Shown here: positions 1 to 64,000 of the stretch, piece by piece | Layout of the letters: every line of letters begins with the position of its first letter | Numbering within the stretch: the first letter of the stretch is position 1 | NCBI GenBank assembly: GCA_963663225.1 | Contig: OY760142.1 | Span: 2,240,001 to 2,304,000 of the forward strand | DNA length: 64,000 bases | Source of the DNA: Nitrospirota bacterium | Lineage (GTDB): Bacteria; Nitrospirota; UBA9217 | Direction: 5' to 3' | Translations under genes and position numbers: made by a program | Notes under the pieces: model-generated | What the model was told of the DNA's origin: nothing | Databases searched by the model: none | Seen by the model: only the letters and a program-made list of their open reading frames with translations

Positions 1-2
1 AC

Positions 3-653
3 GGCCTCCGCAGACAGTCCGTCGCCATTCTGAACATGCTGTTCGAGCAGGGCCAGCGGTTGTCGCTCGATGCCCTGATTGCGGAGGCATGCAAGACATA
101 CGGTCTGGGAAAAAGTGATACACTGAAAGTAAAAACCGAAGTCCTCTCGTTCTTTGCGCAGCGGCTTGCCGGAATGCTTGCCTCCGAGGGACTTCGCTCG
201 GATGTGGTGGATGCGGCGCTGTCCGTGGAATTCGATGATCCATTGATCGCGCGGGAAAAGGTGAAAGCGCTTGACGCGCTCAGGACGTCGGAGGATTATC
301 AGCCTCTTGTTACCGCGCTGAAGCGGGCGGGCAATATTCTGCCGAAAGAATTTGAGGGCGCGGTGAAGAAGAGTCTTCTGAAACTGGACGCCGAGAAGGG
401 GCTGTTTGCGGCCTATACCGAGATTGAAGGCCTTGTCAGAAAGAAAACGGCGGCGCTTGATTTCCGGGGAGCTCTTGCCGATATCGCGTCGCTCCGGAAA
501 CCGGTTGATGCATTTTTTGAAACAGTCATGGTAATGGACAAGGACCCGGATGTGAAGGCGAACCGGCTCGCGCTTCTTGCCGCGATTACCGGTCTTTTTT
601 CGCAGATTGCCGATTTTTCACGACTGGTTTTGAGCACCGAAGAAAAAGCATAA
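3..653 (+). CDS. glyS: Glycine--tRNA ligase beta subunit, C-terminal part (5' truncated by window edge)
   Basis: Frame is open from position 3 (GLRRQS...). DALR-type C-terminus with VDAFFETVMVMDKDPDVKANRLALL. Lies directly before ppdK. Confidence 0.93.
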   Translation, partial: GLRRQSVAILNMLFEQGQRLSLDALIAEACKTYGLGKSDTLKVKTEVLSFFAQRLAGMLASEGLRSDVVDAALSVEFDDPLIAREKVKALDALRTSEDYQPLVTALKRAGNILPKEFEGAVKKSLLKLDAEKGLFAAYTEIEGLVRKKTAALDFRGALADIASLRKPVDAFFETVMVMDKDPDVKANRLALLAAITGLFSQIADFSRLVLSTEEKA

Positions 654-728
654 GCACCTCTTTGCGGAGCGCGCGTTATGGATATTGTAAAAGTGTTTAA
701 ACAGTTTTTTTCAAGGGAGGATCGCTCT

Positions 729-3413
729 ATGGGTATGGAGAAAAAATATATTTACTTCTTTGGCAGCGGCAAGGCGGACGGATCAGGCGGGATGAAAGAC
801 CTGCTCGGCGGCAAGGGCGCCGGCCTCGCTGAGATGACGAATGCCGGCGTGCCGGTTCCTCCCGGTTTTACCATTACCACCGAAGTTTGCAACCTGTTCT
901 ATGATCTTGGCAAACGCGTCCCTGACGGTCTGGATGATGCGATGCGCGAGTACATGCGCAAGATGGAAGACGCGCTGGGCGGCAGCTACCGATTTGCCGA
1001 CCCGGACCGCCCTTTGCTGGTTTCGGTGCGGTCGGGGTCTAAGTTCTCCATGCCCGGCATGATGGACACGGTTTTGAACCTCGGACTGAACGACACAACC
1101 GTCCAGGGACTCATCCGGCTGTCGAACAACGAGCGGTTTGCCTGGGACGCCTACCGGCGTTTTATTCAGATGTTCGGCAACGTGGTCATGAACATCGAGA
1201 AGGAAGTTTTTGAACATATTATTAACGACGTAAAGAAAAAAAAGAAGGTGAAGCTTGATCTTGCTTTGACTGCCGAAGACCTTGCCGGACTTGTAGACAA
1301 GTTTAAAGCCAAAGTGCGGCAGGTCGCGAAACGTGATTTTCCTCAGGATCCGTGGGAGCAGCTTGCCATGGCACGCGACGCGGTGTTCGGTTCCTGGAAC
1401 AATCCCCGCGCCATCACCTACCGGAAGCTGAACGATATTCCCGGCAACCTCGGCACGGCGGTGAACATCCAGGCGATGGTTTTCGGCAACATGGGAGACA
1501 ATTCGGCAACCGGTGTCGGCTTCACCCGGAACCCTTCAACCGGCGCCAAGGAATTCTACGGGGAGTATCTTACCAATGCCCAGGGTGAAGACGTTGTGGC
1601 GGGTATCCGCACCCCGCATCCCATCACGGACCTCGAAAAAGAAATGCCGCAGGTATACCAGCAGCTGCGCGGGATAACCGGGAGGCTTGAGCAGCATTAC
1701 CGCGATGTCCAGGACTTCGAATTCACCGTCCAGGAAGGCGTTTTGTATATGCTCCAGACCCGGACCGGAAAGCGCACCGCTTCCGCGGCGGTCAAGATTG
1801 CCGTGGACATGGTGTCTGAAGGGCTCATTTCCAGGGAGGAAGCCGTGCTGCGTGTCGAGCCCGCGTCTCTGGACCAGCTTCTGCACCCCATTATCGACTC
1901 CAAGGCGAGAATCAAGGTCATTGCCAGGGGGCTTCCGGCATCGCCCGGAGCTGCATCCGGAATAGTGGTATTCACCGCCGATGAAGCGGTAAAACAGTCA
2001 TTGACCAACAAAGTAATCCTTGTCCGCCCCGAAACCACGCCGGATGACATTCACGGCATGGATGCGGCAAAAGGAATTCTGACCGCCCGTGGCGGCATGA
2101 CCTCTCACGCTGCGGTCGTCGCGCGGGGCATGGGAAAACCCTGCGTATCGGGCTGCGAGTCCATTCGGGTCGATCTCAAAAACCAAAAGTTTACCATCGG
2201 ACGCCTGACCGTAAAAGCGGGAGAATATATTACCGTGGACGGAGGCACGGGCAGGGTCATGCTCGGGAAGGTGGCCACAGTCGACCCGGCAGTGAGCGGT
2301 GATTTCTCCACACTCATGAAATGGGCCGATGAGTTCCGTGCCCTGGGAGTCCGGGCCAATGCGGATACGCCGCGTGATGCCAAAACGGCAAAAAAATTCG
2401 GCGCTGAAGGCATCGGACTGTGCCGTACCGAGCATATGTTTTTTGCGGAAGACCGGATCCCCATTGTGCAGCAGATGATCATGTCCAGCACGGTGGAAGA
2501 CCGCGAGGACGCGCTTGTCAAGCTTCTTCCCATGCAGCGTTCGGATTTCAAGGGCCTCTTCGAAACCATGGACGGCCTGCCGGTTACCATCCGTCTTCTG
2601 GACCCGCCGCTGCATGAATTTCTGCCCAGCCGGGAAGAGCTTATGGTTGAAGTCGCCGTGATGAAGGCGAAAAAAACCCCCAAGGCGGTTATAGCGAAAA
2701 AAGAAAAGATTCTCCGGCGTGTGGAAGAGCTGCACGAATTCAACCCCATGCTTGGTTTGCGCGGATGCAGGCTTGGCATCATATATGCCGAGATCACCCG
2801 CATGCAGACGCGCGCCATCATCGAAGCCGCGTGCGATGTCGCCAAGCGCGGGAAGCAGGTGAAGCCGGAAATCATGGTCCCTCTTGTCGGAATCAGTCTG
2901 GAACTTTCGAACCAGAAGTCTATTATCGATGCCATAGCGCAGGAAGTGATGCAGAAGAAGGGCGTTCAGGTGGAGTATACCATCGGGACCATGATTGAGC
3001 TTCCCCGCGCTGCACTTATTGCCGATGAGATAGCGAGGGAGGCCGAGTTTTTCTCCTTCGGAACCAATGATCTGACCCAGACCACGTTCGGCTTCAGCCG
3101 CGACGATGCAGGCAAGTTTATCAACTATTACCTTGACAACGGCATTCTGGAGAAAGATCCTTTCCGGACCATGGACGACAAGGGAGTGGGGCAGCTCGTC
3201 AAGATGGGAATCGAGAAGGGTCGCTCCACACGCCCGAACCTGAAAGTCGGCATCTGCGGAGAGCATGGCGGCGATCCGGCGAGTGTTGAACAGTGCCACT
3301 GTCTCGGCCTTACCTATGTCAGTTGTTCTCCCTACCGCGTTCCGATTGCGCGTCTTTCTGCGGCCCACGCGAAACTGAAAGAAAAGGGCATAGGCGGTAC
3401 GGTGACGAAATAA
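729..3413 (+). CDS. ppdK: Pyruvate, phosphate dikinase
   Basis: LLGGKGAGLAEM, SMPGMMDTVLNLGL, phospho-His motif GGMTSHAAVVARG, GICGEHGG. Start set at ATG 729 after RBS AGGGAGG. Confidence 0.97.
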   Translation: MGMEKKYIYFFGSGKADGSGGMKDLLGGKGAGLAEMTNAGVPVPPGFTITTEVCNLFYDLGKRVPDGLDDAMREYMRKMEDALGGSYRFADPDRPLLVSVRSGSKFSMPGMMDTVLNLGLNDTTVQGLIRLSNNERFAWDAYRRFIQMFGNVVMNIEKEVFEHIINDVKKKKKVKLDLALTAEDLAGLVDKFKAKVRQVAKRDFPQDPWEQLAMARDAVFGSWNNPRAITYRKLNDIPGNLGTAVNIQAMVFGNMGDNSATGVGFTRNPSTGAKEFYGEYLTNAQGEDVVAGIRTPHPITDLEKEMPQVYQQLRGITGRLEQHYRDVQDFEFTVQEGVLYMLQTRTGKRTASAAVKIAVDMVSEGLISREEAVLRVEPASLDQLLHPIIDSKARIKVIARGLPASPGAASGIVVFTADEAVKQSLTNKVILVRPETTPDDIHGMDAAKGILTARGGMTSHAAVVARGMGKPCVSGCESIRVDLKNQKFTIGRLTVKAGEYITVDGGTGRVMLGKVATVDPAVSGDFSTLMKWADEFRALGVRANADTPRDAKTAKKFGAEGIGLCRTEHMFFAEDRIPIVQQMIMSSTVEDREDALVKLLPMQRSDFKGLFETMDGLPVTIRLLDPPLHEFLPSREELMVEVAVMKAKKTPKAVIAKKEKILRRVEELHEFNPMLGLRGCRLGIIYAEITRMQTRAIIEAACDVAKRGKQVKPEIMVPLVGISLELSNQKSIIDAIAQEVMQKKGVQVEYTIGTMIELPRAALIADEIAREAEFFSFGTNDLTQTTFGFSRDDAGKFINYYLDNGILEKDPFRTMDDKGVGQLVKMGIEKGRSTRPNLKVGICGEHGGDPASVEQCHCLGLTYVSCSPYRVPIARLSAAHAKLKEKGIGGTVTK

Positions 3414-3432
3414 CAGAGCTTGAACACAGAAT

Positions 3433-3454
3433 AAGGGCGGCGTAAGCCGCCCTT
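3433..3454 (+). terminator. Hairpin after ppdK (likely terminator)
   Basis: AAGGGCGGC-GTAA-GCCGCCCTT, perfect stem with GNRA loop. U-tract is weak. Confidence 0.6.
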
Positions 3455-3525
3455 CCTGTTTGCGGAACACGCAGTTTTTGCGGTTGCTGTACGGCACACA
3501 GGTTCTTTCCGGAAGGAGAAAAACG

Positions 3526-3849
3526 ATGGGATGGTTTTATCTGTTCTGGGCCATTATTTTTGAAGTATCGGGAACTACGTGCATGAAGCTGTCGCAAGGT
3601 TTTACCAAAATCCTGCCGTCCATCTTGATGTTTGTTTTTTACGCTCTCAGCTTTGTCTTTCTGACGTTTGTTCTCAAAAAAATCAACGTGAGTGTTGCCT
3701 ACGCAGTGTGGTCCGGTCTGGGGACCGCATTGATCGCCGTCATCGGCGCCATCTGGTTTAAGGAGCCCGTGCATGCAATAAAAATAGCCTCAATAGGGCT
3801 GATTATTCTGGGAGTAGTCGGCCTGAATCTGGTCGGTGAAATGCATTAG
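3526..3849 (+). CDS. SMR family multidrug efflux transporter (EmrE/QacE type)
   Basis: About 107 aa with four hydrophobic segments, conserved Glu in IFEVSGTTCMKLSQGF, and AYAVWSGLG. RBS AAGGAG before ATG 3526. Confidence 0.9.
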   Translation: MGWFYLFWAIIFEVSGTTCMKLSQGFTKILPSILMFVFYALSFVFLTFVLKKINVSVAYAVWSGLGTALIAVIGAIWFKEPVHAIKIASIGLIILGVVGLNLVGEMH

Positions 3850-3869
3850 CGCAGGTAGAGGAGAGCACA

Positions 3870-4574
3870 ATGGATGATGCCATGCAGAAAAACGATCTCG
3901 AAGACCGTCTCCAAAAAGTTGAAAAACAGCTTGCCCGCATGGAGTCGAGTCAGACTGCCGTGGAAGTTCCCATGCTGCATCCGGCGCTGCTTTTTGCGCT
4001 CTCGGTGATATCCGTTTTTCTGGGCTATTTGGCGGTGGGATATCCGCAGCATCTGTATCAGTTTCTGTTCAGCGGTTTGCTGCTTCTTCTCTTGTATCAT
4101 CGCGGTTTTCTGCGCATGGCGCGTGGATACTGGCGCTGGCCGCAGGTCGCGCTGAATTTTCTCCTGCTGTGCCTTTTTTTTAAATTTCTGATCGGAGGCG
4201 GGGTGACGTTTCCGTTTGACTGGCTCAAACTGCCGGTGATCACGAAAAGTCCGCCTCCTGCAGACCCTTCGTGGTATTCTTCCTTTATTCCCGATTATAC
4301 GGTCCAATGGCAGGGAATTCCAAAAATCTCGGATTGGAGCATCGATATCACGAAGCTGCAAACCATCTTTCTGCTCGCAACATTTGCAGGAATGCTGTTT
4401 CGGTTCGAGCCGTTCACTTCTATTACGGCCATGACCCTTCTGGTCATTTCGGTTCCCGCCTATTTGCATTACAACTGGGACTGGATGGTCTTGTTTCTTA
4501 TCGTCGGCGCGGTTTCGCTCTATCTCCAGTCGGGGTCGAGGGCTGCTTCCCGAATGCTTTCAAACAGTATGTGA
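3870..4574 (+). CDS. Hypothetical integral membrane protein
   Basis: RBS GAGGAG, short N-terminal coiled coil, several hydrophobic segments. Family not recognised. Confidence 0.75.
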   Translation: MDDAMQKNDLEDRLQKVEKQLARMESSQTAVEVPMLHPALLFALSVISVFLGYLAVGYPQHLYQFLFSGLLLLLLYHRGFLRMARGYWRWPQVALNFLLLCLFFKFLIGGGVTFPFDWLKLPVITKSPPPADPSWYSSFIPDYTVQWQGIPKISDWSIDITKLQTIFLLATFAGMLFRFEPFTSITAMTLLVISVPAYLHYNWDWMVLFLIVGAVSLYLQSGSRAASRMLSNSM

Positions 4575-4674
4575 TACTTGATTAATCCATGGGTCGCTGC
4601 GGCGGTCGACACTCTAGTGCTCTGTTGTCATGCCGGAATATTCTGGTGCATGGGCCGGCGGACAGGAGGTACGT

Positions 4675-5220
4675 ATGCCAAAAGTTGCGATGATTCTTGC
4701 GGATGGATTTGAAGAAGTTGAAGCGATGGCCATCGTGGATGTTCTGCGGCGGGCCGGGATCGAAACAGTCATGGCGGGCCTGCACGACGGCCCGATTACC
4801 GGCAGCCGGAAGGTGCGCGTACTCTCCGATGCCCTGATTGATGCGGTACAGTCCGATGACTTTGATATGCTGGTCCTGCCGGGAGGACAGCCGGGAACGG
4901 ACAATATGAACGCGGATGGCCGTGTGGCAGACCTGATCAGGGACTTCTCGCGGAAGGGCAAGCTGATCGGCGCAATCTGCGCCGCCCCCATGGTTCTTGC
5001 CGATGCAGGAGTACTGCAGGGGAAGCATGCCACTTCATATCCTTCCTGCCGGGACAGGGTACACGGCGCCCTCTATGAGGAAAAAACCGTGGTCACGGAC
5101 GGAAACATTCTGACCAGCAGAGGACCCGGCACGGCGCTGCATTTCAGTCTTGCCCTTGTGGAGCGTCTTGCGGGCAGGGAGAGGGCACAAGCAATCAAAG
5201 AGGCGATGCTGGTAGTCTAG
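4675..5220 (+). CDS. DJ-1/PfpI (ThiJ/YajL) family glyoxalase/deglycase
   Basis: ADGFEEVEA, LPGG, nucleophile motif GAICAAP, TSRGPGTA. RBS AGGAGG before ATG 4675. Confidence 0.92.
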   Translation: MPKVAMILADGFEEVEAMAIVDVLRRAGIETVMAGLHDGPITGSRKVRVLSDALIDAVQSDDFDMLVLPGGQPGTDNMNADGRVADLIRDFSRKGKLIGAICAAPMVLADAGVLQGKHATSYPSCRDRVHGALYEEKTVVTDGNILTSRGPGTALHFSLALVERLAGRERAQAIKEAMLVV

Positions 5221-5394
5221 CATTCGGTTCAATACATCCGTTCCGATGTTCTGGTTCTGGATTGCAAATACGCGAAATTTCCCAAATCCGATCCAGCAGA
5301 CTGAGAACGCTGCACACGCTTCAAAGATCCCGAACGGAACCCCGATCGGGGAGACACCCTTGACAGGTTTCGCCGTCAATGATAAGGTTCATGC

Positions 5395-6897
5395 ATGCCG
5401 AAATACGGGCTCTTTTCTTATTTCCTTTCAACCATACTTTCACTTGTTTTGTTTTTGTTCAGCGCCTCCCTTGCAGCGGCCAAGTCAACCGTAGATGAAA
5501 TTAAATCGCGCGGCGTGCTGCTCTGGGGATCGGACTCCGAGGGCGGTGCGCCCTATGTGTTTCCGGACCCGAAGGCCCCCTCAAGACTCATCGGGTTTGA
5601 ACTCGATATTGCGGAAGCAGTGGCAAAAGAACTGGGCGTCAGGGCGCAACTCGTTCAAACGGCATGGGACAGCCTGATTCCGGCGCTTGAACGCGGGGAT
5701 TACGATCTGGCGATGAATGGCCTGGAGATCATTCCAGAAAGGGAAAAAAGAGTCCTTTTCTCCAGACCATACTATGTTTTTACGCTCCAACTGATGGTCC
5801 GGAATGAAGAGCAAAACATCAGAAGCATTCAGGACCTGCCGGGAAAGAAGGTAGGCACCCTTGCGGGTGCTGTCGCCCATGATATGTTGAAACAGATCGG
5901 CAACGTGGACGTCCGCTCCTATTCGGCGGCCTGGCCCTATGAAGATCTTGCCCTCGGAAGACTGGACGCTGTTTTTCTTGATACTCCCATCACGGTTTAT
6001 TATGGAAAACCGGATGCACGGCTCAAATACGCCGGTCCTCCGGAAGGGGAGGGATTTTACGGCATCGCAATCCGGAAACAAGACAGGGATCTTAAAGACG
6101 TTGTTGACAGGGTCATTGACCGGCTGCTTCGCACCGGTGAATTGAAGCGGATCTATGAAAAGTGGGGCCTGTGGGACAAGGCACAATCAAAACTTTCCTC
6201 CTACAATATGGCGACAACCGATGCGGGGCGGCAGTTTCGCTCCGAGAGTACGAACACTCCGCTGTATACGTTTTTCCCTTCGCTCCTGAAAGGAGCCGCA
6301 ATTACCGTCCTGATTTCTGCTGCGTCCATGGCGCTTGCAATGCTCTTCGGTGCTATGCTTGCCGTGGCCCGGGGATACGGACCACGGCCTGCTGGAATTG
6401 CCGCAACTGCCTATGTGGAAATTTACCGCGGTACGCCGCTTCTCATACAGCTCTTTATCCTGTACTACGGCCTGCCGAATGTCGGCATCACGCTGTCGCC
6501 GCTTGCCGCTGCCGTCATCGGTCTCGGAATGAACTACGCGGCCTATGAAGCCGAAGTTTACCGTGCGGGCATGGATGCCGTACCGCGGGGCCAGATGGAG
6601 GCCGCTCTCTCGCTCGGTATGGACCAATCTCTTGCATTGAGAAAAATAATTTTCCCCCAGGCTTTCAGGGTCAGTCTGCCTGGGGTAACGAATGATTTCA
6701 TCGCCCTGTTTAAGGATTCCTCCATTGTCTCGGTCATTGCCATGGTGGAGCTGACCAAAACATACGGCATCCTTGCGGCCACGACGCTTCGTTATTTTGA
6801 GCTTGGCGTCATCGTTGCAATTTTGTATTTCGGTATGAGCTATCCGTTGTCACTCCTCGCGAGAAGACTGGAGCGGAAATTAAAAGGCAAGCGTTAA
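5395..6897 (+). CDS. Polar amino acid ABC transporter, fused substrate-binding protein and permease
   Basis: Signal peptide and SBP_bac_3-type domain (GFELDIA...WDSLIPALERG), then HisM-type permease (RGTPLLIQL, EAA loop GQMEAALSLGM). Confidence 0.92.
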   Translation: MPKYGLFSYFLSTILSLVLFLFSASLAAAKSTVDEIKSRGVLLWGSDSEGGAPYVFPDPKAPSRLIGFELDIAEAVAKELGVRAQLVQTAWDSLIPALERGDYDLAMNGLEIIPEREKRVLFSRPYYVFTLQLMVRNEEQNIRSIQDLPGKKVGTLAGAVAHDMLKQIGNVDVRSYSAAWPYEDLALGRLDAVFLDTPITVYYGKPDARLKYAGPPEGEGFYGIAIRKQDRDLKDVVDRVIDRLLRTGELKRIYEKWGLWDKAQSKLSSYNMATTDAGRQFRSESTNTPLYTFFPSLLKGAAITVLISAASMALAMLFGAMLAVARGYGPRPAGIAATAYVEIYRGTPLLIQLFILYYGLPNVGITLSPLAAAVIGLGMNYAAYEAEVYRAGMDAVPRGQMEAALSLGMDQSLALRKIIFPQAFRVSLPGVTNDFIALFKDSSIVSVIAMVELTKTYGILAATTLRYFELGVIVAILYFGMSYPLSLLARRLERKLKGKR

Positions 6898-6954
6898 AAA
6901 AGAGCATGTGTACAAGCACAGAATGGGCTTAATCCATCGCACAAGAAGATACGT

Positions 6955-7728
6955 ATGATTACCGTCAGCAACCTTCACAAGTCATTCGGAGAGCATCGGC
7001 TGTTTAAAGGGATCAGCCTCGATATTTCCCGCGGAGAGGTTGTCGTTCTGATCGGCCCTTCAGGCAGCGGCAAGAGCACGTTTTTGCGGTGCATCAACGG
7101 GCTTGAAACCTTTGACCAGGGCGAAATCGACATCGACTCGATAGCCCTGCATTCCATCAACCGGTCGGCGCCGTCTCGAAGAGACCGCGAAGCCATCAGG
7201 CAGGTCAGATTGAAAGTGGGGATGGTATTTCAGCAGTTTAACCTTTTCCCTCATCTGACGGTGATGGAGAATATTATAGAAGCGCCCGTGAATGTGCATG
7301 GCATTGACCGGGCAACAGCCGAAGCGGAAGCGCTTGTATTTCTGCACAGAGTCAATCTGGAGAAAAAAGCGGGGAGCATGCCGGAAACTCTTTCCGGCGG
7401 AGAGCAGCAGCGCGTGGCCATCGCACGCGCCCTTGCCATGAAGCCGCAGGCAATGCTTTTTGACGAGCCCACGGCATCACTGGATCCGGAGATGGTGGGG
7501 GAGGTTCTTGCAGTCGTCAAGGACCTTGTGTGCCGGGACAACATGACCACGCTTATCGCCACGCATGAAATGAGCTTTGCCCAAGAAATCGCGGACCGCA
7601 TCATCGTTTTTGACGACGGCGACATCATTGATGCAGGCACACCGGAAGAAATTTTTCTGAACCCTCGTCACGAAAGAACCAGGTCCTTCCTCAGCAGGGT
7701 CCGCACGGGTACGATGTCCTCTCCTTGA
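6955..7728 (+). CDS. Polar amino acid ABC transporter ATP-binding protein (GlnQ type)
   Basis: Walker A GPSGSGKS, VFQQFNLFPH, LSGGEQQRVAIARAL, FDEPT. Confidence 0.95.
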   Translation: MITVSNLHKSFGEHRLFKGISLDISRGEVVVLIGPSGSGKSTFLRCINGLETFDQGEIDIDSIALHSINRSAPSRRDREAIRQVRLKVGMVFQQFNLFPHLTVMENIIEAPVNVHGIDRATAEAEALVFLHRVNLEKKAGSMPETLSGGEQQRVAIARALAMKPQAMLFDEPTASLDPEMVGEVLAVVKDLVCRDNMTTLIATHEMSFAQEIADRIIVFDDGDIIDAGTPEEIFLNPRHERTRSFLSRVRTGTMSSP

Positions 7729-7807
7729 CGACCACGGTATGCGATGCTACACTGATTACATGGCATGAGCAGCGTGTAGTCCGCAAGCACCGGCATCCCG
7801 AAGCGGG

Positions 7808-8782
7808 ATGTTCAGTGCGGTCCTTTCCAATGTTCTTATGAAATCCGGCGACGACCAGAAAAAAACAGAAAACACCAACCGCGTCCATGATTGCATCATT
7901 ATCGGCGCAGGCCCCGGCGGCCTGCAGGCGGCTATCTATCTGGGTCGCTACAACAGGGACGTCCTTGTCCTGGACCGGGGCGGAGGAAGGACCTGGCACG
8001 CGCAGCACATTGAAAACGTTCTGACTCATCCGGAAATCGCGGGACGGGAGATCATAGAGCTTGGAATTGAGCAGGCAAAACAGTTCAATGTGCAGGTTGA
8101 GCGCGTGCGCGTAACGACGGTGAAGAAGGATGAAGTATTCACCGTACTCACCGAAAGAACGGTATTTCGCTCGAAATTCATCATAGCAGCGTCCGGCGTG
8201 TACGACATTCTCCCACCCATCGAAAATGTGCATCGGTTTCTGGGGACAAGCTATTTCACCTGCATTGATTGCGATGGATACAAAACCAGGAATAAAAAGA
8301 CCATCGTCATCGGCAGTTCGCTCCATGCCTACAGCCTCGCGCTTATTGTAAAACGGATATTCACCAGTAATGTCACCTTCATTCCCTATCAATTCAACCT
8401 TGTGCAGTCATTTGCAGAGGTGCTGCGCGACGAAGGTGTTGCGCTGATTCTGAAAAAACCCGTGCGCATCATCGGCGGGAGCGCGATCGAGGCACTGGAG
8501 CTTGAGGACGGAGAACGCATCCCCTGCGAAGCCATCATGTCTCATTTCGGCTTCAGGCTGAACGATGATTATCTGGCAGGACTTAATTTGCAGAAGGACG
8601 CTGTTCGGTTTAAATACGTCACGAACAGCGCGTATGAGTCATCATTGGGCGGCCTTTACATCGTGGGGCCGCTCAATACCGGCCATGATCAGGTCATTAT
8701 TGCTGCCGGAGAAGGAGCGGTCGCGGCGCTGGACATCAACAAGCGGCTGCTGGAAGAGATGTGGGGGAAACGACATCCATGA
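7808..8782 (+). CDS. Thioredoxin reductase-like NAD(P)/FAD oxidoreductase
   Basis: IIGAGPGGL FAD motif, redox CIDC, AAGEGAVAA. True start may be ATG 7838. Confidence 0.85.
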   Translation: MFSAVLSNVLMKSGDDQKKTENTNRVHDCIIIGAGPGGLQAAIYLGRYNRDVLVLDRGGGRTWHAQHIENVLTHPEIAGREIIELGIEQAKQFNVQVERVRVTTVKKDEVFTVLTERTVFRSKFIIAASGVYDILPPIENVHRFLGTSYFTCIDCDGYKTRNKKTIVIGSSLHAYSLALIVKRIFTSNVTFIPYQFNLVQSFAEVLRDEGVALILKKPVRIIGGSAIEALELEDGERIPCEAIMSHFGFRLNDDYLAGLNLQKDAVRFKYVTNSAYESSLGGLYIVGPLNTGHDQVIIAAGEGAVAALDINKRLLEEMWGKRHP

Positions 8783-8853
8783 CCACGCAAAAGGCCATCG
8801 ATTATTTCCCCGGTCCTTTGCTCCGGATATCAGCGCGATGCATCATTTGCGAT

Positions 8854-11448
8854 TCAGGAATCCAGAACAGTTCGTATTTTTGACAGCAGGACCTTCGGCG
8901 GCACGGGCTTGTTGATCAAGGTTGTTTTCTCGGGGATTGTTCCACCCTGGACCAGCATCTGTGCTGTATATCCGCTCGAAAAAATGATTTTGATGTCCGG
9001 TCTGATTTTTCTGATTGCTTCGTAAGCTTCCCTGCCGCTTTTTTTAGGCATGATTACATCAAGAATTACCAGATTGATGGCTTCTTTGTGATCGCTGAAT
9101 TTTTGTATCGCGTCTTCCCCGTCGCGTGCGGTGATGACGGTATACCCCTGCTGGCTGAGTATAATCTCCGTAAGCTTGCTTACTTTTTCGTCATCTTCCG
9201 CCACGAGAATGGTTTCCGTTCCACCCACGGGCAGAGCCGCCTCTGTCTCTGTTTCGCGGGAAGCGTTTTTTTCCGAGTGCGCCACCGGAAGATATATATG
9301 AACGCAGGTGCCGTTTCCAGGCTCGCTGTAGAAGGTTATGTATCCTTCATGCTGCTTTATGATGCCGTATACCATGGCAAGTCCCAGGCCGGTTCCTTTT
9401 CCCGGTTCCTTGGTCGTGAAAAACGGGTCGAAGACTTTTTCCAGCGTTTCCTTTGTCATACCCGTTCCGGTATCGCATACTGAAATCAACGCGTAGATCC
9501 CCGGCTTACCGGTGCCGTGAGCGCGGATGAAGGCCTGGTCCAGTTCCACCAGTTTGGTACGGAAGTTAAGTTGCCCTCCCTGCGGCATGGCGTCCCGTGC
9601 ATTGGTCGCCAGATTCATGAGCACCTGCTCCATCTGGCTGGCGTCGGCCAGGGTGATGATTTCTTTGTCCGCAAGGTCGGTGGTCATTTCAATGTCTTCA
9701 CCGATGATCCGGGAAAGCAGTTTCTTGAATTTCAGGATAAGATCATTAATGTTCAGCAATGTGGGATTCATTACCTGCTTCCTGCTGAAGGCCAGGAGGC
9801 TCCGGGTGACTTCGGCAGCCCTGCCGCCGGCCGTCAGTATCTGTTCTGCATATTCCCTGGCTGTCGCATCAGTGCCGATTTTTCTCTTGAGAAGTTCTCC
9901 ATATCCCAGTATTGCCGACAGAACATTATTGAAATCGTGCGCGATGCCGCCGGCAAGCTGGCCGACCGCCTCCATTTTTTGCGCCTGCTTGAGCTGCTGC
10001 TCAAGTCTTTTGCGTTCGGTGATGTCATGGTTTATCCCGCGATATGCAATGATAACGCCTTCGTCGTTCCGCAGCGCGGTGACCGTGGAAAGGACCGTCA
10101 GCTTTTTCCCGTCTTTCCTCTTGAATTCCAATTCATAATCCTTGACAAAGCCTCTTTCTTCGAGGACTTGCATATAGGCTTTTCTGTCTTCGGGATTTAC
10201 GAAGATATCGGTATTGATGTCCAGGCGCAGCATTTCTTCCTTCGAGGCATAGCCAAGCAGGTCTATAGCCGCCGGGTTTACATCAAGATACCTTCCTTGC
10301 GGAGTGCTGATGAATATTGCGTCTTTCGATTCTTCGAAGAGTGTCCGGTAGTTTTTTTCCGATTTTTTGCGCTCTTCGTTCTGGCGTTCAAGTGCCTCCG
10401 CCATTCCGTTAAAACTGTCGCCCAGCTGGCTTATTTCGTCATGATGTCCGGCCACGTTCACCCGGACACCCAGATTCCCCTGCGAAAGATCTTCAGTGGC
10501 TTTTGTGAGTACTTTCATGCGGCGCAGGATGAAATAGCTCCCCCCGATCCACGCGAGGGCAAGGGTCAGCCCGGCTATAACCAACAGCGTCAGAAGGCTT
10601 TTCATCAGGGTCTGATTAATCTTGAAAAACGCCGCGGCGCGGGAGGTGCCGAACACAACATGCATACCGTTGTCCGTTCCCTGCACCGGAGTGAACGCAT
10701 AGATCCGCCACATATCGTCCACACCCCTGTCCACGCTAATGCCCTCGTTCTGCATAAGGATCGCCTGAGCGAGGCTATACCGGGCAACGCTTTTTCCCAT
10801 CCAGGCATCGGGGTCAGGATAGCGGTAGAGGAGAGTTCCACTGTGGTCCACGATGGTCAGAGTGGACTGGTCAGGCAGCTTTATTTTATTCAATTGTTCC
10901 TTGAACCAAGCGAGGTCAATGGCGACATATACAACGGCTTTCAGAACGTGCGTTTTATCAAGTACCGGCGACGCTAATAGAATTGTCGGCCTATTATCGA
11001 TCCTCGACAGTTGATACTCGCCGAGCGTCAATTGCTTTTTTTGAACCGCGGTTTGAAAATAAAGCCGATCAGAGACATTTACCTTTTTTTTGAGGGGAGT
11101 GGCGCTGCAAAAGATGTCACCTTTGAGGTCTATCGCCGCTATATTGCCGTACATGGGCAATTTCTTTTTGAAATCGGCGAAATAAGCGTTGCACGAGGCA
11201 GCATCATGGTTCTGGACGGCGGGCAGCTCCGAGAGGACTTCAAGAATCTGGTGGGCGCCTTCTAAAAGCTGTTCGATATTATTGGCGGCCAGTTTTGCCG
11301 TCCGCATTGTTTCAGCGCGTATCTCTATCTCTTTTTGGTTTCGCTGCTCCGAGGCGGTGTATACCAGAAGACCGAGGGTCGGAATAATTGCAAGAATGAC
11401 CAATATCAAGAGGCGGGCGCGAAGGCTTGAAGAAAAAAAAGCAGACAT
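8854..11448 (-). CDS. Hybrid sensor histidine kinase (Cache-HAMP-PAS-HisKA-HATPase-REC)
   Basis: Two TM segments, H-box AGGIAHDFNN, NLATNARDAM, FFTTKEPGKGTGLGL, C-terminal receiver (ILDVIMP, KP). Confidence 0.95.
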   Translation of the reverse strand: MSAFFSSSLRARLLILVILAIIPTLGLLVYTASEQRNQKEIEIRAETMRTAKLAANNIEQLLEGAHQILEVLSELPAVQNHDAASCNAYFADFKKKLPMYGNIAAIDLKGDIFCSATPLKKKVNVSDRLYFQTAVQKKQLTLGEYQLSRIDNRPTILLASPVLDKTHVLKAVVYVAIDLAWFKEQLNKIKLPDQSTLTIVDHSGTLLYRYPDPDAWMGKSVARYSLAQAILMQNEGISVDRGVDDMWRIYAFTPVQGTDNGMHVVFGTSRAAAFFKINQTLMKSLLTLLVIAGLTLALAWIGGSYFILRRMKVLTKATEDLSQGNLGVRVNVAGHHDEISQLGDSFNGMAEALERQNEERKKSEKNYRTLFEESKDAIFISTPQGRYLDVNPAAIDLLGYASKEEMLRLDINTDIFVNPEDRKAYMQVLEERGFVKDYELEFKRKDGKKLTVLSTVTALRNDEGVIIAYRGINHDITERKRLEQQLKQAQKMEAVGQLAGGIAHDFNNVLSAILGYGELLKRKIGTDATAREYAEQILTAGGRAAEVTRSLLAFSRKQVMNPTLLNINDLILKFKKLLSRIIGEDIEMTTDLADKEIITLADASQMEQVLMNLATNARDAMPQGGQLNFRTKLVELDQAFIRAHGTGKPGIYALISVCDTGTGMTKETLEKVFDPFFTTKEPGKGTGLGLAMVYGIIKQHEGYITFYSEPGNGTCVHIYLPVAHSEKNASRETETEAALPVGGTETILVAEDDEKVSKLTEIILSQQGYTVITARDGEDAIQKFSDHKEAINLVILDVIMPKKSGREAYEAIRKIRPDIKIIFSSGYTAQMLVQGGTIPEKTTLINKPVPPKVLLSKIRTVLDS

Positions 11449-11764
11449 GTTGTTCTTTCACTACTCTGGTGGATAACGCAACACCAACCGGAAAAGAAAA
11501 GTGCTTACCCCCAGTCTTCTTTTTACTCCCAGAAATAATACTAATATACTACTCCACCTGCAAAAATAAATAAAGTAAAAAATATAAATTCAAATTTTCA
11601 TTGGCCATCAGCTGCAGAGGTAATCAGGCGGTTCACAGTCGTGTCTTGTCAGTTTTAGCTTTACGGCGACTTCGAAAAATATTTATGGCTTTAACTGTAC
11701 GGCAACTTGGAGCGTAAGCGTATGGCTTCCGTTTTTTACGATAATCTGCGCTTTGCCGGATCCG

Positions 11765-12772
11765 CTATTCCCATCGGAAAATCATGGAGCCAATGGAAAG
11801 GAAAATTGCCGTCATGATCACAAGAACCACCAGGTGAGGCGCAATGTCCGTAAAGCCGGCCCCTTCGGTCATGATCGCGCGGGCGCCGTCAACAACGTGG
11901 GTGAGCGGCAGAAACTGGGCGATTTTCTGGATAAGAGGATTTGTGCCTTCGAGCGAAAACCAGACGCCTGAAAGCAGCATCATGGGCCAGGTAAGAAGGT
12001 TCAGTATGCCGCCTGCCAACTCTTCACTTGACAACCGGGCGGCAACGAGCAGCCCGAGCGATATCAGGCAGATTGCTCCGATGACGGAGACGAGAAACAG
12101 GTTCACATACGAACCACGCATCTGGAAATGAATGAAATAATCACAGCCGACATAGACAGCTACGGTAATCGTCTGGATCAGGAGCAGCCGCGACATCATC
12201 TGGGCAAGCAGGAACTCAAACGGCCGGAGCGGAGTTGCTTTCAGGCGTTTTAAAAATCCATTCTTGCGGTACCGTACGATCACATATCCTACTCCGAAAA
12301 GACAGCTGAACATCATGTTCATGGCAAGGATGCCCGGAACAACCCAGTCTACGTATCGGATCTCGCGCCCCTGGACCGTCAGCCGTTCATAATCCGTATT
12401 CGCGGATCCTTTGAGCAGGCGTTCTAGTACGTATCCGTTCGGTGCGTTTTCATTGATCCAGTAACGCTTTCCGGAACGCAGATCGATCAGCATGTCGAGC
12501 TGAAAATGTTCAACCTTATCGACGGCCTTGTCCGGATCTTCAACCGGAATGAACTGAACGTACTTCATCTCGAAAAAAACGGTTTCTGCCGGTTGCAGGG
12601 CGGCGATATCGCCCATGACGCCGACCTTGAACATCGGCTTGGGTTCTCCGGAAAAGACGACGGCAAACCCGAGAACAAGCAGAAGCGGAAAAAAGATATT
12701 CCAGCCGAACGACGACTTGTCTCTGATAAACTCCATGTTCCTGGCATGCAGGATGGCCAAAAAACGTTTCAT
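11765..12772 (-). CDS. ABC-2 type exporter permease
   Basis: YVDWVVPGILAM, GFLKRLKATPL, multiple TM segments. Follows the ABC ATPase. Confidence 0.9.
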   Translation of the reverse strand: MKRFLAILHARNMEFIRDKSSFGWNIFFPLLLVLGFAVVFSGEPKPMFKVGVMGDIAALQPAETVFFEMKYVQFIPVEDPDKAVDKVEHFQLDMLIDLRSGKRYWINENAPNGYVLERLLKGSANTDYERLTVQGREIRYVDWVVPGILAMNMMFSCLFGVGYVIVRYRKNGFLKRLKATPLRPFEFLLAQMMSRLLLIQTITVAVYVGCDYFIHFQMRGSYVNLFLVSVIGAICLISLGLLVAARLSSEELAGGILNLLTWPMMLLSGVWFSLEGTNPLIQKIAQFLPLTHVVDGARAIMTEGAGFTDIAPHLVVLVIMTAIFLSIGSMIFRWE

Positions 12773-12793
12773 AATTTCTGTTTTCCGATGTGC

Positions 12794-13678
12794 TCAGCTC
12801 CGCAGCTGTTTGCCGGTGAGCGCAATAAACAAGTCTTCCAGGCTCCATGACCGCATGTTCATGCGAGACAGTGAAACCCCGTTGTCCAGCAGCTTTCTGA
12901 TCGTGCCGTCGATATCGTGTGTTTGTATCTCCCGCCAGCCGGGCTGGTTTGAAGCGCGAAATTCCATCCAACCATTGTTGCCGGTCAGATCTTCCTCCGG
13001 GATCTGCAGCACAACATCGCCGAAGTGCTCTTTCAGCAACTGTTCCGGTGTCCCCTGTGCAATGATTTTTCCCTTGTCCATGAAGGCGATTTCGTCGCAG
13101 AGCGTATATGCTTCCTCCATATAGTGCGTTGTAAGAACAATGGTTTTATTACGTGACTTGATAAGATTGATCAAGTCCCAGAAATTCCGGCGGGACTGCG
13201 GGTCGAGTCCGGTCGTGGGTTCATCGAGGAAAAGCACTTCCGGGTCGTTGATCAGCGCGAGGGCCATAAGCAGCCGCTGGCGCTGTCCGCCCGAAAGCTT
13301 GCGCGTGTCGCGGTCAAGAAACTCATCAAGACTGCAAAGCCGGATGATTTCTTCCAGAGGCATGGAATGGGGGTACAGTTCTCTGAACAGTTTCAGCGTT
13401 TCTTTGACAGTCAGAAATTCCTGGAGCGAGGTCACCTGAAACTGGATTCCGGCTTCCTTGCGGAATGTTTGGCCTGCAGGCGCGCCTTTGTAGAGTGTAA
13501 ATCCGGAATCCGCCGGTTTAATGCCCTCGATTATCTCAATGAGCGTTGTTTTGCCGGCTCCGTTCGGGCCCAGCAGTCCAAAGCAGATGCCTTGCATGAT
13601 GGAGAGGGTCACGCCGTCCACGGCCCGGACGCCGGGATAGATTTTTGTGAGGTTGTGTGTTTCGATTATCGGTGCCAT
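12794..13678 (-). CDS. ABC-2 type exporter ATP-binding protein
   Basis: GPNGAGKTT, LSGGQRQR, LDEPTTGLDP, TTHYMEEA. Start set at MAPII (13678). Confidence 0.93.
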   Translation of the reverse strand: MAPIIETHNLTKIYPGVRAVDGVTLSIMQGICFGLLGPNGAGKTTLIEIIEGIKPADSGFTLYKGAPAGQTFRKEAGIQFQVTSLQEFLTVKETLKLFRELYPHSMPLEEIIRLCSLDEFLDRDTRKLSGGQRQRLLMALALINDPEVLFLDEPTTGLDPQSRRNFWDLINLIKSRNKTIVLTTHYMEEAYTLCDEIAFMDKGKIIAQGTPEQLLKEHFGDVVLQIPEEDLTGNNGWMEFRASNQPGWREIQTHDIDGTIRKLLDNGVSLSRMNMRSWSLEDLFIALTGKQLRS

Positions 13679-13863
13679 ACTGTTCCTAATCCATAAAAGT
13701 ACAGTAACATGCTGTTTTTTTACTGTCAAGTACACCTGAAATATCCGTCAATCCCTGCGAGAGAGAATCTTCCGCTCCTGTCAGAAGAGGACTCCACTTC
13801 TTGATTTATGCCGCGAAGTAGGATATCGTATATATAACAGGTTCCCCAAAAGGAGCGAACGGA

Positions 13864-14661
13864 ATGGGTATGAAAATGCCGGTACTCTTTATCGGGCATG
13901 GTTCGCCGATGAATATTATTCTGACGAACAGCTATACCAGACGTCTTGTCTCACTGGGGAAGCGCATTCCGCGGCCCCGGGCGATTCTGGTTGTCTCAGC
14001 ACACTGGCTTACGCAAGGAAGTTTCGTGGCATGCACGGACCGTCCCCGGACGATCCATGATTTTTACGGGTTTCCGGAAGAGCTTTACCAGATGCGCTAC
14101 CTTTGCTCCGGCTCTCCTGCTGATGCGCGGTTTGTTGCGGAATCGGCTCGGGCTGCACCGGTCGTCTGTGATGGGGGCTGGGGACTTGACCATGCGGCAT
14201 GGGCTGTGCTGAAACATATGTATCCGGCGGCGGATATTCCCGTGTTCGAGATGAGCCTTGATTATACCTACAATGAATGGCATCCAAAACCGATCCGGTA
14301 TCACTACGAACTCGCGAAAGAACTCAGGACGCTTCGCGAAACGGGTGTGCTGATAATCGGGAGCGGTAATATCGTGCACAACCTCTCGTTGATTGATTTT
14401 GGTGATATGGACGCGGAGCCGTTTCCGTGGGCGCAGGAATTCGACGAACAGGTGAAGGCAAACCTCCTTGCCGGAAATCATCATGATTTGATCAACTACC
14501 GGAATCTGGGAAAAGCTTCGGAGCTTGCCGTTCCGAGTCTGGATCATTATCTTCCGATGATTTATGCGATCGCACTTCAGGACAAAAATGAACCGCTTAC
14601 CTTCATCCACGAAGGATTTCAAAACGCCTCCATATCCATGAGATGTTTTCAAATCGGCTGA
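13864..14661 (+). CDS. ygiD: 4,5-DOPA dioxygenase extradiol (LigB/YgiD family)
   Basis: FIGHGSPMN, SAHW, HDFYGFP, GLDHA, GSGNIVHNL, HYLP. Confidence 0.88.
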   Translation: MGMKMPVLFIGHGSPMNIILTNSYTRRLVSLGKRIPRPRAILVVSAHWLTQGSFVACTDRPRTIHDFYGFPEELYQMRYLCSGSPADARFVAESARAAPVVCDGGWGLDHAAWAVLKHMYPAADIPVFEMSLDYTYNEWHPKPIRYHYELAKELRTLRETGVLIIGSGNIVHNLSLIDFGDMDAEPFPWAQEFDEQVKANLLAGNHHDLINYRNLGKASELAVPSLDHYLPMIYAIALQDKNEPLTFIHEGFQNASISMRCFQIG

Positions 14662-14734
14662 TCCGAAGTCCGCTTCCCAGAACAAGGGTATGATAGTGAC
14701 AAGCGTAAAATTCAGAATTAATGAATGAGAAAAG

Positions 14735-15976
14735 GTGCGTGCAGTGCGGGAAAACAACGGAAAAATCGAATATCGCGCATGGGTGGTTTTTGCAACGGCA
14801 ATCTGCATCAATCTGACCCTCGGGGTCAACTATTCCTGGAGCGTCTTTAAAAAAGCACTGGTCAATGACTGGCATTGGACAAACGTGCAGGCGTCATTGC
14901 CGTATACGGTTTACGCGACCATTTTTTCGCTTGTTATGGTTTTTGCAGGAAGAATGCAGGACAAAGTGGGACCGCGGAAAGTGGCCACACTGGGGGGGAT
15001 CATCGTCGGAATAGGATTGATCTCCTGCAGTTTCACCACAACGCCGTTGCTTATGGGATGTGCTTACGGACTGACCGGAATCGGTTACAGCCTTGCTTTT
15101 TCTACGACAATGCCCGCAAGCGTCAAATGGTTTCCTCCCGGGAAAAAAGGCTTGATTACCGGCATTGTAGTCAGCGGCTCGGCATTGGCTTCGGCCTATT
15201 TCTCTCCTCTTGTCAACTGGCTGGTAGGTCTCTACGGCATTGCCCACGCCTTTTTGGTGCTGGGAATCGGGGTCTCTCTGGTTATTACGGTGATGGCGCA
15301 GTTTTTAACGAATCCTCCCCCGGACCATCAGCTGCAATACGGAAGCAGCGATGCAGCAGCACACGGAGCATCAGCCGCCGCTGCACGGGAAGTTGACTGG
15401 CGAGGAATGATCAGAACGGAAGTGTTTTACAAGCTGTGGCTTATGTATTTTTTTACCGCTTCAGCGGGTTTGATGATCATCGGACATATTGCCACGATTG
15501 CGCAGACGCAGGCGTTCTGGGAAAACGGGTTCTATCTCATTATCGTGTTCGCCGTGTTGAACACGATCGGCAGGTTGATCTCGGGCTATGTTTCCGACAC
15601 GTATGGACGGCCGAAAATACTGATGGTCGTGTTCTTGCTGCAGGCTGCCAACCTGATTTCTTTCGAAAGCTACACGACTCCGGCCCTCCTCGTGCTCGGG
15701 ACGGTAGTGACCGGTATCTGCTACGGCGCGTCTTTTGCGCTGTTTCCGCTCGCGACTGCGGATTACTACGGCCTGAAACATCTCGGCGGCAATTATGGCC
15801 TGGTGTTTACAGCCTGGGGTTTTGCCGGTCTTCTTGGCCCTCTGGCGGCCGGCTGGGCAGTTGACCTGACCGGGACATATTCCATCGCGTATATGCTCTC
15901 GGCCGCAACGCTCTTTATCGCTCTTGCGCTGCTCATGACGATGAAATCAAAGACCGGCGGGCAAGGGCGTACGTGA
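14735..15976 (+). CDS. OFA (oxalate/formate antiporter) family MFS transporter
   Basis: YSWSVF, GRMQDKVGPR, KWFPPGKKGLITG, NYGLVFTAWG, about 12 TM segments. Confidence 0.88.
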   Translation: MRAVRENNGKIEYRAWVVFATAICINLTLGVNYSWSVFKKALVNDWHWTNVQASLPYTVYATIFSLVMVFAGRMQDKVGPRKVATLGGIIVGIGLISCSFTTTPLLMGCAYGLTGIGYSLAFSTTMPASVKWFPPGKKGLITGIVVSGSALASAYFSPLVNWLVGLYGIAHAFLVLGIGVSLVITVMAQFLTNPPPDHQLQYGSSDAAAHGASAAAAREVDWRGMIRTEVFYKLWLMYFFTASAGLMIIGHIATIAQTQAFWENGFYLIIVFAVLNTIGRLISGYVSDTYGRPKILMVVFLLQAANLISFESYTTPALLVLGTVVTGICYGASFALFPLATADYYGLKHLGGNYGLVFTAWGFAGLLGPLAAGWAVDLTGTYSIAYMLSAATLFIALALLMTMKSKTGGQGRT

Positions 15977-16022
15977 ATCCGCAGGCTTGGCTGTTTTATA
16001 CGCTGGAAAAAGAGTGGGGAGT

Positions 16023-17063
16023 TTACCCGGACCGTGGCATTGCCCTGAGCTGACCACAGGCCGCATGGATGTCCCGGCCGCGGCTGCTTCTGACCACGGC
16101 CACGAAACCATGATTGAGCAAAAAGTTGCGGAAGGCGTAGACGCGGCTTTCGTCGGGCCGCTCGAACGCAGCGCCTGGAAACGGGTTGAACATGAGGATG
16201 TTGATCATGCAGGGTATTCCGCTCAGAAGTTTCATAAGCCTGATCGCGTCTCTGTCCGAATCATTGATTCCTTTGAAAAGGACGTACTCGATTGTGACGG
16301 TGTTGCCCGTGCGCTCGCTGTAAGAGCGAAGCGCAGCCATCAGGCGGGCAAGGGGATACGTTCTGTTGATGGGCATGATGCTGTCCCGTATTTCGTCCGT
16401 TGCCGCATTCAATGAGACGGCAAGGCTCGCGTCAATTTCACCGGGCATGCGTTCTATCGCGGGCGCGAGCCCGCACGTGGAGAGGGTGACCTTTTTGGGA
16501 GAGTAGCCCATTCCGTCCCGGTCAATGAGTATTCTGATAAATGACTTCACTGCCTGGTAGTTGCTGAGCGGCTCTCCGGTCCCCATGAGCACAATGTTGG
16601 TCAGGGGAAGGTTGGAAAGTTTTTGGGCCGCGAAGACCTGGTTCACCATTTCAGCCACGGTCAGGTTTCTTGTCAGGCCACCGGAGCCGGTAAGGCAGAA
16701 AGTACAGCCGGATGAGCAGCCTACCTGTGTTGAAACACAGAGTGTGACCCGGTCTCCGGTACCGGGAATAATGACCCCTTCCACGGTGTTGCCGTCATCC
16801 AGTGCATACAGAAGTTTTCGGGTGCCGTCCGATGAAACGATCTGGTCTTGGACGGTAAGTGACGATATTGTACAATGTCGCGTCAACTGTCCCCGAAAGG
16901 GCAGATTCAAATCCGCCATGCCTTCTATTTCTTCAATCTTCTTCCGGAACAACTGAATTGCTACGCGGGTTCCCTGACCGGGTTTTTGGGACAGATTTTG
17001 CGTGCAGTACTGCTCGATTTCGTCAGGAGTGCAGCCTTTAAGGTCAATACGATTGGTATGCAT
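16023..17063 (-). CDS. rlmN: Dual-specificity RNA methyltransferase RlmN (radical SAM)
   Basis: CVSTQVGCSSGCTFC, MGTGEP, SLNA, IEYVL, DIHAACGQL. Start set at ATG 17063 so it does not overlap dtd. Confidence 0.88.
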   Translation of the reverse strand: MHTNRIDLKGCTPDEIEQYCTQNLSQKPGQGTRVAIQLFRKKIEEIEGMADLNLPFRGQLTRHCTISSLTVQDQIVSSDGTRKLLYALDDGNTVEGVIIPGTGDRVTLCVSTQVGCSSGCTFCLTGSGGLTRNLTVAEMVNQVFAAQKLSNLPLTNIVLMGTGEPLSNYQAVKSFIRILIDRDGMGYSPKKVTLSTCGLAPAIERMPGEIDASLAVSLNAATDEIRDSIMPINRTYPLARLMAALRSYSERTGNTVTIEYVLFKGINDSDRDAIRLMKLLSGIPCMINILMFNPFPGAAFERPDESRVYAFRNFLLNHGFVAVVRSSRGRDIHAACGQLRAMPRSG

Positions 17064-17197
17064 ATGGTTTATGATTGGGGCGTCGGCAATATGCTTTGTG
17101 CCGTACCGGGATATTAATCCGGATCGCCTTGCTTTGCAAGCAGATAGTATGAAAATCCATTGACGCTGCACGGGGAACATGCTAAGAATATGTCCAT

Positions 17198-17668
17198 ATG
17201 AAAGTACTGCTCCAAAGAGTGTCGTCCGCGCAAGTTTCGGTTGGCGGCAGGGTGATCGGTGAAATAGGGCAGGGACTGCTGGTTTTTTTCTGCGCGGTAA
17301 AGGGTGACTCGGACCGCGACCTGGATTATCTTGCAAAAAAAGTTCTGCAGCTCAGAATATTCGAGGACGAGCAGGGAAAGATGAACCTCTCGGTCATGGA
17401 TATCAAAGGAGCCGTGCTCGTTGTTTCTCAATTTACCCTGGCCGCTTCCACGATCAAGGGCAATCGTCCGTCATTCGATGCCGCGGAACTGCCGGAGCGC
17501 GCGCGGAACATGTATGAAGCATTTGTGAATAAATTACAAGCGGCGGGAGCGGATGTCCGGACAGGGGAATTTGCAGCCACTATGGCCGTTTATCTGGTGA
17601 ATGACGGGCCGGTGACTATTTCTCTCGATTCACGCGAGAGAGACCGGCCACTGGAAAAACATCCTTGA
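17198..17668 (+). CDS. dtd: D-aminoacyl-tRNA deacylase
   Basis: LLQRV, SQFTL, GNRPSF, NDGPVT motifs. Confidence 0.96.
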
Positions 17669-17693
17669 CAATTTCCGGCTTTCTCTTTATTAT
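17665..17693 (+). promoter_or_regulatory. Sigma70 promoter of tRNA-Leu
   Basis: TTGACA-17 bp-TATTAT, 14 nt upstream of the tRNA. Confidence 0.75.
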
Positions 17694-17707
17694 GTCAACT
17701 CACGCGT

Positions 17708-17794
17708 GCCGAAGTGGTGGAACTGGTAGACGCGCTGCGTTCAGGGCGCAGTGGGAGCAATCCCGTGGGGGTTCGAGTCCCCCCTTCGGCACCA
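17708..17794 (+). tRNA. tRNA-Leu(CAG)
   Basis: GCCGAAG acceptor stem, D-loop TGGTAGAC, anticodon arm CTGCG-TTCAGGG-CGCAG, long variable arm, GTTCGAGTCC, encoded CCA. Confidence 0.97.
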
Positions 17795-18164
17795 AATTAT
17801 AACCCATCTTTTTCCTATCTCCCGGACAATTTCTTTTTGCTTTTCTCTTATAAAGTCATTTCTATAACTCAATGTCTGTTCAATTAGTAAATTTGTTCTG
17901 AATTAAATATTAATAATTTAGAATGTATCAAAATGCATTTTATTGTACGAATGTGCTTAGTTTTTTTTCTTGTAATATTTGCCATTTTTCGATAATCTCT
18001 ATGCGAATAGAATCCTTTAATACAAATTCCTACGACGATTTAATGCACTCTCCCGTGAGTATTTGTGATCTCTTTTCAGCCGTAGAAAACAGCGAATGAT
18101 GCATGTAGATTCCAAGCCTTATCAAAAAGTGAAAACCGGACAATACTATGGAAGGAGCATAAAC

Positions 18165-18524
18165 ATGTGGCAAGAGAGAAGGTGCAAAATTCTGTTCACG
18201 ATAGTCTTTTGTTTATTCATAACATCTTTGCAGGCCTGTCATACCATAAAATTTGAAGTAGAGAGTGTTCCGCATGAAAAGGTAGTCGAGGATACGAACT
18301 GGTTTTTTGTTGAAGGATTGTTCCCGACCCGCGATATTGATGTGTCCTTGAAATGCCCATCTGGAACCGCAGCAATTAAAGAACAAACGACGTTTCGTGA
18401 TGGTTTTATAAGTTTTATATCCCTTGGTATAGCTACTCCAAGGTCTGTATGGTATTACTGCCTTCCTGAAAAACGCCTTGAGAATAAGCCAGTTGTAAGG
18501 CAATTAAAGGAGGGAACGCTATGA
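18165..18524 (+). CDS. Bor/Iss-like lipoprotein
   Basis: Lipobox LQAC. WFFVEGL...C...QTTFRDGFISFISLGIATP...C follows the lambda Bor pattern. RBS AAGGAG before ATG 18165. Confidence 0.72.
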   Translation: MWQERRCKILFTIVFCLFITSLQACHTIKFEVESVPHEKVVEDTNWFFVEGLFPTRDIDVSLKCPSGTAAIKEQTTFRDGFISFISLGIATPRSVWYYCLPEKRLENKPVVRQLKEGTL

Positions 18525-18883
18525 GAAAAATAATTCTAGTGCTTATCGTCATGCTATCCATCTCCGGTTGTTATCGAACCGTTTACTTGAACGTTCAAGG
18601 AGATAAGAATCCAACTAAGGTGACTCTTGAGCAGATAGAAAAACTTCCTGACTATGAGAATTCAGATTGGCTGCATTACTTTGTAAATGGATTAGCGCCT
18701 GACGAAAGAATTATTAACGCGGCACAAACGTGTGGTGGTGCTGAACATATCACAGGAATCACTACACGACAGACCTTCCTTCAAGGATTGGTTCACGGAG
18801 CTACCACATACTATGTGGTGAGCATCTACACCCCCTACGATGGTCATGTGGTGTGCGACAACACTAAAATATCCAAGCAGTAA
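18521..18883 (+). CDS. Bor/Iss-like lipoprotein
   Basis: Lipobox ISGC. HYFVNGL...AAQTCGGAE...QTFLQGL...IYTP...C resembles Bor. Confidence 0.78.
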   Translation: MRKIILVLIVMLSISGCYRTVYLNVQGDKNPTKVTLEQIEKLPDYENSDWLHYFVNGLAPDERIINAAQTCGGAEHITGITTRQTFLQGLVHGATTYYVVSIYTPYDGHVVCDNTKISKQ

Positions 18884-18992
18884 ATTGTTTAAATGAAAAT
18901 TATTACCTAATCTTTTTAAGCAAGTATCTTTGGCTTGTATTCAGTTCAAATGTTGCAAGACTGCAATTTAATGAAAATTTAGGGGGTATCTT

Positions 18993-19688
18993 ATGAAGAT
19001 CAAAACCATCCATACTGCATTTATTTTGTTTATTTTCAGCACTATACTATTGACAAGTGCCTGCGTTAGCCGAACTATTCATGAAAATGTCGAAGACAAA
19101 GGACCGCAAGTAGTCGCAGCGCCTTTGCCGGCTGCGGAGCGCATGACAATTGGCATCGGCAGGTTCACCAATGAATCAGTCTATGGAAGCGGGTTGTTCA
19201 CCGACGAATCCGGCGACCGAATCGGCAAACAGGCTTCAGATATGCTGGTCCGGCACCTGCTGGAAACGCAACGATTTAATGTAGTGGAACGACCGGATAT
19301 CAGTAAACTGCGTTCCGAGGCTTCTCTGATGGGAAAAAACGAAGAGCAGTTTAAGCGAAACCTGAAAGGCGTGGATGCATTGATTCTTGGTTCCGTTGTT
19401 GAACTGGGCCGGGAAACCACCGGAGGAATCTGGCTGCTGGGCAAGGAAAAGACGCAACGCGCCCGTGCACGCGTGGTGTTGAGGATGGTTGACCCGAAAA
19501 CAGGAGAATTATTTTACAGCCAGGAGGGGAGCGGTGATGCCACCATCAGCAGCAGTTCAACCCTTGGTTTTGGAGGAACGACCGGTTTTGACTCAACCCT
19601 GGAAGGGAAAGCCATCGATGCCGCCATTGTAAATCTTATGAATAATGTCGTTAAGACGCTGGATGCTCGCCGCTCTTCCCTTAAATAA
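18993..19688 (+). CDS. CsgG/HfaB family lipoprotein
   Basis: Lipobox TSAC, IGRFTNES, RFNVVER, GVDALILGSV, LRMVDPKTGE. Confidence 0.82.
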   Translation: MKIKTIHTAFILFIFSTILLTSACVSRTIHENVEDKGPQVVAAPLPAAERMTIGIGRFTNESVYGSGLFTDESGDRIGKQASDMLVRHLLETQRFNVVERPDISKLRSEASLMGKNEEQFKRNLKGVDALILGSVVELGRETTGGIWLLGKEKTQRARARVVLRMVDPKTGELFYSQEGSGDATISSSSTLGFGGTTGFDSTLEGKAIDAAIVNLMNNVVKTLDARRSSLK

Positions 19689-19709
19689 TGCTGCATACGG
19701 AGGCATATC

Positions 19710-20135
19710 GTGAAAAAGTGTTGTCTGGTCTTGCGCCGACAGATTTTGAGTACGGCTCCGGTGATCCGTTTCTGCCTGCTCGCTGGAGTCCTTCTTTTGG
19801 CCGGTTGTGCGCCGACTTTATATTATTGGGGTGATTACAACGAAAGTCTGGAGCAGCGCTATGAGAAAGAAAATCCGAATCGAGCCGAACAACTTCTGCG
19901 CGAGCAAATGACCGAATACAACACAGGGAATAAGGTGCCGCCCGGGATTTATGCTGATTATGGTTTTCTCCTGTATCGCCGGGGTGATACCGGTGGTGCA
20001 ATTGCATTTTTTGAAAAAGAAAAAAAGACTTTTCCAGAGTCTGCCCTTTTGATGGACAAACTGATTAACCGCATTAAACAGAAAACGGCGCAGGATTCTT
20101 CTAAAACATCATCAGCGGGAGAAAACAAGCCATGA
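19710..20135 (+). CDS. DUF4810-type lipoprotein
   Basis: Lipobox LAGC, LYYWGDY, VPPGIYADYG, FEKEKKTFPES. Sits between CsgG and DUF799 genes. Confidence 0.78.
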   Translation: MKKCCLVLRRQILSTAPVIRFCLLAGVLLLAGCAPTLYYWGDYNESLEQRYEKENPNRAEQLLREQMTEYNTGNKVPPGIYADYGFLLYRRGDTGGAIAFFEKEKKTFPESALLMDKLINRIKQKTAQDSSKTSSAGENKP

Positions 20136-20773
20136 AAAAGATAATATTTCTCTTGGCTGTTCCGCTGATTTTATTGTCCGGTTGTGCTTTATCGACAAAA
20201 CCCGATCTTGCGGCCTTCTACGCTCATCAGCCGCGGTCTATCGTGGTGGTGCCAGTTGCCAATGACTCGCCGGAAATTACTGCGCCGGCTGTTTTTACCC
20301 CATCACTTACCATGCCGTTGGCGGAACGAGGCTATTATGTTTTTCCCATCTACTTGACGGAAATGCTGCTGCGCGATCTGGGTTTGAGCGAAGCAGGACA
20401 CATCCATCAGATGCCACCCCAGCGTTTTCTGGAACTGTTTGGAGCAGATGCAGTGCTGCTGATAACCATTAAAGACTGGAGCACAAAGTATATTGTAATA
20501 TCCTCATCCATCGTGGTGGCGGCGGACTATGTACTGAAGGACACCCGCACCGGCATGATTTTGTGGCGGGGCAATCGGAGCATTATTAAACAACCGAACA
20601 GTGGCGGAGGAGGTTTGATCGGAATGCTGGTATCTTCAGTTGTCCATGCACTAATTACGGACTACAGGCCTCTGGCTCGAGAGGCCAACAATACAGCATT
20701 TCTCCCTCCGCATGGCCTGCCCGCAGGGCCCTATCATCCGGAGTTCGGAAAGGACAAAAATCGTTTTGAATAG
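20132..20773 (+). CDS. DUF799/GNA1162-type lipoprotein
   Basis: Lipobox LSGC, PRSIVVVP, PLAERGYYVFP, FGADAVL, GLPAGPY. Confidence 0.8.
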   Translation: MKKIIFLLAVPLILLSGCALSTKPDLAAFYAHQPRSIVVVPVANDSPEITAPAVFTPSLTMPLAERGYYVFPIYLTEMLLRDLGLSEAGHIHQMPPQRFLELFGADAVLLITIKDWSTKYIVISSSIVVAADYVLKDTRTGMILWRGNRSIIKQPNSGGGGLIGMLVSSVVHALITDYRPLAREANNTAFLPPHGLPAGPYHPEFGKDKNRFE

Positions 20774-20967
20774 AATCTTTCGGGTTTTTATTTTTTCCGT
20801 ATTTTAGAAGACTGGACAAATTACTGTAAAAAGCAGCAAGAAACAACCGGGAGGATTTCAAGAACAGCATACGGGAACATGCATTTTATTATTTTCATGA
20901 CCTAAACACGCCCATTAAACAGCATCATTCATTTTACCGCACACCCAACCCTTTAATCGCATCAACA

Positions 20968-21102
20968 TCATCTTGTCTTTGAAACGCCCATCTTATCGTC
21001 AAGCACTTCTCGGATTTTGCCGACCAGCGCGAGAGGGGAAAAGGGCTTTGAAATTAATACGATGTCTTTATGAAGAATATAATCCCTTCTGTGGTCTGCC
21101 AT
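20968..21102 (-). pseudogene. 44-codon remnant of a receiver-domain C-terminus
   Basis: MADHRRDYILHKDIVLISKPFSPLALVGKIREVLDDKMGVSKTR matches the beta5-alpha5 end of hybrid-kinase receiver domains. Confidence 0.55.
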
Positions 21103-21434
21103 GTTTTTTTGCTTTCTGTTTGTGTCCCGTTGTCATCTGATATGACGTCAACTGATTTTTTATAGAGCTCGCCAAGAAAAAAACATTATGGTCGTTCAGA
21201 AGAAAGTATTCGTTTTGTTAATAATTTATGCAGATTATTTCATAAAAATGCATAATTGCGCAAAAAGGTGAGGTTGAGTGTGTAAAAAGTCGTATAAAAT
21301 TGGAATATTAAAATTCGCAAATTAATCGCACATATGTTATCTTATTCATGATTAATAAAAAACTTTGCATGCACATGTCAGTGATTGCAAAATTAATTAT
21401 CACGGGCAAGCGAAAGCTCGTTAAGCCTATTCGT

Positions 21435-21460
21435 TAAAGTTTAGAATAATATGTCGATAT
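21435..21460 (+). promoter_or_regulatory. Possible sigma28 (FliA) promoter upstream of cheY-like gene
   Basis: TAAAGTTT-N10-GTCGATAT against consensus TAAAGTTT-N11-GCCGATAA. Spacer is one base short. Confidence 0.4.
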
Positions 21461-21589
21461 ATGGGTTGGACGTAGCGGATTTGGATGGTTGCGAGTGCTA
21501 AAAGCGACAACAGAAAATGAATAGCAATGAAGGGCGAGTGCATACGATACGTTTAATATTTTGGATGCATGGCAATCAGGAGGAAACGC

Positions 21590-21955
21590 ATGCCAAAAAA
21601 ATTATTAATTGTCGATGATTCCGCATCTATAAGAGAGTTGGTGGCGTTTACGCTTAAAGATGCAGGATATGATGTTCTTGTTGCTGAGCATGGGAAAAAG
21701 GCTCTTGCAAAACTGGCAGACACGCCGGTCGATATGATTATCACCGATCTGAATATGCCGGAAATGGATGGGAACGAACTAATCAGGCACGTGCGGGGAA
21801 TGGGACCTTACAAGTTTACACCGATAGTCATGCTGACAACGGAAGCACAGGAAAAAAAGAAGATAGAAGGGAAGAATGCTGGAGCAAACGGATGGATCGT
21901 GAAGCCATTTAAACCGGAACAGCTTGCCGAGATTGTGCGAAAATTTATAGAATAA
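21590..21955 (+). CDS. Single-domain response regulator, CheY-like
   Basis: LIVDDS, ITDLNMPEMDG, MLTTE, GWIVKPF. RBS AGGAGG before ATG 21590. Confidence 0.9.
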   Translation: MPKKLLIVDDSASIRELVAFTLKDAGYDVLVAEHGKKALAKLADTPVDMIITDLNMPEMDGNELIRHVRGMGPYKFTPIVMLTTEAQEKKKIEGKNAGANGWIVKPFKPEQLAEIVRKFIE

Positions 21956-22211
21956 CATCTTAATCTCAATAGCAATTTAGCCAAGCAATAAACAAAAAAA
22001 TATCCTGAACATTCAAAATCGCATACAGTGTTCCAGAACTGCGAACATATCCCACCGCTAAACATATCAGATACAGATTGCCTGCGTAGTGCCCGGCGAC
22101 AAACAAACACTGCTGTAAAAAACAAAAGAACTTGATGGGAAATATCTATAAAGCGGACACATATCTGCTCTTTTCGAGTACAGAACATTGTCAACTAAAC
22201 AAAAGACATCA

Positions 22212-24770
22212 TCAGGACGCCACCCTTGATGCTTTACGGAGTTTTATTATCTCAAACCATACTATGCTTACAATTCCGGCGGAGAAGCAGAGCGCGAGGT
22301 CTATTCCATGCAGCGTATTGAACTGGAAGAGTGTGTGCATGAACGGGGTGTAGAGCACAATGCCCAGAAACAGAACCGCTCCGCCCAGGACCATCCAAAG
22401 CGCGGGATTGGGATACCGGAATGTCCTGAGGATGCTGCGGGTCCATGATCTGTTTGTCAGGATCAGTCCGAGATTCGCTATGATGAGCGTCGTAAAGCAG
22501 AGGGTCCTCGCTTCAGATTCACCTTGATTGCGATACAGCGCTGTAACATATACCAGGAAAACAACGAGCAGTACAGCGGCCCCTTGCAGCAGACTGAACG
22601 CAATCATGCTGTGGCCGAAGAGCGGAACCCCGAGACTGCGGGGCGGACGCTTCATGATGTCCGACTCCTCCGTCTCCGCTTCGAATACGATTGAGCAGGC
22701 CGGATCGATGATCAATTCAAGAAATACGATATGCACCGGCAGCAGCACCAGCGGCCAGTGGAGCAGTACCGGCAGCAGCGACATCCCGGCTATCGGTACG
22801 TGGACGGCAAAAATATACACCATGGCTTTTTTGAGATTGTCGAATATCCTTCTGCCCATTCTGACAGCCTGAACGATCGACGTGAAATCGTCATCCAGCA
22901 GCACGATTGCCGAAGCCTCGCGGGCAACGTCCGTCCCCCGTCCACCCATCGCGATTCCGATATGGGCCGCCTTGAGCGCCGCCGCGTCATTCACGCCGTC
23001 GCCGGTCATGGCCACGACCTCGCCGTTTGCCTTCAATGCGTTGACGATGAACAGCTTCTGTTCAGGAGCAACTCTCGCAAAAATATCAACGTTGCCGATC
23101 TTTTGCCGGAGCTCCGCCGCGCTCATCTTCTCAATTTCTGGACCCGTGATGACCTCGGCGCGGTTCTTCAGCCCGACTTCCGCGGCGATATTCTGTGCCG
23201 TGACCGGATAGTCTCCGGTTATCATCACGACTCGTATCCCGGCCTCGGAGCACTCCTTGACGGCCTCCGTCACACCCGGCCGGACAGGATCCGCCAGACC
23301 TATCAGCCCCATGAAATCAAAAACAAAGTCATGCTGCCCAGCCGGAAGCGAACCTTTTGAGAAAACAGACCGTGCTATACCGATGACCCTGAGCCCTTCG
23401 ACCGCCATTGTGTCGATGGCGCGGGTAATCTGCTCTTTCAGGGTTTCGTCCAGATGACAGATGTCGGCAATGGCTTCGGGAGACCCCTTTGCGGCAATAA
23501 TGAAGTCCTTGCTGTCAGGTGATTTCCAGACGCGGGACATGGCCAGCAGTTCTGGGGAGAGGGGATATTCCTCCACCAGGACCCAATCGTCGTGAAGATG
23601 GCCGGTATCGGCAAGCGTCCTGTTTCCGAGTTCACGCAGGGCCATTTCCATCGGGTCGAACGGAGCCGCCTGGCTCGCGAGAATACTGAATTCGACGAGC
23701 TCATGGATATTTTCATTGATTGTTTCGGCATCGTACGCCAGATCATAGAACGTGTTTCCAGAAAATACTTTTTTTACGGACATCCGGTTCAGCGTAAGCG
23801 TGCCGGTTTTATCAACACAGAGAACAGTTGCGGAACCGAGCGTTTCCACCGCCGGAACACGCCGCGTCAGAACTCTTTTTTGCGATATCCGCCACGCGCC
23901 GAGAGCAAGGAAAATGGTCAGTACTACCGGAAACTCCTCCGGAAGCATTGCCATGGCGAGGGTTATTCCGGCAAGCAGCCCGTTCAACCAGTTGCCGCGT
24001 GTGAGACCGTAGGCGACAACAACAAGAACAAAAAGTGCCAGTCCGATGAGCGCAAGATTCCGGACCAGCTTCGCGGTTTCTTTCTGCAGACGCGTCCGCT
24101 CGTGCACGATGGTGTTGAGAGACGTGCCTATTTTTCCTATCTCCGTGTCCTCGCCGATCGCTTTGCTTTCCGCGACGCCGAAGCCCTGCACAACCAGTGT
24201 TCCGGAAAATACGCACGGCAGGCAATCACCGCCCGGGCGGGACATTGCAGTAGAGCTTTCCGCGGGTGTTTTTCTTACCGGGATTGATTCGCCGGTAAGC
24301 AATGACTCATCCACGAAGAGATTGACGCAGGAAAGAACGATTGCGTCGGCAGGCACGCGGTCTCCCTCTGCCAGAACGATGATATCGCCCCGCACCACGT
24401 CACGGCCCGGTATCCGTTTCGGGGCTCCGTCTCTGATGACGAGGGCACGGGGGCTTGCGAGGTCCCGCAATGCCTCAAGAGCGCGCTCGGTCTTGCGTTC
24501 CTGATACAGTGTTATGCCTATGACCAGAAACACGAAGCAGAGCAGCAGAAGAGCTTCGACAACATCCCCGAGTAGCAGGTAAATGCCGCCCCCGGAAATC
24601 AGAAGCAAAAACATGGGTTCCTTTATGACCTCGAAGGCTATTGTGGCGGTGCTTTTCTGTTTGGACGCAGGAAGCTCGTTATGCCCGTCTCTGGCAAGTC
24701 TTATCCCGGCTTCCGTCTCGGAAAGCCCCGGAAAGTTCTGAATATTTGTAGCTGTTTTTATCATCAGCAC
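22212..24770 (-). CDS. P-type ATPase, type II (Ca2+/cation-translocating)
   Basis: DESLLTGES, PEEFP, DKTGTLT, MITGD, TGDGVNDA. Confidence 0.94.
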   Translation of the reverse strand: MLMIKTATNIQNFPGLSETEAGIRLARDGHNELPASKQKSTATIAFEVIKEPMFLLLISGGGIYLLLGDVVEALLLLCFVFLVIGITLYQERKTERALEALRDLASPRALVIRDGAPKRIPGRDVVRGDIIVLAEGDRVPADAIVLSCVNLFVDESLLTGESIPVRKTPAESSTAMSRPGGDCLPCVFSGTLVVQGFGVAESKAIGEDTEIGKIGTSLNTIVHERTRLQKETAKLVRNLALIGLALFVLVVVAYGLTRGNWLNGLLAGITLAMAMLPEEFPVVLTIFLALGAWRISQKRVLTRRVPAVETLGSATVLCVDKTGTLTLNRMSVKKVFSGNTFYDLAYDAETINENIHELVEFSILASQAAPFDPMEMALRELGNRTLADTGHLHDDWVLVEEYPLSPELLAMSRVWKSPDSKDFIIAAKGSPEAIADICHLDETLKEQITRAIDTMAVEGLRVIGIARSVFSKGSLPAGQHDFVFDFMGLIGLADPVRPGVTEAVKECSEAGIRVVMITGDYPVTAQNIAAEVGLKNRAEVITGPEIEKMSAAELRQKIGNVDIFARVAPEQKLFIVNALKANGEVVAMTGDGVNDAAALKAAHIGIAMGGRGTDVAREASAIVLLDDDFTSIVQAVRMGRRIFDNLKKAMVYIFAVHVPIAGMSLLPVLLHWPLVLLPVHIVFLELIIDPACSIVFEAETEESDIMKRPPRSLGVPLFGHSMIAFSLLQGAAVLLVVFLVYVTALYRNQGESEARTLCFTTLIIANLGLILTNRSWTRSILRTFRYPNPALWMVLGGAVLFLGIVLYTPFMHTLFQFNTLHGIDLALCFSAGIVSIVWFEIIKLRKASRVAS

Positions 24771-25192
24771 CTTAAATCTATAAAACCATAATCTTGACTT
24801 TTATTATTATTGTATCAAACCTGCGACGGGATGTGGATACTGATGAATCTGCACTGAAGCCGATCAAGTTGGCTGGTATTAGCTTAATGTCTTATCGGTA
24901 GTATGTATATTATTATATATTCTTTAAAATATAATTTTCTTCCTGTTGTCGACACTTGGAACGATTGATCCTAGTATACAATTATGAAGTAGCATAGGTG
25001 GATGGAGAAGAGGTGTAAAAAAAATATCGCAGGCACCGTCGTGGGTGTTTTATTAACCGTCGGGCTGCAGTATCAATCCTTCAGCTCTGCAGCATCGCAT
25101 GCGACTTGTCGCCATTGATTCTGCAGCTGCGTTTCTCTGTAAAGGCTTCTCAATTCTGCTTGAAATATGCACAGATGATACGCAGAATGCTC

Positions 25193-25221
25193 TTGACAAA
25201 AAGGCCTTCTCGCTTTATCAT
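25193..25221 (+). promoter_or_regulatory. Sigma70 promoter of the ArsR/selenoprotein operon
   Basis: TTGACA (25193-25198), 17 bp spacer, TATCAT (25216-25221). Confidence 0.75.
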
Positions 25222-25239
25222 ATTAGTAATAACTCATAT
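25220..25239. promoter_or_regulatory. Putative ArsR/SmtB operator
   Basis: Inverted repeat ATATTAGT-AATA-ACTCATAT (one mismatch) overlapping the -10 box and expected +1. Confidence 0.62.
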
Positions 25240-25256
25240 AAGTGAAGGCTAATGTT

Positions 25257-25601
25257 ATGACATCTAAAATAGAAAAACTGGCAAAAATATTCAAAGTGCT
25301 AGGCGACCCGAACCGACTCACTATCGTTATGTCGATCGGCAAAAGCTCTCGATCGGTGACCGAAATCATTAATACTACAGACTTGTCTCAAACCTTGGTA
25401 TCCTTTCACTTGAAAGCGCTCCGAAATGCCTCAATAGTCAAAACAGACCGCAGTGGGCCATTTATTTATTACAGCCTCACAGAGCCGTCACTCATGGATA
25501 TTCTGGGTGAACTCACGCGCACGGTTTCTTCCATAGATTTAATAGGATCGAAGATACAGGTGGCAACCAACGGGCGGGGCTCTGACAGGAGAAGGAGGTA
25601 A
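25257..25601 (+). CDS. ArsR/SmtB family transcriptional repressor
   Basis: FKVLGDPNRLTI, LSQTLVSFHLKALR, GPFIYYSL. Start is ATG 25257 or GTG 25242. Confidence 0.92.
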   Translation: MTSKIEKLAKIFKVLGDPNRLTIVMSIGKSSRSVTEIINTTDLSQTLVSFHLKALRNASIVKTDRSGPFIYYSLTEPSLMDILGELTRTVSSIDLIGSKIQVATNGRGSDRRRR

Positions 25602-25603
25602 CT

Positions 25604-25849
25604 ATGTGGTGGAACGGACCGGGTCCAGGATGGGGGCCGATGTACGGCTGGTGGATCATGCCGATATTCGGGATTATTTTCCTGCTGATCATTCTTTTCA
25701 TCGTCAGCCGTTTTTTCGGCAGCGGGAACGGCTTCTGCGGCAAGCGAGAACGGCGGGATGATGACGGCATACTTGAACTGAAAAAAGAGATACAGGAACT
25801 TAAGGAAGAAATCAGGGAATTAAAGAACGCACAGGGCGGAGGCAAATAA
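25604..25849 (+). CDS. Small single-pass membrane protein with C-terminal coiled coil
   Basis: RBS AAGGAGG. G/W/M-rich N-terminus, one TM segment, ELKKEIQELKEEIRELK. Stop abuts the next ATG. Confidence 0.8.
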   Translation: MWWNGPGPGWGPMYGWWIMPIFGIIFLLIILFIVSRFFGSGNGFCGKRERRDDDGILELKKEIQELKEEIRELKNAQGGGK

Positions 25850-26329
25850 ATGGAAAAGGATAAAATCGGCGACATGTTGTCGCAGGTAAGCCCCGTTCAC
25901 AAAAAAGAAATACTCAATAACCTTATTGCCACCCTACTTAAAGACCTGAACGAAACTGATAAAAAAGAAGTATTTCAAGCGATTCTGACAGGAAGAAAAA
26001 ATTCAGGTCAAGTCATCGATATGGTTGAGCGCTGAATACAGGAATGCACGGATTCCGGCGTGAATCCTGTGGAGATGAGTAAAGAGGTTATTTCGGCCAT
26101 CAGCCATTCTTATGAACTTGCCACCTATTCTACACCTGAGCTACGGGGGCTTTTCAACGACTGGTTAGGAGAAATCGAACGAGAAATCATAGAATTTCTT
26201 TCGGAGAAAGATACGGTAGATCCAGACGAGGTTTCAAAGCATTTCAGGCTTGAACGCGAAAGTGCCATATTTATATTAAGCAGGCTAGCCCGTGAGGGCA
26301 AAATCAACCTTCAGGCATCGGGTACCTGA
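25850..26329 (+). CDS. Putative selenoprotein (159 aa, U62 in UxxxC) with wHTH-like C-terminus
   Basis: Track ORFs 25850-26035 and 26060-26329 share one frame, separated only by TGA 26033-26035 (MVER-U-IQEC). A SECIS-like hairpin follows. Confidence 0.72.
26047..26071 (+). promoter_or_regulatory. SECIS-like hairpin 1
   Basis: CACGGATTC-CGGCGT-GAATCC(T)GTG. Loop begins 20 nt after the TGA. Confidence 0.65.
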
Positions 26330-26355
26330 TGCACAGATCCGAGATAGAAGGGAGC

Positions 26356-26619
26356 ATGGACAATAAAATACTGAATACTGGAGCTATTACATCAGCGCTG
26401 GCCTATACGTTTTGCTGACAACTTGTTACAGTCCTAGCCGGTTTTGGGTTGGGAGGCTTCACCCCGGCAGTTTGGATAGATAAATACCGTTGGCTGTTTC
26501 TGGCGGTAGCGGTTGTGCTCCTTGCATTCGCCTTTTACCGGGCGTACAGGGACCGCGAAAAGACAAGCCCATGGGGATCAGGCTTTTGTAAGGAGCTTCT
26601 ATTCTCTGCCTTGTCCTGA
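26356..26619 (+). CDS. MerT-like mercury/metal transporter, putative selenoprotein (C20-U21), absent from ORF track
   Basis: RBS AGGGAG. MDNKILNTGAITSALAYTFC-U-QLVTVLAGFGLGGFTPAVWIDKYRWLFLAVAVVLLAFAFYRAYR aligns with the MerT TM1 CC pair and YRxxF...YR. TGA at 26416-26418. Confidence 0.8.
26432..26454 (+). promoter_or_regulatory. SECIS-like hairpin 2
   Basis: TCCTAGCC-GGTTTTG-GGTTGGGA (8 bp including 2 G-U). Loop begins 21 nt after the TGA. Confidence 0.62.
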
Positions 26620-26657
26620 TATTTTATTCCCTGCTGTAGAAGACAAAGGAGTTTACC

Positions 26658-28082
26658 ATGACAGACGATCTTAAAAAGAAAAGCGGCGGTGCTTCCTGCT
26701 GACCCCCCGATACTGATGCCGGTCGGCAGCAGAGCACTTGTACAAATGACGTAGAGCAGAAGCAGTCTAATACCGAGCACTGCATGGTTTGTGGCTCATC
26801 CCTGGAATACCTTGACCAGACAAGGCATATAACATGTTCATATTGCGGAAAGATCGAGGGCGGCCATATCATGTGCCCCAACGGTCACTATATCTGCGAC
26901 CATTGCCACAACCGGGGCGCAATGGAGATTATTCAAGATATTTCGCATATGTCAAACTCTAAAGACCCATTTGAGATTGCGGAATTGATGATGAGCTATC
27001 CAGGGCTTCCCATGCTCGGGTGCCAGCATGCCTACATCGCGAGCGGTGCGCTCATGGCCGCGATAAAAAATGAGGGTTCGCGGAGCATCACAAACAACGA
27101 TATGGATGAGGTCTTCAAACGCACCGAGAAACAAGCTCATGGCGGGTACTGCGGTCTTTCAGGCGTATGCGGCATCGCTCCAGCCATTGGGGCTTGCTTT
27201 TCAGTTCTTACCGGCTCAAAATGCGGCACCACCCAAGAGCAGCAGATCACCATGGAGGCTGTAACGCGTGTATCACGCGTTATCACCGACCTTACCGGCC
27301 CAAGCTGCTGCAAAGCATATGTGCGGGGTGCCCTGGAGGTTTCGGTATCGCTTTTGAAGGATAGTTTAAATATCATCCTGCCTTCGCCTAAAGAGAAAGC
27401 GACCTGCACTTACTCAAGCAAACATCCCCATGGCTGCCGAGAAGGACAGTGTCCGTATTTTGCTGTAACTGTAGAACCCACAAGAGCAGCCTTGAACATG
27501 AGTAAAGTACCTGTCTCACTAATCATAAGAAAAGTGGCTTCAACAGATAGCAAGATGAAAGAGTTATTAAAACGAGCTTTGGAGTTAGGCGCGGATAATG
27601 CAAAAATAATCTCCACTGATTCGGTTGTGGTAGAGGAGTGGGCCCGGTGGAAGTGCCAGTACGGATGCGCACTCTATGAAAAGGATGGCTGCCATCCACC
27701 CAATGCTCCTGATGCTGAAAGTACGAAGAAACTTATGAGAGAATACAGCACGGCCGTGCTCCTTAAGGGATCCAAGGGAAAAGCACTCACAGAAATTGCA
27801 GTTCGGCTTGAAGGAGAAGCTTACCATCAGGGCTACTATAAGGCATTTGCTTTAACGGCGCTTTCAAGCGGCGGCGGAAGCGGATCGACCTGACCCTCCG
27901 GCGATAAAGAGACTCCGGGTGAGTCTCAAAATATGGAACAGCAAAACATGAGAATCCGGCCTCTTATGGAAGCCTGCGGCATTGATGTTTTTAAGACAGC
28001 AAGAAACAACGGTTTTGAAATAGACACTAAAAAAGAAACATACGGTGGTTGGAATTACTTTGCACTTATTTTGGTGGAATAA
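26658..28082 (+). CDS. DUF5714-DUF2284 fusion metal-binding protein, putative double selenoprotein (474 aa, U15 and U412)
   Basis: RBS AAAGGAG before ATG 26658. TGA 26700 (GGASC-U-PP) is in frame with track ORF 26784. After TGA 27891 the frame continues with the DUF2284-type tail RPLMEACGIDVFKTARNNG...YFALILVE to TAA 28080-28082, which abuts the next ATG. Confidence 0.82.
26713..26732 (+). promoter_or_regulatory. SECIS-like hairpin 3
   Basis: CTG-A-TGCC-GGTC-GGCA-G-CAG. Loop begins 18 nt after the TGA. Confidence 0.55.
27909..27927 (+). promoter_or_regulatory. SECIS-like hairpin 4
   Basis: GAGACTC-CGGGT-GAGTCTC, perfect 7-bp stem. Loop begins 22 nt after the TGA. Confidence 0.7.
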
Positions 28083-28388
28083 ATGAAGATTGAATGTTAC
28101 CTATCACAAGGTTGCTCTTCTCTTGAAGAGCTAAAAGCAAATATCGAACAGGCGCTTAACATGTCCGGTATTAAAGCGGAGATGTATTATTATCAAATAG
28201 GCGATGAAGAAGCCGCCGAATTAAAACTGGCCGGTTCTCCAACGGTCTTGATAGACGGCAAAGACATTGCCCCGGGTGCAGCGCCGGGATTTTCCTGAAG
28301 AACATACCGTGACGAGTCTGGCAGGCTCGGCAATGTTCCTACGGTTGAAATGCTTTTAAAAGCACTTCTTGTTAGCAAAAAGCAATGA
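28083..28388 (+). CDS. Small thioredoxin-fold putative selenoprotein (101 aa, U72)
   Basis: GC near N-terminus, GSPTVLIDGKD, then GFS-U-RTYRDESGRLGNVPT. This matches the CRxY...G..GVP tail of small Trx-like proteins from mer/metal loci. TGA at 28296-28298. Confidence 0.82.
28313..28329 (+). promoter_or_regulatory. SECIS-like hairpin 5
   Basis: CGAGTCT-GGC-AGGCTCG. Loop begins 20-21 nt after the TGA. Confidence 0.65.
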
Positions 28389-28569
28389 AGTGAGCAGCGA
28401 ATCTCGGTGTCCCATAACTGCTTTATAGTAGAGCAGAGACATCATAAGTTGATCGGCATCAGCAAGGCCCAAGACGTAGTTTGTACATGATACAAATCGT
28501 ATTTAATGATACTTGCGCGTGATCAAAATTGCGGAAAAGCAGGTGAAGTCCGTATCGCATCTTTTTGAA

Positions 28570-28740
28570 TTACAGTGTATTATACGCAGTTTGTAAATAA
28601 GCTACAAGCTGAGTAACTGATTCGTGAAGCGAGTAATGGTTGAAAATTGCAACAAGCAAGCCGGCGACAAGGCAGCCTCCTGCGACCAATCCGAGAAATC
28701 GCGCAATCATCAGCATCATTTGAACATACAGTACCATCAT
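28570..28740 (-). CDS. Small hydrophobic protein (56 aa), absent from ORF track
   Basis: RBS AAGGAGG 8 nt before ATG. MMVLYVQMMLMIARFLGLVAGGCLVAGLLVAIFNHYSLHESVTQLVAYLQTAYNTL. Confidence 0.55.
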   Translation of the reverse strand: MMVLYVQMMLMIARFLGLVAGGCLVAGLLVAIFNHYSLHESVTQLVAYLQTAYNTL

Positions 28741-29095
28741 ACTAGTGTCCTCCTTGCCGGTCGAATATGCGTTTTTTGTTGTTGACCGGTGTGTGCTCCA
28801 GCATTTGTTATTTCACTGTTGATTAAAACATACGTCCTTTGGTCTTCTTTGTAAATGTGGAAGATACTGATGATGTCTCAGGTAAATCCGAAAGCTGTCC
28901 AAAAAAAATTTTATTGGGATCAGAAATGAGGATTGAGCAATGGAAATAGACTACAATGTAACGCGGGAGGAGGGCCTCATGTATTTTCGTTAGAATGAGG
29001 ACCGTGAGGGATGCGTGAAAATCGGGCATTCTCATTGACAGCCCGGAAACAATTGTGATATAGTGCAACGGCTTGAGCAGGATTTTCCCCTCGCC

Positions 29096-29839
29096 ATGAC
29101 CTCTATGAAAAAACTATTCATTATAATAATATTGCTGGCGCTTTTTGCCGGATGCGCTCCGAAAGAACCGCCTTTCAATGCTGCAGCCACGTTCAGCAAG
29201 GGCGAAGAAAACATGCAGAGTGGAGAATTTGAAGACGCGCGCAAAGAGTACCAGGCAATCCAGGAAAAATCACCGGACAGAACCTATGATCCCGTGTTGA
29301 TGCTCAGGATCGCGGATACCTATTTCGGGGAAAAAAATTACAGCGAGGCGCAGGTCGAATATCAGGCTTTTCTCAATTATCATCCCGTGCACAAGGACGC
29401 TGCGTACGCCCAGTTCCAGATTGCCATGTGCAGCTACAGGGAATTGACCAGCATTGACCGTGATCCGGTGCTCAACCAGATTGTGATCAGGGAACTGCGC
29501 AAGCTGAAGGAAAAATATCCACGGAGCAGCTACTCGGAGGACGCGGACACCTATATTGCAAACTGTCTTGACCGCCTTGCGCAGCATGAGTTTTACGTTG
29601 CGAAGTTTTATTACAAGAAGGACGCTTACAAGGCGGCAGCAGGCAGATGTGAAAAGATATTGAAATCCTACCCTGCGTCGTCCGTTGAAAAGGACGCGCT
29701 TTATTATGCTGGTTTGGCCTATGCGGAACTGGGAGAACGGGACCAGGCACGCGTCAAGTTCGAGGCGCTCGCGCAACAGTATCCTGAAATGAAGAAGACC
29801 GCTCAGAGCCACCTGCACAAACTTCAGCAAAATCCTTGA
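29096..29839 (+). CDS. bamD: Outer membrane protein assembly factor BamD
   Basis: Lipobox FAGC, TPR repeats, YQAFLNYHPVH, IDRDP, LAQHEFYVAKFYYKK. Start is ATG 29096 or 29105. Confidence 0.88.
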   Translation: MTSMKKLFIIIILLALFAGCAPKEPPFNAAATFSKGEENMQSGEFEDARKEYQAIQEKSPDRTYDPVLMLRIADTYFGEKNYSEAQVEYQAFLNYHPVHKDAAYAQFQIAMCSYRELTSIDRDPVLNQIVIRELRKLKEKYPRSSYSEDADTYIANCLDRLAQHEFYVAKFYYKKDAYKAAAGRCEKILKSYPASSVEKDALYYAGLAYAELGERDQARVKFEALAQQYPEMKKTAQSHLHKLQQNP

Positions 29840-29852
29840 AGTCCGGTCAGAT

Positions 29853-31532
29853 TCATTTTCTCAAGCCATTTTCCCCCTTATTATTATCAATTTCCCGCTG
29901 CAACAGAGTGTACATTTCTTTTGTGCGACTGCCCGGCTTTGCCGGGCGTTTTTGCTCCCATACAACCTGCCATTCGGGGCCGATCGGCGGTTCCACCTTT
30001 GTGCGGCCGCTTACTGCCAGCACGAGATCACAGTCAGAGACGCCGTTTCGTTCAATCCGACGGGGAATCACTCCGGCATAGTATTCAAGAAGAGCGCGTT
30101 CCGACTCGCCGAGCCCCCAGGACATAATGGATTGGCAGTGCGGCGGGATTTTCTCCTTGAGCGATGTGAACATTGCGCGGTATCCTGATCCGGATTCAAA
30201 CCAGGGAAGCCAGAGGGTCATGAGCAGTCCCCAGACCAGCACGATTCCTGAGGTCCAGGCGGCAAGATAGGAATGATTGTATCGCAACGAACGCGCGGCA
30301 ACAAACAGCCAGAGTGCGGTATACAGACAGGCAACAATGAAATGCAGTCCGATAAACACAGGTACGTAGTCAGGCTGCTGCGAATAGAGACGATTGGCAA
30401 AAGAAGGGGGAAAACCGCTGAGCATCGAGATCCACCCGGCCCAGAGCAGGCAGGTGGCTGCCCCGAATAAGCAGAGAACGGCCCATGTGAGCACTTTTTC
30501 CATGCGAGGAGAAACAGAAGCCGTGCCTGCCGCGGCGAGCAGCGCCAGAGGCAGCAACATGGGGAGCGCGTAGATGTCCCGTATGCTGGACGCGAAACTG
30601 AGAACAATAAGCATTACCAGGAACGCGGTGAGTGAAAGCTGTACTCCTGCGTGCTCACGCCAGGAACGCCGGTTGCTCCAGACAGCCCAGAGCGCAAGAG
30701 GCAGGCTGGGCAGCGCGAAATAGGGGAGTTGGGTCAGATAATACGCCGGTGAATGCCTTTGTCCCACAAGAGAGTTGGTCAGGAACCGGCCGATGTTCTG
30801 CGTCCAGAACCACTCATGAAACAGTTCCGGTGAACGCAGATATAATGCCAGCGGCCACGTTATAAACCAGGGGAGTGAAGCGGCAAGGGCGATGCCCAAT
30901 GCCTGAGCATAGCTTTTTGTGCGCCATGTGTCGAAAACAACCGGTAGAACAAGCGCAACAATGCCGAGCATGCCGGGTGCGAGCAGTCCCTTGGACATAA
31001 AGCCGATGCCCGCTCCCGTTCCGATCAGAATTCCCCCCCATGCGGATTTCCGTCTGCTCACGGCAAAACCGTACAGGGCAATGGAAATGCCCGCAAGCAT
31101 GGCAATGTCCGTGATCAGTTTATGTGCGGTTTCCTGCAGGCCTGCGCTCCCGATCAGAATGATTATGGTGATTCCGAAGAAACCTTTCCCCAGAAGTTCC
31201 CGCGCGGCAAGGCCCAGAAAGAGCGCACACAGGAGCATGTAAAAAGCAGTGGCAAGCCGGGAAGCGTCGTGGGGGGCCAGGCTGGGAGAGAATAGCCGGA
31301 CGAAGCCTGCCGCCGTGATATATAAAAGCGGCGGTTTTTCCATGAATGGTTCTCCCGCAAGGGTGGGAACGACCCAGTCGCCTGTTTTGACGATATGGTT
31401 CACCATGCCGAAGCTGTACGGTTCATCGGCTTTCCAGAGATCGCGTCCCACGAGGCCGGGTGTGATCCATAAAAGAAAGAAAATAAGCACGATGCTGATC
31501 GGTATGGTTTTTTTGACTGTGCTGGAGGTCAT
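29853..31532 (-). CDS. ArnT/GT39 family glycosyltransferase
   Basis: LWKADEPY, GDWVVPTLAGEPFMEKPPL, many TM segments. Confidence 0.88.
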   Translation of the reverse strand: MTSSTVKKTIPISIVLIFFLLWITPGLVGRDLWKADEPYSFGMVNHIVKTGDWVVPTLAGEPFMEKPPLLYITAAGFVRLFSPSLAPHDASRLATAFYMLLCALFLGLAARELLGKGFFGITIIILIGSAGLQETAHKLITDIAMLAGISIALYGFAVSRRKSAWGGILIGTGAGIGFMSKGLLAPGMLGIVALVLPVVFDTWRTKSYAQALGIALAASLPWFITWPLALYLRSPELFHEWFWTQNIGRFLTNSLVGQRHSPAYYLTQLPYFALPSLPLALWAVWSNRRSWREHAGVQLSLTAFLVMLIVLSFASSIRDIYALPMLLPLALLAAAGTASVSPRMEKVLTWAVLCLFGAATCLLWAGWISMLSGFPPSFANRLYSQQPDYVPVFIGLHFIVACLYTALWLFVAARSLRYNHSYLAAWTSGIVLVWGLLMTLWLPWFESGSGYRAMFTSLKEKIPPHCQSIMSWGLGESERALLEYYAGVIPRRIERNGVSDCDLVLAVSGRTKVEPPIGPEWQVVWEQKRPAKPGSRTKEMYTLLQREIDNNKGENGLRK

Positions 31533-31738
31533 ATTTTTTGATTAGAGGTAGAGCGCAACCCAGGATAGGTTGCCTGATTTAATTCAAAACTATACCCGAA
31601 TTTTTAAAGTGGTTCAAGCTTATAATGGCCGGGTGCGGCCTGCTGGTTAAAAAGAAAAGCCCACCTGCTGCAAGCAGGTCGCTTGTTTGCTAAGGTTCAT
31701 TGTGTCAGAGAATCAGAAAGGGATCACACTCATGATGA

Positions 31739-32200
31739 TTATTTTGAGAATGATCGGAACAGATTTTGATCCAACCAGTCTTCAAGCACAATATTCTGGC
31801 GGGGAGCACCGTCGAAACGGTTGATCTGGACGCCGTTGTGGTAGAGTATGAATGTTGGCGTTGCTTTAATGGTAAATCGGCGGGAAAGATCCGGTTCCGC
31901 GTCCACATCGATTTTAATGATTTTGAGGCGTCCGGCGCGTTTTTTCGCGAGTTCTGTTATAAACGGCTCCATCATTCGGCAGTAGCCGCACCATTTTGCC
32001 CAGAATTCCGCCAGCAAAAACTCCGGCCAGTCATGCACCTGCTGGTCATAACTTGCAGAGGTTACATGAATGGGATCGCGAGGCACGTCAAGCAAGGTTT
32101 TGCATTGTCCGCAGACGGGTTGAGCCTGCAACTTATTAATCGGCACGCGATTCAGTGTTTTGCAGGACTTGCATCGTATAATGACCGATTCATTCAGCAT
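31739..32200 (-). CDS. trxC: Thioredoxin 2 (Zn-finger thioredoxin)
   Basis: N-terminal CxxC...NRVP...CxxC and active site WCGYC. Confidence 0.85.
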   Translation of the reverse strand: MLNESVIIRCKSCKTLNRVPINKLQAQPVCGQCKTLLDVPRDPIHVTSASYDQQVHDWPEFLLAEFWAKWCGYCRMMEPFITELAKKRAGRLKIIKIDVDAEPDLSRRFTIKATPTFILYHNGVQINRFDGAPRQNIVLEDWLDQNLFRSFSK

Positions 32201-32512
32201 AATTTTCGGGTAATACTATAAATTAGTATAGCACGATGCACAGTCAATTCCTGTGGCGGGCACTCCCGATATCTGCCGGAAGTGAAGGCACTCAATCCCT
32301 GCGACATGGAATCCCCTGGCTCCTGCCAGGGGAGGAATGCAGTAAGTCGCGGGAGGTCGCGTTTATCAAAGTGCCGGAGGGGACTCCACTCGACGATTAC
32401 GGTTTCTCACCTCCTGTTGTTTATACCCCAAAAATACCCATATATGGCGATTGACGTTATTAGGTGATTTTTATAGAGTTACAGCCATATAGACTAAACA
32501 GGAGGTATATTT

Positions 32513-33316
32513 ATGCGGAATGCATATAATAAAAAGAAAGTTTCGGGAAAAAAAAGGAAAACCACGAATGCTTACGGATGGGTGCCTGACCTGCCTGACC
32601 ATCGTGACTATCTCTACAGTGCAATGCGGCCTGTACCGCCGGCACTTCCGTTGCGAGTTGATTTGCGTTCTTTTTGTTCCAAGGTGGAGGACCAGGGCAG
32701 CTTGGGGAGTTGCACCGCTCAGGCTCTTGTGGGGGCGCTTGAATTTCTCGAAATACAAAATCAGGTTCGGTATGCGGATTTGAGCAGACTTTTCCTCTAT
32801 TATAACGAGCGGGTCATCGAGCATTCCGTGCGGTCGGATGCAGGAGCGATGCTTCGGGATGGAATTAAAACCCTGGCGAAACAGGGTGTTTGTCGTGAGA
32901 AACTGTGGCCATATGTTCCGGAAAAGTTCGCCGCCAAGCCCGGTGCGGGCTGCTATACAGATGCAGAAAATCATCAAATCACTTCGTATCACCGAATACT
33001 TACCCTTGAGGAAATGCGTTCCTGCCTTGCCGAGGGTTTTCCTTTTGTTTTTGGATTTACCGTGTATGAAAGTTTCGAAACGGATGAAATTGCACTGAGC
33101 GGTGTTGTAGATATGCCGCATCCGGACGAACGGGTCGTCGGAGGGCATGCAGTCATGGCTGTCGGATACGATGACGCTGTCAAGAGATTTATCGTGCGAA
33201 ATTCCTGGGGCATACGATGGGGAGTGAAGGGCTACTTTACAATGCCCTATGCGTATCTCGCAGACAGAAATCTTTCGGATGATTTCTGGACGATACGAAA
33301 GGGAGAAAAAATGTAA
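32513..33316 (+). CDS. C1 (papain-like) cysteine peptidase
   Basis: GWVPDLPDHRD, DQGSLGSCT, GGHAV, RNSWG..WG..GYF. Confidence 0.93.
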   Translation: MRNAYNKKKVSGKKRKTTNAYGWVPDLPDHRDYLYSAMRPVPPALPLRVDLRSFCSKVEDQGSLGSCTAQALVGALEFLEIQNQVRYADLSRLFLYYNERVIEHSVRSDAGAMLRDGIKTLAKQGVCREKLWPYVPEKFAAKPGAGCYTDAENHQITSYHRILTLEEMRSCLAEGFPFVFGFTVYESFETDEIALSGVVDMPHPDERVVGGHAVMAVGYDDAVKRFIVRNSWGIRWGVKGYFTMPYAYLADRNLSDDFWTIRKGEKM

Positions 33317-33417
33317 AAGCATCAGAACCCCGGCTTACTTTTTTTAAGAAAAACCGGGCGGTCCTGAAAAATCGTGTTATAATTCAAGCGAACCTGAATT
33401 GAGTTCCTTATGGCCCT

Positions 33418-34386
33418 ATGCATTTTTCACCATCCTATACCATTCTCATCGTGGGTCTTGGCGCTATCGGAACGGTTTTCGCGACACTTCTGAAAAACGC
33501 CGGGCACAGAATTTTTGCCCTCACCCGTGAAAAACAACTCGCAGACTTCAGACAGCGGAAACTCCAGGTCACCGGCATTTGGGGAGAACACGAGGCGCAG
33601 CTTGACGGTCTTTACAACTCTACGGCTCCTCTGCAGCCAGTTGCTTTTGATTTCATTTTCTTGACGGTAAAATCATATGATACGGAATCTGTAATCAGGC
33701 AGCTGAAACCGCTCATACGAGACTCGACGGTTGTTATCACGGCACAAAATGGATATGGCAACTATGAACTCGTGTCTGAAACAATCGGCAGAGAACACGC
33801 GCTCCTTGCCGGCGTCTATTTCGGCGCGAAACTGAGCTCACCCGGCCTGGCGGAAGTCACGGTACTTGCTGATAAGGTGCAGATAGGCCAGCCGCACAAT
33901 GCGGTGCCTCAGGAACGGGTCAGCGGAATCACCGCCGCGATCTCTGCCGCCGGCATCCCTGCCGTGCATGCTACAGATGTGTATGCCGCTCTCTGGGACA
34001 AAATCATTTACAACTCGGCATTGAATCCTCTGGGAGCAATACTGGAGTGCAATTATGGTAAGCTTGTCGCACATCCAGAAACACGCTGGATTATGGACCA
34101 GATCATCAACGAGATATTTCAGGTCGCCCGCGCGCACGGCATCGTCTTGCGATGGTCCTCCCCGCAGGCGTATTACGAGCATTTTTATTCCCGCCTGCTT
34201 CCTCCAACAATCCAACACTTTCCTTCGATGTACTATGACGTCCAGGCAGGCAAACGGCTCGAAATAGATGCATTAAACGGCGCCATTGTCAAACTTGCGC
34301 ATGAGAAAGCGATTAAGGTTCCTGTGAACGAGACCATCACGGGACTTATCAAAGTAAAAGAAGCCATGATCCGGCGGGATGGTTAA
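33418..34386 (+). CDS. panE: 2-dehydropantoate 2-reductase
   Basis: GLGAIG, VKSYD, QNG, WDK...N..LNP, SM..D....EIDALNG. Confidence 0.85.
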   Translation: MHFSPSYTILIVGLGAIGTVFATLLKNAGHRIFALTREKQLADFRQRKLQVTGIWGEHEAQLDGLYNSTAPLQPVAFDFIFLTVKSYDTESVIRQLKPLIRDSTVVITAQNGYGNYELVSETIGREHALLAGVYFGAKLSSPGLAEVTVLADKVQIGQPHNAVPQERVSGITAAISAAGIPAVHATDVYAALWDKIIYNSALNPLGAILECNYGKLVAHPETRWIMDQIINEIFQVARAHGIVLRWSSPQAYYEHFYSRLLPPTIQHFPSMYYDVQAGKRLEIDALNGAIVKLAHEKAIKVPVNETITGLIKVKEAMIRRDG

Positions 34387-34480
34387 GTCGTTGCTCGGAA
34401 TTTATTCTTACGCAAGCGATAAGCCTAAGTGGTTTTTTCTGCGGTTATGATACGGTAAGAAGGATTTCTAAAAGGGGGAA

Positions 34481-35131
34481 ATGAATATGAATGAAGCACA
34501 AACCTGGCATGTAGATGCTCTCGGAGCGAAGGCTGTTGATGCGCTGGTGAAAAACAACTTTAAGGCAGTCTACGCAAAAACGCGCAGCGAAGCGGTGGAA
34601 CGTGTCCTTGCCGCCATTCCGGAAGGAGCAGCAGTGGGCATGGGAGGGTCGTGGACCACGACCGCTGATCTTGCTTTGGGTGACCTGCTGGAAAAACGCG
34701 GTCACACGGTATATAACCATAATAAGCCGGGCCTCACTCCTGAACAGGTTCTGGATTACCGCCACAAACAGCTGTCCTGCGATGTGTTTCTTTCCGGCAG
34801 CAATGCGGTAACACTCGACGGTAAATTGGTCAATGTCGACGGTGTCGGCAATCGGGTTGCCGCCATGATTTTCGGGCCGAAAAAGGTGATCGTCGTCGCC
34901 GGAATCAATAAGATCGTCCGTGATGTTGCGGCAGCCGAAGAGAGAATCGAGCTCTATGCAGCGCCGATTAACAACAAGCGGATCAACAAGCCCAATCCCT
35001 GTACGCAAACCGGCGTCTGCATGCATTGCCAGGGACCGACCAGAATTTGCAATATCACCACGATTATCAGAAAGAAGCCGCCGCTGACTGATTATCATGT
35101 TGTTATTGTCGGTGAGAATCTCGGTTTTTAA
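34481..35131 (+). CDS. LUD-domain (lactate utilization) protein
   Basis: GGS, NAVTLDGKLVNVDGVGNRV, GINKIV, Cys-containing C-terminus. Confidence 0.8.
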   Translation: MNMNEAQTWHVDALGAKAVDALVKNNFKAVYAKTRSEAVERVLAAIPEGAAVGMGGSWTTTADLALGDLLEKRGHTVYNHNKPGLTPEQVLDYRHKQLSCDVFLSGSNAVTLDGKLVNVDGVGNRVAAMIFGPKKVIVVAGINKIVRDVAAAEERIELYAAPINNKRINKPNPCTQTGVCMHCQGPTRICNITTIIRKKPPLTDYHVVIVGENLGF

Positions 35132-35190
35132 TGCTGCATATGCGGTTGGCGCCTGCCTGCTGCACATTTAAAATCCTGCGATACCGCTAA

Positions 35191-35227
35191 GAAGCCTGGG
35201 AAGCCTAGAACCCGGGTTTCTTTTTTT
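35191..35227 (+). terminator. Intrinsic terminator
   Basis: GAAGCCTGGG-10 nt-CCCGGGTTTC followed by T7. Confidence 0.7.
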
Positions 35228-35369
35228 GGGGAGGGAGAAGAAATATATATTTCTGATTCATCTTGTCCATTCTTCGTGCCATATTTTTCGCTGATTTCTG
35301 CCTGAATGCTTTAAGTACCGAATAAAAAACTGTTGCAACAAAGTGATGGATATTGTATATTTTTATATT

Positions 35370-36629
35370 ATGATGACAATTACTGAAAAAATTCTAGCCG
35401 CGCATTGCGGCAAAAAAGAAGTTGTTCCCGGCGAATTGATCAACGCAAAACTGGATCTGGTGCTTGGAAATGACATTACTGCGCCGATTGCAATCAAGGA
35501 GTTCCGCGCTTCCGGTGCTAGGAAAGTGTTTGATCCGGGAAGGATTGCATTCATTTGCGACCACTTTACGCCGAACAAGGACATCGCATCCGCAGAGCAG
35601 TGCAATATGATCCGACAGTTCGCCCGTGAATATAATCTTTCGCTCTTTTTCGATGTGGGGAAAATGGGTGTTGAGCACGCGCTCCTGCCGGAACAGGGGC
35701 TCGTCGTCCCGGGCGATGCAATGATCGGTGCCGACAGTCATACCTGCACCTACGGCGGACTCGGGGCTTTTTCCACAGGCGTTGGGAGCACCGACCTGGC
35801 CGCTGCGATGATTACGGGCGAATCCTGGTTCAGGGTTCCTGAAAGCATGAAGTTTGTTTATAAAGGCAAGCCCGGCAAGTGGGTGGGCGGCAAAGACTTA
35901 ATCCTTCGCACTATCGGCGATGTCGGGGTTGATGGTGCGCGGTATCGCGCGATGGAGTTTACCGGAGAATCTATCAGAAAGCTTTCCATGGCGGGCCGTC
36001 TGACCATGTGCAATATGGCCATTGAGGCTGGTGCCAAGAATGGGATTGTCGAACCGGATGAAATCACGGAAAAATATGTGGCCAAGCGCGCGAAGCGTAA
36101 ATATAAGTTTTACAAAAGCGACCGGAAGGCGAACTATATCGACGTACGCGAATATGATCTGAGCGGCATGGAACCGCAGATTGCCTGCCCTCATCTGCCG
36201 GAGAATGTAAAGCCCGTGAGCGAATTGGCCTCGGTCAATATCGACCAGGCCATGATCGGGTCCTGTACAAACGGAAGAATTGAGGACATCAGGGAGGCGG
36301 CAAAAGTCATTAAAGGGCATAAAGTCCATCCCTATGTCCGCATGATTGTGATTCCGGCGACACAGGCAGTGTATAAACAGTCCATCAAGGAAGGTCTCGT
36401 GGACATATTCATTGATGCGGGCGCGGCCTACAGCACGCCGACGTGCGGCCCCTGCCTTGGCGGTCATATGGGTGTTCTGGCTGCCGGGGAGCGCGCTATC
36501 AGTACATCGAACCGGAATTTTGTAGGCAGGATGGGGCACACAAAAAGCGAAGTATACCTTTCCAACCCCGCAATCGCGGCAGCTTCTGCCGTGTTGGGCA
36601 GAATTGGAAGACCTGAAGAACTGCGGTAA
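35370..36629 (+). CDS. leuC: 3-isopropylmalate dehydratase large subunit
   Basis: [39 protein letters not shown]. Confidence 0.92.
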
Positions 36630-36668
36630 ACACTTCCGCGCATAAAATACGGAATAAAAGAGGATTGC

Positions 36669-37169
36669 ATGAAATTTACTGGCAAAGCATGGAAATTCGG
36701 CTCAGATGTCGATACGGACGCTATTATCCCTGCACGCTATCTGAATACTTCAGATCCGAAGGAACTGGCCGTACACTGCATGGAAGATTCAGTGCATCCC
36801 GACTTTGCCGAAAAAATGAAGCCGGGAGACATTATTGTTGCGGATAAAAATTTCGGATGCGGGTCTTCCCGTGAACACGCGCCGATCGCAATAAAAGCGG
36901 CAAACGTATCCTGTGTTGTCGCGAAAAGTTTTGCCCGGATTTTTTACCGGAATTCATTCAACATGGGGCTGCCTATTTTTGAAAGCACGGAAGCGGTGGA
37001 TGGTATCGGAGAGGGCGACGAAATAGAAGTTGACGCCGACAACGGCGTGATCCGCAATCTGACCACGAACAGGGAATTTACCGCTACGCCGGTGCCGGTG
37101 TTCATGCAGGAGTTGGTTGCAGCCGGCGGGCTCATGGCGTATACGAAGAAAAAAGCAAAACTTGACTGA
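36669..37169 (+). CDS. leuD: 3-isopropylmalate dehydratase small subunit
   Basis: DTDAIIPARYL, NFGCGSSREHA, SFARIFYRN. Confidence 0.93.
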   Translation: MKFTGKAWKFGSDVDTDAIIPARYLNTSDPKELAVHCMEDSVHPDFAEKMKPGDIIVADKNFGCGSSREHAPIAIKAANVSCVVAKSFARIFYRNSFNMGLPIFESTEAVDGIGEGDEIEVDADNGVIRNLTTNREFTATPVPVFMQELVAAGGLMAYTKKKAKLD

Positions 37170-37619
37170 GTTCTGCATTGATGGAGATGCAGAAGCAGGT
37201 TTCAGCACAACGGACTATTGGAAGGTGAAGTTTGGTGCCGAGAGGTGTATCAGTATTGCAGGCGGCGGCCTTTCTGCGCCGGAGATTTTTGCACGCCGCC
37301 CATATCCCCTTCAGTTGAGTGATTTCCAGTCATATTCATCTTGCAACAATCGGTGCCTGTTTTACCCGCACGTGTTCACCCGTCAGGGATAACTTTCCAG
37401 CGTTTCGTCCGAAAGGGAACGAATCGCGATCAGAAACAAAGCAGGAAACAGAGGGACGTTTCGGAGCATGCATCAGTTTGATGCTCCATATGCTGCCTGC
37501 GTTGTTGTTCCTCGCGGGGAATTGCGCTGCCTGCAATTCCCCTGGCTGCATTGCTGAATATTGAGCCGGAGCAATCCAGAAACGATACAAGCTCAACCGA
37601 TTTCAGGAGGGAGATTGAT

Positions 37620-39728
37620 ATGGCAAAAGGTATTTATGTAGCGAGCGCAGAACCATCGAGCTATAAATCTATTGTTGTTCTCGGGATGATGGAACTCCTC
37701 ATGCACCAGGCCCAGAAAGTGGGGTTTTTTAAACCGGTGCTGTCCGCGAATCCCGAAGAAGATTCCACCATTCATCTCATTTCCAGCCGTTATAAACTCT
37801 GGACTTCCCTGGAAAGCATGTATGGAGTCACGCATGAGACAGCCAGCACACTGATGGCCACAAATCAGCATGATCAGCTGCTTACGCGCATCATGGAAAA
37901 ATACCGGGCGCTGGAGACAAAGTACGACGTTGTTTTGTGCGAAGGCCCGTCTTTCGAAGGCGGATCGACCCCTCTTGAATTTGATTTTAATGTGGATGTG
38001 GCGAACAACCTCGGCTGCCTGCTGGTGCCTGTTATGCGCGGATACGGCCGGTCTCTGGTGGAGATGAGTGAGGCGCTTGCCGCAATTGTCGACGGCCTGG
38101 AAAGAAGGAAGTGCGACGTTCTTGCCATTATTGTCAACCGGGTCCCGGCCGATCTGGTGGTGGACGCTCCGGTCCGCTTGAAAAATATTGTTCCGAGAGA
38201 TATTCCGGTATACGCTCTTGCCGATAACGCGGTACTCTGGAATCCCACGGTTTGTGAAATCGCAAAGTCGCTCAATGCAACGTTTTTAAACGGCAAACAG
38301 GACTGCGCCATACGGGCGGTAGGCGACTACAAGGTTGCGGCCATGGAGCTTTCCAATTTTCTTGGCTATATTAAAGAGGGCACGCTGGTCATTACACCCG
38401 GTGACCGTCCCGACATTCTGCTCGGGAGTCTGCTCGCAGATGCATCCAGTACCTATCCGCGCATGGCCGGGATCATTCTCACCTGCGGAGTCATTCCTGC
38501 CCCGAAAGTGCAGCAACTGATAGAAGGTTTCAAGACGTCGCTTCCCATTCTTTCGGTAAACACCGACACGTTCAGCGTTGCGGTGAAAGTGCGGGATATG
38601 GAAGGGGCATTGGTCCCCGAGAACAAGCGCAAGATGGAGACCGCCCTCGGTATTTTCGAGTCGGGAGTCAAGGTCCAAGAACTTAGGGAGCGTCTTGCCG
38701 TGTCCAGTTCGCAGCGCGTGACTCCGCTCATGTTTGAATATGATATTATTCAGCGGGCGAAGTCCGTAAAACGGCACATCGTCCTGCCGGAAGGTTCGGA
38801 GCCCCGCATTCTGCAGGCCGCAGAACTCCTGCTGCTTCGTCAGGTCGTTGATCTCACGCTGCTCGGGAATGAGAAGAAAATCAAACAAAAAATCGCCGAG
38901 CTTGGTCTTAAGCTTGATCAGGTGAATATCATCGATCCGGCGACTTCAGAATTGCATCAAAAATACGCCGAAATCTACTATGAGCTCAGAAAACAGAAAG
39001 GGGCAACGAAGGCGTCCGCGTATGATGCCATGGCGGACCCGAGCTACTTCGGCACCATGATGGTGTACGAAGGGCAGGCGGACGGCATGGTTTCCGGGTC
39101 GGTGAACACAACCCAGCATACGATCCGGCCGTCTCTGGAGTTCGTTAAAACAAAGCCGGGGATTTCACTCGTCTCAAGCGTCTTTTTCATGTGTCTTGCG
39201 GACCGCGTGCTTGTGTTCGGCGACTGTGCGGTGAATCCCAATCCGGATGCCAAACAGCTTGCCGATATCGCTATCAGTTCCGCTGAGACCGCAGTCGCGT
39301 TCGGAATCGAACCGCGTATTGCGATGCTTTCGTATTCGAGCGGGGAATCCGGAAAGGGTGATGAGGTCAATAAAGTCAAGGAAGCGACATTAATAGCAAA
39401 GGAAGCCCGTCCTGACTTCAAAATTGAAGGGCCGCTCCAATTTGATGCGGCTATTGATCCGGAAGTTGCAAAGATCAAGCTTCCGAACAGTGAAATTGCC
39501 GGAAAGGCGACGGTATTCATTTTCCCCGACTTGAACACCGGAAATAACACATACAAAGCGGTGCAGCGTTCTGCCAATGCAGTCGCTGTCGGTCCGGTGC
39601 TGCAGGGTTTGAACAAACCGGTAAATGATCTCAGCAGAGGTTGCACGGTAGCAGATATACTCAATACCGTTGCTATTACAGCCATACAGGCTCAGACAAC
39701 CGGAGATACGCAAAGGAGCAGGTCGTAA
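37620..39728 (+). CDS. pta: Phosphate acetyltransferase (long form)
   Basis: N-terminal BioD-like and DRTGG domains (TPGDR), IVLPEG, DCAVNP, GPLQFDAA, NDLSRGC. RBS AGGAGG before ATG 37620. Confidence 0.95.
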   Translation: MAKGIYVASAEPSSYKSIVVLGMMELLMHQAQKVGFFKPVLSANPEEDSTIHLISSRYKLWTSLESMYGVTHETASTLMATNQHDQLLTRIMEKYRALETKYDVVLCEGPSFEGGSTPLEFDFNVDVANNLGCLLVPVMRGYGRSLVEMSEALAAIVDGLERRKCDVLAIIVNRVPADLVVDAPVRLKNIVPRDIPVYALADNAVLWNPTVCEIAKSLNATFLNGKQDCAIRAVGDYKVAAMELSNFLGYIKEGTLVITPGDRPDILLGSLLADASSTYPRMAGIILTCGVIPAPKVQQLIEGFKTSLPILSVNTDTFSVAVKVRDMEGALVPENKRKMETALGIFESGVKVQELRERLAVSSSQRVTPLMFEYDIIQRAKSVKRHIVLPEGSEPRILQAAELLLLRQVVDLTLLGNEKKIKQKIAELGLKLDQVNIIDPATSELHQKYAEIYYELRKQKGATKASAYDAMADPSYFGTMMVYEGQADGMVSGSVNTTQHTIRPSLEFVKTKPGISLVSSVFFMCLADRVLVFGDCAVNPNPDAKQLADIAISSAETAVAFGIEPRIAMLSYSSGESGKGDEVNKVKEATLIAKEARPDFKIEGPLQFDAAIDPEVAKIKLPNSEIAGKATVFIFPDLNTGNNTYKAVQRSANAVAVGPVLQGLNKPVNDLSRGCTVADILNTVAITAIQAQTTGDTQRSRS

Positions 39729-40942
39729 TGAAAGTACTTGTCTTGAATGCAGGCAGTTCTTCCATTAAATATCAGCTTTTTGACATGGAAGCAAAGGTTG
39801 TGCTCACCTCAGGCCTGGTGGAGCAGATCGGCGAGCCGACGGGCCGGCTTAAATATAAATGGCACGACAGCAACAATGAGCCGCAGGAAAACGTTGAAGA
39901 AAGCCATTTTGCGGACCACAGCGCTGGCCTGAAATTGATTTTTGATATTACCATGAAACTTGGCATTATTCACGATATCAACGATCTGTTCGGCATCGGA
40001 CACCGCGTGCTGCACGGGGGCGAGGCATTCTGGAAGCCGACTCTCATCAACAGCAAGGTTGTTGAAGTCATCCGCCAAATGATCCCTCTGGGGCCCCTGC
40101 ACAATCCTGCCAATCTGATGGGCATCGAATTTATGCTGGAGATGACTCCGGATATCCCGCAAGTTGCGATTTTTGACACCGCCTTCGGCCAGACCATGCC
40201 GCCTTATGCATACCATTATGCAATTCCGTACAGCTATTACAAGGAGTTGAAGGTGCGGCGCTATGGTTTTCACGGCACTTCTCACCAGTATGTTTCAAAG
40301 CAGGCCGCGTTGCTGCTGAAGAAACCGATCGGTTCCTGCAATCTCATCACGCTCCATCTCGGAAATGGTTCCAGCGCCTCCGCCATCAGAAACGGACAGT
40401 GCGTTGACACTTCTATGGGGTTGACGCCGCTGGAGGGTCTTGTCATGGGAACACGCTGCGGAGACCTCGATCCCGCGATTATCCCGTTTCTTGGGAAGTC
40501 ACTGGGGTTGTCCTACGAACTGCTGGATGCGGTCCTGAACAAACAGAGCGGCCTGAAAGGCATCTGCGGAACCAACGACATGCGCGAAGTCGAACGCCTT
40601 GCCCAGAGCGGCAATCACAATGCAAAGCTTGCGATCGATATGTTCTGTTATCGGATCAAAAAATATATCGGTTCGTATTCTGCAGCGCTCGGCAGGGTTG
40701 ATGGCCTCGTCTTCACCGGTGGCATCGGCGAAAATGCGGTCAATATCAGAAGACAGTGCTGTGCCGATCTCGAAAATATCGGAGTGGCAATTGATGGAAA
40801 TAAAAATGCCGCTCAGTCGCGACAGGAGCGGATCATTTCTCCGGATTCCTCGAAGGTCACGGTTATGGTTATTCCGACTAACGAAGAGCTAGAAATTGCA
40901 CAACAGACGGTAGAATGCATTAAGACGTCGAAAAGCAAATAA
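39728..40942 (+). CDS. ackA: Acetate kinase
   Basis: LNAGSSSIK, GHRVLHGG, PLHNP, YGFHGTSH, TNEE. Start overlaps the pta stop (TAATG). Confidence 0.96.
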   Translation: MKVLVLNAGSSSIKYQLFDMEAKVVLTSGLVEQIGEPTGRLKYKWHDSNNEPQENVEESHFADHSAGLKLIFDITMKLGIIHDINDLFGIGHRVLHGGEAFWKPTLINSKVVEVIRQMIPLGPLHNPANLMGIEFMLEMTPDIPQVAIFDTAFGQTMPPYAYHYAIPYSYYKELKVRRYGFHGTSHQYVSKQAALLLKKPIGSCNLITLHLGNGSSASAIRNGQCVDTSMGLTPLEGLVMGTRCGDLDPAIIPFLGKSLGLSYELLDAVLNKQSGLKGICGTNDMREVERLAQSGNHNAKLAIDMFCYRIKKYIGSYSAALGRVDGLVFTGGIGENAVNIRRQCCADLENIGVAIDGNKNAAQSRQERIISPDSSKVTVMVIPTNEELEIAQQTVECIKTSKSK

Positions 40943-40968
40943 GATCACAATATAAAAGCACAATACGG

Positions 40969-41015
40969 AGGCTGTTGAACTGCAAACCATCAGGTGGATG
41001 TTCGACAGCCTTTTT
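40969..41015 (+). terminator. Terminator after ackA
   Basis: AGGCTGTTGAAC...GTTCGACAGCCT followed by T-run. Confidence 0.6.
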
Positions 41016-41052
41016 GTTGTTACCGGTTTTCAAGATTCCGGCGTTTGTCTGC

Positions 41053-41093
41053 AAAATAAAAAGAGCCCGTCCGGACCAGGCCGGACAGGCTCT
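41053..41093 (-). terminator. Terminator after btsT/cstA
   Basis: Minus strand AGAGCCTGTCCGG-6 nt-CCGGACGGGCTCT then TTTTATTTT. Confidence 0.7.
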
Positions 41094-41121
41094 CAGGTAA
41101 CGGGAAACAGTCAACAGTAAA

Positions 41122-43004
41122 CTATCCCATCCATTTTTCCTCGGCAGTCTTTGCCTGCATGCTCTTCGTAGGATCAACCGGAATTAAACATGCCTCACCT
41201 TCAATCGGAGCAACGACCGATTCACCCCAAATATCCTGTACCCGTTCTTTGATCTGGAGCAGTTCATACCAGCGTCTCATGGTTGTTACAAAAACGATTA
41301 CCATCAATACCATAATGATGATGGACAGCGCGGCGAGCAAGTATTTCCCCGTGGGGATATAGTTTTTAAAGGTGAGCAGGTAACCCGCATACATGGTCAC
41401 AAAAGCCATGAAGATGCCGGGTATTGCGGTGATCCACGCGTATTTTGCCTTCCCCAGCCTGATGATCATGGTTGTCCCGATTATCAGCGCGCTTGATGCG
41501 AGCAACTGGTTGCTCATACCGAACAGAGGCCAGATTGTCGATATTTCACCGGTATAGACGAGATAACCCCATGTACCCGTGAAGAGTGCGCTCGTTATGA
41601 TAATGCCGGGCCACCATCTCCGTTCAAGAAATTTCGGGGCAACTTTGCCGATCATTTCCTGGAGCAGAACCTGCCGACTCTCGTGCCGGTATCAACGGCA
41701 GTCAGGATGAACACGGCCTCAAACATGATGGCGAAATGGTACCAGTAGGCCATGAGATGTTTCATGAAAGGAATCGAAGAGAAAATATATGCCATACCGA
41801 CGGCCAGAGAGACGGCGCCGCCTGGTCTTCCCTGGATTTTCTCTCCTACTTCGGTTGCAAGTTCCGGGAGATTGACAACAGCCACGCCGAGCTTTTCAAA
41901 CGCTGCGGGAGCAGAATTGATCGCAAAATAATCTGCAGGAACAAGCACGCAAGCCGCTATCAGCGCCATGATGGCAACGACTCCCTCGGTGAGCATCGCT
42001 CCGTAGCCGATGAAGAGAACGTCTCGTTCGTTCCCGATCATTTTGGGTGTCGTTCCCGATCCGATAATGGCATGGAATCCGGACAATGCGCCGCAGGCGA
42101 TTGTAATGAAGACAAACGGGAAAACAGGCCCCGAAAGGACCGGACCGCCGCCGTTTATAAACTGGGTCAATGCGGGCATCTGAAAATCAGGATGCACGAC
42201 AAATATACCCATGATAAGCGCAGCGACTGTTCCTATCTTCAAATACGTTGAAAGATAGTCTCTTGGACAGAGGAGCATCCAGACTGGGAGCACCGAAGCG
42301 ATAAATCCATAGGCCGGGATGATGAGTGAAATCTGTTTCTTTGAAAGAGTAAATATTGATGACAGGGTGGGGTCTGCCGCAACATACGGACCGGCAAGAA
42401 TCGCGAGGAAAAGAAGTATAACACCCATGGTGCTTCCACCCTTGATGTCGCCGGGCCGTATTTTATACATCCAGAGTCCCATCATGAGCGCAATCGGCAT
42501 GGTGGCAAACACGGTAAAGGTTCCCCAGGCGCTTTCGAACATTGCGTTCACGACCGCGAGAGAAAGTCCGGCAAGGGTCAGAAGCAGGATAAAGAGGAAG
42601 GCGACCGAAGCGGCAGCACCGCAGGCTTTACCTACTTCGCTTTCCGCAATTTTCGAGAGGCTTCTGCCTTTGTGCCTGACAGAGGCAAAAAGCACCACCA
42701 TATCATGGACCGACCCTGCCAGCACGCATCCGATAAGGATCCAGAGGGCGCCCGGCAGATAGCCGAATTGTGCTGCAAGCACCGGGCCGAGAAGCGGCCC
42801 GGCCGCGGCGATGGCTGCAAAATGATGGCCGAACAGAACGAACTTATTGGTTTTCACATAATCAACTCCGTCCGCACATGATATGGATGGTGTTGGACGG
42901 TCCTGCCTCAGTCCCAGGACTTTGTTCGCGATGAACAAGCCGTAGAATCTGTAGGCGATGGCAAAAAGGCACAGCGCAACAAAAACTAACGTCAATGCAT
43001 TCAT
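41122..43004 (-). pseudogene. cstA: CstA-family pyruvate/peptide transporter (BtsT/YjiY type), split by a 1-nt frameshift near 41667
   Basis: FGHHFAAIAAAGPLLGP, TIACGALSGFH, WPLFGMSNQLLA. Adding one C (TTC CTG) joins both ORFs as TRVGRFLLQEMIG. Real lesion or sequencing error. Confidence 0.85.
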
Positions 43005-43121
43005 AAAAAATCCTCCCTTCGTAGATTTGGAATTTAAAAATTAAGTTTGTTTGCAGCCTATAACGTATAAGAAAAACAGGATAAAAAAATAAAAAATGAC
43101 AAACGATGTTTTGGAACGTAT

Positions 43122-43150
43122 ATTGCGGTAAGCTTTGAGCCGTGAGTGGT
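43122..43150 (-). promoter_or_regulatory. Putative BtsR (YehT)-type LytTR binding site
   Basis: Minus strand ACCACTCA-N13-ACCGCAAT, about 120 nt upstream of the cstA/btsT start. Confidence 0.6.
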
Positions 43151-43367
43151 TGGTGTATCGGGGTTCAGTTTCCGGCGCTGTTGGATGCACCAGTTTCTTC
43201 ATGAAAACAGTTTATATTAAATCAAGACAAAAAGCAATAAAAAATACAGAATGTGTTTTTAGGATGCAGAAAGAAAAGCGTGTGACGTCTGTGATGCCGG
43301 ATTGACAAACGTGGCAGTTGTAGGCGCGGCAGTCGTTTCACTGCGGCAAGCCGATATACTGTGTCTA

Positions 43368-44129
43368 TCAGATTTCGAAGTATTGTTTAAGGTCTTTTAC
43401 GTTATATCTGCTGACAAGTGCTTCTGTCCTTTCCTTGTCGTCCATGGTCAGCTTATAACTGCCGTTGAACCAGGGTGTCACTTCCAGGACATGGTTGATG
43501 TTCACCAGAAAACTCCGGTGGGTCCTGACAAAACCGTAGGGAAGGAGTTTTTGCTCCAGTTCATGCATGGGGGACTTCATCTTGTATTTTTTTTCACTGG
43601 TGTAGGCGAATGGCTCCCCGTTTTGGCACCGGATAAACAGGATTTTGTCAGGTGAGGTGGGAATGATTTTTTCACCTTTGAAAAGCAGTATCCGTTTTGT
43701 CGACTCGGACGCCGGTTCGCTTTTGTGCCCCTGGTTTCTGAGCAGGTCGATGGCCTTCAAAGGAACCTGCGCCAAAAACTTTTTTGCTTTTGCGATGGAT
43801 TTGCCGACGCGTTCGGCGGAGAACGGTTTCAGAATATAATCAAATGCCTCCACCTCAAACGCTTCGACAGCATACTCCTGGAATGCCGTGGCGAAGATGA
43901 GAAGAGGCTTGTGGGGTGATTCAGACAGGATGCGGGATACTTCCAGACCGTCAAGTCCCGGCATTTGAATATCCAAAAAAACCACGTCCGGTCTGGTTTC
44001 GCGAACGCCCTTCAGACCCGCCGCGCCGGCAGATGCTTCCCCGACCACTGCCACATCGTCGATTTGACCGAGCAGATATTTTAGTTCCCGTCTTGCAGGA
44101 GATTCATCATCAATGATAAAGACATTCAT
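43368..44129 (-). CDS. LytTR family response regulator (BtsR/LytT type)
   Basis: REC (IDDE, FLDIQMP, DYILKP) plus LytTR (FVRTHRSFLVN, PWFNG, VSR). Confidence 0.93.
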   Translation of the reverse strand: MNVFIIDDESPARRELKYLLGQIDDVAVVGEASAGAAGLKGVRETRPDVVFLDIQMPGLDGLEVSRILSESPHKPLLIFATAFQEYAVEAFEVEAFDYILKPFSAERVGKSIAKAKKFLAQVPLKAIDLLRNQGHKSEPASESTKRILLFKGEKIIPTSPDKILFIRCQNGEPFAYTSEKKYKMKSPMHELEQKLLPYGFVRTHRSFLVNINHVLEVTPWFNGSYKLTMDDKERTEALVSRYNVKDLKQYFEI

Positions 44130-44138
44130 GACCGCTCC

Positions 44139-45830
44139 TTAAACTGGAATGGTGAACGATACGGTTGTTCCTTTCATCGGCTTGCTTTGAATGGTGAGCA
44201 TGTGTTCTGTTCCGTAGAGCGCCGCCAGCCGCATTGTTACGTTTTTGAGCGCAATGCCGGCGCCGTTTCTCTTCGAACTTGCAGGTTTTTCAGAAAAAAG
44301 GGTGCTGAGCAATTCCTGTGACATGCCCACGCCGTTGTCGCGGACATAGATTCGTACAGATCGGTTTTCGCGGTATGCTCCGATAATGATTTCTCCGGCG
44401 TCTTCTTTTTGAAGAATACCGTGTTTCAGCGCGTTCTCGACCAGCGGCTGCAGCGTGAGGGGAGGGAGTTTGCAATCCAGTACGTCAGGGGCGATATCAT
44501 ACTTGACCTTGATCCTGTCCTCGAAGCGGGCCTTCTCGATTCCGATATAGGCCTCGCAATGTTCGATTTCCCGGGCGAGCGGCACATTCTCCGTTCCGGG
44601 GTTGATATTGCTCCTGAAAAAGTTGGCGAGCTTTACGAGCAGATCCGTTGCCGTTTGCGGGCTTGTCCGCGTATAGCTGATGATCGTGTTGATCGCATTA
44701 AACAGGAAATGTGGATTGATTTGTGCCTGCAGGGCCCTGATTTCCGCATCGTTCAACAGTTTGCGCTGGTTGTCGATTTCGGCCAGTTCAAGCTGGTTTG
44801 AAAAAAGATGGGCGAGGCCGTTTGCCAGCTCTATATCGAGGGAACTGATGCCGTTTTCCTTGACGCGATAAAGCTTCAGTGCGCCGACGGTTTTTCCGCT
44901 TCGTCTCAGCGGGACGATGATCGATGAACTGAGTTTGCAATCGCTGTTCCGGCATCCTATTTCTTCCTTGCGGGAAGAAATGCGTATTTTATCTTCTAAA
45001 ATTGCATATTTTGCTGAGGCGGTCAACAACGGTTCATGTGGTTTGTGATGGTCTTCGCCGATGCCTTTGTGCGTAAGAATTGTCGATTCATCGGTGATCG
45101 AAACCGCGTCGAGGTCCGACATCTCCAGAATAATCCGTGCCGTCTCTGAAGCCGATGATTGGTTCAGCCCTCCTCGCAGAAACGGCAGCGTCTTGAGGGC
45201 GATCTTGAGTGCAGTCTGTGCCTGGAAGGCGGCAACCCGCTCCTGTTCGCGGGAAACGGTGGAGATCAGTTCAATAAACAAAGCCAGACCGATGGAATTT
45301 ACGATTATCATGGGGAACCCCATGACATGCACGAGGTTTACCGCGGCCTCGAACGGACGTGAGAAGAGAAGAATAATGATCATTTCTACGGCTTCTACGA
45401 CACAGCCCGTGAGCAGGGCCGCCAAAGGATCAAAGGATTTTTTTTTGAGTTTTTGATACAGAACGCCGCCGATAAGGCCCACCACAACCGTTGCAATGCC
45501 GCAGGAGAACGCGGTGAAGCCGCCGATATCAGTCAGATACCGATGGCCTCCGGCAATAACCCCTGCCGCAAAACCCACAAGAGGCCCCCCCAGGATTCCT
45601 CCCAGTGCGACACCGACAATCCTGGAGTTCGCAATGGCATTTTGTACCGGCACCCCCAGATAGGTTCCCGCTATCCCGAATAAACCAAAAATGACGGAGA
45701 GAAACAGTTTTTCATAGCGGGAAGCTTTTCCCGTCAGGAGCTTTTTTACCACGTCAAAGCGCATGAGTAAAATGAACACGATGGCAAATATCCCAAGCCG
45801 CTCCATGAGTTGAATCAAAAGCTGGATCAT
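44139..45830 (-). CDS. LytS/YehU (BtsS-type) sensor histidine kinase
   Basis: 5TMR-LYT input (AIANSR...GG..GGP...GGHRY), GAF, LQAQINPHFLFNA, LQPLVENALKHG. Confidence 0.93.
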   Translation of the reverse strand: MIQLLIQLMERLGIFAIVFILLMRFDVVKKLLTGKASRYEKLFLSVIFGLFGIAGTYLGVPVQNAIANSRIVGVALGGILGGPLVGFAAGVIAGGHRYLTDIGGFTAFSCGIATVVVGLIGGVLYQKLKKKSFDPLAALLTGCVVEAVEMIIILLFSRPFEAAVNLVHVMGFPMIIVNSIGLALFIELISTVSREQERVAAFQAQTALKIALKTLPFLRGGLNQSSASETARIILEMSDLDAVSITDESTILTHKGIGEDHHKPHEPLLTASAKYAILEDKIRISSRKEEIGCRNSDCKLSSSIIVPLRRSGKTVGALKLYRVKENGISSLDIELANGLAHLFSNQLELAEIDNQRKLLNDAEIRALQAQINPHFLFNAINTIISYTRTSPQTATDLLVKLANFFRSNINPGTENVPLAREIEHCEAYIGIEKARFEDRIKVKYDIAPDVLDCKLPPLTLQPLVENALKHGILQKEDAGEIIIGAYRENRSVRIYVRDNGVGMSQELLSTLFSEKPASSKRNGAGIALKNVTMRLAALYGTEHMLTIQSKPMKGTTVSFTIPV

Positions 45831-46126
45831 GTTTAACTGGTTTTCTCCCGGGTTTTCTGCTCCACGAAAATTGTGTTAAAACGAAATTTTATTGACCGTA
45901 TCATACCATGTTTTGCTGTCGAAAAAAACAGAGAAAATGCATTGAGAAGTCCATATTTATTATCAAGGCCCCATAGTTATGTCGGTTTGCGGCGCAGTTT
46001 GCTCTCACAGCAGCTTTTTTATAGAGTATGGATAAAAAAATGGAAAATAGTTGCAACGATGATTGGGATATTGTATATTCCAAAAAGATGATTGCTGAAA
46101 ATCACCAGAGCAAGAGGAGCGGAAAA

Positions 46127-47239
46127 ATGATGCGGGTTGGTTTTATCGGATGGCGAGGAATGGTCGGTTCTGTGCTTATGAGCCGTATGCTCGCAGAAAA
46201 AGACTTTGAGCTTATTGAACCGGTTTTTTTTACAACGTCAAATGTCGGAGGGAAGGGGCCGAATGTTGGGAAGGATATTCCGGCACTTCACGACGCAAAG
46301 AATATTGAAGCGCTTGCGGCAATGGACGCCCTCGTGTCCTGCCAGGGCGGTGATTATACTACAGACATATTTCCAAAACTGCGTGCGGCAGGATGGAAGG
46401 GGTTTTGGATCGACGCCGCGTCCGCGCTGCGTATGGAAAAAGATGCAATTATCATTCTTGATCCTGTCAATCTTGCGGTGATTCAAAACGGTTTGGCAAA
46501 AGGCATCCGAAACTATATCGGTGGAAACTGCACGGTGTCGCTCATGCTTATGGCGCTGGGAGGGCTGTACCAGCAGGGAGTGGTGGAATGGATGAGTGCT
46601 ATGACGTACCAGGCAGCATCCGGTGCGGGTGCCAACAATATGCGCGAACTGCTTGAACAGATGGGCACGGTTTACGGGGCGGCAAAAAACCTGTTGCATG
46701 ATCCGGCTTCAGCGATCCTTGATATCGACCGGCATGTTACCGATGCTCTTCGGGACGGGAATTTTCCCAAAAAATATTTCGGAGTTCCGCTTGCAGGATC
46801 GCTCATCCCCTGGATTGATAAACAATTAGAAAACGGACAGAGCAGGGAAGAATGGAAAGGGCAGGCGGAAACGAACAAGATTCTCGGACGGGAGGATAAT
46901 CCGGTTCCTGTTGACGGTCTCTGTGTGCGCATCGGTGCCATGCGTTGCCACAGCCAGGCGCTTACCATAAAGCTCAAGAAGGACATTCCTCTGGATGAGA
47001 TTTCGGACATGATTATAAAGAGCAACCAGTGGGTGGCGGTGGTTCCGAATCAGCGCGAGGCGACCATTCGTGAACTCACTCCTGCCGTCGTGTCCGGCAC
47101 CCTTGCCGTGCCTGTCGGTCGTTTGCGAAAAATGAACATGGGGCCACAATACCTGTCTGCTTTTACCTGCGGAGACCAACTTCTCTGGGGTGCGGCGGAG
47201 CCATTGCGCCGCATGCTCCGTATTCTTGTGGAAAAATAG
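46127..47239 (+). CDS. asd: Aspartate-semialdehyde dehydrogenase (E. coli-type)
   Basis: [50 protein letters not shown] before ATG 46127. Confidence 0.95.
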
Positions 47240-47337
47240 AAATAATGTAAGAGTAAGTTGCGGCAAACTTGGGCGCAGGTACCAAAGAGATGGGTTTTCT
47301 GCGCCAATATGCTGCTTTATTTTGAGGGGCTGGAATT

Positions 47338-48351
47338 ATGCTGAAAAAGAAACATCAGTATGTCGTTGCCATTGTGGGCGCCACCGGCGAAGTTGGCAGG
47401 GAGATAACAGAAGTCCTTGAAGAAAGCACTTTTCCTGTAAGTGAGCTGGTGTTCCTTGCCTCGGAGCGATCGGAAGGGGAAAAAATTGAATTCCGCGGAG
47501 AAGGACGGTCGGTCAAAAGATTGACCAAGACTTCTTTTGCCGGTGTGGACATCGTTTTTTTCGCGGCAGGTGATTTATGCAGCGTCGAGTTTGCTCCCGT
47601 TGCCGTGCAGTCAGGCGCTGTGGTGATTGATTGCTCGAACGCATTTCGTTTGGAACCGACTGTGCCGCTTATCGTGCCGGAAGTAAACGCCCATGCCGTG
47701 GCCGCTCATGCCGGAATTATTGCCAGTCCGAGCTGCTCTGCTGTCGGTCTGGCAACAGTAATAAAGCCGATCCATCAAGTATCAAAAATAAAGAGAATAG
47801 TCATGACTACGCTTCAATCTGTGTCAGGAGCAGGGAGAAAAGCAGTCGATGAACTTGCCGGCCAGACCGTGGCACTCCTGAATTTCCGTGAAATTAAAAA
47901 AAACGCCTATCCGCATCAGATAGCATTTAACTGCATTCCACAGGTTGGCGCTGAACTGGAAAGCGGTTATACCTCGGAAGAGAGAGACGTTATGAATGAA
48001 ACCGCGAAGATCATGGAGGATGATTCCCTGCAGGTGACGGCGACGGCGGTGCGGGTGCCGGTTTTTCGCGGACTTTCCGGATCGGTAAATATCGAATTAG
48101 AAAGCAAAACGACGGCAAATGAGATACGTTCAATTTTGTCTGCTGCGGCTGGTGTTGTCGTATATGATGATTTGAAAAGAAATATCTATCCCATGCCGAT
48201 TGATGTTATAGGGAAAAAAGAGGTTTATATAGGCAGGATCAGGGAAGATGAAACAATTCCAAACGGAATGAACCTGTGGTTTTCGTTGGACGACGTTCGC
48301 AGAGGTGCAGCATTAAATATGGTGCACATAGCGGAGCTTCTCATCCAATAG
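47338..48351 (+). CDS. Asd paralog (USG-1-like)
   Basis: GATGEVG, VPLIVPEVN, QSVSGAG, IAFNCIP. Catalytic motifs are degenerate (SPSC, RGLS). Confidence 0.82.
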   Translation: MLKKKHQYVVAIVGATGEVGREITEVLEESTFPVSELVFLASERSEGEKIEFRGEGRSVKRLTKTSFAGVDIVFFAAGDLCSVEFAPVAVQSGAVVIDCSNAFRLEPTVPLIVPEVNAHAVAAHAGIIASPSCSAVGLATVIKPIHQVSKIKRIVMTTLQSVSGAGRKAVDELAGQTVALLNFREIKKNAYPHQIAFNCIPQVGAELESGYTSEERDVMNETAKIMEDDSLQVTATAVRVPVFRGLSGSVNIELESKTTANEIRSILSAAAGVVVYDDLKRNIYPMPIDVIGKKEVYIGRIREDETIPNGMNLWFSLDDVRRGAALNMVHIAELLIQ

Positions 48352-48428
48352 CTCGGTATTCGGATAGTTTTGACCTTACGGTCAGCAAAAAAACCTAATT
48401 TTCCAACCAAATAACGGCGGAATGAAAA

Positions 48429-48668
48429 TTAGGCCTTTTTTTTGCTGCTTTTTACAAAGAGTCCGTTCGGCTCAATTTTGTAAATCTTGCATAATGTCAG
48501 GAGCTTCATCAGGCTTGGATTTGTCTCTTTGCCAGACTCCAGGCGGGAGATATAGCCTTGGGTAATCCTGCCCCGGTTGTCTGTTGCGTGCTCGGACAAA
48601 CGCGCCACTTCGCTCATGGACAATTTATGCTTGATTCTTAGCTTTTTGAGTTTTTCGGCGAGTATCAT
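48429..48668 (-). CDS. XRE family HTH regulator
   Basis: LKKLR...LS..EVA...ITQGYISRLESG..NPS. Start set at ATG 48668. Confidence 0.85.
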   Translation of the reverse strand: MILAEKLKKLRIKHKLSMSEVARLSEHATDNRGRITQGYISRLESGKETNPSLMKLLTLCKIYKIEPNGLFVKSSKKKA

Positions 48669-48850
48669 ATTGATTCGATTTATACCGCTCTTTTGGTATC
48701 TTGTCAACAAAAAGATGCAGATTGTTTATTTTTTCTTTTTTTACACATTAAGGTGCAAGTTATGCTATATTATTACATTAAGCATAATTGTTCGTGATTG
48801 TGCTTAAAGATTCCGGACCGGGTAACTTATATTGGGGGGGAGGAAAGTAT

Positions 48851-49039
48851 ATGTATAAGATTGAAATTCTTGAAAAAAAACGCCTGGAAAGAGGCTTGAG
48901 CTATACGGATATTGCAGATAAACTAGGTATGCACAAGGTAACGGTTTCGAGAACGTTGCAGGGAGTTACGATGAAGCCCCGAACCGTAAAATTACTGGCG
49001 GATTACCTCGGTGTCGAGATGGATAAGATTATCCAGTGA
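48851..49039 (+). CDS. Cro-like XRE HTH protein (62 aa)
   Basis: RLERGLSYTDIADKLGMHKVTVSR...LADYLGV. RBS GGAGG. Confidence 0.83.
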   Translation: MYKIEILEKKRLERGLSYTDIADKLGMHKVTVSRTLQGVTMKPRTVKLLADYLGVEMDKIIQ

Positions 49040-49101
49040 TTTAAAAATCTTTTTTGTGCAGCTAACGTATAAAATTATAATACTGTTGGATATTACAGTT
49101 G

Positions 49102-49140
49102 AAAACAGGGTAGGGCTTAAACGCCCTACCCTGTTTTTTT
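49102..49140 (+). terminator. Intrinsic (probably bidirectional) terminator
   Basis: AAAACAGGGTAGGGC-TTAAAC-GCCCTACCCTGTTTTTTT. Confidence 0.85.
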
Positions 49141-49317
49141 GAGATTTGGGGGAAATGTGGTATTATTTCAGGGCTATTTCTCTAAAAAAATATGTTGCGT
49201 GTGCTGTTCCATGACACATGAATATCGTCGTATGTGAACCGAATGCACTTGGTAGCTGTCTAAAGTACAGTTTTACGTTTGCGATTATGGCATTTTTTAA
49301 AATGGTGAGGATATCGA

Positions 49318-50100
49318 ATGAGTGATTTCATGACTGTTGCGCGGAATGCAGCTTACAGCGCAGGAAAAATTCTGAAAGACAACATCGCTGGGACGCGTCA
49401 GATTATTCATAAAGGAGAGATTAATCTGGTGACCGAGATGGATATGCGTTCAGAGCGGGCTGTAGTGGAAATCCTCCATTCTTTTTTCCCGGATCACGGC
49501 ATAATTGCCGAGGAAGAAACGAACATTCAGAACGGATCGGCGTTCACCTGGATTATTGACCCCCTGGATGGCACAACGAATTATGCTCATGGATATCCCT
49601 GTTTCTCCGTGTCGATCGCGCTTCAACGAGAGGGAGAGGTCATTCTCGGTGTGGTTTACGATCCTATGCGGGATGAATTGTTTTCTGCGCAAAAGGGGCG
49701 CGGGGCCGAGTTAAATGGAAGGCTGATCAAAGTTTCAAGCGTGGACAGGCTTCTTTTGAGTCTTCTTGCCACAGGCTTTCCCTATGATCGTAAGACGAGT
49801 GAAAAAAATAATTTAAAATACTTTCGCGAACTCCTTATGGCATCTCAGGAAGTACGTCGGGATGGCTCCGCTGCGCTGGATCTCTGTTCGGTGGCATGCG
49901 GACGATTTGATGGATTTTGGGAGCTAAAACTGAAACCCTGGGACGTAGCTGCCGGAAGTGTTATTGTTCGGGAAGCTGGCGGTGTCATCTCTAATTTTTC
50001 CGGCAGCAGCTTCAGCTTGCATGAGGAAGAGATTCTGGCGAGCAACGGCAAGATACACGGCCAGATGCTGGAGATACTGAACAACATTGGGAAAAACTAG
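49318..50100 (+). CDS. suhB: Inositol monophosphatase family protein SuhB
   Basis: WIIDPLDGTTNY, TGFPYD, RRDGSAALDL, WDVAAG. Confidence 0.92.
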   Translation: MSDFMTVARNAAYSAGKILKDNIAGTRQIIHKGEINLVTEMDMRSERAVVEILHSFFPDHGIIAEEETNIQNGSAFTWIIDPLDGTTNYAHGYPCFSVSIALQREGEVILGVVYDPMRDELFSAQKGRGAELNGRLIKVSSVDRLLLSLLATGFPYDRKTSEKNNLKYFRELLMASQEVRRDGSAALDLCSVACGRFDGFWELKLKPWDVAAGSVIVREAGGVISNFSGSSFSLHEEEILASNGKIHGQMLEILNNIGKN

Positions 50101-50115
50101 AAATCCGTCGTCAGC

Positions 50116-51228
50116 TTAAAAGTTATCCACTACGTCCTTTAATGTTTTTATTCCCCAGGTCAACTGCTCGGTTTTGCAGGCAGGAAAGGTCAGTCGAATC
50201 CACAAACCGGCCTTTCGTTTTTCTTCCAGCAAATTAGGCGCAACGGTACCCCAGCCTTCGGCGATGTTGACACCTGCCTCTTTGGCTGCATTCAGAAAGT
50301 TTTTTTCCTTATCACGGGTTATTTTTTGCAGACTGATTGTGGCAAAAAACCCCCCCGCAAGCTTCGTGGAATAAGCACCGGGGAAATGAGTCTGCAGAGA
50401 AATATTCAGCGCGTCCATTTTGGGTTTGTAGAGACCGAGCAAGTATTCAAGATAGGCGGCATACTTGCCTGTTTCCATAAAATCAGCTATGAACGCCTGG
50501 GTCGGCAGGTTAGGATTCAACCGGGTATTACTTACGATTTTTTCCATGTGGTCCAATTTATTTTTTGGAAGAACCAGATAGCCGCACTTCGTGCCGGGGG
50601 AAATGGTTTTTGTGAATGAATTCATAAGAACAGGCCCTTCTTCTGAAACATACACCGGGTCGTTCTTGTTTGTATCGTAGCGCAGGGCTTCATAGCAAAT
50701 ATCCCATGCACACAGCATACCGTGTTTTTTGCACAATTCTTCCACGGCCGCGCGGTTTTCCGCGGTATAGGTAATGCCTGTAGGATTATGATGGTAGGGG
50801 ATGCCGTAGAAAGCGGCGGCGGATACGTTCTTCGCTTGAGCTTTTAAATCGTCGATATCCAATCCTTCAGCGGTCATTTTGATTCCGACCAGTTTATGAC
50901 CGTACTGCAATGCATCGAAGATGACCCGATCATACGTCGTTTCTTCAATCAGGATGACGCTTTCTCTCGGCAGAGCTTTGAAAAAAAGGGAAATGACCTC
51001 CATTCCGCCATTGCCGACAATGACTCTCGACGGATCGACACTGTGCATGTTGCCGAGAATCTCCCTCAGCTGACGGAACCCTGAAAAATGTCCATATTGG
51101 AGCACTTCGATGCCGTAACGCTTCCAGACTTTTTCGTATCCTTCGGATACCATGGGCAGAAGATGGGATAGCGCTTCTTCTGCCGGAACGCCACGCAGGA
51201 AATTTGCTGTCATAGGTTTTTGATTCAC
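50116..51228 (-). CDS. PLP-dependent aminotransferase class I/II (MocR/AAT-like catalytic domain)
   Basis: NPTG, DICY, SFTKTISPG. RBS GAGGTG before GTG. Confidence 0.82.
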   Translation of the reverse strand: MNQKPMTANFLRGVPAEEALSHLLPMVSEGYEKVWKRYGIEVLQYGHFSGFRQLREILGNMHSVDPSRVIVGNGGMEVISLFFKALPRESVILIEETTYDRVIFDALQYGHKLVGIKMTAEGLDIDDLKAQAKNVSAAAFYGIPYHHNPTGITYTAENRAAVEELCKKHGMLCAWDICYEALRYDTNKNDPVYVSEEGPVLMNSFTKTISPGTKCGYLVLPKNKLDHMEKIVSNTRLNPNLPTQAFIADFMETGKYAAYLEYLLGLYKPKMDALNISLQTHFPGAYSTKLAGGFFATISLQKITRDKEKNFLNAAKEAGVNIAEGWGTVAPNLLEEKRKAGLWIRLTFPACKTEQLTWGIKTLKDVVDNF

Positions 51229-51506
51229 GGCAACACCTCATGAGATTAGAGATTTACTGAAAGTTTTAGGATTTTATCCATTTTTTATGGCGATGTCAAG
51301 AACCGGCAAAATAATAGAGGAAAAGAATTCCGATACATTTTTTCGGGGCCTTCAGAGCGTGATTTTCCAATGTTAAAAGATTGAAGCTTGACTTTCTTTT
51401 CTTTCTTCTCTATTCTTAAAAAAAATCGTAAAGCATAGCAATAAGGGTCTATTCGCTATAAAATCTGCTGCTAAAAGCGACAATTTAACCGGGGAGGATT
51501 TTTCCC

Positions 51507-52370
51507 ATGCAAAAAAAAATACTGTTTCTCATGGCACTGACGGTTTGTATTCTGCTCTCGGGAATTTCCCTTGCACGTGCGGATGCAGCATGTGCGGAAG
51601 TCTATGGAACGGGAGCCAACAGGTTTTCCCTTGCCACGGGCAGCCCCGGAGAACTCGGCTTGCTGAAGATTCTGGGCGAGACGTTCGGCAAACAGTCCAA
51701 TGCTGCACTCTGCTGGGTAAAAGCAGGGTCCGGCGAATCATTGCAGCTCCTGAAGGGAAAAAAGGTGGACATGATCATGGTCCATGCGCCTGATATGGAA
51801 AAGAAGGCTCTTGCAGAAGGCTGGGGTGCAAACCGGACGCTGATAGGATCGAATGAATTTTTTATCGTCGGTTGTAAGTCGGACACGGCAAAGATCGCCT
51901 CTGCAAAGAATGCGGTCGAAGCCTATGCCCGCATAGCAAAGTCACAGACAAAATTTTTCTCACGGGGAGATAATTCAGGCACGCACAAGAAGGAAATGGA
52001 CGTCTGGAAAAAAGCGGGTATTGCCCCATCCGGCTCCTGGTATATAGTCACGAAGGATTTTATGACTGCAACCTTGAATCGGGCGGATCTGGAAAAAGGG
52101 TATTTCATGACCGACAGCAGTACCTGGGTTGCGGAAAAGAAGAACCTGCGGAACCTCACGATTCTTTTCCGGGGGGACAAGTTTCTTGTAAACACCTACC
52201 ACGCCCTCTCAGTACCGGCTGGGCAGTCTGCCGGGGCGGAGACCGCAGCCAAATTTATTAGATTCGTGGCCTCAGAGCAGGGCCAGATGATTATTCGTGA
52301 TTTTGGAAAGGAATTATTCGGAGAAGGGCAGTATAACGATGCTGCATATGCTAAAAAATACGATGATTAG
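51507..52370 (+). CDS. Tungstate-binding protein TupA-like (divergent copy)
   Basis: Signal peptide, MVHAP, FFSRGDNSGTHKKE. Lacks the N-terminal TTTS motif (has ATGSPGE). Confidence 0.75.
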   Translation: MQKKILFLMALTVCILLSGISLARADAACAEVYGTGANRFSLATGSPGELGLLKILGETFGKQSNAALCWVKAGSGESLQLLKGKKVDMIMVHAPDMEKKALAEGWGANRTLIGSNEFFIVGCKSDTAKIASAKNAVEAYARIAKSQTKFFSRGDNSGTHKKEMDVWKKAGIAPSGSWYIVTKDFMTATLNRADLEKGYFMTDSSTWVAEKKNLRNLTILFRGDKFLVNTYHALSVPAGQSAGAETAAKFIRFVASEQGQMIIRDFGKELFGEGQYNDAAYAKKYDD

Positions 52371-52395
52371 CTTACGATAATCAAGGAGGATTGCT

Positions 52396-53226
52396 ATGAA
52401 ACTGAGCAAAAAATGGGCGTTTACTGTTTTTATATTGGTTCTCATGTGTATGGGGACTGCTGCAACAGCCTCTGCGGAAATACGGATACGTTGTGCGTCA
52501 ACAACAAGCACGCAAAATTCCGGCCTGTTTGACTACATCCTGCCGGTATTCGAGAAAAAAACGGGTATTAAAGTTGATGTTGTTGCCGTAGGCACCGGCG
52601 CTTCCATTGAGATAGGAAAACGGGGAGATGCTGATGTGGTTTTTGTGCATGCAAAGGACCTTGAACTCAAGGCGGTTCAGGACGGGTATTTCGTCAATCG
52701 TCATGATGTAATGTACAATGATTTTGTGGTCATCGGCCCGGCGGATGATCCGCAGAAGATCAAAAATATAAAATCAGTCAGTGATGCATTTAAAAAAATT
52801 GCAAATTCCGGCTCGTTTTTTGTCTCGCGGGGAGATAAATCCGGCACCCATACAAAAGAACTGTCCATCTGGAAATCAGCTGCTATAGTTCCGGCAGGCC
52901 AAAAATGGTATTTGGAAGCAGGGCAGGGGATGGAAAGAACGCAGAGAATTGCAAATGAAAAACGCGCATACACACTGACGGACAGAGGTACCTGGCTGGC
53001 CACAAAAGACAAGGACAGACTGGACATGATTATCGTTCTTGAAGGAGATCCCGTTCTATTCAATCAATACGGCGTCATGGCGGTGAACCCGGACAAGCAC
53101 AAGCATATAAAGTTCAAGGAAGCGATGGCGTTTGTCGATTGGCTCATATCGAAAGATGGACAGGACGTGATTGCTTCCTTCAAAGACAAGATGGGAAACC
53201 AGCTTTTTATGCCGAACGCGAAATAA
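52396..53226 (+). CDS. tupA: Tungstate ABC transporter substrate-binding protein
   Basis: STTSTQNSGL, VGTG, FVHA, SRGDKSGTH, GQGM, NQY. Confidence 0.9.
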   Translation: MKLSKKWAFTVFILVLMCMGTAATASAEIRIRCASTTSTQNSGLFDYILPVFEKKTGIKVDVVAVGTGASIEIGKRGDADVVFVHAKDLELKAVQDGYFVNRHDVMYNDFVVIGPADDPQKIKNIKSVSDAFKKIANSGSFFVSRGDKSGTHTKELSIWKSAAIVPAGQKWYLEAGQGMERTQRIANEKRAYTLTDRGTWLATKDKDRLDMIIVLEGDPVLFNQYGVMAVNPDKHKHIKFKEAMAFVDWLISKDGQDVIASFKDKMGNQLFMPNAK

Positions 53227-53243
53227 CCACGCAGCCATGCTTT

Positions 53244-53280
53244 CCTTCTCCCGCCAAATATAAGGCGGGAGAAGGGTTTT
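53244..53280 (+). terminator. Terminator after tupA
   Basis: CCTTCTCCCGCC-8 nt-GGCGGGAGAAGG-GTTTT. Confidence 0.7.
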
Positions 53281-53453
53281 CAGGCATTTCCCAGCATTCC
53301 ATACAACGCCCTCTCTTGTATCGTCCAAATAGTATGCATTTTTTTAAATCTTGACTGTAGTTATATCTCTGGACAATTGCCCGGTTATTCACTCCTGGGT
53401 CTGCTAAATTAAGGTATACTTATATCAAGAAAAGCAGAAAAGGAGGAAATCCC

Positions 53454-53660
53454 ATGAAACTGAGCACGCGAAACCAGATCAAGGGGAAAGTTGTGAACGT
53501 CAAAAAGGGAGCTGTTATGGCATTGGTTAAAATCGATATCGGCGGAGGGAATATTCTGACTGCTGCCATTACGGTAGATGCTGTTGACGATCTCGGGTTA
53601 AAAGACGGTGATTCGGTAACCGCGCTTATCAAATCAAGCAGTATTATGGTGGGGAAATAG
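53454..53660 (+). CDS. Molybdate/tungstate-binding TOBE protein (molbindin Mop)
   Basis: STRNQIKGKV, ITVDAVDDLGL, ALIKSS. RBS AGGAGG. Confidence 0.92.
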   Translation: MKLSTRNQIKGKVVNVKKGAVMALVKIDIGGGNILTAAITVDAVDDLGLKDGDSVTALIKSSSIMVGK

Positions 53661-53837
53661 CACTCAGGGTGTTGCCTGTGCTCCTCAAAAGTTACTGCTT
53701 GCGACTTTAGCCGGTATTTTCGCAAACAGAGAAGGATGCCTGTATCATTTATCAAAAAAAAGCATATGATTGAAACGGCGCAATAAAGTGCTCTCTTGTG
53801 CTGCTCAATCATATGCCGTGGTCATTTTAATGCTGTT

Positions 53838-54377
53838 TTAACCGCCGCTATTAAGCGCCATACCAACTTCCGGATCAATGTTTATCCATGCACGCACTGT
53901 GTTGCCCTTGAGCGTGTAATGTGTATCAACAACATCCGGTGTGCCGAATCTCAAGGGATCATATAACGATTTTACCTCGAATCCAAGGATCGCTCCGTCA
54001 GCACTCATAATTTTCACCAACTGTGTTTGTTCGGAATCAATATTGCTCCCGAGAAACTTCTCAGCTTCGGCCAATGCCGCTTCTGCTGAAAGGCCCTTAA
54101 CGACCTTGTAGTCAATGCCGCGCGCTGCAATCTCAAAAGCGTGCCCATCGCTCTCCGGTTTCAGAATAGCGACATTTTCGGGATCACTGGCACTAACGCC
54201 TCCATACAACATGAGGGTGAAGGTCCCCTGTACTTCAGATCTATCTGCTAGCCTTGTTTTAAGCCCCGCAGCAGACGCATTAGAAGCAAGGCTGAAAACA
54301 AAAAACGTCGCGGCAACCATTACGAACAGACGCGTGAATGTTCGCCGATTGATAAATTTTGCATACTGTGAACTCAT
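53838..54377 (-). CDS. Hypothetical exported protein
   Basis: RBS AAAGGAG, signal peptide with RR and ASA cleavage site. Confidence 0.7.
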   Translation of the reverse strand: MSSQYAKFINRRTFTRLFVMVAATFFVFSLASNASAAGLKTRLADRSEVQGTFTLMLYGGVSASDPENVAILKPESDGHAFEIAARGIDYKVVKGLSAEAALAEAEKFLGSNIDSEQTQLVKIMSADGAILGFEVKSLYDPLRFGTPDVVDTHYTLKGNTVRAWINIDPEVGMALNSGG

Positions 54378-54574
54378 GGTGTGTACTCCTTTCAAGTGTT
54401 TCGTTGTTGCGATTCTTTGAAACAATTATAGCATACGTGTCAAGTTGGTTGTCAAGAATGTTTGTAAAAAATATTCAGCCGGTGGAAGCTCGTACTTTTT
54501 TGCTACGCATGGCGTTTCATTTTTGAACGAAGTGGCACAGCTTCGCGCCGGCTGTTGGTTTGCTTCGCCGCGAG

Positions 54575-55462
54575 TCAAGCAGCATGCGTCAAAGAGGTCT
54601 TCCAGGCACCCATAATTTCTTTCACGAAATCCTGAAACGTATGGGGGGCATGCCCGAGAAGTTTTTTCTGGGTCTCAAGATAGGACGGGTCGGCCGCCAT
54701 TCCGTGAGTCTGAAAATATTGATACATTGTGCGGAGATTGCTTATCTGCCAACCGGGAAGTACATTTTTGACCGACAACTCCCATATATCCAAATCATTC
54801 CCGTTGTACCGTATTTCCTTCCCTCCATAGTTGCTGTAAAGCAGGGCAATATCTTTGCCCGTAAGCCTGTCCGGTCCATGAATATTGTAGGTTTTGCCGT
54901 CGTAATCAGACTTCATGAGCGCATGCACCGCGCAATCGGCGACATCGCGAACATCAACACGATTCAGTCCTATCGCACCAAGCGGTATCGGATATATGCC
55001 AGCACGCATGATCGGTTCATGCAGCAGTGTGTCGTTTTGGAAAAAATTGTTCGGTCTCAATATTGTATAGGGTACCCCTGATTTTACTACTGCATTTTCG
55101 ATCGGAATTTTGCTGCTGAAGTGTGGTATTGCATCCGATCCCTCCGGCATGTAGACTGACAAATACACAATTTTCTGAACATGTGCATTTTTTGCTGCAT
55201 CAATTACGCCTACACCCTGCTTGGTTTCATTCAAACCAGCTGGCACCAGCAGAAAGACGGCATCCACTCTACTCATGGCGTCTTCTATGGTTACGGGTTT
55301 GCCGAAATCAGCAACATACTCCCGCGTCCCGCATGGCAGGCCCAGGGCCCTCGCCGCAGAACGATTGCGCGTCATGCATCGAACATTCACACCTTGTCCT
55401 GCCAGACCCCGCATAACGTGATAACCTGTTTTCCCGGTGCATCCGGTAACTAGTATTTTCAT
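54575..55462 (-). CDS. NmrA-like/atypical SDR NAD(P)-binding protein
   Basis: ILVTGCTGKTG, TILRPNNFFQN, VDVRDVA. Confidence 0.88.
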   Translation of the reverse strand: MKILVTGCTGKTGYHVMRGLAGQGVNVRCMTRNRSAARALGLPCGTREYVADFGKPVTIEDAMSRVDAVFLLVPAGLNETKQGVGVIDAAKNAHVQKIVYLSVYMPEGSDAIPHFSSKIPIENAVVKSGVPYTILRPNNFFQNDTLLHEPIMRAGIYPIPLGAIGLNRVDVRDVADCAVHALMKSDYDGKTYNIHGPDRLTGKDIALLYSNYGGKEIRYNGNDLDIWELSVKNVLPGWQISNLRTMYQYFQTHGMAADPSYLETQKKLLGHAPHTFQDFVKEIMGAWKTSLTHAA

Positions 55463-55712
55463 AGTGAGCCCTCCTTCTCGTATCTGATGGGCGCATTCGC
55501 GGAAGACAAAACATTTACGTTCTCATGCTTTGATGCTTCCGGCGCTTTGCCTGTCTACTATAATTTAATCACCACTTGATCAGACTGTCAAATAGGGATT
55601 AATTATATCCTGTTTTTTTCTGCGAAAAAAAATCTCCGGTTCTCGCCGGAGATGGACGGGTGTTTTACACTCCCAGTAGGCTATCCGGCCTCATCATGCT
55701 ATAATAGCAATC

Positions 55713-56690
55713 ATGCCGATTATCCCAACTTCATCTTACTGTGCACCGTTTCTGTTCTGGAATGGACATCTTCAGACAATTTTCCCGTCTCTGATGAGAA
55801 GATTAAACGGAAATTTCTATCAACGTGAACGCATCGAAACGCTGGACAATGATTTTCTGGACATCGACTGGGCCTGTGTCGGGAGCAGAAAACTCGCTGT
55901 TCTCTCGCACGGTCTGGAGGGGAACTCGCACCGGCCCTACGTGGTCGGCATGGCAAACATGCTGAACCGCAACGGATGGGATGCTGCAGCCTGGAATTAT
56001 CGGGGGTGTTCAGGTGAGATCAACCGGCAGCTGCGAATGTATCATAACGGCTCCATTGATGATCTGGACTGTGTCGTCCGGCATATATTGCAAACCAACC
56101 GGTACGACACGCTTGCGCTTATCGGTTACAGCCTCGGCGGCAATCTGACGCTGGTGTATTTGGGCTGCAAAGGAAACGATCTTGACAGAAGAGTGCGGAA
56201 ATCCGTGGTTTTTTCCGCGCCCTGCGACCTGGAAGCAAGCGCCCGGAAACTGACAAGATTGGAAAACAGACTTTATATGGAAAATTTTCTGGCTTCCCTG
56301 CACGAAAAAATCAAGGCAAAAATGAAAAGATTTCCTGACCAGATTCATGATGACGGCTACAATCAGATAAAAACCTTCAAAGACTTCGATGACCGCTATA
56401 CGGCTCCTATTCATGGCTTTAAAGATGCTGAAGATTACTGGCATACATGCAGCAGTGCGCAATACATACCGGGGATTAAAATTCCCACTCTTATTGTGAA
56501 TGCCTCAAATGATCCCTTTCTTGCGGGAGACTGTTATCCCGTTAAACAGGCGTCAGCCAGCACCACTGTTTTTTTGGAAATGCCGGAGCATGGCGGGCAT
56601 GTTGGTTTCGTACAATTTAATAAAAATAAAACCTATTGGTCCGAGGACCGAGCAATGTCTTTTTTGCAGCAGGGTCCTCAAATATTTTAA
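55713..56690 (+). CDS. YheT family alpha/beta hydrolase
   Basis: NGHLQT, HGLEG, GYSLGG, NDPF, GGHVGF. Confidence 0.9.
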   Translation: MPIIPTSSYCAPFLFWNGHLQTIFPSLMRRLNGNFYQRERIETLDNDFLDIDWACVGSRKLAVLSHGLEGNSHRPYVVGMANMLNRNGWDAAAWNYRGCSGEINRQLRMYHNGSIDDLDCVVRHILQTNRYDTLALIGYSLGGNLTLVYLGCKGNDLDRRVRKSVVFSAPCDLEASARKLTRLENRLYMENFLASLHEKIKAKMKRFPDQIHDDGYNQIKTFKDFDDRYTAPIHGFKDAEDYWHTCSSAQYIPGIKIPTLIVNASNDPFLAGDCYPVKQASASTTVFLEMPEHGGHVGFVQFNKNKTYWSEDRAMSFLQQGPQIF

Positions 56691-56849
56691 GATATGAACA
56701 TGGTTGGTTTTTTATGTAGAAATCCCTCCTCCAGTATCCATCCAGCAAAATCCATTGTGTGGTACCTTAAATTTTATCAATGTATACAAATAACATGGTA
56801 TACTAGTCACTACAAAGAAGTTCACGATAATCAACTAAGGAGGTCGGTC

Positions 56850-57608
56850 ATGAGGAAAAGTGCATTTTTTTGTTTTTTTGTGTCTTCAATGATAGTCATG
56901 TTTTTCGGTTTAAGCATAGCCACGGCGGATGAGGTGCGCTTAAACGGCGCAGCCACTGTAGCGGACCGGGTTGTTACCCCCCTTAAAAGCACGGTAGAAA
57001 AAGCGACCGGTGACAAGCTTATTGTTGTGGTAAATAACGCGGGCAAGGGATTGATTGATCTTGTTGAGGGCAGATGTGATGCCTCCATGTCTTCGGCATC
57101 TCTGGAAACCACTGTCCAGGCCGCAAAAACGGCCGGCAAAGAAGTTGACATCGCCAAACTAAAAATGCATCTACTGAAAAGCGATGAAATTGCCTTTATT
57201 GTCAATTCATCAAACACCGTTGTCGGCCTGACGCTGGAACAGATCAAGGATATTCATACCGGGAAAATAAAAAATTGGCAGGAAGTGGGGGGAAAAGACC
57301 TTCCCATCGTCGTTGTTACGGATTCGCTCACGAGCGCGACACGGGGTTTTATTAAACAGGCGGTGCTCAGCGGTTCAGAATACGTACAAAATGCCGTGGT
57401 TCTCGATAATATAAATAAAATGAATGACGCGATTGCCAACACACCGGGCGGTATTGGCGGGATAGGCAAAGGATTTGTTGATATGAACAAAGTGAAGATT
57501 ATTAAATCCGGAACCGTCAACAGACCGCTTGGGCTTATAACGATTGGAGAACCTTCAAAAAAGGTGCAAAGGGTCATTGAGGCATACAAGGCCGCGGCCC
57601 AAAAGTGA
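56850..57608 (+). CDS. PstS-like periplasmic substrate-binding protein
   Basis: Signal peptide, GKGLIDL, LTLEQIKDIHTGKIKNWQEVGGKDLPI. RBS AGGAGG. Confidence 0.78.
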   Translation: MRKSAFFCFFVSSMIVMFFGLSIATADEVRLNGAATVADRVVTPLKSTVEKATGDKLIVVVNNAGKGLIDLVEGRCDASMSSASLETTVQAAKTAGKEVDIAKLKMHLLKSDEIAFIVNSSNTVVGLTLEQIKDIHTGKIKNWQEVGGKDLPIVVVTDSLTSATRGFIKQAVLSGSEYVQNAVVLDNINKMNDAIANTPGGIGGIGKGFVDMNKVKIIKSGTVNRPLGLITIGEPSKKVQRVIEAYKAAAQK

Positions 57609-57639
57609 AAATCAGCATATATATTTAGAGGAGGAACAC

Positions 57640-58797
57640 GTGTCAGAGAAAAGAATTGCCCTTGTCACTGGTGACGGGGCAGGGCCGGATATGATGGCAG
57701 TGGCGTGTAAAATCGTCGTCAAAGCCGCAAAAATGGACGGGATGGACATTATTTTCGAGGAAACCCCTATGGGGTGGAATGCCTATGAAAAATATGGAGA
57801 CACATTGCCCCCGCAGTTCTTCAAGAGAGCAGTGGAGATCGGCACCATATTTTTCGGGGGAGTGGGAGATCCGAAATTCGACACCACGATCGGCGCAGAG
57901 AAGCCTGAGATGAGACCTGAGGCCCGCGCATTGCTTGCAATTCGGAGCGCCATGGGGTTGCTGTTGAATTTTCGTCCCATGATATATTATAAGTCGCTTG
58001 CTTCGCTGGCCAACGTGAAACCCGAAATGATACCGGATGAGGGCATCCAGCAGATATGGATACGCTATCTGCTGGAGGACAGTTATTTTGGAAATCAGGA
58101 CTTTATCAACGACATTCCGGCTGATATTGCCGATAAATTCGGAATAAAGCTGAAAAAAACGGTGACAGGCAAGGAAGAGATCGTGTCGGATGTCGCTTAT
58201 TTCCGCAGAAGCACGATAGAAAAATACCTGCGCGCTGCTTTTTCCTATGCGCGAAAGCTCAACCTGCCGCTGATTTCCATTGACAAATCGAATGTCATGG
58301 CGCGGTATGATTTCTGGAGAAAAATCGCCACCCGCATCGGCAAGGAAGAATTCCCTGATGTCACACTCATTCACCAGCTTGTTGATTCGGCAAATGCACT
58401 TCTTTTTACGCCCGCAAAACTTCACGGCGTTATCGCCTGTGGAAACGAGCATGGAGATATTCTTTCGGATGGCGCCGCCTCAGCCCTCGGAAGCATGGGG
58501 ATGATGTGCAGCTCCGCCGTCAATCCTGACACCGGAGCCGCGATGTTCGAAAGCGGGGCCGGAACAGCCCCGACACTGGCCGGACAGGATAAGGCAAACC
58601 CGCTTGGCCGAATCCTTACGGGAGCCATGATGCTTCGTCATCTCGGGGCGGAAAAGGGAGCGAAATCCATTGAAACCGCGGTAAACAGCGTCTTACAGTC
58701 CGGTTACCGGACGGGAGATCTTTTATCAAAAGCAGATGATCCGAAGAAACTCATCGGAACTTCTACCATGGGAGAAAAAGTTCTTTCCTGCATGTGA
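57640..58797 (+). CDS. leuB: 3-isopropylmalate dehydrogenase (divergent)
   Basis: GDGAGP, LLAIR...NFRP, DKSNV, GDILSD, ANP...MML. GTG start after GAGGAGG. Confidence 0.78.
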   Translation: MSEKRIALVTGDGAGPDMMAVACKIVVKAAKMDGMDIIFEETPMGWNAYEKYGDTLPPQFFKRAVEIGTIFFGGVGDPKFDTTIGAEKPEMRPEARALLAIRSAMGLLLNFRPMIYYKSLASLANVKPEMIPDEGIQQIWIRYLLEDSYFGNQDFINDIPADIADKFGIKLKKTVTGKEEIVSDVAYFRRSTIEKYLRAAFSYARKLNLPLISIDKSNVMARYDFWRKIATRIGKEEFPDVTLIHQLVDSANALLFTPAKLHGVIACGNEHGDILSDGAASALGSMGMMCSSAVNPDTGAAMFESGAGTAPTLAGQDKANPLGRILTGAMMLRHLGAEKGAKSIETAVNSVLQSGYRTGDLLSKADDPKKLIGTSTMGEKVLSCM

Positions 58798-58808
58798 TGA
58801 TCAACTGC

Positions 58809-58842
58809 AAAGGTGCCGCTTTTGCGGGCGGCGCCTTTTTTT
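58809..58842 (+). terminator. Intrinsic terminator after leuB
   Basis: AAAGGTGCCGC...GCGGCGCCTTTTTTT. Confidence 0.78.
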
Positions 58843-59030
58843 ATTACCCTGCGACTGCTGGCGACCAATTAATACATCCTAATACATCGCTCACTTTTGC
58901 GGTACCTCTCCCTTAGTCTTGACAAAGAAAAATTGAATTGGTATATATAGGCGATATTTTATACACTATAACAACGTACAGAGCAGGGAGGCTCTTGCGC
59001 TGTACGGAGCCCAAAGAACGAGGTATTTGC

Positions 59031-60953
59031 ATGACTGCGGAAAAAATAGAATTCAAAACTGAAGTAAAAGAACTGTTGAATCTGATGATCCATTCGCTCT
59101 ATTCCCATAAGGAAATTTTTCTGCGGGAACTTATTTCCAACGCGTCCGATGCCATCGACAAAGCGCGTTATGAAGCTCTGACGAACAAGGAGATTCTCAG
59201 CAATACCGGCGAAGGCAAAATCAAACTGATTGCCGACAAAACAGCCGGAACGCTGACGATCCGGGACAACGGCATCGGCATGACGCATGACGAGGTCATC
59301 GCTGAACTCGGGACGATCGCGCATTCAGGCACCAAGGATTTCCTGCGTGCATTGCAGGACAAGGCCGTGAAAGACAGGCCGGAGCTTATCGGCCAGTTTG
59401 GTGTCGGATTTTACTCCGCTTTCATGATCGCAGACAAGGTAACGGTTATTACGCGAAAAGCCACTGAAAAAACGACCAAAGCCGTTACCTGGGAATCCAC
59501 TGCCGATGGGTCCTATACCATCGATGAGACGGAAAAAGAGCAGGCAGGATCTGACGTGATCCTGCATCTCAAACAGGAAGAAAAAAAGTACCTGGACGAA
59601 TGGGAAATCCGGTCAATTATCAGAAAATACTCCGATTACATCGAATATCCGATTGTAATGGATGTTGTACATGAGAAAGAAGATCCCCAGGACAAAAACA
59701 AAAAAATCAAAACAACGGAAGAAGAAACACTCAATTCGCAAAAAGCCATCTGGCTCCGGGACCAAGCAGAGGTGACGGCGGAAGAGTACGGCAACTTCTA
59801 TCGGCATGTTTCACACGACATGGGAGAACCTGCAAAGGTCATCCATTACCGGGCGGAGGGAACATCGGAATTTACCGCCCTCCTTTATATTCCTTCGAAG
59901 GCCCCTTATGGTATCCTGTACCAGGACTACAAGATCGGTCCTATCCTGTACGTAAAACGTGTCCAGATCATGGACCATTGCGAACAGCTGATTCCCGCCT
60001 ATTTGCGGTTCTTAAAAGGGGTGGTTGACTCTTCAGATCTTCCCCTGAATGTATCCCGTGAAATTCTTCAATCCAACAAGCAGATCGAGGTCATCAAGAA
60101 AAACATTACCAAAAAAGTGCTTGATACCCTGGCGGACATGAAAAAAAGCGACTATGACTCCTACGTGAAATTCCACCAGGAATTCGGCAGAGTCTTGAAA
60201 GAAGGCATCCATTTTGACTTTTCGAGAAGGGAACAGATTGCCGACCTGCTTCTATTCCGGTCAACCAAAACGGCGATTGATAAATTTACCACACTGGAAG
60301 ACTATGTGAAGAACATGCCTATCGCGCAGTCTGACATTTATTATATTCTCGGCAAACCTGATGAAAATGTATTGCAGTCTCCGTATCTCGAAGCATTTCA
60401 GGAAAAAGGGTATGAAGTCCTTGTGTTGACGGATGATATCGATGATATTATCATGGCGGGCCTGCAGGAATACAAGGGCAAGAAAATCAAGTCCGTCGTG
60501 AAAGGCGACATTGTTCTCGACAAAACGGCAGGCCAGGATAAGGAACAATCGAAGCAGAAACTCGAAAAACTGCTCACGCTGATCAAAGAACAGCTCAAGG
60601 ATGAAGTGAAGGATGTGCGGCTGTCCAGCAGGCTTACGGACTCTGCGTGCTGTCTGGTGGCTGATGAAGGAGGACTGGATCCCCAGATGGAAAAGTTGCT
60701 GAAGTCCATGGGGCAGGACATCCCGGTTACAAAAAGGATCCTGGAAGTCAATCCGACCCATCAGGTCTTTGAGGCCATGAATGCGCTGCTGGAAAAAGGC
60801 GGCAATGATCAGCTCCTGAAAGAATACATAGACCTGTTGTACAATCAGTCACTTCTGCTCGAAGGCTCCAAGGTAAAAGAACCGGCGTCTTTCGCTAAAA
60901 CAATGGCGAAACTTATGCTGGAGAATGCAAAACATCACACTGCATCGCATTAA
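59031..60953 (+). CDS. htpG: Chaperone HtpG (Hsp90)
   Basis: YSHKEIFLRELISNASDA, DNGIGM, IGQFGVGFYS, DLPLNVSREILQ. Confidence 0.97.
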   Translation: MTAEKIEFKTEVKELLNLMIHSLYSHKEIFLRELISNASDAIDKARYEALTNKEILSNTGEGKIKLIADKTAGTLTIRDNGIGMTHDEVIAELGTIAHSGTKDFLRALQDKAVKDRPELIGQFGVGFYSAFMIADKVTVITRKATEKTTKAVTWESTADGSYTIDETEKEQAGSDVILHLKQEEKKYLDEWEIRSIIRKYSDYIEYPIVMDVVHEKEDPQDKNKKIKTTEEETLNSQKAIWLRDQAEVTAEEYGNFYRHVSHDMGEPAKVIHYRAEGTSEFTALLYIPSKAPYGILYQDYKIGPILYVKRVQIMDHCEQLIPAYLRFLKGVVDSSDLPLNVSREILQSNKQIEVIKKNITKKVLDTLADMKKSDYDSYVKFHQEFGRVLKEGIHFDFSRREQIADLLLFRSTKTAIDKFTTLEDYVKNMPIAQSDIYYILGKPDENVLQSPYLEAFQEKGYEVLVLTDDIDDIIMAGLQEYKGKKIKSVVKGDIVLDKTAGQDKEQSKQKLEKLLTLIKEQLKDEVKDVRLSSRLTDSACCLVADEGGLDPQMEKLLKSMGQDIPVTKRILEVNPTHQVFEAMNALLEKGGNDQLLKEYIDLLYNQSLLLEGSKVKEPASFAKTMAKLMLENAKHHTASH

Positions 60954-60965
60954 GCAGAAATATTC

Positions 60966-61007
60966 CTTTCCCTGAGGCTGCTGTCGATTCTGCTTCCTCA
61001 GGGAAAG
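60966..61007 (+). terminator. Hairpin after htpG
   Basis: CTTTCCCTGAGG-18 nt-CCTCAGGGAAAG. Confidence 0.55.
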
Positions 61008-61188
61008 ATATCTTTCCGAATTTTTCTCTCAGAGTCATTCCAGGCACGGAATGCCTGACGTATTGTACTCTCCTAGTGCTCCATTCGTTTTTTATTGTTT
61101 CCTTCACAAAACCGATACTTGTGCTATGCTTAACAAAAGCACTTTTTGTCATGTGCTGTATCAAAGACTTCTATTTGGAGGAATTATA

Positions 61189-62121
61189 ATGAAAATCGGA
61201 ATTATCGGGACCGGTGCCGTTGGTGCAGCTTGCACATTATCAGCCATTATGCGGGGATGCGCCCGGGAAATCGTTTTGGTGGACAAAATCAGGTCCCGCG
61301 CGAAAGCAGTGGCAACGGACATGCGGTACGGTCTGCCGCTTTCTCCTACCCTGGACGTGCGTGATGGTGATTACTCAGATTTGTCAGGTTCAGCCCTGGT
61401 CATGATTACCGCGGGCGTCAATGAAAAAACGGGGGGTGCTGTTGACCGCAATGATCCCGCAGGACGGCTGCGATTGCTGGGTACGAACACGGAGGTCTAT
61501 AAGGAAATCGTACCTAAGGTTGTGAAGGCCGCCCCGGATGCCGTCATCATGGTTGTGACCGATCCTCCTGACCCTCTGGCGGACATTGCGAGGAACCTCG
61601 CAGGACATGACCGGGTGGTCAGCACCGGCACCTATCTGGACAGCCTTCGGTTTCGGGTGCATCTTGCCAGAAAACTCTCCGTGAGTGCCGCGTGCATCGA
61701 TGCCTATGTCGTGGGAGAGCACGGGACATCACAGGTTTTTCTCTGGTCGTCGGCTCGCGTGAGCGGAGCGCCTTTTTGCGAACTGCTGGACCAATGCGAT
61801 GCTTCGCCGGAAGCGTTTTATGCTGAGGTGGAAAATGAGGTCCGGTATGCCAATATCAGCATTATCGAGGGGAATAACGCCAGCCAGTACGGGATTGGAA
61901 TGACGTGCGCCCGGATCGCGGAAATAATTCTGAACGATGAACATGCGGTGATTCCCGTGGGGTCTTATAACAAAGAATACGGCGTAACCCTGTCGCTGCC
62001 GAGCGTCCTCCACCGCTACGGAGTAAAGCGCATTCTGGAACCGGACATGACCGCCGACGAACGCGCAAAGCTGCGGCAGAGTGCGGAGAAGATAAAAAAT
62101 GCACTGAGTGGAAAATTTTGA
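61189..62121 (+). CDS. LDH/MDH family 2-hydroxyacid dehydrogenase
   Basis: IGTGAVG, ITAG, GTYLDSLRF, GEHG. RBS GGAGG before ATG 61189. Confidence 0.85.
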   Translation: MKIGIIGTGAVGAACTLSAIMRGCAREIVLVDKIRSRAKAVATDMRYGLPLSPTLDVRDGDYSDLSGSALVMITAGVNEKTGGAVDRNDPAGRLRLLGTNTEVYKEIVPKVVKAAPDAVIMVVTDPPDPLADIARNLAGHDRVVSTGTYLDSLRFRVHLARKLSVSAACIDAYVVGEHGTSQVFLWSSARVSGAPFCELLDQCDASPEAFYAEVENEVRYANISIIEGNNASQYGIGMTCARIAEIILNDEHAVIPVGSYNKEYGVTLSLPSVLHRYGVKRILEPDMTADERAKLRQSAEKIKNALSGKF

Positions 62122-62380
62122 AAATCAGTGACGAAATATTTTGTAAATGGACAACCTTCACGAACGTGCACCCCGGCCAACAATAGTACTTCAGGAAATA
62201 TTGTTTTCATTGTCGTTGATATGCTGTTTTTCTATTTCTTTTATTCAATGATTATTTCTGTACTATGCGTCGTAGCTTCGTATAAGTTGGCTCTAATAAA
62301 TTTTAAATTCTTGTTGTACCTTTCTCCAACAGTACATATAATATCACGGTGTATAAGAAAATCGAAGAGACGGAGGACCT

Positions 62381-63406
62381 ATGAAGAAACTGTTTGTGTG
62401 TATAATCATCTTCACCTGCCTGTCCTTTTCCACATCGGTGTTTTCTGAAACGAAATCATTGCCATCACTGAATTACGAGAAAAAAGAGCTACTGCTCGGT
62501 TATGCCGGGGAAGTCTTGTCTGCTGCTTTCAGTCCGGATGGAAAAATAATGGCAATTGGAACATCTGATAAGAAAGTTGTCATTTGGGACGTTGCAACAT
62601 GGAAAATAATCAAGTTGCTTGATGCAAATAACGATCGTGTTACGGCACTGGCGTTTTCTCCTGATGGGAAACTACTTGCATCAGGAGACAGACGGAATAT
62701 GGTGTATTTCCTGGACGCCGCCACCTGGAAAACAGTGAACAAAATGAAAGCTTACAGCGATATAGAGTCTCTCTCCTTTAATCAGGACGGCAGTCTTCTT
62801 GCAATAGCATGTGGCAGGGAAAAGGCAATGCTTTGGGATGTACAGAAAAATCAGTTGCGTAAAGACCTGGTTGGTCATACGGGAGATGTAAAAGCGATAG
62901 CGTTCAGTCCTGATGGAACACAGGTGGCGACCGGCGGCAGAGATAACAGCGTAATTATCTGGAACTCAAGTACGGGCGAAAAAATTAAAATGTTGCCGGG
63001 ACATGCTGGTACGGTCGAAAAGATCGTCTACAGCCCGGACGGGAAATATCTTGCATCAGGAGGATCAGACAACGTTGTAATGGTCTGGGATGCAACTTCG
63101 GGAAAAGCTATTCAGCGGCTCTCCGGACACTCAGACAGGATTTGTGCGTTGGAATATTTGCCGCAGACTGACATCCTGGTGTCGGGAAGCTGCCGGATCT
63201 TTCTGGGACCGTTTTTCAGACCTTCCTATGTGGCAGGTAGCGGTTGTAATGTTATTTTCTGGAATACCGGAACAGGCAAACAGATGAAAACCATGGATGC
63301 GGATTGCAGCCTTACTTGTGCCGCATTCAGCTCCGGAGGGAAATACTTAGCAGTCGGCAATGCTGTTGGCAGCGGTCAATTCATCACGGTGTATGAAAGA
63401 AAATAA
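62381..63406 (+). CDS. Exported WD40-repeat beta-propeller protein
   Basis: Signal peptide and about 7 GH...FSPDG...WD repeats. Confidence 0.9.
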   Translation: MKKLFVCIIIFTCLSFSTSVFSETKSLPSLNYEKKELLLGYAGEVLSAAFSPDGKIMAIGTSDKKVVIWDVATWKIIKLLDANNDRVTALAFSPDGKLLASGDRRNMVYFLDAATWKTVNKMKAYSDIESLSFNQDGSLLAIACGREKAMLWDVQKNQLRKDLVGHTGDVKAIAFSPDGTQVATGGRDNSVIIWNSSTGEKIKMLPGHAGTVEKIVYSPDGKYLASGGSDNVVMVWDATSGKAIQRLSGHSDRICALEYLPQTDILVSGSCRIFLGPFFRPSYVAGSGCNVIFWNTGTGKQMKTMDADCSLTCAAFSSGGKYLAVGNAVGSGQFITVYERK

Positions 63407-63448
63407 AACCGTTGTGATCCTGTACTAAGAAAAACATCAAACAGCACT

Positions 63449-64000
63449 ATGAACACGCCAATTAAACTCCTGGCCATCATAGGCAGCTATCGCAAAGGCG
63501 GCATGATAGACGCTACCATCGATGAAATGCTTGCCGCAGCCCGTGAAGCTGGTGCAGATACAGCGAAGATTTATTTGCTTGATAAGCATATCGAATTTTG
63601 CACAAACTGCCGAACCTGCACGCAGCAGGTCGGGGAAACGCGCGGTATCTGCATTTTTCAAGATGATATGACCGGCATTCTTGTGGAAATAGAGCGTTCA
63701 GATGTGATTGTGCTCTGTTCACCAGTGAATTTCTGGACTGTCACGGCGGTGATGAAACGATTTATTGAACGGCTGGTCTGCCTTGCCTACTGGCCCTGGG
63801 GAATGGCGGCACCGAAGCCACGAATCGCAGGAAAACAAAAGCGAGCCGTAGTAGTCACTTCATCTGCAGCGCCTGCATTTGTCGCACGTCTGGGAACGCA
63901 GCTTGTAAGCCATTTTAAGAAAGTTGCAAGGCTTCTTGGCGCCAGAGTGGTTGGCGTGATTTCCATAGGACTGGCGGCATCAAAACAACATCAAAAACCG
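63449..64000 (+). CDS. Flavodoxin-like/iron-sulfur flavoprotein family protein (3' truncated by window edge, absent from ORF track)
   Basis: MNTPIKLLAIIGSYRKGG...FCTNCRTC...CIFQDDM...SPVNF...MKRFIERL. Frame stays open to the end of the window. Confidence 0.85.
   Translation, partial: MNTPIKLLAIIGSYRKGGMIDATIDEMLAAAREAGADTAKIYLLDKHIEFCTNCRTCTQQVGETRGICIFQDDMTGILVEIERSDVIVLCSPVNFWTVTAVMKRFIERLVCLAYWPWGMAAPKPRIAGKQKRAVVVTSSAAPAFVARLGTQLVSHFKKVARLLGARVVGVISIGLAASKQHQKP

Follow-up and report, generated by a model that had tools for sequence, protein, structure and literature searches.

An arsR-headed operon in a Nitrospirota bacterium with four predicted selenoproteins and a candidate role in metal or metalloid handling

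The window, a 64,000-nucleotide stretch of a Nitrospirota genome (contig OY760142.1), carries on its plus strand at positions 25193-28388 the genes arsR, a small membrane gene, a TsoA-like gene, a MerT-like gene, mbdU, and a DF-family gene (genes 1 to 6), which are predicted to form a single transcription unit encoding four selenoproteins with five selenocysteines (Sec, U) in total. The operon belongs to the already catalogued MbdU/Tso-like selenoprotein neighborhood, and a Sec operon of this kind with a metal or metalloid mechanism is the explanation that we consider best, with somewhat better than even confidence. The tight gene packing claimed in an earlier sequence-only reading was found, as two junctions show: the TGA stop of gene 3 (26327-26329) overlaps the ATG of gene 4 at 26329, and the TAA stop of gene 5 (28080-28082) directly adjoins the ATG of gene 6 at 28083.

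All five in-frame TGAs of that reading were located (first bases 26033, 26416, 26700, 27891, and 28296), neither TAA nor TAG breaks the frames of genes 3 to 6, and the surrounding motifs are those described, i.e., ERUIQEC (UxxxC), FCUQL (CU), SCUPP (CU), STUPSG, and FSURTY. With TGA translated as U, gene 3 has U62, gene 4 has U30, gene 5 has both U15 and U412, and gene 6 has U72; protein similarity extends to either side of each TGA. The homologue comparison proposed in the sequence-only reading, asking for Cys or TGA at each position, returned conserved TGA at all five sites and Cys in more distant homologues at four. In a first set of orthologues, TGA was kept in 5/5, 2/2, 11/11, 6/6, and 1/1 cases, and in a second set, composed of metagenome loci, in 42/43, 6/7, 6/6, and 10/12 for the first four sites; a third set for U72 of gene 6 comprised 20 loci with TGA and 8 with Cys among 28. 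Such conservation across other genomes and metagenomes is judged to exceed chance. The genome was also found to encode the Sec machinery, a search for which had been suggested: selA (597 bits) and selB (376 bits) are adjacent, selD (372 bits) itself contains a TGA, and a tRNA-Sec is present.

A hairpin with a G-rich loop, conserved in orthologues, follows each of the five UGAs at a distance of 15 to 20 nt, and compensatory base pairs occur at four of the five sites. The SECIS-like hairpin after Sec62 (26050-26067; 6-bp stem, loop AGGYGU) has one covarying pair in 39 sequences (U-A 24, C-G 13, U-G 2), and the one after Sec30 (26432-26454) retains eight pairs in 8 sequences, among which two-sided compensatory change is absent. 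Compensatory changes at three pairs were observed after Sec15 (26715-26730; GAUGCC-GGNN-GGCAUC, 17 sequences). The hairpins after Sec412 (27909-27927; 7-bp stem, loop CGGGU, 16 sequences) and Sec72 (28313-28329; CGAGUC-NGGNA-GRCUCG, 20 sequences) each show one covarying pair, U-A 12 and C-G 3 in the former, C-G 12 and U-A 5 in the latter. Together, these data indicate that the five UGAs are decoded as Sec via SelA, SelB, SelD, and tRNA-Sec plus a downstream SECIS hairpin.

The contrary reading, that the TGAs are sequencing errors, pseudogene lesions, or Trp or Gly codons under another genetic code, is exceedingly improbable and close to refuted, since TGA recurs at all five positions in many independent genomes and metagenomes, each is followed by a conserved SECIS-like hairpin, the Sec machinery is complete, and distant homologues have Cys at the Sec sites. 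Moreover, TGA often serves as a stop here, terminating 613 of the 1676 open frames with 300 codons or more, so that the genetic code is standard. In favor of the contrary reading are a TAA at the U62 position in one metagenome locus (L123) and a Trp at U62 in three JGI protein records. Because none of 43 DNA loci has TGG at this position, the Trp residues are read as TGA translated by another code.

A putative sigma-70-like promoter, TTGACA-17-TATCAT (25193-25221), was called solely by its consensus match at 11 of 12 positions; it tops 15 promoter-like sites in a scan that is unspecific, with a mean of 6.8 sites in shuffled sequence. Overlapping its -10 hexamer is a candidate operator recognized by eye, the imperfect palindrome ATATTAGT-AATA-ACTCATAT (25219-25238; 7 of 8 positions complementary). 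A repeat search reported ATTCTGC/GCAGAAT at 25153-25188 only, and the palindrome was absent from its output. The regulator itself (25257-25601, 114 aa) is of the ArsR/SmtB family (HTH_5, 44.2 bits versus a cut-off of 22; NF033788, 75.7 versus 55), and its closest model is TsoR (NF045707), with a score below the cut-off (83.4 versus 115). It contains no Cys, 29 of 31 orthologues are likewise Cys free, and it is not a classical thiolate metal sensor. Of the proposed ArsR-controlled metal-stress operon, what stands is that an ArsR-family gene and a small membrane gene precede four consecutive selenoprotein genes, whereas the metal-sensor part is weakened by the missing Cys.

The small membrane protein (25604-25849, 81 aa), a hydrophobic helix followed by a charged one, matched no family in profile searches; tblastn placed a homologue in the interval from arsR to the TsoA-like gene in about 12 of 44 metagenome loci. 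The TsoA-like selenoprotein (25850-26329, 159 aa; Sec62 encoded by TGA 26033-26035) combines a U-x3-C66 motif with a FeoC-like winged-helix C-terminal domain, which superposes on winged-helix DNA-binding domains with an rmsd of 1.2-2.6 Å over 44-53 columns and weak E-values; its Sec region is poorly modelled. Cys66 is found in 43/43 loci, and a Cys form at U62 was not seen among the homologues compared. In 33 of 44 metagenome loci, arsR immediately precedes the TsoA-like gene, and 8 of the remaining 11 have fewer than 500 bases upstream of that gene. Together, ArsR and the TsoA-like UxxxC selenoprotein form a conserved head, which in other loci stands before genes for arsenite-methyltransferase-like selenoproteins: sister loci encode ArsM-type selenoproteins matching NF041536 (744 bits versus 575) and NF041537 (564 versus 510), and ArsM/DUF2284 selenoprotein genes follow it in metagenome loci L100 and L121.

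This head resembles the Tso system, whose members are TsoR (ArsR/SmtB), TsoA (NF045695, "LULAXC motif selenoprotein"), TsoB, TsoC, TsoX, and TsoY, in that a small U-x3-C selenoprotein is encoded after an ArsR-type regulator, and genes 1 and 3 have their best NCBIfam matches in TsoR and TsoA. However, both genes remain below the equivalog cut-offs (99.7 versus 170 bits for the TsoA-like gene), the motif is [RHY]-U-I-x-E-C rather than L-U-L-A-x-C, and the products of the six genes show no match to TsoB, TsoC, TsoX, or TsoY, the cargo here being MerT-like, MbdU, and DF proteins.

The MerT-like membrane selenoprotein (26329-26619, 96 aa, possibly starting at ATG 26356) carries C29-U30, with TGA at 26416-26418. 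It scores below the MerT model cut-offs (26.1 versus 32.9 and 34.1 versus 130), yet it shares 39% identity over 75 residues with the annotated MerT of a merT-merF-merA cluster, and its CU pair falls on the Cys-Cys of TM1, as the sequence-only reading had suggested; the single exception among the seven loci with this site has TGC. In contrast to mer operons, the protein has just 96 aa, the operon lacks MerR and MerP, and a profile search of the genome detected neither MerA nor ArsM above the cut-off. Synteny, another proposed check, recurs in other genomes and metagenome contigs: the TsoA-like gene adjoins mbdU in G006, G210, G263, two Nitrospirae MAGs, and several metagenome contigs, and a MerT-like gene lies between them in G210, G263, L115/L116, L122, and L128. 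Among the loci examined, a DF gene follows mbdU only here and in G225.

Gene 5 (26658-28082, 474 aa) is assigned to the MbdU family by a curated model (NF045648, "metal-binding double selenoprotein") whose cut-off of 600 bits it passes with 750.4, model positions 6-468 of 468 being aligned, and with a CU near the N terminus plus a second Sec in the DUF2284 part, it shows no difference from the family. The belief that the operon had gone undescribed fails at the family level, as NCBIfam selenoprotein models exist for MbdU, TsoA/TsoR, and the DF family. A table in a 2026 review (PMC13188914), citing Haft & Tolstoy 2025, lists MbdU (motif CU, 2 Sec) and TsoA, and a passage of the preprint by Haft & Gwadz (2022; 10.1101/2022.07.06.499078) describes a small MerT-family selenoprotein group with CU, a motif also noted there in HgcA. 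The present analysis adds the Cys-less ArsR, the ArsR plus TsoA-like head shared with ArsM-like loci, and the fusions of MbdU domains to methyltransferases.

MbdU consists of an N-terminal tail with C14-U15 (TGA 26700-26702), a DUF5714 domain (156.4 bits), and a DUF2284 domain (98.3 bits) with U412 (TGA 27891-27893). Both Sec sites lie in low-confidence segments of the structural model, which are probably flexible, and the DUF2284 half is poorly modelled. Cys paralogues have CCC at the CU15 site and CxxCxxC in the U412 loop, in agreement with the claim that the fifth TGA occupies a Cys-rich loop, and the DUF5714 core contains about 16 conserved Cys/His. These residues are also what would be expected if DUF5714 and DUF2284 carried Fe-S clusters and the operon served as a selenol/thiol redox relay or in S/Se/Fe-S trafficking, without a toxic-metal role, with Sec tuning redox as in thioredoxin-fold selenoproteins. 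Bacterial selenoproteins are mostly redox proteins, thioredoxin-fold models match the DF protein, and the ArsR lacks metal-ligand Cys. The best structural match of DUF5714 is the Fe-S cysteine desulfidase CyuA (Z 6.5, rmsd 3.8 Å, 129 residues aligned), which is within noise for helical models, and structure comparison found no clear solved relative. Since, in addition, the MerT-type protein keeps its metal-binding Cys pair as CU and the same head precedes arsenite-methyltransferase-type genes elsewhere, we regard a purely redox or Fe-S role as improbable.

The DF-family thioredoxin-like selenoprotein (28083-28388, 101 aa) ends the operon. It exceeds the Thioredoxin_3 cut-off (28 bits versus 24.8) and is just under that of the DF model NF049942 (63.9 versus 70), which is matched over positions 1-96 of 96. 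U72 (TGA 28296-28298), in U-R-T-Y, lies at the [C/U]-R-x-[Y/F] site of this family, and relatives have C-R-x-Y there, as had been claimed. The thioredoxin-like MTH895/ArsE and DUF2703 proteins are also among its closest known counterparts. DF-family matches occur in 75 of 301 genomes of a phylum sample, mostly with one TGA.

Soft-metal or metalloid handling by the operon is plausible, and we put forward, at less than even confidence, a four-step mechanism of transfer and sensing. The MerT-like 2-TM protein would use the Cys-Sec pair of TM1 to carry a thiophilic metal or metalloid, with Hg(II) or an organomercurial, As(III)/Sb(III), or related soft species as candidate substrates, through the inner membrane. 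The flexible Cys-Sec tail of MbdU would then take over the substrate and hand it to the Cys/His-rich DUF5714 core and the Sec loop of DUF2284. Selenenyl-sulfide or metal adducts would be resolved or reduced by the DF protein. Finally, the Cys-less ArsR may bind the promoter region while chemical sensing is carried out by the TsoA-like protein with its invariant U62-x3-C66 and winged-helix end. It counts against this mechanism that the MerT-like, DF, and TsoA-like proteins and the ArsR (as TsoR) are all under curated cut-offs. The pathway of the sequence-only reading, which would import, bind, and redox-process a soft metal or organometal, finds backing in the MerT homology and the ArsM-type sister loci, and is weakened by the lack of MerA and ArsM above the cut-off in the genome.

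As the chemistry served, the transformation of metalloids or organometals is more likely than simple resistance of the efflux type, because MbdU domains are fused to methyltransferases and the head precedes ArsM-like selenoproteins. Seven of the ten long relatives examined have DUF5714 joined to radical SAM and/or SAM methyltransferase domains, DUF2284 is joined to an O-methyltransferase in one, and the last 185 residues of MbdU reach 308 bits on the ArsM/DUF2284 selenoprotein model. The latter proteins share the Sec-bearing DUF2284 domain with MbdU, which has DUF5714 instead of their methyltransferase domain. A possible, if rather unlikely, alternative is that the products of the operon assist, as accessories or carriers, in moving methyl groups onto or off a metal(loid), in organometal(loid) metabolism rather than uptake and detoxification; the substrate would be held or presented by MbdU to a methyltransferase or corrinoid protein encoded elsewhere, with the selenols as nucleophile or leaving-group site. 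The fusions, the ArsM/DUF2284 score, the sister loci encoding ArsM/DUF2284 and ArsM/AhpD selenoproteins, a corrinoid-type protein at locus L092 (198.6 bits, below the cut-off of 215.3), and the presence of hgcA and hgcB in the genome point in this direction. However, none of the operon's six products is a methyltransferase or corrinoid protein, the genome has no ArsM above the cut-off, and domain fusion indicates functional association, not a reaction. HgcA carries CC, not CU, and lies 1.29 Mb from the operon; it occurs in two of five sampled genomes with full MbdU versus 81 of 301 overall, so that MbdU presence does not track HgcA.

The CU/CC extension at the HgcA N terminus and the SAO system of CU selenoproteins, both treated in the Haft & Gwadz preprint, resemble the operon in having a Cys-Sec dipeptide on an N-terminal extension overlooked by gene callers. 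A further parallel is that adjacent genes encode several CU selenoproteins, for which binding of a mercury-like atom is presumed; the protein families are unrelated to those of the operon. Public gene calls for relatives of the present proteins end at the TGAs as well: all 120 listed MbdU relatives measure 270-411 aa, and of the 120 listed TsoA-like relatives, 117 appear as fragments about 90 aa long.

Within positions 25193-28388 of the window lie six tightly packed genes on the + strand, which encode an ArsR-family regulator (25257-25601), an 81-aa membrane protein (25604-25849), a TsoA-like protein (gene 3, 25850-26329), a MerT-like protein (gene 4, 26329-26619), the protein MbdU (gene 5, 26658-28082), and a DF-family protein (gene 6, 28083-28388). 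The sequence-only reading had described an ArsR-controlled operon of four selenoproteins as a candidate system for metal or metalloid handling; the observation was confirmed, and its interpretation is supported in part. The five in-frame TGAs are located as claimed at 26033, 26416, 26700, 27891, and 28296, and the frames of genes 3 to 6 are free of internal TAA or TAG when TGA is read as selenocysteine (U), corresponding to U62 in the TsoA-like protein, U30 in the MerT-like protein, U15 and U412 in MbdU, and U72 in the DF-family protein. The dense gene arrangement likewise holds, with the TAA stop of gene 5 (28080-28082) adjoining the ATG at 28083, and the terminal TGA of gene 3 (26327-26329) overlaps the ATG of gene 4 at 26329. 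The proposed promoter (TTGACA-17-TATCAT, 25193-25221) was recovered as the top match of a promoter scan, which is of low specificity (15 sites vs. 6.8 expected). The putative operator, an imperfect palindrome at 25219-25238, was found by eye, and the repeat search gave another inverted repeat only. This perfect 7-nt repeat with arms 22 nt apart (ATTCTGC/GCAGAAT, 25153-25188), situated just 5' of the -35 hexamer, is an alternative candidate for the regulator-binding site. The divergent gene at 22212-24770 (-) encodes a P-type ATPase of 852 aa that is nearest to PMR1/SERCA-type Ca pumps, below all equivalog cut-offs, and does not belong to the P1B (heavy-metal) type.

The genome that holds the window, a single contig of 3,255,001 bases with a completeness of 98.99%, contains the machinery for selenocysteine decoding, i.e., selA (597 bits) and selB (376 bits), which are adjoining genes and both over their cut-offs, selC, the tRNA-Sec with anticodon TCA, and selD. 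A genetic code in which TGA is a sense codon was ruled out, because TGA is an ordinary stop in this genome and terminates 613 of its 1,676 open frames of at least 300 codons. Moreover, the sequence similarity of the proteins runs on either side of each in-frame UGA. All five TGAs are therefore regarded with high confidence as selenocysteine codons, and the incorporation of selenium into the four proteins is predicted. The selD gene (372 bits; C1:522565-523479 [-], locus L010) has one in-frame TGA of its own, by which the selenophosphate synthetase SelD is a selenoprotein too.

Comparison with homologues, proposed earlier as a check for Cys or TGA, revealed a conserved TGA at all five sites and Cys counterparts at four of them, the exception being U62. 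In loci of related genomes, TGA stands at the positions of U62 (5/5), U30 (2/2), U15 (11/11), U412 (6/6), and U72 (1/1). Another 44 metagenome loci were collected with the TsoA-like alignment, and 43 of them cover position 62; 42 have TGA and one has TAA there, Cys66 is kept in all 43, and no Cys form of U62 was found among these DNA loci. For U30, six metagenome loci have TGA and one has TGC (n = 7); U15 is encoded by TGA in 6/6, and U412 in 10/12, the two TGC codons belonging to distant paralogues. A Cys counterpart of U15 is present as CCC in the stretch SECCCP of genome G026. The loop around U412 is indeed normally Cys rich, since DUF2284 paralogues read GPCSLCESC (CxxCxxC) at this place, and U72 occupies the Cys site of its family within the motif [C/U]-R-x-[Y/F], with TGA in 20 and Cys in 8 of the 28 covering loci of a 301-genome sample of the phylum. 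Three full-length TsoA-like JGI proteins (P0005-P0007) have a W exactly at the position of U62. Because TGG occurs there in none of the 43 DNA loci, this residue probably reflects a TGA that was translated as Trp by the gene caller under a code picked for Sec-rich contigs. L123 (5001-5390), the sole TsoA-like locus in which TAA takes the place of the Sec codon, has no ArsR gene within 5 kb upstream and is perhaps a copy undergoing decay.

A G-rich apical loop is a criterion for bacterial SECIS elements. For every in-frame TGA of the operon, a hairpin starts 15 to 21 nt downstream, and none was found after the stop TGAs that end genes 3 and 4. Alignments of 8 to 39 orthologous sequences revealed compensatory pairs at four of the five sites, with counts that are not independent events, as the sequences are related by ancestry: one pair at the TsoA-like site (39 sequences; U-A 24, C-G 13, U-G 2), one at the DF site (20 sequences; C-G 12, U-A 5), one at U412 of MbdU (16 sequences; U-A 12, C-G 3), and three pairs with double changes at U15 (17 sequences). 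At the MerT-like site (8 sequences), every pair is kept, with no double change. An Rfam scan of 24500-29500 with E values up to 10 resulted in four chance-level matches and no SECIS family.

With 750.4 bits vs. a curated cut-off of 600, gene 5 encodes MbdU ("metal-binding double selenoprotein," NF045648), which has two Sec residues and matches both Pfam domains, DUF5714 and DUF2284. About 16 Cys/His residues of DUF5714 are conserved in 78 to 99% of the relatives, comprising two CxxC...CxxC/H ribbons, GGxCGxxGxCG, GPxCCK, and three C-terminal Cys. Among 10 long relatives examined, seven combine DUF5714 with radical SAM and/or SAM methyltransferase domains; a fusion of DUF2284 with an O-methyltransferase occurs in one. 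In the structural model, DUF5714 (residues 41 to 270) has a pLDDT of >90, DUF2284 is poorly modelled, and residues 1 to 40 and 394 to 424, which bear both Sec residues, are below 50 and hence probably flexible. A PDB sequence search with MbdU returned nothing under E = 0.3, and Foldseek with the model found no match in the PDB at E values up to 0.001. The wide VIA-align search was headed by the Fe-S cysteine desulfidase CyuA (Z = 6.5), followed by PrpD/IRG1-type and serine dehydratase chains (Z = 5 to 5.7); all these scores fall short of the level that is meaningful for helical models, and they give a hint at most of an Fe-S-type helical domain. The MbdU query retrieved 1,462 representatives at E values up to 0.001 and 50 at up to 1e-30, the best of which spans residues 43 to 406, i.e., the part between both Sec codons. 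All 120 relatives listed are 270 to 411 aa long and cover at most 81% of MbdU, and even the public gene call of this very genome is 369 aa. The full protein exceeds the cut-off in 5 of the 301 sampled phylum genomes (G000, G006, G210, G263, and G225), with TGA at every site covered by their contigs.

The gene 4 product scores below the MerT cut-offs (26.1 bits vs. 32.9 for PF02411, 34.1 vs. 130 for NF033560, and 30.6 vs. 150 for NF010314), so that MerT membership was not borne out by score; the proposed vicinal pair of the first transmembrane helix did stand, with C29-U30 aligning with the CC of the annotated MerT WP_119681888.1 from a merT-merF-merA cluster. Metagenome loci have C-TGA (5/7), C-TGC (1/7), or GCC-TGA (1/7) at this pair. 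No family match to MerR, MerP, or MerA was found among the six operon products. Gene 6 reached 63.9 bits vs. a cut-off of 70 for the DF family (seleno)protein model NF049942 (56.1 in the six-frame search), in an alignment that spans the full model and includes the [C/U]-R-x-[Y/F] motif; a PDB sequence search with this protein gave nothing under E = 0.3.

The operon begins with the ArsR-family regulator. Its winged helix-turn-helix is well supported (HTH_5, 44.2 bits vs. 22; NF033788, 75.7 vs. 55), and metal-ligand Cys/His sites, expected from the former assignment as an ArsR/SmtB metalloregulator, are missing. The ArsR protein of the window has no Cys, nor do 29 of 31 orthologues, the remaining two having one Cys each at differing positions, and the sole invariant His sits in the recognition-helix motif SFHL. 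Thiolate-based metal sensing by ArsR is therefore impossible. The nearest curated family is TsoR (NF045707; 83.4 bits, below the equivalog cut-off of 115), and gene 3 is nearest to TsoA (NF045695, "LULAXC motif selenoprotein"; 99.7 bits, below the cut-off of 170). We named the latter TsoA-like rather than TsoA, because the spacing U-x3-C is all that is shared between the motif LULAXC of TsoA and RUIQEC of gene 3 (x-U-I-x-E-C over 32 orthologues). A FeoC-like Pfam domain is present in database relatives. The model of the TsoA-like protein has a mean pLDDT of 65.8, with the Sec region below 50, and its confident part is a C-terminal winged helix, for which Foldseek returned weak winged-helix matches only (last ~50 residues); a PDB sequence search revealed nothing under E = 0.3. 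With ArsR devoid of Cys, the residues that most obviously qualify as candidates for chemical sensing are U62 and C66, both invariant, in the TsoA-like protein that is its constant neighbour. It is conceivable, if rather unlikely, that the TsoA-like protein is a Sec-based sensor, in which U62-x3-C66 would react with a soft metal(loid) or an oxidant as inducer and the winged-helix end would work with or on ArsR to switch on the downstream cargo. If true, this would be a Sec-dependent transcriptional switch common to MbdU operons and ArsM-type selenoprotein operons.

The gene neighbourhood places the operon in a wider context. The TsoA-like gene lies directly 5' of the MbdU gene in G006, G210, and G263, in two Nitrospirae MAG contigs, and in several metagenome contigs, and a MerT-like gene is located between them in G210, G263, L115/L116, L122, and L128 and, in a Cys form, in L118. 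A DF gene directly after MbdU was found elsewhere in G225 only (1 of about 10 other loci with downstream sequence). A 13-codon ORF directly 3' of the MbdU stop in L046 (2038-2082) begins with MKIEC, resembles the start of the DF gene, and seems to be what is left of such a gene. The complete six-gene order was not found in any other locus examined. ArsR is encoded immediately 5' of the TsoA-like gene in 33/44 metagenome loci, and 8 of the 11 loci without it have less than 500 bases upstream of the TsoA-like gene. The same head of ArsR and TsoA-like genes precedes differing cargo in other loci, e.g., an ArsM/DUF2284 selenoprotein (L100; NF041536, 744 bits vs. 575), an ArsM/AhpD selenoprotein (L121; NF041537, 564 bits vs. 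510), small thioredoxin-like and GVUPPC-motif proteins, and, in L092, a corrinoid-type protein together with thioredoxin-reductase-like and CobW-like genes. The GVUPPC-motif protein (~125 aa, one in-frame TGA; L092 947-1336, L121 5530-5940, and L126 1091-1465) had no match among the NCBIfam models at E values up to 1e-6 and may represent another selenoprotein family, one that these models do not cover. In L081 (G210:C7), the block from ArsR to MbdU is flanked by gene copies at 5564-6088 (-) and 9612-10241 (-) that share a long identical protein stretch, and a transposase-like ORF is located at 12455-13648, which hints at mobility of the block in this genome. A Met-rich ORF of 89 aa (7114-7383) lies there between arsR and the TsoA-like gene.

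The kinds of protein in this operon are already known and curated. A table of the review PMC13188914, referring to Haft & Tolstoy 2025, comprises MbdU (CU, 2 Sec) as well as TsoA, TsoB, TsoC, TsoX, and TsoY. A literature search on DUF2284/DUF5714, COG5423/PF10050/PF18978/PF10865, and DUF2703 found no functional study. The operon belongs to this recently named kind of selenoprotein neighbourhood, in an arrangement that is fuller than those of the other loci examined. Nearly all public gene calls for these families are truncated at the TGAs, those of this genome included, and 117 of the 120 TsoA-like relatives listed are fragments of 87 to 104 aa that start past the TGA; surveys of metal genes thus miss these families.

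Beyond selenocysteine decoding, which the genome comparisons support with high confidence, we infer from homology, motifs, domain fusions, and gene neighbourhood that the operon encodes a path by which thiophilic metal or metalloid species are handled with selenols. Such a species would enter via the CU pair of the MerT-like protein, be captured by the flexible CU tail of MbdU, and be bound or transformed at the Cys-rich DUF5714 core and the Sec loop of DUF2284; the DF thioredoxin-like selenoprotein would serve in recycling, and the Cys-less ArsR would exert control jointly with the TsoA-like protein. In view of the methyltransferase fusions and of the sister operons with ArsM-type genes, the presumed chemistry leans toward metalloid or organometal transformation over plain resistance. 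Against the handling path count the scores of four of the six genes below their cut-offs, a genome without ArsM or MerA above cut-off (best MerA match, 367.9 bits vs. 454.45), the lack of a methyltransferase among the operon products, and the lack of co-occurrence with HgcA. Five Sec codons over four adjacent genes amount to an unusually high density of a costly amino acid, which points to a chemistry that is poorly done by sulfur.

A link to mercury methylation was rejected, as HgcA is present in 81 of the 301 sampled genomes but in only 2 (G000 and G006) of the 5 genomes that encode full MbdU; the search found none in G210, in G263, or in G225, the last of which is 74% complete. The host itself has an hgcA gene (C1:975295-976275 [-], locus L162; 394.8 bits vs. 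a cut-off of 275) at a distance of 1.29 Mb from the operon, with an hgcB-like ferredoxin gene, whose product ends in CCG, just 3' of it, and is therefore a likely mercury methylator. Together with the occurrence of the same head before arsenite-methyltransferase-type selenoproteins, this suggests that the system may bear on the uptake or transformation of Hg, As, or related elements by anaerobes. The N-terminal extension of the host HgcA has CC, not CU.

Follow-up and report, generated by a model that had tools for sequence, protein, structure and literature searches.

Five hairpins consistent with canonical bacterial SECIS elements in a predicted ArsR-controlled selenoprotein operon of a Nitrospirota bacterium

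The window analyzed here, a stretch of DNA 64,000 nucleotides in length, contains a plus-strand operon in which genes for an ArsR-type regulator and a small membrane protein are followed by four genes harboring, between them, five in-frame internal TGA codons. A hairpin of matched geometry stands behind each of these codons, and it is very likely that the five represent canonical bacterial SECIS elements within a single ArsR-controlled selenoprotein operon. The mechanism to which they belong is an ordinary one, the operon is of a largely known selenoprotein type, and its genes are known or near-known. The predicted features of the operon are as follows:

25193..25221, plus strand: sigma-70-like promoter TTGACA-17-TATCAT ahead of the operon, predicted from the consensus only
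25257..25601, plus strand: ArsR/SmtB metalloregulator, TsoR-like (NF033788, score 75.7, above the cut-off of 55)
25604..25849, plus strand: small membrane protein without a family, for which syntenic relatives exist
25850..26329, plus strand: TsoA-related selenoprotein, 159 aa, U62, UxxxC (NF045695, score 99.7, below the cut-off of 170)
26356..26619, plus strand: MerT-like CU selenoprotein gene, frameshifted (PF02411, E value 1.2e-5)
26658..28082, plus strand: MbdU, metal-binding double selenoprotein, 474 aa, U15 and U412 (NF045648, score 750.4, above the cut-off of 600)
28083..28388, plus strand: thioredoxin-like DF-family (seleno)protein, 101 aa, U72 (NF049942, score 63.9, below the cut-off of 70)

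The five selenocysteine (Sec) codons and their hairpins, with the distance from UGA to loop, are located as follows:

26033-26035, plus strand: Sec codon 1; SECIS 1, hairpin 26047-26071, loop 26056-26061 (CGGCGU), 20 nt
26416-26418, plus strand: Sec codon 2; SECIS 2, hairpin 26432-26454, loop 26440-26446 (GGUUUUG), 21 nt
26700-26702, plus strand: Sec codon 3; SECIS 3, hairpin 26713-26732, loop 26721-26724 (GGUC), 18 nt
27891-27893, plus strand: Sec codon 4; SECIS 4, hairpin 27909-27927, loop 27916-27920 (CGGGU), 22 nt
28296-28298, plus strand: Sec codon 5; SECIS 5, hairpin 28313-28329, loop 28320-28322 (GGC), 21 nt

Folding, begun 8 to 12 nt past each TGA, reproduced exactly the loops and the spacings of 20, 21, 18, 22, and 21 nt that a preliminary description of this DNA had reported after every internal TGA. 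The upper stems comprise 7 to 10 pairs (-8.7 to -11.9 kcal/mol) and close loops of 3 to 7 nt, stems 1 and 3 being interrupted (a bulge and a mismatch), while at site 1 a rival fold wins when the 8 nt immediately following the TGA are allowed to pair. At all five sites the hairpin begins 11 to 16 nt after the UGA and GG is located at loop position 1 or 2, and the stem sequences are, as described, unrelated despite their common geometry.

The published bacterial SECIS model specifies a loop of 3 to 9 nt whose first or second base is G, usually with G or U next, an upper stem of 4 to 16 bp, a UGA-to-loop distance of 16 to 37 nt, and an energy of at most -7.5 kcal/mol (PMC13188914, Fig. 2); the same loop-G criterion was applied in PMC1976440, and canonical elements are reported for 87.4% of approximately 58,000 bacterial selenoprotein genes (BSepDB, PMC13326102). 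These constraints were applied through our own code (stem of at least 4 bp), fixed in advance, rather than through bSECISearch itself, and each window site falls inside the model in loop size, loop G, stem length, spacing, and energy. The code is stricter than reality, since the elements of Escherichia coli fdhF, fdnG, and fdoG fail it on energy (-5.7 to -6.0 kcal/mol). An Rfam search of the window returned tRNA-Leu only, bacterial SECIS elements not being confirmable by Rfam.

Among all TGA triplets of the window on both strands, 258 of 2,286 agree with the published model with the five sites included and 253 of 2,281 (11%) with them set aside, a background at which the chance of all five passing is approximately 2e-5. 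A tighter version (18 to 22 nt, GG, at least 7 bp) is matched by 8 of the 2,281 other TGAs; it was dropped as a statistic because it had been drawn post hoc from the five sites. TGA ends 25 of the 62 open reading frames (ORFs) of the window, one of the 25 being a Sec codon of MbdU, and of the remaining 24 only 2 pass the published model and none a version restricted to 17 to 25 nt. The three TGA stops within the operon all fail the published model, which is passed by 4 of 37 TAA or TAG stops and by 34 of 231 Cys codons. The comparison with true TGA stops that had been proposed as a check thus found equally good hairpins to be rare at such stops.

The 11% of TGAs that pass so loose a model, together with the fact that databases end these genes at the TGA, might be taken to mean that the five codons are true stops, or mark broken genes, and that the hairpins are a by-product of protein sequence or of chance. 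Synonymous shuffling lends this reading some weight, in that the protein alone yields a passing hairpin in 21 to 54% of codon shuffles at four of the sites (111, 268, 125, 13, and 107 of 500 at sites 1 to 5). The product of these rates is 1.7e-4, however, so that the encoded protein favors hairpin formation at certain sites, most strongly at site 2, but not at the five jointly. Protein homology, moreover, runs on in frame past each TGA, MbdU passes a curated model with two Sec residues, synonymous freezing is restricted to stem and loop codons, and compensatory changes are present in the MbdU stems (see below); true termination is accordingly regarded as highly improbable.

Related loci were collected by a GTDB genome scan with alignment of 52 of the 120 proteins among the matches listed, which produced 246 relatives, the nearest being Nitrospirota; the best 80 of the 246 loci were kept. 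One row was left out before sites were counted (a second L021 hit, 35% identical, with TGC), four MbdU U15 rows were shifted by one codon where the tblastn alignment fell on the C of CU, and L028 was included manually. Within this set TGA is present at all 99 retained aligned sites (TsoA-like, 26/26; MerT-like, 12/12; MbdU, 32/32 and 28/28; DF-like, 1/1), and no Cys-codon orthologue was found at the Sec sites among the best 80 of the 246 loci. The published model is passed by 80 of these 99 sites and the 17-to-25-nt version by 78, with 19 failing the published model, whereas among 228 further ORFs that end in TGA in these loci the numbers passing are 25 and 11, respectively. The counts are not independent, since the loci are akin to each other. 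All 99 sites retain a loop G at one of the two positions.

At sites 1 and 2, where covariation is uninformative, constraint is visible at the wobble positions. The six core pairs of SECIS 1 are invariant over 23 distinct rows, leaving covariation uninformative at this site, and four stem codons of the TsoA-like genes are fixed at the wobble position (21/21, 25/25, 25/25, and 26/26), against 1 of 70 columns elsewhere. SECIS 2 is similarly uninformative, with 93% of cells paired across its relatives and no compensatory (two-sided) change among them, and four hairpin codons of the MerT-like genes are fixed at the wobble (11/11), against 2 of 26 columns elsewhere. The MbdU stems do covary: in that of U15 (30 rows, 88.9% paired) 4 of 6 pairs have changed on both sides, with a covariation score reached by 0 of 500 shuffles, and in that of U412 (28 rows, 86.7% paired) 2 of 7 pairs have done so, in 11 cells, where again 0 of 500 shuffles reach the score, although 304 of 500 reach the number of pairs. 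The anticipated covariation across homologs was borne out at sites 3 and 4 but not at sites 1 and 2; site 5 has a single related locus. A further group of relatives, in which DUF5714 proteins end in CxxU-x-x-(x)-stop, carries the hairpin mostly beyond the stop codon, where it is free of coding constraint; a G-led loop at 16 to 22 nt is nonetheless kept in 17 of 18 full-length cases. The frozen wobbles at sites 1 and 2 and the compensatory changes at sites 3 and 4 strongly support the view that the RNA itself, beyond the protein, would be under selection.

A general reading of TGA as Trp or Gly (genetic code 4 or 25), with the hairpins as incidental features, is the least probable of the explanations considered. 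It draws on Trp, rather than Cys, at the position of U62 in three full-length database relatives of the TsoA-related protein (protein records only) and on Gly at the TGA position in one MbdU database relative, residues which may themselves stem from gene callers set to another code. It conflicts with the use of TGA as a terminator in 25 of the 62 window ORFs, housekeeping genes included, and with the retention of TGA across several phyla, where it aligns with Sec or Cys residues in known families. The model fit, the invariant TGA of the related sites, the frozen wobbles, and the compensatory changes instead indicate that the five hairpins are almost certainly working SECIS elements, at which read-through is predicted.

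In E. coli, SelB binds the SECIS through its domain 4 and competes with RF2 in delivering Sec-tRNA(Sec) (PMC4513850), the upper stem-loop of the SECIS being located 11 nt from the UGA and its loop G23 being essential (PMC8659212). As the window hairpins begin 11 to 16 nt after the UGA and carry a loop G, the same SelB mechanism may be envisaged here. When the ribosome reaches an in-frame UGA, the upper stem-loop 11 to 16 nt further on would lie just outside the mRNA entry channel, where SelB, carrying GTP and Sec-tRNA(Sec), would grip the apical-loop G by its C-terminal domain and deliver selenocysteine in place of RF2-mediated termination. The shared spacing is explained by a ribosome-SelB geometry common to bacteria, and the differences between stem sequences by the need for each to encode its own protein. 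None of selA, selB, selC, and selD is located inside the 64,000-nt window; we infer that the source genome carries selA to selD and that read-through takes place. Selenoproteins of the SelD type are present in two of the related loci, L005 and L047.

The preliminary description had further proposed that the set defines a lineage-specific SECIS. Its more general part holds, the bacterial SECIS model being matched at five of five sites and conserved, but a lineage-specific class finds no support, all of the features lying within the general bacterial model. In its fullest form, this proposal envisages a class with GG at 18 to 22 nt and a specialized SelB, confined probably to Nitrospirota to judge by the nearest relatives. 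GG does recur in the same place in relatives (TsoA-like, 26/26 sites; MbdU, 29/32 and 27/28 sites; among the best 80 of the 246 loci), the spacing of 18 to 22 nt is tighter than the published 16 to 37 nt, and lineage-specific forms may exist among the 12.6% of BSepDB entries without canonical elements (PMC13326102). The five elements are of the canonical kind, however, rather than of that atypical 12.6%, and E. coli fdhF (NC_000913.3) shares both loop and spacing with site 3 (GGUC, at 18 nt from the UGA). The same geometry occurs in Bacillota, Desulfobacterota, Actinomycetota, and Chloroflexota and in unclassified records, and outside Nitrospirota, as judged by record title, GG occupies the positions seen in the window in 13 of 13, 15 of 15, and 5 of 6 records (among the best 80 of the 246 loci).

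Individual gene sites also break the proposed rule, those of the TlpA-like and SelD proteins within the same lineage. The MerT-like relatives carry AG, not GG, in the site 2 loop (12 of 12, among the best 80 of the 246 loci), the window owing its GG to a Ser-to-Gly substitution found in this allele alone; at the TlpA-like Sec sites of sister operons, the loop is located at 25 nt in four of eight cases and none lies within 16 to 25 nt in the other four; and two Nitrospirota SelD Sec sites gave no stable hairpin on folding. Taken with the GG loops outside Nitrospirota, these exceptions signify that geometry follows the gene site and not the lineage. The lineage-specific reading is thus largely refuted, and we rate it as very improbable. 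Relative to the bacterial SECIS consensus, nothing at the five sites falls outside, although their spacings occupy only a small portion of the permitted interval. Relative to the E. coli elements, the stems differ in sequence and sites 1, 2, 4, and 5 lie 2 to 4 nt further out; the bulged U17 needed by E. coli SelB (PMC8659212) has no consistent counterpart in the window hairpins, and in fdnG and fdoG the loop, at 19 nt, has G-U preceded by A and so resembles the AGU loops of the MerT-like relatives.

These elements leave the mechanism of Sec decoding unchanged. They do correct annotation, three intact selenoprotein genes and a broken one being called truncated or split in databases. They also constitute a dense and well-controlled natural set of SECIS variants, with a common geometry, frozen wobbles, unrelated stems, and relatives whose hairpins lie past the stop codon, a set that can help to improve models of bacterial SECIS elements or to design Sec insertion sites. 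A literature search returned no paper on SECIS elements in Nitrospirota selenoproteins, as judged by title and the start of the abstract, and none on DUF5714 with selenocysteine.

The promoter match at 25193..25221 is the best of the region to the consensus (11/12). The ArsR-type protein scores 83.4 against TsoR (NF045707), under the cut-off of 115, and relatives of this type are encoded upstream in many sister operons. The small membrane protein contains no internal TGA and gave no family match in profile searches. The gene order of the operon was often seen again among the best 80 of the 246 related loci. In view of the ArsR protein, the promoter-like match, the MerT-like protein, the Cys- and Sec-rich MbdU, and the thioredoxin fold, the operon is predicted to function in the handling of heavy metals or metalloids.

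The TsoA-related protein resembles TsoA (NF045695) in being homologous over its length, in a Sec at the aligned position with Cys four residues on, and in an ArsR-type neighbor. It is 28% identical to a true TsoA, and its U62 aligns with the U of the true TsoA in L052 (215.6 bits). It differs in its score, below the family cut-off, in its motif, V-[ED]-x-U-I-x-E-C (ERUIQEC here) rather than LULAxC, and in its neighbors, MerT-like, MbdU, and TlpA-like, which are unlike those of TsoA. The predicted fold is helical (pLDDT 66, pTM 0.41) and has no match in the PDB at an E value of 0.001 or below. A C-terminal winged helix is probable; the last 50 residues resemble winged-helix DNA-binding domains only at E values of 0.1 or above, and some relatives carry PF09012. 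More speculatively, and with appreciable doubt, the protein may typify an unmodelled subfamily which combines a helical UxxxC sensor with a winged helix, a Sec-containing transcription regulator that would, together with ArsR, control a metal-handling operon of Nitrospirota and Desulfobacterota with at least five Sec codons. As such, it points toward a Sec-based metal sensor, as a lead and not as a result. This subfamily is the one modest novelty of the operon. MbdU and the Tso families derive from Haft and Tolstoy (2025), who may already show this subfamily and operon; MbdU, TsoA, and DF all appear in a table of the review PMC13188914.

The MerT-like protein shares the CU motif of known MerT-family selenoproteins, which is mentioned in bioRxiv 10.1101/2022.07.06.499078, and such proteins are listed in PMC13188914. 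Unlike these, its score lies below the MerT and NCBIfam cut-offs and the window allele is frameshifted near 26572-26576, giving 87 aa here against approximately 94 to 98 aa in relatives; a TAA stands in the frame which relatives read, and the last helix is out of frame. The allele departs from its relatives in 6 of 26 conserved columns, whereas the neighboring genes do so in 5 of 61 and 17 of 228, and the allele may be decaying. Because of the frameshift, SECIS 2 is perhaps a relic.

For MbdU, no difference from the family of NF045648 was found, the protein being above the cut-off with two Sec residues, a CU motif, and the Pfam domains DUF5714 and DUF2284. Of its database relatives, taken as the best 119 of 253 matches, 103 terminate close to the second TGA.

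The thioredoxin-like protein resembles the DF family (NF049942), described in deep-Sep (PMC12013277), in its Sec/Cys pair, and differs in lying under the cut-off, a near miss in which the match spans residues 3 to 94. The related locus at site 5, L001, has the same hairpin (-7.4 kcal/mol). Six of seven DF-like database relatives stop at the residue corresponding to U72, and the seventh has Cys there.

Among the related GTDB loci (best 80 of 246 relatives, cited as locus and coordinate), a family of proteins containing DUF5714 only was identified:

L053:8763, L054:8766, L064:6699, L069:8760, L070:3934, L073:8763 and 13 further loci, plus strand, DUF5714-only proteins

Members, mostly from Nitrospirota, terminate in CxxU-[KR]-[PVS]-(x)-stop; the SECIS extends beyond the stop codon, and a second TGA is often located 2 or 3 codons past the selenocysteine (Sec) codon. 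This family is a natural example of one hairpin common to a Sec UGA and a stop UGA. The L054 protein matched only the model of the double selenoprotein MbdU (NF045648), with a score below the cut-off.

AhpD-like sites, located downstream of DUF5714 or fused to it in some operons, displayed an AGUU loop at 17 nt from the TGA in four of seven cases:

L034:5846 and 6042, L036:6747, L037:8892, L043:4197 and 4383, L061:3072, plus strand, AhpD-like GC[QE]PU sites

At L047:8754 (plus strand), a DUF5714 protein and a SelD-like selenoprotein with a CAGUAAK motif appear to form a single in-frame fusion, which links the DUF5714 family to selenium supply. An MbdU relative at L038:7887 (plus strand) carries an N-terminal SUDUEP, its paired TGAs, two codons apart, lying upstream of a single hairpin.

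The window operon differs from the following sister operons in lacking the TlpA-like gene, which in these operons separates the TsoA-like gene from the small membrane gene, and the Met-rich small protein gene that sometimes joins this insertion:

L004:6860, L007:6523, L012:3729, L022:367, L040:6719, L043:1965, L049:1207, plus strand, TlpA-like WUxxC selenoprotein

Three full-length JGI relatives (P0133 to P0135) of the TsoA-related protein (window 25850-26329, plus strand) possess Trp at the Sec position, reflecting either TGA-to-TGG changes or genes called under another code.

The MerT-like gene of the window harbors a one-base frameshift, and the relatives' frame has a TAA (26572-26639, plus strand), resulting in loss of the last membrane helix. 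Conserved residues are also changed. The gene is possibly a decaying selenoprotein gene in which TGA and hairpin are still kept.

Elsewhere, the window encodes a split transporter, whose ORFs match successive portions of one model, and two tandem pairs:

41125-43004, minus strand, CstA-like transporter, directly adjoining ORFs of 450 aa and 177 aa
46028-48348, plus strand, two different tandem aspartate-semialdehyde dehydrogenase genes
51507-53223, plus strand, two tandem TupA-like tungstate-binding proteins

Follow-up and report, generated by a model that had tools for sequence, protein, structure and literature searches.

We found that the open reading frame at 26658-28082 (+) of the window, the whole stretch of 64,000 nucleotides of Nitrospirota DNA analysed here, is almost certainly mbdU, a member of the NCBIfam family NF045648, giving a single 474-aa chain in which both UGA codons are read as selenocysteine (Sec). 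The two in-frame TGA codons lie at 26700-26702 (U15) and 27891-27893 (U412), and AAAGGAG stands 7 nt 5' of the ATG. ORF calling with table 11 returned only a 369-aa ORF (26784-27893) at this place. The complete translation matched NF045648, "metal-binding double selenoprotein MbdU", with 750.4 bits (curated cut-off 600 bits), residues 12-474 covering model positions 6-468 of 468. Pfam searches identified DUF5714 (PF18978; residues 92-268, 156.4 bits, cut-off 26.2) and DUF2284 (PF10050; residues 316-472, 98.3 bits, cut-off 25, profile positions 1-160 of 161). The two-Sec pattern of the family, an N-terminal C-U plus one Sec in the DUF2284 loop, is present as U15 and U412; the match is full-length, and there is no structural difference between the window protein and the family to which it belongs. 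The original prediction had named both domains correctly, and it rightly described a DUF5714-DUF2284 fusion with two Sec. All of the motifs that it quoted are found in the translation (CMVC, CSYC, CPNGHYICDHCH, GGYCGLSGVCG, GPSCCK, WKCQYGC, PP and GYYKAF, as well as SSGGGSGST-U-PSG and RPLMEACGIDV in the loop region). It had also called the selenoenzyme novel, which did not hold: the protein passes the curated NF045648 model, and a 2026 review already includes the family. What had been found, correctly, was thus a gene whose family NCBI has named, and not a new kind of system. The review (PMC13188914) gives the MbdU family in a table, with the motif 'CU', and credits it to Haft and Tolstoy 2025 (mSystems 10:e0141724). 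In the accessible portions of the literature searched, no function was stated for MbdU, DUF5714/PF18978 was without mention, and DUF2284/PF10050 appeared only as table entries. The name of the family states that it binds metal, a putative property of the window protein, in which conserved Cys/His patterns were seen. Our best explanation as a whole, in which the gene is mbdU and its product would relay a thiol-loving metal(loid), has a probability of roughly 0.5.

To assess whether both TGAs are read as Sec, we compared the gene with its orthologues at the DNA level. Both TGAs were retained in the eight orthologues read from DNA (the U15 site in 7/7 that have the N-terminus, the loop site in 8/8), and so were their flanks, 'SCUP' at U15 and 'G.(T/A)UPSGE' at U412. 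The 62-aa tail beyond U412, which completes the DUF2284 model, was near-invariant in orthologues with 59-74% overall identity. When the comparison was widened to 23 loci that have the two domains in a single frame, the loop Sec was present in 22 and C-U in 19 of the 20 readable N-termini (locus L049 was scored from its twin L011). One homologue (P0123, 'GGTTCPTAPEETP') carries Cys in the column aligned with U412, and Cys instead of Sec at the U15 position was not seen among the loci read. Furthermore, a SECIS-like hairpin follows each UGA, beginning 13 and 18 nt past it and containing G/U in the loop. Hairpin 1 (26713-26732, +; loop GGUC) encodes the conserved peptide 'DAG.(H/Q)Q' and has a 6-bp stem across seven sequences, with two of the six pairs changed on both sides. 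Hairpin 2 (27909-27927, +; GAGACUC-CGGGU-GAGUCUC) encodes 'ETPGESQ', and 6/8 orthologues keep its 7-bp stem entirely or almost entirely, L014 and L015 deviating. The genome also holds Sec machinery over the cut-offs (selB 375.9 bits, tRNA-Sec 62.8 bits and selD 372.2 bits).

Could the TGAs be stops, so that the gene is decaying or yields a 369-aa DUF5714/partial DUF2284 protein beside unrelated remnants? In the database, the best 120 of 253 homologues span 48-81% of the query, gene callers stopping at the TGAs. In addition, the single-sequence hairpin energies at the two sites did not differ significantly from those of shuffled sequences (z 0.35 and -0.79), and an Rfam search of 25000-28700 found no SECIS and no other relevant family. 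The near-invariant tail that fills the DUF2284 model, the TGA retained in 22/23 loci, the conserved hairpins with compensatory pairs, the Sec machinery (selB, selD and tRNA-Sec) and the passing of the curated NF045648 model all stand against it and make termination at the TGAs highly improbable. The original prediction had raised the cases of homologues that end at 27891 and of homologues without the upstream C-U extension. The former are indeed seen in databases, yet they represent a gene-caller artefact; the DNA frame is open and conserved past the TGA. The extension, as counted above, is conserved. As a practical point, standard gene callers shorten MbdU-type proteins at both TGAs.

mbdU lies in a single ArsR-headed operon with four selenoprotein genes and five Sec codons. 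Ahead of the operon there is a promoter-like site, TTGACA-17-TATCAT (25193-25221, +), which is a consensus match only (11/12 positions); no operator-like inverted repeat was found near it. The first gene (25242-25601, +) encodes a TsoR-like regulator of the ArsR/SmtB type (NF033788, 75.6 bits, cut-off 55; Pfam HTH_5), which scored 83.2 bits with the TsoR model NF045707, below its cut-off of 115. Its sequence is without any cysteine, unlike thiolate-based As, Cd or Hg sensors, and an ArsR relative stands 5' of mbdU in 11/23 loci. It is followed by a small predicted membrane protein of 81 aa and no family (25604-25849, +; a relative in 4/23 loci) and by a TsoA-like selenoprotein of 159 aa with the motif U-I-Q-E-C (25850-26329, +; Sec TGA 26033-26035; NF045695 99.6 bits, below the cut-off of 170). 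The TsoA-like gene is the only copy in the genome and lies upstream of mbdU in 16/23 loci; its orthologues are 72-89% identical past the Sec, and the hairpin past its TGA has an energy of -15.7 kcal/mol (z -2.15). A complex prediction of MbdU residues 43-411 with TsoA-like residues 63-159 gave a score of 0.00 and 'no answer', which is uninformative either way. Between the tsoA-like gene and mbdU is a gene (26356-26619, +; TGA 26416-26418) for a two-helix membrane protein of the MerT/MerC-like kind; its first hydrophobic stretch, the first helix, contains Cys-Sec. It scored 25.7 bits with Pfam MerT (cut-off 32.9) and 28-34 bits with the NCBIfam merT models (cut-offs 130-180), is the only MerT-like match in the genome, and occupies the same place in 7/23 loci. 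Downstream of mbdU is a DF-family thioredoxin-like selenoprotein of 101 aa (28083-28388, +; Sec TGA 28296-28298), with 63.9 bits for NF049942, just below the cut-off of 70, and 28 bits for Thioredoxin_3 (cut-off 24.8). This gene is 3' of mbdU in only one of the 23 other loci, L050, the named-contig copy of L010. The operon differs from the tso (three selenoprotein) operon of Haft and Tolstoy, as the TsoA-like copy reaches 93-100 bits against 170 and the best genome match to the partner TsoB is 66.8 bits against a cut-off of 805; TsoC had no match, but its model was silent in control genomes too. No MerA over the cut-off was found in the genome (best 367.9 against 454.45), and the flanks of the operon contain no ars or mer gene, the neighbours being a type II P-type ATPase, BamD and an ArnT-like protein.

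We next consider the N-terminal part of MbdU. The arm formed by residues 1-36 (26658-26765, +) carries C14-U15 within the conserved 'SCUP', and in the predicted structure its pLDDT is <50 at residues 1-4 and 6-36. It leads into a zinc-ribbon-like Cys/His segment at residues 42-84 (26781-26909, +; CxxC, CxxC, C-x3-H-x2-C-x2-CH), in which C60, C63, C73, H77, C80, C83 and H84 are invariant and C45 is near-invariant; Pfam zinc-ribbon matches are weak only. The helical DUF5714 core at residues 92-268 (26931-27461, +) has the invariants C122, C165, C171, C189, C217, C218, C250, H256, H258, C260 and C265, and the domain model has a pLDDT of 85.2 and a pTM of 0.85. Searches for solved relatives found little: whole MbdU had no match in the PDB by sequence (best E 0.47), neither the whole model nor the DUF5714 domain had a PDB match in Foldseek at E <= 0.001, and the ESM Atlas yielded no usable match for the domain. 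VIA-align gave the domain no clear solved fold either (best Z 6.6, CyuA 6.4, PrpD-type 5.4-5.5), the CyuA match of Z 6.4-7.4 being only middling for a helical domain. Weak Pfam matches to C_GCAxxG_C_C (PF09719) or serine dehydratase alpha/CyuA (PF03313) occurred in 2/32 DUF5714 members. Kinship to either was dropped as a lead, since hhalign probabilities were 0.4% for PF09719 and 0.8% for PF03313, from shallow alignments.

MbdU has two Cys/Sec arms and conserves about 25 Cys and His residues; it might do no chemistry at all and act as a high-affinity metal sink or chaperone for sequestration or delivery, or as a sensor in concert with the Cys-less ArsR and the TsoA-like protein, which is winged-helix-like. 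A regulator that lacks a thiolate site of its own would suit such a role, as would the weak match of the TsoA-like protein to a leucine-zipper DNA-binding family (18.7 bits, below the cut-off of 95). However, Sec insertion is costly, and having it at two sites is typical of catalysis; the enzyme-like nitroreductase fold of DUF2284 and its methyltransferase fusions (see below) suggest turnover, and we regard a purely binding role as quite improbable.

DUF5714 is also found in other arrangements. It is joined to an AhpD-like CxxU module instead at locus L017 and in 6/32 members. In place of the N-terminal CU arm, some DUF5714 paralogues have a C-terminal CxxU tail, with the Sec a few residues short of the stop. 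No consistent partner emerged when the neighbours of the tail-type paralogues were clustered, and the clusters were noisy. RNAalifold found no consensus among their 3' hairpins because the loops are out of register, and the hairpins were therefore examined as single folds. The tail-type and triple-Sec forms of DUF5714 matched no NCBIfam model above its cut-off; therefore, these forms may be unannotated selenoprotein variants.

The DUF2284 domain of MbdU (residues 316-472; 27603-28073, +) has a nitroreductase-like predicted fold and the invariants C333, C337, H346, U412 and C440. U412 lies in a Gly/Ser-rich loop (residues 405-422; 27870-27923, +) whose pLDDT is <50 at residues 405-417 and 419-422. 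Both Sec are thus on low-confidence segments of the model that are probably flexible, and the two domains are predicted to fold confidently. The original prediction that a single Sec replaces the multi-Cys loop of DUF2284 was borne out by an alignment of 26 distant DUF2284 representatives (A3), read by eye for loop Cys: 22 have four Cys there (C-x2-C-x2..4-C...C), and CPP or CPN occurs in all 26. A Cys-poor loop and HPP or HAP are found instead in the window protein and its three close Cys-type relatives. MAFFT placed U412 in the column of the third loop Cys. Canonical DUF2284 (Pfam PF10050, 'predicted metal-binding protein') matches the domain end to end and shares KC.YGC and RP.MEACGIDV with it, whereas its C-x2-C-x2-C...C loop is replaced in the window protein by a Gly/Ser stretch with one Sec, and its CPP by HPP. 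Judged from these alignments, the DUF2284 of MbdU is a divergent subclade that has neither the typical multi-Cys loop nor CPP. When the predicted fold of residues 291-474 was compared with solved structures, the matches included NpRdhA (6zxu, Z 8.9, rmsd 3.5, 122 aligned), QueG (5d6s, Z 7.9) and nitroreductases (Z about 8). The nitroreductase-like kind made up 44 of the 50 matches listed, spanning residues 291/297-474, with BluB among the relatives; at 6-17% identity and middling Z, this would be a fold resemblance only. In RdhA and QueG, a nitroreductase-like fold is combined with Fe-S motifs.

The same module occurs in other fusions. In NF041536, arsenite methyltransferase/DUF2284 domain selenoproteins, a C-terminal DUF2284 has Sec at the same loop position; the N-terminal module is ArsM, whereas the window protein has DUF5714. 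The window protein matched this model with 308.4 bits over residues 290-474, a whole-protein score below the cut-off of 575, and it is therefore not a member of NF041536. Fragments with an ArsM C-terminus stop at the same 'G(A/S)T' followed by TGA. Fusion partners of DUF2284 also include O-methyltransferases, HD and HAD domains.

These features also bear on whether MbdU could be a redox enzyme in which metals are only cofactors (Zn ribbons, Fe-S in DUF5714 and a flavin/corrinoid-type cofactor in DUF2284), with the Sec as catalytic or resolving nucleophiles and a sulfur, selenium or organic substrate, for example a persulfide, polysulfide, disulfide or selenium species. The fold matches to reductive dehalogenase, QueG and FMN nitroreductases (Z 7-9) and the Fe-S-like CxxCxxC...C motif of canonical DUF2284 point in this direction, although the Fe-S-like loop is precisely the part missing from the MbdU clade. 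The fusions of DUF2284 to O-methyltransferases, HD and HAD are not metal-specific, and the thioredoxin-like and UxxxC selenoproteins of the operon would be suitable partners. Relatives of ArsR/SmtB regulators include sulfite and persulfide sensors; here, the regulator is Cys-less and scored 51.2 bits with the BigR model, below the cut-off. On the other side, both the MerT-like Cys-Sec protein and the fusions with ArsM speak for soft metal(loid)s. Taken together, a redox enzyme of this kind is possible but rather unlikely. Nevertheless, with canonical DUF2284 Fe-S-like and fold relatives that bind flavin or cobalamin, the modelled domain would suit an enzyme with an organic or sulfur substrate just as well.

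We instead favour, at somewhat short of even odds, a role for MbdU as an ArsR-controlled cytoplasmic processing protein for a thiol-loving metal(loid) of the Hg, As or Sb kind, which would work through Cys/Sec relay arms. First, the metal(loid) would enter via, or be handed over by, the MerT-like protein, in which the first-helix Cys-Cys is Cys-Sec. Second, the flexible N-terminal C14-U15 arm would take it up, and third, it would be transferred to the Cys/His-rich DUF5714 module. Fourth, DUF2284 would provide a redox step, through its nitroreductase-like fold, the C333/C337/H346/C440 site that it keeps, and U412, whose mobile loop substitutes for the Fe-S-type CxxCxxC...C loop; this step may be the reduction of the bound species or the regeneration of thiols and selenols. 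The TsoA-like and thioredoxin-like selenoproteins could serve as further relay partners. In the mer relay, a Cys pair of MerT hands the metal to the Cys pairs that MerA has at its N-terminal and C-terminal ends, and thioredoxin reductase has a C-terminal Gly-Cys-Sec-Gly arm. MbdU may work in a way comparable to both, with mobile arms whose neighbouring residues, Cys-Cys or Cys-Sec, deliver a metal or electrons to a buried site, but it has no homology to MerA or thioredoxin reductase. We counted in favour of the idea of a relay with a redox module the DUF2284-Sec of the ArsM fusions, the alternative AhpD-like CxxU fusion and the CxxU-tail paralogues; against a relay, we counted the Cys-less ArsR, the MerT-like protein in only 7/23 loci and below the cut-offs, the flanks without ars or mer genes, and a U15 position at which the loci read showed no Cys form. 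The synteny across the 23 loci and a genome with no MerA over the cut-off, where the MerT-like neighbour is the only gene of its kind, also counted in favour of the explanation. The earlier description of the protein as a multi-metal-binding or redox selenoenzyme and the catalytic core of the operon is plausible as a reading of the sequence.

If the metal(loid) relay is true, the operon offers a tractable entry to how anaerobic Nitrospirota and Desulfobacterota detoxify or transform Hg- or As-like elements in a selenium-dependent way. The Sec-segment confidence, fold, SECIS imprint, synteny counts, paralogue variants and sharing with ArsM were worked out here and may overlap with Haft and Tolstoy 2025. 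More broadly, and with a good deal of speculation, DUF5714 might be the catalytic Cys-cluster core of an as yet uncharacterised pathway in anaerobes that depends on selenium and deals with thiol-loving metal(loid)s, with a Sec arm attached in at least two ways and interchangeable Sec redox modules; MerT-like protein and MbdU would then form a MerA-independent Hg- or As-like route in genomes without MerA. We consider this unlikely as it stands. The arm types that this wider reading would cover are the N-terminal C-U arm and the C-terminal CxxU tail. Its redox modules would be DUF2284-U or the AhpD-like CxxU, used also by ArsM and other methyltransferases.

With TGA 26700-26702 and TGA 27891-27893 decoded as selenocysteine (U15 and U412, respectively), mbdU (26658-28082, + strand) yields a product of 474 residues; the sole ORF called under the standard code has 369 aa (26784-27893). 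The ATG at 26658 is preceded by a Shine-Dalgarno-like AAAGGAG. Pfam assigned DUF5714 to residues 92-268 (156.4 bits) and DUF2284 to residues 316-472 (98.3 bits), in agreement with the domain names given in the original prediction, and every motif quoted there is present in the translation. The DUF2284 match spans profile positions 1-160 of 161 and therefore requires 62 residues beyond the second TGA. In addition, the NCBIfam model NF045648.2, 'metal-binding double selenoprotein MbdU', matched residues 12-474 with 750.4 bits (cut-off 600). The protein proposed to be a novel enzyme is thus a member of a known family with an established name, and the original interpretation is partly supported. 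A passage in the review PMC13188914 credits the family to Haft and Tolstoy (2025, mSystems 10:e0141724), and a literature search for 'DUF5714' gave no match by that name.

To establish whether both TGAs lie within one coding sequence, relatives were read at the DNA level. Of 401 genomes searched from the same phylum, 65 contained relatives; full-length mbdU with two TGAs inside the match occurred in five genomes, including the window's own, and partial copies in two more. Both TGAs are kept in the DNA translations and in the alignment of mbdU orthologues (n = 8, 59-74% overall identity), where they are flanked by the conserved 'SCUP' and 'G.(T/A)UPSGE', and the tail after U412 (RPLMEACGIDVFKTAR...NYFAL.L.E) is near-invariant. 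Extending the scan to named genome contigs, a set that partly overlaps the 401 genomes, gave 80 loci, mostly from Nitrospirota MAGs. DUF5714 and DUF2284 share a single frame in 23 of these, and the loop selenocysteine is present in 22; the exception, L075 from a Syntrophaceae MAG, has lost most of DUF2284. The upstream C-U extension is conserved in 19 of the 20 loci with a readable N-terminus (L049 being counted via its twin, L011). At one locus, L070, the place of C-U is taken by G-U-D-U, a Cys-free sequence with two TGAs. Homologues ending at 27891 had been named as evidence against a single selenoprotein. The best 120 of 253 database homologues, which cover 48-81% of MbdU, start past the first TGA and stop just short of the second; such ends are a gene-caller artefact, and the single-selenoprotein reading survives them.

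Hairpins were found downstream of both TGAs. The stem of the first is 6 bp long across seven sequences and has two pairs altered on both sides; the second has a 7-bp stem retained in six of the eight orthologues. Their single-sequence folding energies were not significant, and Rfam returned no match for them. Translated, the stems read 'DAG.(H/Q)Q' and 'ETPGESQ'; the conservation of these peptides is probably an imprint of the RNA rather than a protein feature. The window genome also encodes selB (375.9 bits), selD (372.2 bits) and tRNA-Sec (best match at 3214210-3214304, 62.8 bits). Collectively, these results show that the mbdU product is one chain with two selenocysteines, and it is extremely improbable that mbdU does not encode a selenoprotein. 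The selD gene (522565-523479 of contig C1) carries one in-frame TGA and is therefore itself a selenoprotein gene; it directly adjoins a second match to the tRNA-Sec model (522308-522451, 144 nt, 48.9 bits, cut-off 47).

The whole-protein AlphaFold2 model of MbdU (99-row alignment, mean pLDDT 75.9, pTM 0.52) has two confident domains, and pLDDT falls below 50 in residues 1-4, 6-36, 166-169, 272-294, 405-417 and 419-422. U15 and U412 both lie in such stretches, and their surroundings are therefore probably mobile. No solved relative of MbdU was found by sequence or by Foldseek. When the model was compared with 48,161 chains using VIA-align, residues 291-474 grouped with nitroreductase-like folds in 44 of 50 rows, including the NpRdhA reductive dehalogenase (6zxu; Z 8.9, rmsd 3.5, 122 aligned), FMN nitroreductases (Z about 8), epoxyqueuosine reductase (5d6s; Z 7.9) and BluB (Z 7.4). 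The list is consistent, albeit with Z values in the middling range. The DUF5714 domain modelled separately (pLDDT 85.2, pTM 0.85) is predicted to place a zinc-ribbon-like pair of hairpins ahead of a helical core. Among solved structures nothing was clearly related to it (best Z 6.6; CyuA Z 6.4), and profile comparisons with shallow alignments gave no support for kinship to C_GCAxxG_C_C or SDH_alpha. The invariant Cys and His residues of this region are C60, C63, C73, H77, C80, C83, H84, C122, C165, C171, C189, C217, C218, C250, H256, H258, C260 and C265.

We searched residues 296-474 without a profile against 1.84 billion representatives, which gave 761 matches at E <= 0.001, and aligned the window domain with DUF2284 proteins of two kinds, 26 distant representatives of full length and three close relatives of the Cys type. 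In 22 of the 26 distant proteins the loop preceding RP.MEACGIDV carries four Cys (C-x2-C-x2..4-C...C), an Fe-S-like pattern, and all 26 have CPP or CPN downstream of KC.YGC. In the window protein and its close relatives the loop is instead rich in Gly, Ser and Pro, and HPP or HAP takes the place of CPP or CPN. U412 aligns with the third loop Cys, a position at which the homologue P0123 has Cys, and the mbdU clade keeps C333, C337, H346, C440 and U412. The proposal that one selenocysteine stands in place of the multi-Cys segment is thereby borne out. The nitroreductase-like fold and the Fe-S ancestry of DUF2284 would fit a cofactor-dependent redox enzyme with a sulfur, selenium or organic compound as substrate, a rival reading that we consider less likely than not.

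In the window, mbdU is the fifth of six co-directional, tightly spaced genes behind a promoter-like site (25193-25221). They begin with an ArsR/SmtB regulator (25242-25601; TsoR-like, under the cut-off) and an 81-aa membrane protein, followed by a TsoA-like selenoprotein with a U-x3-C motif (25850-26329; 99.6 bits, cut-off 170) and a two-helix membrane protein that resembles MerT/MerC under the cut-offs and has Cys-Sec in helix 1 (26356-26619). Behind mbdU lies a thioredoxin-like DF-family selenoprotein (28083-28388; NF049942, 63.9 bits, cut-off 70). Of the six operon genes, four encode selenoproteins, with five Sec codons between them. The TsoA-like selenocysteine is U62 (U-I-Q-E-C), in the only such gene of the window genome; the helix-1 Cys pair of the MerT/MerC-like protein is Cys-Sec through TGA 26416-26418, and the DF-family TGA lies at 28296-28298. 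Across the 23 mbdU loci, many of which end early on the upstream side, the TsoA-like gene is the most constant neighbour (upstream in 16), followed by ArsR (11), the MerT-like gene (7), the small membrane protein (4) and DF (1); besides the window, the DF-family gene follows mbdU only at locus L010 (named-contig copy L050). This is not a tso operon, because the window genome has no TsoB over the cut-off and no TsoC match, although the TsoC model was also silent in every control genome. Neither MerA over the cut-off nor a second MerT-like gene was found in the window genome, and the operon flanks (type II P-type ATPase, BamD and ArnT-like protein) are unrelated to metal resistance.

The conserved linkage of mbdU with genes for an ArsR regulator and a UxxxC selenoprotein, and in some loci with one for a MerT-like Cys-Sec membrane protein, together with the use of MbdU-type C-terminal Sec modules by ArsM, suggests a relay for a thiol-loving metal(loid), to which we give a probability of roughly 40%. 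MerT and MerA relay through Cys pairs, and thioredoxin reductase carries its selenocysteine on an arm; by analogy with both, the membrane Cys-Sec would pass the metal(loid) to the C14-U15 arm, and the arm to the Cys sites of DUF5714, while the DUF2284/U412 module would serve either reduction or thiol regeneration. Against the relay, the ArsR/SmtB regulator has no cysteine and a single histidine, so that the usual thiolate-site sensing is not possible; just 7 of the 23 loci have the MerT-like gene, which scores under cut-offs; no ars or mer genes flank the operon; and the fold and Fe-S ancestry suit a cofactor-dependent redox enzyme equally well. That MbdU acts purely as a chaperone or sensor is less likely than either of these readings.

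The finding of mbdU itself is of modest interest; most worth pursuing are the pattern of module swapping and the unannotated Sec-tail and triple-Sec variants of DUF5714. Residues 290-474 match the ArsM/DUF2284 selenoprotein model with 308 bits, and metagenomic fragments starting with the ArsM C-terminus stop at an identical 'G(A/S)T' plus TGA. Cys-type DUF2284 domains occur in fusions with O-methyltransferases, with a TehB-like methyltransferase and with HD and HAD domains; DUF2284 thus seems to serve small-molecule enzymes generally as an accessory module. Such fusions occur in P0260, P0292, P0335, P0242, P0281 and P0303, the O-methyltransferase having a dimerisation domain. Stand-alone DUF5714 proteins with the N-terminal C-U arm are found at loci L018-L020 and L025, and an AhpD-like domain is present in 6 of 32 aligned DUF5714 proteins. 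At locus L017 (1501-2649), a three-Sec protein joins the C-U arm, DUF5714, an AhpD-like domain (CxxU as C-Q-P-U) and a C-terminal selenocysteine (G-S-T-U-T-P-K); its C-terminal part resembles ArsM_AhpD_UU (117 bits) and MduS (99 bits), both under cut-offs. A MerT-like gene lies upstream of it. For the tail-type and three-Sec forms, no NCBIfam model scored over its cut-off, and tail-type paralogues reached 350-368 bits against the MbdU model (cut-off 600). These DUF5714-only paralogues lack the N-terminal arm, occupy 17 loci in the window's taxonomic family (L021-L024 and L026-L038; for example L032, 1531-2283) and terminate in C-x-[ST]-TGA-[KR]-x(1-3)-stop, a C-terminal CxxU tail; they may be unannotated selenoproteins. 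A conserved hairpin of the CCGUCC-GGUC-GGACGG type lies 13-22 nt past the TGA in all 16 foldable tail-type sequences.
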